Shown piece by piece: positions 1 to 11,862 of a stretch of 11,862 nucleotides of DNA; positions within the stretch are counted from its first letter, which is position 1, and every line of letters starts with the position of its first letter. Source of the stretch: a virus. The stretch lies in IMG/VR virus record IMGVR_UViG_3300041809_003079; one strand, given 5' to 3'. The notes beneath the pieces were generated by a model. It was not told the DNA's origin. It saw only the letters and a program-made list of their open reading frames with translations, and made no database searches. A program made the translations under genes and the position numbers.

Positions 1-7471: not shown

Positions 7472-7593
7472 AGAAATAATAATAAACCCTCAAGGGGGCA
7501 ACGTGCACTGCGGCAGAAGAAGAAAATTCATAGACGATATGTTGACATATAAAGATGGCTCCACAGGAGCTAGTATAAAGGAGAGGTGACAAA
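7472..7593. promoter_or_regulatory. Divergent intergenic control region between the leftward (7471<-) and rightward (7594->) operons. Contains a consensus -35-like TTGACA (7542-7547), an imperfect 14-bp palindrome ATATGT-tg-ACATAT (7537-7550), A/T-rich TAGTATAAA (7571-7579) and a strong SD AAGGAGAGGTGA before GTG-7594.
   Basis: It is the only sizeable non-coding gap where the gene strand switches. Both motifs are read directly from the sequence. No -10 lies at canonical 17-nt spacing from TTGACA, so the exact promoter architecture is unresolved. Confidence 0.4.
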
Positions 7594-7827
7594 GTGGACG
7601 ATCAAGCCAATGATTCGTGGAAAGAAGCAGCGATTGAGCTCGTAGGTGATTTTGTGTTGCCTGTGATTTCAGACTTGGAAGAGCGGCTTCTTATGGCAAA
7701 GATGAGGTTGGCTGAAGAACTTGCCAACTTGAGACGCGTCGAACAACGCGTCAAGGAAGCAACAGACACCGTCAGGCAGGTGACAAAAAAGCTAGCAGAC
7801 GCCCGCTCGCCGCTCGCATTAAGGTGA
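7594..7827 (+). CDS. Small coiled-coil protein, 77 aa (paralogue of the 8767..8991 product); GTG start
   Basis: SD AGGAGAGGTGA, 5-nt spacer, then GTG. Heptad-like L/E/R-rich sequence. N-terminus MDDQANDSWKEAA resembles MDNDNWREKANQ of 8767. Confidence 0.6.
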   Translation: MDDQANDSWKEAAIELVGDFVLPVISDLEERLLMAKMRLAEELANLRRVEQRVKEATDTVRQVTKKLADARSPLALR

Positions 7828-7834
7828 CGCAACA

Positions 7835-8086
7835 GTGTCGGAGCACTCGCCCCCGTCTTGGGCGATAAAGAGGATAAAAGCAAAGCCAAACGATTTTCAT
7901 CCTGGTGACCTCGCTCTTGTTAAAGGTCCTGACGGGGCGTGTTTATACTTTACTCATCAAGATTGTGAGCTTGAATTTCTTGGCGTAGGCAAAATGTTGC
8001 TTGTCATCGCAATTGACGTTCAACCACTTGGTGGCCCAGGCATGACGTTCCTGTATTGGTCTATTGCCATTCCCTCTCTCGACTAG
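7835..8086 (+). CDS. Small PGD-motif protein, 83 aa (HPGDLALVKGPDGACLYF), KOW/SH3-like by motif
   Basis: SD AAGGTGA (7821-7827), which also contains the stop of the upstream gene, followed by 7 nt and GTG. Confidence 0.55.
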   Translation: MSEHSPPSWAIKRIKAKPNDFHPGDLALVKGPDGACLYFTHQDCELEFLGVGKMLLVIAIDVQPLGGPGMTFLYWSIAIPSLD

Positions 8087-8129
8087 GTTGGGTAGGCCAC
8101 TGGCGCATGCAACATGTTGAGGATATAGG

Positions 8130-8372
8130 ATGATCGTATGTCCTGGCGACCTGGTTACGTTTGACAGCAACAAGCTTTTCCAGAGCATAGGTTCTGATAA
8201 TGACACGTGGTTGAAGCCGGGAACGGTTGTCCAGGTAATAGCAACGAGGATCGATGATGAAGAATGGATGGAAGAGTACGTCATGGTCCTAGCTGGTTCT
8301 CCCCCACGGCTAGGCTACATTTTTTACTCCGGATTGAAGATAGAGTCTAGGTACGGTGTAAATGTCATTTGA
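8130..8372 (+). CDS. Small PGD-motif protein, 80 aa (CPGDLVTFDSNKLFQSIG; second KPGTVVQVIA)
   Basis: SD GAGGA followed by 6 nt and ATG; carries the family motif. Confidence 0.55.
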   Translation: MIVCPGDLVTFDSNKLFQSIGSDNDTWLKPGTVVQVIATRIDDEEWMEEYVMVLAGSPPRLGYIFYSGLKIESRYGVNVI

Positions 8373-8408
8373 CGTAGCATATCATCCACACAGGAAGGTA
8401 GGCAACAC

Positions 8409-8525
8409 ATGCGACGACAACGAGGTTTCACGCTTTTTGAGCTGATGGTGACGATTGCGATCATTGGGATCATCATTGCACTTGCGGCCACTGGAGCCCA
8501 CGCAGTGATGTCAAACATCAGGTGA
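8409..8525 (+). CDS. 38-aa ORF with a type IV prepilin-like class III signal peptide, MRRQR-G|FTLFELMVTIAIIGIIIALAATGAHAVMSNIR. It is not in the ORF track because it is under 60 aa.
   Basis: Basic leader, Gly at -1, Phe at +1, Glu at +5 and a 20-residue hydrophobic helix match the GFTLIE prepilin-peptidase consensus. SD AGGAAGGTAGG followed by 6 nt and ATG. The TGA stop overlaps the downstream GTG start (GTGA at 8522-8525). Confidence 0.45.
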   Translation: MRRQRGFTLFELMVTIAIIGIIIALAATGAHAVMSNIR

Positions 8526-8761
8526 GCTACTCACCAGCTCATTGCCCGCTCGGGGGTAGTTTAGCATCTGCCGACAATCACGAGAAGGTGACCATTCACG
8601 TCATCGATGCTAACGGGCAGCCGATCGAGACAGTCACCAGGACGGTGATGTCGAATGATGGTAAACGTTACGTCATCTACAAACACAAACAGCGTCAGAT
8701 CAAGAAAATGAAGTTGCTGGGCGACAGTAACATGCAGCTTCGGCTGATCACGAAGGAATAG
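8522..8761 (+). CDS. 79-aa beta-rich hypothetical protein in the -1 frame relative to the prepilin-like ORF (possible globular domain of a split pilin)
   Basis: GTG start overlapping the upstream stop; alternating hydrophobic and polar pattern (KVTIHVIDANGQPIETVTRTVMSNDGKRYVIYKHK). Confidence 0.4.
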   Translation: MSYSPAHCPLGGSLASADNHEKVTIHVIDANGQPIETVTRTVMSNDGKRYVIYKHKQRQIKKMKLLGDSNMQLRLITKE

Positions 8762-8766
8762 AAATC

Positions 8767-8991
8767 GTGGACAATGATAACTGGCGAGAGAAGGCAAACC
8801 AATTGGCATGCATTGACGACAGAAGCCAAGAGGAGTATGAAGTTGCTCGGAAGGTCATCCTTGTTCGAGGTGAGTTGAATGAAGCACTGCAGGAACTCAA
8901 GAACGCAGAAGAGTCAGTGAAGGGCGTGTTAACGACGCTCGAGCAGCTGTTGTTGAGGCAGAGTGAGCTAGCAGCACGACACCTGCGATGA
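8767..8991 (+). CDS. Small coiled-coil protein, 74 aa (paralogue of the 7594..7827 product); GTG start
   Basis: SD GAAGGAA, which includes the upstream TAG, then GTG. Coiled-coil composition; N-terminal MDNDNWREKA motif. Confidence 0.55.
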   Translation: MDNDNWREKANQLACIDDRSQEEYEVARKVILVRGELNEALQELKNAEESVKGVLTTLEQLLLRQSELAARHLR

Positions 8992-8998
8992 CACCACC

Positions 8999-9100
8999 CA
9001 TGCTGAAACCTGGCGACATGATAAAACTACCTGACGGGATGATGTTGATGCCGCTTGACTTTTCAACCAACGGCGTCTTTTCGTTCTCTTCTGCATGAGA
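8999..9100 (+). CDS. Possible 33-aa PGD-motif mini-ORF (MLKPGDMIKLPDGMMLMPLDF...)
   Basis: Shares the PGD-phi-x-phi motif with six larger ORFs, but no SD is visible and it is very short. Confidence 0.2.
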
Positions 9101-9236
9101 CTTAGCGTTTGTGATAGCAGTGACGTCAGAAGAGCTGACAGTCTACCATTCTAGGTTTGAACAGGTCCTATGTATCAAGGCACAATGAATGTTATAAATG
9201 TTACACTGTCGACCAAGACACCAATTAAATTGTGCT

Positions 9237-9248
9237 TTTGTTAACAAA
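9237..9248. promoter_or_regulatory. Perfect 12-bp palindrome TTTGTTAACAAA in the 330-bp non-coding region upstream of the 9320 gene; candidate operator. Possible promoter CTGACA(9263-9268)-N19-TGTAAT(9288-9293).
   Basis: Read directly from the sequence. It lies about 70 bp upstream of ATG-9320, whose SD is AAAGGA at 9305-9310. Confidence 0.3.
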
Positions 9249-9319
9249 CGGGTGACAAAGATCTGACAGTTTGACGGTCATTGGGTATGTAATAGTGTCA
9301 CCCGAAAGGATCGTTAAAT

Positions 9320-9610
9320 ATGCCCACAGAAACAGATGTCACGAACGCAGACAACGTTGTCAACCAAGCCTACACGTCTTGGACAACTGCACATGGCAAC
9401 ACAGTCACTGCTCAGGCTGCAGCAACAGTTGCAGCAAACACGGAATCGCCCTTCTTGGCAACTTTCATTGCTGATGCACAGGCTGCAGTGACGCAGACGG
9501 TGTCATGGCTCGCAACGTGCCTACGTCAGGCTGGACAAGACCCGAGCGCTATCCTCGGCCCGTCGATCGCTGCAGTCCTCACGCTGCCTGTCAGCGGCTC
9601 TTCCTCGTAA
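9320..9610 (+). CDS. Ala/Thr-rich hypothetical protein, 96 aa
   Basis: SD AAAGGA followed by 9 nt and ATG. It has its own upstream non-coding region and a low-complexity A/T/Q composition. Confidence 0.55.
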   Translation: MPTETDVTNADNVVNQAYTSWTTAHGNTVTAQAAATVAANTESPFLATFIADAQAAVTQTVSWLATCLRQAGQDPSAILGPSIAAVLTLPVSGSSS

Positions 9611-9666
9611 TCACCCAAAATCACATGCATTGAACTCTTCCCTCTATTGGGATACACTGGCATTCA

Positions 9667-9924
9667 GTGTTGCCAGGCGACCTCTGCGTTGTAGTAAATT
9701 CTTCGACGTTACCATTCGTTGGTTTTCGATGGAAACTCAACGGTAAGACGCAGCAACTCGTTACAAAAGAACTCGTACTCATCATCAACACTGAACCTGT
9801 CCCTGACTTCATACCAAGAGGGAATGGAGGGCTTTTTGATCAACCTGTCATGGCATTGTTTGCTGATGGGCAGCTCGGGTGGACGCGCCGCTGTTTTCTC
9901 AGATTTGTGGAGGACGATGCATGA
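9667..9924 (+). CDS. Small PGD-motif protein, 85 aa (MLPGDLCVVVNSSTLPFVGF), GTG start
   Basis: Carries the family motif. Its TGA forms an ATGA overlap with the start of the next gene (9921-9924). Confidence 0.4.
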   Translation: MLPGDLCVVVNSSTLPFVGFRWKLNGKTQQLVTKELVLIINTEPVPDFIPRGNGGLFDQPVMALFADGQLGWTRRCFLRFVEDDA

Positions 9925-10121
9925 TGCTACTTGAGGCAAAGCTCTGCGTAGGCTACTACGTTAAGACACCCAGAGGTGAGTATGTCATCAGTACTACAGA
10001 GACATGGGAGTGCTGTAAGCCACAGCCAATTCCTCGCCAAGATGCTATCAAGCGTATGAATAAGTTTAACGACAAAAGCTTTCCTCAAGGAAAAGCAAGG
10101 CTAGTCAAGGTCTACAGGTGA
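9921..10121 (+). CDS. Hypothetical protein, 66 aa. Start refined to the ATG after a strong SD; the track ORF begins at 9879.
   Basis: GGAGGA (9909-9914) followed by 6 nt and ATGATG; ATGA coupling with the upstream gene. Confidence 0.5.
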   Translation: MMLLEAKLCVGYYVKTPRGEYVISTTETWECCKPQPIPRQDAIKRMNKFNDKSFPQGKARLVKVYR

Positions 10122-10153
10122 AACCTTCCACGCAACAGTGGTAGGATAGAGAC

Positions 10154-10354
10154 ATGCTCCTCATCAAGACCAACCAAGAGATGTTAGCGGCGTTAGACGA
10201 GGCTCGCGCACGTCTGGTGGCAGACCCACAGACGGCGGCCGACTGGCACGCAGTGTGGTCGCCGTTGGGACAGGCCGCAAGGTATGCGAAGGACAAGTGG
10301 GACAAGATGCGGCCCGAAGGTCCACCCAGGAAGCACACCAAGAAAGGAAAGTGA
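10154..10354 (+). CDS. Hypothetical protein, 66 aa, basic C-terminus
   Basis: SD GGTAGGA followed by 7 nt and ATG. Confidence 0.5.
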   Translation: MLLIKTNQEMLAALDEARARLVADPQTAADWHAVWSPLGQAARYAKDKWDKMRPEGPPRKHTKKGK

Positions 10355-10355
10355 C

Positions 10356-10628
10356 GTGGCGGAGGAAAATAGCTTTAAACTCACCAAAGGATGCCCAGAA
10401 GAAGTCGCATGTCATGCTGCTGGAAGGCTTCTTCGTGAGCAGCTCAAAGCGGATGGATTTCAGCTAAATGGCACGTGCGTCGTCTTGAACCATGCCAAGG
10501 ACGGTGCTGCAATCATGCTCTACATTCAGAACAAGAGCGACTGGTACAAGTTGCCATTTGAGTACAAAGGTTACGAAGTCCATCGCATGGTCACCAACTT
10601 CGAAGGATACGTGATAAAGGAGAAATGA
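10356..10628 (+). CDS. Hypothetical protein, about 90 aa. Start refined to the GTG just after the upstream stop; the track ORF begins at 10284 inside the previous gene.
   Basis: AAGAAAGGAAAGTGAC then GTG. The SD overlaps the upstream TGA at 10352-10354. Confidence 0.45.
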   Translation: MAEENSFKLTKGCPEEVACHAAGRLLREQLKADGFQLNGTCVVLNHAKDGAAIMLYIQNKSDWYKLPFEYKGYEVHRMVTNFEGYVIKEK

Positions 10629-10629
10629 C

Positions 10630-10812
10630 ATGGCAGCCAGCAACCAGACCGTCGCAGACGTCTACGCAATCATGGTGAAGTACGTTGCTCCAGAACACCG
10701 CACGGCGATGCTGAAAGAGCTTGCTGAGGTGCGTGGCAACCGCTCATTTGAGGACACCATGAAGAGGCTTGCAACGCTCCACGCTGAGCGTACAGGCGAC
10801 GGTGATCAGTGA
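10630..10812 (+). CDS. Hypothetical protein, 60 aa
   Basis: Strong SD AAGGAGA followed by 6 nt and ATG; ATG 2 nt after the upstream TGA. Confidence 0.55.
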   Translation: MAASNQTVADVYAIMVKYVAPEHRTAMLKELAEVRGNRSFEDTMKRLATLHAERTGDGDQ

Positions 10813-11114
10813 GTGTAGTCTTCAAGGTAAGGGACCGCGCAACAGGGCTGTTTGCGTCAGGAGGTAGCTTTCCTCACTGGTCGTCGGTCGGCAAGGCATG
10901 GCCCAATGTTGGAACGTTGAAGCGGTGGCTTTCTACTGTTGACGTCTATAACGCTGGCACGTCAACGCTTCGTGGCCCGCTTCCAGAATCATGGGAGGTG
11001 GTAGAATATAATGAGGGAAAGTGCTTCTTGGTCTCTGGCCTTTTGACTGGCAAGATCATTGCTGAAAATGAGCGTCTAGAGCGTCATGAGACGACGAAGG
11101 CAACGGTCGAGTGA
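10809..11114 (+). CDS. Hypothetical protein, 101 aa, GTG start
   Basis: GTGA overlap with the upstream stop (10809-10812). Confidence 0.5.
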   Translation: MSVVFKVRDRATGLFASGGSFPHWSSVGKAWPNVGTLKRWLSTVDVYNAGTSTLRGPLPESWEVVEYNEGKCFLVSGLLTGKIIAENERLERHETTKATVE

Positions 11115-11126
11115 CATCACTGCTGG

Positions 11127-11738
11127 GTGGCTCTTTTACGAGCTAGCGTAATACTCCCACCAAAGCGTTGGGTACAGTACCTCAAGGTGCTCATGGACGC
11201 TAAACCTTCTAAGATCAGGCCGCGCCAGGTGTGGTCGTTCACCGACAATGAATACCTACACGATCGAATAATCGTCGCATTGAGCCCGCCTCTTGCCCAG
11301 TTGGCACCAAAGCCTGCTGACATGCCTGAGCAGGTCGCCATGTGGGCATTGCTTCAGTCGATCGACTGGCACTTTGTTGGGCTCGTTGACAGCAACGATC
11401 GCATCGTCTATTTTGGCTCTACGTGGGCCAGAAAAGACGACGAATTCCCTGCAGGCAATGTCGCTGAATTCATCGTCAAGTACGTCGAGGATTCTGGGTC
11501 GATGTTGCCTGACAAGCTAGGCATCGTCGATGACCTAATCATCTCACCCGATTGCTTGACAACGTACTGCACCGAAGTCTCAATGCAGCAGGTGAATAAT
11601 GCGTTTCTTAGCGACCCATGTCCCACCTGCGGTAGAAGGAAGGCTTCTAGGCCTCCACGTGAGAAGGTATGTTGGGAATGCTGGCTCCAGAATTTGATCA
11701 CGAATGCTGGCGACGAGCCAAGTGAACTTTGTCCTTAA
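11127..11738 (+). CDS. Hypothetical protein, 203 aa, with a C-terminal CPTCG ... CWEC zinc-finger-like motif
   Basis: Complete ORF on the operon strand. C-x2-C-x13-C-x2-C pattern near the C-terminus. Start uncertain (GTG at 11127 with a weak SD). Confidence 0.5.
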   Translation: MALLRASVILPPKRWVQYLKVLMDAKPSKIRPRQVWSFTDNEYLHDRIIVALSPPLAQLAPKPADMPEQVAMWALLQSIDWHFVGLVDSNDRIVYFGSTWARKDDEFPAGNVAEFIVKYVEDSGSMLPDKLGIVDDLIISPDCLTTYCTEVSMQQVNNAFLSDPCPTCGRRKASRPPREKVCWECWLQNLITNAGDEPSELCP

Positions 11739-11749
11739 GCAGTGTTACC

Positions 11750-11862
11750 ATGACAATTATGGTTGCAAGAGCTGATCGACACCAGTGCTTTAACGACGAT
11801 GACGATTGTGCTAGGGAGTGTGATCGCAGGTACAGCCACCGTGAAGGCCACTACGTATGTAG
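11750..11862 (+). CDS. Possible start of a Cys-rich ORF that runs off the window (MTIMVARADRHQCFNDDDDCARECDRRYSHREGHYVC...)
   Basis: Open frame from the ATG at 11750 to the window end; no clear SD. Confidence 0.2.
   Translation, partial: MTIMVARADRHQCFNDDDDCARECDRRYSHREGHYVC

Follow-up and report, generated by a model that had tools for sequence, protein, structure and literature searches.

The locus considered here lies in an 11,862-nt stretch of viral DNA (IMG/VR record IMGVR_UViG_3300041809_003079), which is referred to in full as the window, and it raises the question of whether one pilin gene has been broken in two or whether two separate genes adjoin. On the + strand, an ORF of 38 codons plus a TGA stop (8409..8525), termed here the mini-prepilin, runs at its 3' end into a 79-aa ORF in the −1 frame (8522..8761), termed here p79. 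The original prediction described the first as a prepilin N-terminus and the second as beta-rich, and envisaged either a single pilin of about 117 aa, interrupted by pseudogenization, a sequencing indel or a programmed −1 frameshift, or a genuine processed mini-peptide with a separate partner. Our analysis indicates that the mini-prepilin and p79 are very probably two separate genes.

The mini-prepilin ORF

The ORF begins with an ATG at 8409 and encodes MRRQRGFTLFELMVTIAIIGIIIALAATGAHAVMSNIR. A Shine–Dalgarno (SD)-like purine run, AGGAAGGTAGG (8392..8402, + strand), ends 6 nt before this codon and is among the better ribosome-binding sites of the 30 ORF starts tabulated. As originally described, the product carries a class III signal, with a short basic leader, Gly(−1), Phe+1 and Glu+5 (MRRQRG|FTLFE). 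The leader MRRQRG (8409-8426) ends in the cleavage Gly, so placed that the predicted prepilin-peptidase cut falls between 8426 and 8427; the 32-residue mature peptide FTLFELMVTIAIIGIIIALAATGAHAVMSNIR (8427-8522) has F1, E5 and G14 but no P22, and consists of a hydrophobic alpha-1N segment of about 22 residues, predicted to be transmembrane, and an 11-residue tail. The 19-residue Kyte–Doolittle mean reaches its maximum, 2.63, over residues 9-27. With the stop after mature residue 32, there is neither an amphipathic alpha-1C nor a globular beta-sheet head, and no pilin continuation was found in the other frames, there being no further + strand ORF of at least 30 aa in 8400-8760.

Profile searches returned pilin N-termini consistently. 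The peptide matched Pfam N_methyl (PF07963) at 43 bits against a cut-off of 21.2 (E 2.7e-11) and NCBIfam TIGR02532 (IV_pilin_GFxxxE) at 36.8 bits against a cut-off of 16.3, the next-best NCBIfam match being the GspH N-terminus; six PHROG prepilin-motif families matched it (E 7e-7 to 2.4e-5), and the top PDB matches were the N-termini of Geopilin domain 1, PilA and MshA. On these scores, the prepilin motif is more than a chance match.

The coding signal of so short an ORF has to be read with care. The codon score was +8.3 bits in frame 0 and negative in both other sense frames, yet an antisense frame scored higher (+15 bits), which is a common artefact but shows the weakness of the test over 38 codons. 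The GC3 value (0.58) is close to that of the window genes (0.60). As non-coding gaps of up to 221 nt occur elsewhere in the + strand block of genes, a 149-nt gap in place of the 38-aa ORF would not be anomalous. Two antisense ORFs, 8324..8518 and 8382..8501, were considered and rejected as real genes: neither has family matches, both are opposed to the gene block, and they would leave the 43-bit motif of the opposite strand unexplained.

For this particular mini-ORF, no collection searched contained a homologue. The pattern GFTLFELMV had no match in IMG/VR, and scans with GFTLFELMV and GFTLFELMVTI gave 0 viral, 3 genome and 15 metagenome matches, all of them full-length pilins and none a mini-ORF. 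The longer pattern was found only in full-length pilins of at least 170 aa (GTDB genomes and JGI metagenomes, the source contig being absent from the metagenome set). A tblastn search of GenBank phages with the 38-aa peptide returned nothing, probably owing to low-complexity masking. In DNA, identity to the nearest bacterial N-termini does not exceed 61%, which argues against a recent capture.

The downstream gene p79

The GTG-initiated p79 gene (8522..8761, + strand) encodes a 79-aa protein whose AF2 model (mean pLDDT 77) has six strands over residues 22-74 following a disordered segment (residues 1-20), so that the description of this product as beta-rich was borne out. In a phmmer search of 1.84e9 proteins, p79 recovered twelve stand-alone relatives of 64-111 aa (E 1.7e-11 to 4.8e-4). 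Ten of these align from residue 1 and start with MSYSP, MSYST, MSYSQ, MSYA or MGYSP, while the two shorter ones start at the AENHEK core; an N-terminal extension was present in none of the twelve. The relatives share a core, A-E-N-H-x-K ... R-T-V-M-x-N-E-G-K-R-Y-I-T-Y ... Q-x-K-K, which p79 fits, and H20, R40, V42, G47 and K61 are invariant in the alignment. We refer to this previously unnamed group, defined in the present analysis, as the ‘MSYSP’ family of small phage-array proteins. Every relative examined starts with its own ATG or GTG, and the conserved N-terminus of the family falls exactly at the p79 start codon, i.e. p79 is a complete family member.

The relatives sit in phage-like gene arrays in about ten distinct genomic contexts. 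Their upstream neighbours code for an RNA ligase, a Cys-rich protein of 61 aa, three further proteins of 60, 63 and 185 aa and a transmembrane peptide of 43 aa, and also include partial ORFs. No G-F-[ST]-L-x-E motif was present in these loci, and in none of the twelve was a prepilin found upstream of, or fused to, the family member. The family is thus conserved without a prepilin ORF, an outcome that had been named originally as one that would refute the split-pilin reading.

Searches for a pilin-like or exported nature of p79 were negative. The protein has no hydrophobic segment or signal peptide; its model had no fold match in the PDB, the best BFVD matches being small uncharacterized phage proteins; and a profile of the family found no relative among PDB sequences, including pilins and Geobacter PilA-C (7tgg). 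High-scoring matches to giant proteins were discarded, as these are inverse autotransporters with 20-30 Big_1 repeats, in which the score reflects summed repeat-motif similarity and not whole-protein homology. Word-seeded protein searches, run with p79 and with an artificial fusion of 117 aa, recovered nothing beyond the protein of the contig itself, and no contig on record had an exact match to the 79-aa product. We conclude that p79 is an independent gene for a predicted cytoplasmic beta-protein and is not a pilin head.

The GTGA junction

The mini-prepilin TGA overlaps the GTG of p79 in the four bases GTGA (8522-8525, + strand), as can be read directly from the sequence and as had been noted originally, and p79 lies in the −1 frame relative to the mini-prepilin [(8522−8409) mod 3=2]. 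A pilin broken by mutation, indel or programmed −1 frameshift would account for the overlapping frames, of which the −1 frame is open from 8441, for the pilin-like summed size with a beta-rich downstream part, and for the presence of a hairpin at the junction. Against this stand, in addition to the complete, never-fused and non-pilin-like p79 described above, several properties of the junction itself. No slippery heptamer (X_XXY_YYZ) occurs in frame in 8409-8520, and no homopolymer run of four or more occurs in 8441-8525, the region where a join is possible; the GGG homopolymer that had been suspected as an indel site is really a run of five G residues at 8552-8556, past the pilin stop and inside the conserved p79. 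The residues that a join would place after the helix, SYSPAHCPLGGS, are predicted to be disordered and do not extend alpha-1C. The TGA is an ordinary stop, terminating 20 of the 30 tabulated ORFs, at tight junctions, which led us also to reject its reading as a sense codon in an alternative code; read-through would in any case add just 12 residues before a TAG. A broken or recoded pilin is therefore very improbable and, as far as sequence analysis permits, refuted, so that a false lead is removed.

The overlap itself has an ordinary explanation in termination–reinitiation and need not mark a frameshift site. The GTG of p79 has no SD sequence, in contrast to the good one of the 38-aa ORF, and a 6-bp hairpin, GGTGAG-CTA-CTCACC (8521..8535, + strand), made by the M-S-Y-S-P codons, encloses both the GTG start and the TGA stop. 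The surrounding 51-nt region has a folding energy of −14.4 kcal/mol, although the z-score of only −1.65 makes this weak evidence alone. Neither an RNA family (Rfam) nor a tRNA was detected. Start/stop overlaps, often GTGA or ATGA, also occur in p79 relatives behind unrelated upstream genes (ctGTGAGCTACGCT in locus L034, aaGTGAGCTACTCG in L035/L036 and tcATGAGCTACTCA in L033), with an overlap of a single base in locus L030 (TAATGAGTTAC), and four-base overlaps are found at five other junctions of the window (4465, 5950, 6836, 8988 and 10809). The arrangement, i.e. a four-base GTGA, an SD-less downstream gene and a hairpin over its start, is the same as that seen where termination–reinitiation takes place at an NTGA overlap in operons of phages and bacteria. 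We infer that the GTGA is a translational-coupling junction, through which ribosomes terminating on the mini-prepilin would reach the p79 start. Since p79 is a conserved gene and appears to be coupled in this way, its expression argues for translation of the 38-aa ORF.

Adjacency and coupling would also be in keeping with a pilin divided between two genes, as in Geobacter, where PilA-N and PilA-C are encoded separately. The closest solved structures to the mini-prepilin are indeed Geopilin domain 1 chains (9egp and 7tgg; E 6e-5 to 9e-5), and PilA-N of Geobacter sulfurreducens is likewise a head-less pilin followed by a separate gene. PilA-N, however, keeps the whole of alpha-1, with about 61 mature residues, and is to our knowledge the shortest characterized pilin; the mini-prepilin is shorter still, being half that length, with just 32 mature residues and no alpha-1C. 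PilA-C is exported and is conserved beside PilA-N, whereas p79 has neither a signal peptide nor a transmembrane segment and would thus remain in the cytoplasm, apart from a periplasmic pilin tail; nor does it resemble PilA-C, and its relatives never adjoin a prepilin. That the two products form one subunit is accordingly a highly improbable reading. The suggestion of a genuine mini-peptide with a separate partner thus stands in part: separate genes give the best fit, but p79 is not a conserved pilin partner.

Genomic context

The mini-prepilin and p79 belong to a densely packed + strand block of some 15 small ORFs (7594..11738), which is transcribed divergently from a conserved block on the − strand. 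The − strand ORFs have syntenic homologues in 25 related IMG/VR loci, whereas those of the + block have no matches there (E <= 1e-2) apart from a 13-residue stretch of the 36-aa ORF 8988..9098 (E 0.004, loci L010 and L012). Judged by this comparison, the + block is a hypervariable accessory region of fast turnover. A lineage marker is provided by a major-vault-protein (MVP)-like gene (3..2108, − strand), the 3' end of which is off the contig; its product matches Pfam MVP_shoulder at 94.7 bits, as well as Vault_3, Vault and Band_7. MVP homologues 67-74% identical to it occur on contigs in IMG/VR that are as long as 369 kb, and others, 43-44% identical, in the uncultured huge phages LR756500 (462 kb) and LR756501/LR756503 (735 kb). 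The contig therefore appears to be a fragment of an MVP-encoding, huge-phage-like genome. A megablast search of phages and plasmids with the whole window gave no match.

Neither a prepilin peptidase nor a type IV filament gene was detected in the 11.9-kb window by Pfam and NCBIfam scans. No prepilin ORF was found in the 25 related IMG/VR loci or in the 40-kb flanks of LR756500 and LR756501, and a motif scan of the flanks of the 25 loci found no type IV filament genes. What survives, in a huge-phage-like genome, is a peptide that has its prepilin signal intact yet is not long enough for a pilus subunit.

Possible function of the mini-prepilin

Our current working hypothesis, which we put forward tentatively, is that the mini-prepilin is a peptidase-processed stub that interferes with type IV filaments of the host. 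The peptide would insert in the host inner membrane with its N-terminus inside, and a host prepilin peptidase of the PilD/GspO/ComC type would cleave after Gly6 and N-methylate Phe1. The resulting headless stub of 32 residues could then compete with real pilins or pseudopilins for alpha-1N recognition, candidate targets being the peptidase itself, the assembly platform, the growing filament or a PilS-type pilin-sensing kinase. During infection, the activity of type IV pili, of type II secretion or of competence would fall as a result, with the exclusion of superinfecting pilus-dependent phages as a possible benefit. Taken as a whole, the explanation that two genes are present and that the mini-prepilin acts on host filaments is, in our estimation, evenly balanced between right and wrong.

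The closest bacterial counterparts are GspH, FimT and FimU, minor (pseudo)pilins of type II secretion and the type IVa pilus, which have the same leader, G−1, F+1, E+5 and alpha-1N with G14. With alpha-1C and a beta-sheet head, these proteins reach 170-230 aa, and their genes belong to pilus or secretion operons of bacteria. The mini-prepilin, by contrast, ends at mature residue 32 and has no P22, and its gene is part of a phage accessory block in which no filament genes are close by. The nearest N-termini from genomes and metagenomes (GFTLFELMVTI...) include those of FimT/GspH-like proteins, in which the conserved ...ASR or ...NSR aligns with the final SNIR of the mini-prepilin.

This alignment bears on the main rival explanation, according to which the ORF is a decaying remnant, i.e. 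the 5' end of a captured GspH/FimT-type pseudopilin gene whose remainder was lost in reshuffling of the accessory block. Such a remnant would have no function of its own, and its persistence would be due either to a recent origin or to the ribosomes that its SD sequence and frame bring to p79. The ORF does stop at the position of the conserved ...SR, some 130 residues short of full length, in a block that turns over fast and is essentially without homologues in the 25 related loci, and a second copy was found in none of the collections searched; moreover, the upstream ORF to which p79 relatives are coupled varies widely, so that any translated one would serve. However, every element is preserved, from the start codon and SD sequence through the leader, Gly−1, Phe+1 and Glu+5 to the hydrophobic helix, the motif scoring 43 bits, and the composition fits that of the phage genes. 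The low DNA identity to bacterial N-termini indicates that any capture was not recent, yet the motif is undecayed, with nothing else of a pilin left in any downstream frame, and complete short prepilin ORFs recur among core genes of other phages (see below). We consider a remnant unlikely, but it is an alternative to be taken seriously.

A second rival supposes a generic single-pass membrane peptide, either holin/antiholin-like, membrane-depolarizing or a modulator of a membrane protein, in which the prepilin N-terminus is unprocessed ancestral baggage. Phage accessory genes commonly encode small membrane peptides, and in locus L134 the p79 relative is preceded by a 43-aa transmembrane peptide with no prepilin motif. 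Weak holin matches were also obtained, at the level of a transmembrane helix (Phage_holin_5_2, E 0.019; a PHROG holin family, E 0.0074), but these are far under threshold, whereas N_methyl was matched at twice its threshold. The exact G|F-x-x-x-E register and the short basic leader are what a prepilin peptidase needs, and it would be less parsimonious for these to be kept unused. This rival we regard as improbable.

Returning to the proposed action on host filaments, precedents exist for phage accessory proteins of this kind. Tip and Aqs1 are soluble and bind the ATPase PilB, while PfsE is a membrane peptide that is not a prepilin and is said to bind PilC. All three are small accessory proteins that disable host pili and block superinfection, the role proposed here for the mini-prepilin. 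Inhibition of host type IV pili has been reported for Aqs1 of phage DMS3 (PMC13436744), and Tip of D3112 and PfsE of Pf4 are cited as such inhibitors in a further report (PMC12378983). The mini-prepilin had no family-level match to Tip, Aqs1 or PfsE, PHROGs and Pfam returning only prepilin-motif families and the weak holin matches, and a stub that mimics a pilin would represent a mechanism different from theirs. Should stubs of this kind undergo processing by the host prepilin peptidase and disrupt the machinery of pili, secretion or competence, they would bring a mechanism based on mimicry to the known phage anti-pilus proteins and would also provide very small and portable inhibitors of type IV filaments.

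Short prepilin ORFs in other phages

The original prediction regarded a pilin-like gene within a phage-like cassette as unexpected. It is less so in view of the six prepilin-motif families held by PHROGs and of short prepilin ORFs in IMG/VR. The PHROG families are phrog_3433, annotated as ‘pilin’, and phrog_27437, 13280, 11596, 11263 and 10597, all unassigned as to function, and three of the six have profiles of 59-72 aa. The mini-prepilin shares their N-terminal motif, but the similarity ends after the first 25-30 residues and the tails are unrelated, so that it belongs to none of these families. All the other complete phage examples found are longer than its 32 mature residues.

It is conceivable, though we hold it to be doubtful, that headless mini-prepilins of 30-60 aa, consisting of leader, alpha-1N and a short tail, form an unrecognized class of phage accessory genes whose products hijack the host prepilin peptidase and act as poison subunits or decoys of type IV filament machines (pili, type II secretion, competence) or of pilin-sensing regulators. 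The 38-aa ORF would then be the minimal example of the class. We found no paper on phage mini-prepilins.

Complete short prepilin ORFs are recurrent in viral sequence. Among 75 IMG/VR loci with the pattern GFTLIELMV, there are complete ORFs of 43, 48, 54 (twice), 56 and 61 aa, and a conserved family of 78-89 aa is also present in this set. These ORFs and the family lie among T4-type genes, namely those for RNA ligase 1, Dda helicase, a Metallophos nuclease and a Band_7 protein. Like the mini-prepilin, the IMG/VR examples are small, tightly packed genes, and some of them overlap the next gene by 4 nt.

A headless prepilin encoded by 38 codons

The original prediction described a 38-aa prepilin-type ORF overlapping an ORF in the -1 frame, and the sequence is as described. 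The first of the two, termed here the mini-prepilin ORF, runs on the plus strand from an ATG at 8409 to a TGA at 8525 (product MRRQRGFTLFELMVTIAIIGIIIALAATGAHAVMSNIR), downstream of a Shine–Dalgarno (SD)-like purine-rich run, AGGAAGGTAGG, at 8392-8402 (+). It scores 43 bits against Pfam N_methyl (E 2.7e-11, cut-off 21.2) and 36.8 bits against NCBIfam TIGR02532 (cut-off 16.3), followed in NCBIfam by partial matches to the N-termini of GspH, PpdD-like pilins, PilA, GspG and ComG pilins. Six PHROG families are matched, all through the same 25 residues; the best matches among solved structures are pilin N-termini, Geobacter ‘Geopilin domain 1’ first; and hydropathy analysis finds one segment of transmembrane length. 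The prepilin assignment is robust. The predicted mature peptide has 32 residues, with F1, E5 and G14, and with T22 where P22 is usual, and its tail reaches about 11 residues past the membrane helix. The 38-codon ORF is a stand-alone, headless prepilin.

Although the small size of this ORF limits the evidence for its being a gene, that evidence points one way: its ribosome-binding site is among the best in the plus-strand block, the codon-usage score is +8.3 bits for its own frame but below zero for the other two sense frames, and its GC3 equals that of the adjoining genes. Antisense ORFs over the same region were rejected as true genes, as they have no family, are opposed to the gene block and leave the motif unexplained. 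One of these (8324-8518, minus strand, 64 aa, no family match) has a codon-usage score of +15 bits against +8 for the sense frame, which we take to be an antisense-periodicity artefact.

The downstream ORF and its family

The downstream ORF, p79, comprises 79 codons (GTG 8522 to 8761, plus strand) in the -1 frame relative to the mini-prepilin ORF, its GTG overlapping the TGA of the latter. Word-seeded protein searches found nothing beyond the window's own protein; phmmer, run exhaustively over 1.84 billion representatives, found twelve relatives, all small stand-alone proteins (64-111 aa, 32-45% identity, E down to 1.7e-11). In ten, the alignment begins at residue 1 and the protein starts with MSYSP, MSYST, MSYSQ, MSYA or MGYSP, and two shorter ones start at the AENHEK core; the closest relative starts MSYSTAHCPAGESTSTAENH..., and p79 itself MSYSPAHCPLGGSLASADNH.... 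Matches to giant proteins were discounted, their strong scores being sums over the many Big_1 repeats that inverse autotransporters carry.

Genomic context was fetched for eight relatives, representing about ten distinct places, and the prepilin motif is absent throughout these loci. Each setting is an array of small genes that lack annotation, in some cases accompanied by DNA and RNA ligases. The gene immediately before the p79 relative is a different one in each: Cys-rich 61-aa, 63-aa, 288-aa RNA ligase, 60-aa and 185-aa proteins, a hydrophobic peptide of 43 aa, and partial ORFs. Since p79 is thus conserved as a stand-alone gene where no prepilin ORF exists, the two ORFs are not halves of one pilin, and the split-pilin interpretation put forward originally is refuted by an outcome that the original prediction itself had named as decisive against it; fused homologues were also sought, and none of the twelve relatives carries an N-terminal extension. 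Among the options first listed, a genuine mini-peptide plus a separate gene is the one retained, and we regard a two-gene architecture as very probable.

The p79 frame is open only back to 8441, so that any join would be confined to 8441-8525. The homopolymer indel site suspected at the junction is lacking, as no base in this interval is repeated four or more times in succession and a G5 run sits at 8552, past the mini-prepilin stop. No in-frame X_XXY_YYZ heptamer occurs in 8409-8520, and TGA is the ordinary stop codon in the window, ending 20 of the 30 ORFs tabulated. As far as sequence analysis allows, frameshift mutation, sequencing indel and programmed frameshifting are therefore rejected (stand-alone family, no slip site, no homopolymer), as is a Geobacter-type two-gene pilin, p79 having neither a hydrophobic segment nor similarity to PilA-C. 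With no hydrophobic segment found by hydropathy analysis, p79 has no route to the periplasm. In its AF2 model (pLDDT 77) the N-terminus is disordered and a small beta domain of six strands follows; the model has no match in the PDB (best E 0.5) and in BFVD matches only small uncharacterised phage proteins, e.g. from Bacillus phage Kirov and Sinorhizobium phage phiM9. Nor does the family profile match any protein of solved structure, be it a pilin or Geobacter PilA-C.

The start/stop overlap is a habit of the p79 family: it recurs behind unrelated genes in L034 (ctGTGAGCTACGCT), L035/L036 (aaGTGAGCTACTCG) and L033 (tcATGAGCTACTCA), the junction in L030 is a single-base overlap with the upstream gene, and four-base overlaps occur at five other gene pairs of the window. 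As p79 has no SD and its GTG, overlapping the mini-prepilin stop, is enclosed in a small hairpin (8521-8535, plus strand; weakly supported, z -1.65), its expression plausibly depends on ribosomes translating the mini-prepilin ORF, to which it would be coupled; this also speaks for the mini-prepilin ORF being a gene. The codons for the conserved M-S-Y-S of the family ((A/G)TGAGCTACTCA), being self-complementary, pair in a small hairpin that spans the start codon (window 8521-8535; L033-L036), so that conservation of ‘MSYS’ might be partly at the RNA level and linked to translational coupling. At one locus, L134, a 43-aa hydrophobic single-pass peptide without prepilin motif (MEARSMIPFALVWEELKSVLLLLVAYAVILAAIALMIVIAVVR, 349-480) ends 4 nt before the p79 homologue (485-733), making two cases, with the window, of a small membrane peptide immediately 5' of a p79-family gene.

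Genomic setting and relation to bacterial pilins

The window, of 11,862 nt, is one entire JGI metagenome contig. At its left end lies a major vault protein (MVP)-like gene (3..2108, minus strand; MVP_shoulder, Vault repeats, Band_7), with homologues of 67-74% identity in viral contigs from IMG/VR that reach 369 kb (L001-L008) and of 43-44% identity in GenBank ‘uncultured phage’ records LR756500 (462 kb) and LR756501/LR756503 (735 kb), which come from the published huge-phage survey. Literature searches found no paper on vault-like proteins in huge phages; such proteins have been reported in Borgs (one preprint). Between the MVP gene and 7471, the minus-strand block (2141-7471) has several ORFs that are syntenic with homologues in related huge-phage contigs. 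One of them, adjoining the divergent intergenic region, encodes a 211-aa protein (6836..7471, minus strand) conserved in 17 viral loci (L009-L025; alignment A1), with no Pfam match, an invariant SIDD core and an invariant C-terminal G-R-G-R-P-x-G-x-x-N-R-P-K that, in our reading, resembles an AT-hook-type DNA-binding motif.

Divergent from this block are about 15 small, tightly packed plus-strand ORFs (7594-11738). None has a match at E <= 1e-2 in 25 related loci, save 13 residues of a 36-aa ORF (8988..9098; E 0.004), and none of these loci holds a G-F-[ST]-L-x-E ORF. The accessory block that holds the mini-prepilin, in this huge-phage-like genome, is thus hypervariable.

The closest N-termini were located by scanning GTDB genomes and JGI metagenomes for GFTLFELMVTI; all matches are full-length pilins of at least 170 aa. 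Several are FimT/GspH-like, their ...ASR or ...NSR aligning with the terminal SNIR of the mini-prepilin. Identity does not exceed 16 of 33 residues in the protein or 61% in the DNA, which leaves no recent donor. Four JGI metagenome loci (L116, L122, L125, L129) share an ORF in which a prepilin start (MRTMRNSGGFTLFELMVTIGLG) precedes ~300 Arg/Pro/Gly-rich residues; this high-GC sequence resembles a FimT-like gene that has been frameshifted and, if it is one, is a real case of the kind of break first suspected in the window.

Possible function

The features kept in the mini-prepilin are exactly those recognised by prepilin peptidases and assembly machines. The conserved pilin N-terminus reportedly mediates PilA–PilS pilin sensing. 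We tentatively propose that the mini-prepilin interferes with host type IV filament function: in the simplest model it would insert into the inner membrane and be cleaved after Gly6 and methylated by the host peptidase, and the resulting stub might compete with authentic pilins or pseudopilins for the peptidase, for platform or assembly proteins, for a place in a growing filament or for a pilin-sensing kinase. Small phage proteins that disable type IV pili are known, namely Aqs1 (PMC13436744) and, according to the passages citing them in PMC12378983, Tip and PfsE; these differ from the mini-prepilin in mode of action and are unrelated to it in sequence.

The main rival, itself rather doubtful, is that the mini-prepilin is what remains, at the 5' end, of a pseudopilin gene once captured, and merely feeds ribosomes to p79, with which the motif-less peptide preceding the p79 relative in L134 is consistent. 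That peptide also accords with the mini-prepilin being a generic membrane peptide, which we consider improbable.

Short prepilins in other viruses

The commonest motif, GFTLIELMV, occurs in 75 IMG/VR loci, which include ordinary pilins of 120-190 aa and, in about 20 of the 75, complete ORFs of less than 90 aa, among them ORFs of 43, 48, 54 (two contigs), 56 and 61 aa. Seven loci (L044, L049, L055, L058, L070, L073, L083; contigs of 4.8 to 374 kb) hold a conserved prepilin-like family of 78-89 aa with two conserved Cys (consensus MKQRGFTLIELMV...W/VGINGMTE.RCI.GYKF...DEFGKGV[RK]C), a relative of which, annotated hypothetical, is present in cultured Synechococcus phage BUCT-ZZ01 (84797-85030). 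The short ORFs neighbour typical phage genes (T4 RNA ligase 1, Dda helicase, Metallophos nuclease, Band_7 protein), and their products match the same six PHROG families as the mini-prepilin, only via the N-terminal motif. Of the complete examples found, the window's ORF is the shortest; the sole shorter case, of 28 aa, appears from its neighbouring gene to be a host pilin that is truncated and lies in bacterial flanking DNA. Literature searches on phage mini-prepilins found no paper. The mini-prepilin is a minimal form, itself new, of already known phage-borne prepilin-like genes, and is of moderate interest, chiefly as an entry point to the uncharacterised short phage prepilins.

In L077 (1719-1901 / 1898-2719), and also in L062, a prepilin-like ORF of 54-60 aa shares 4 nt with the 5' end of a gene encoding a Band_7/SPFH domain. 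A Band_7-type shoulder domain is also present in the window's MVP-like protein, which may be coincidence.
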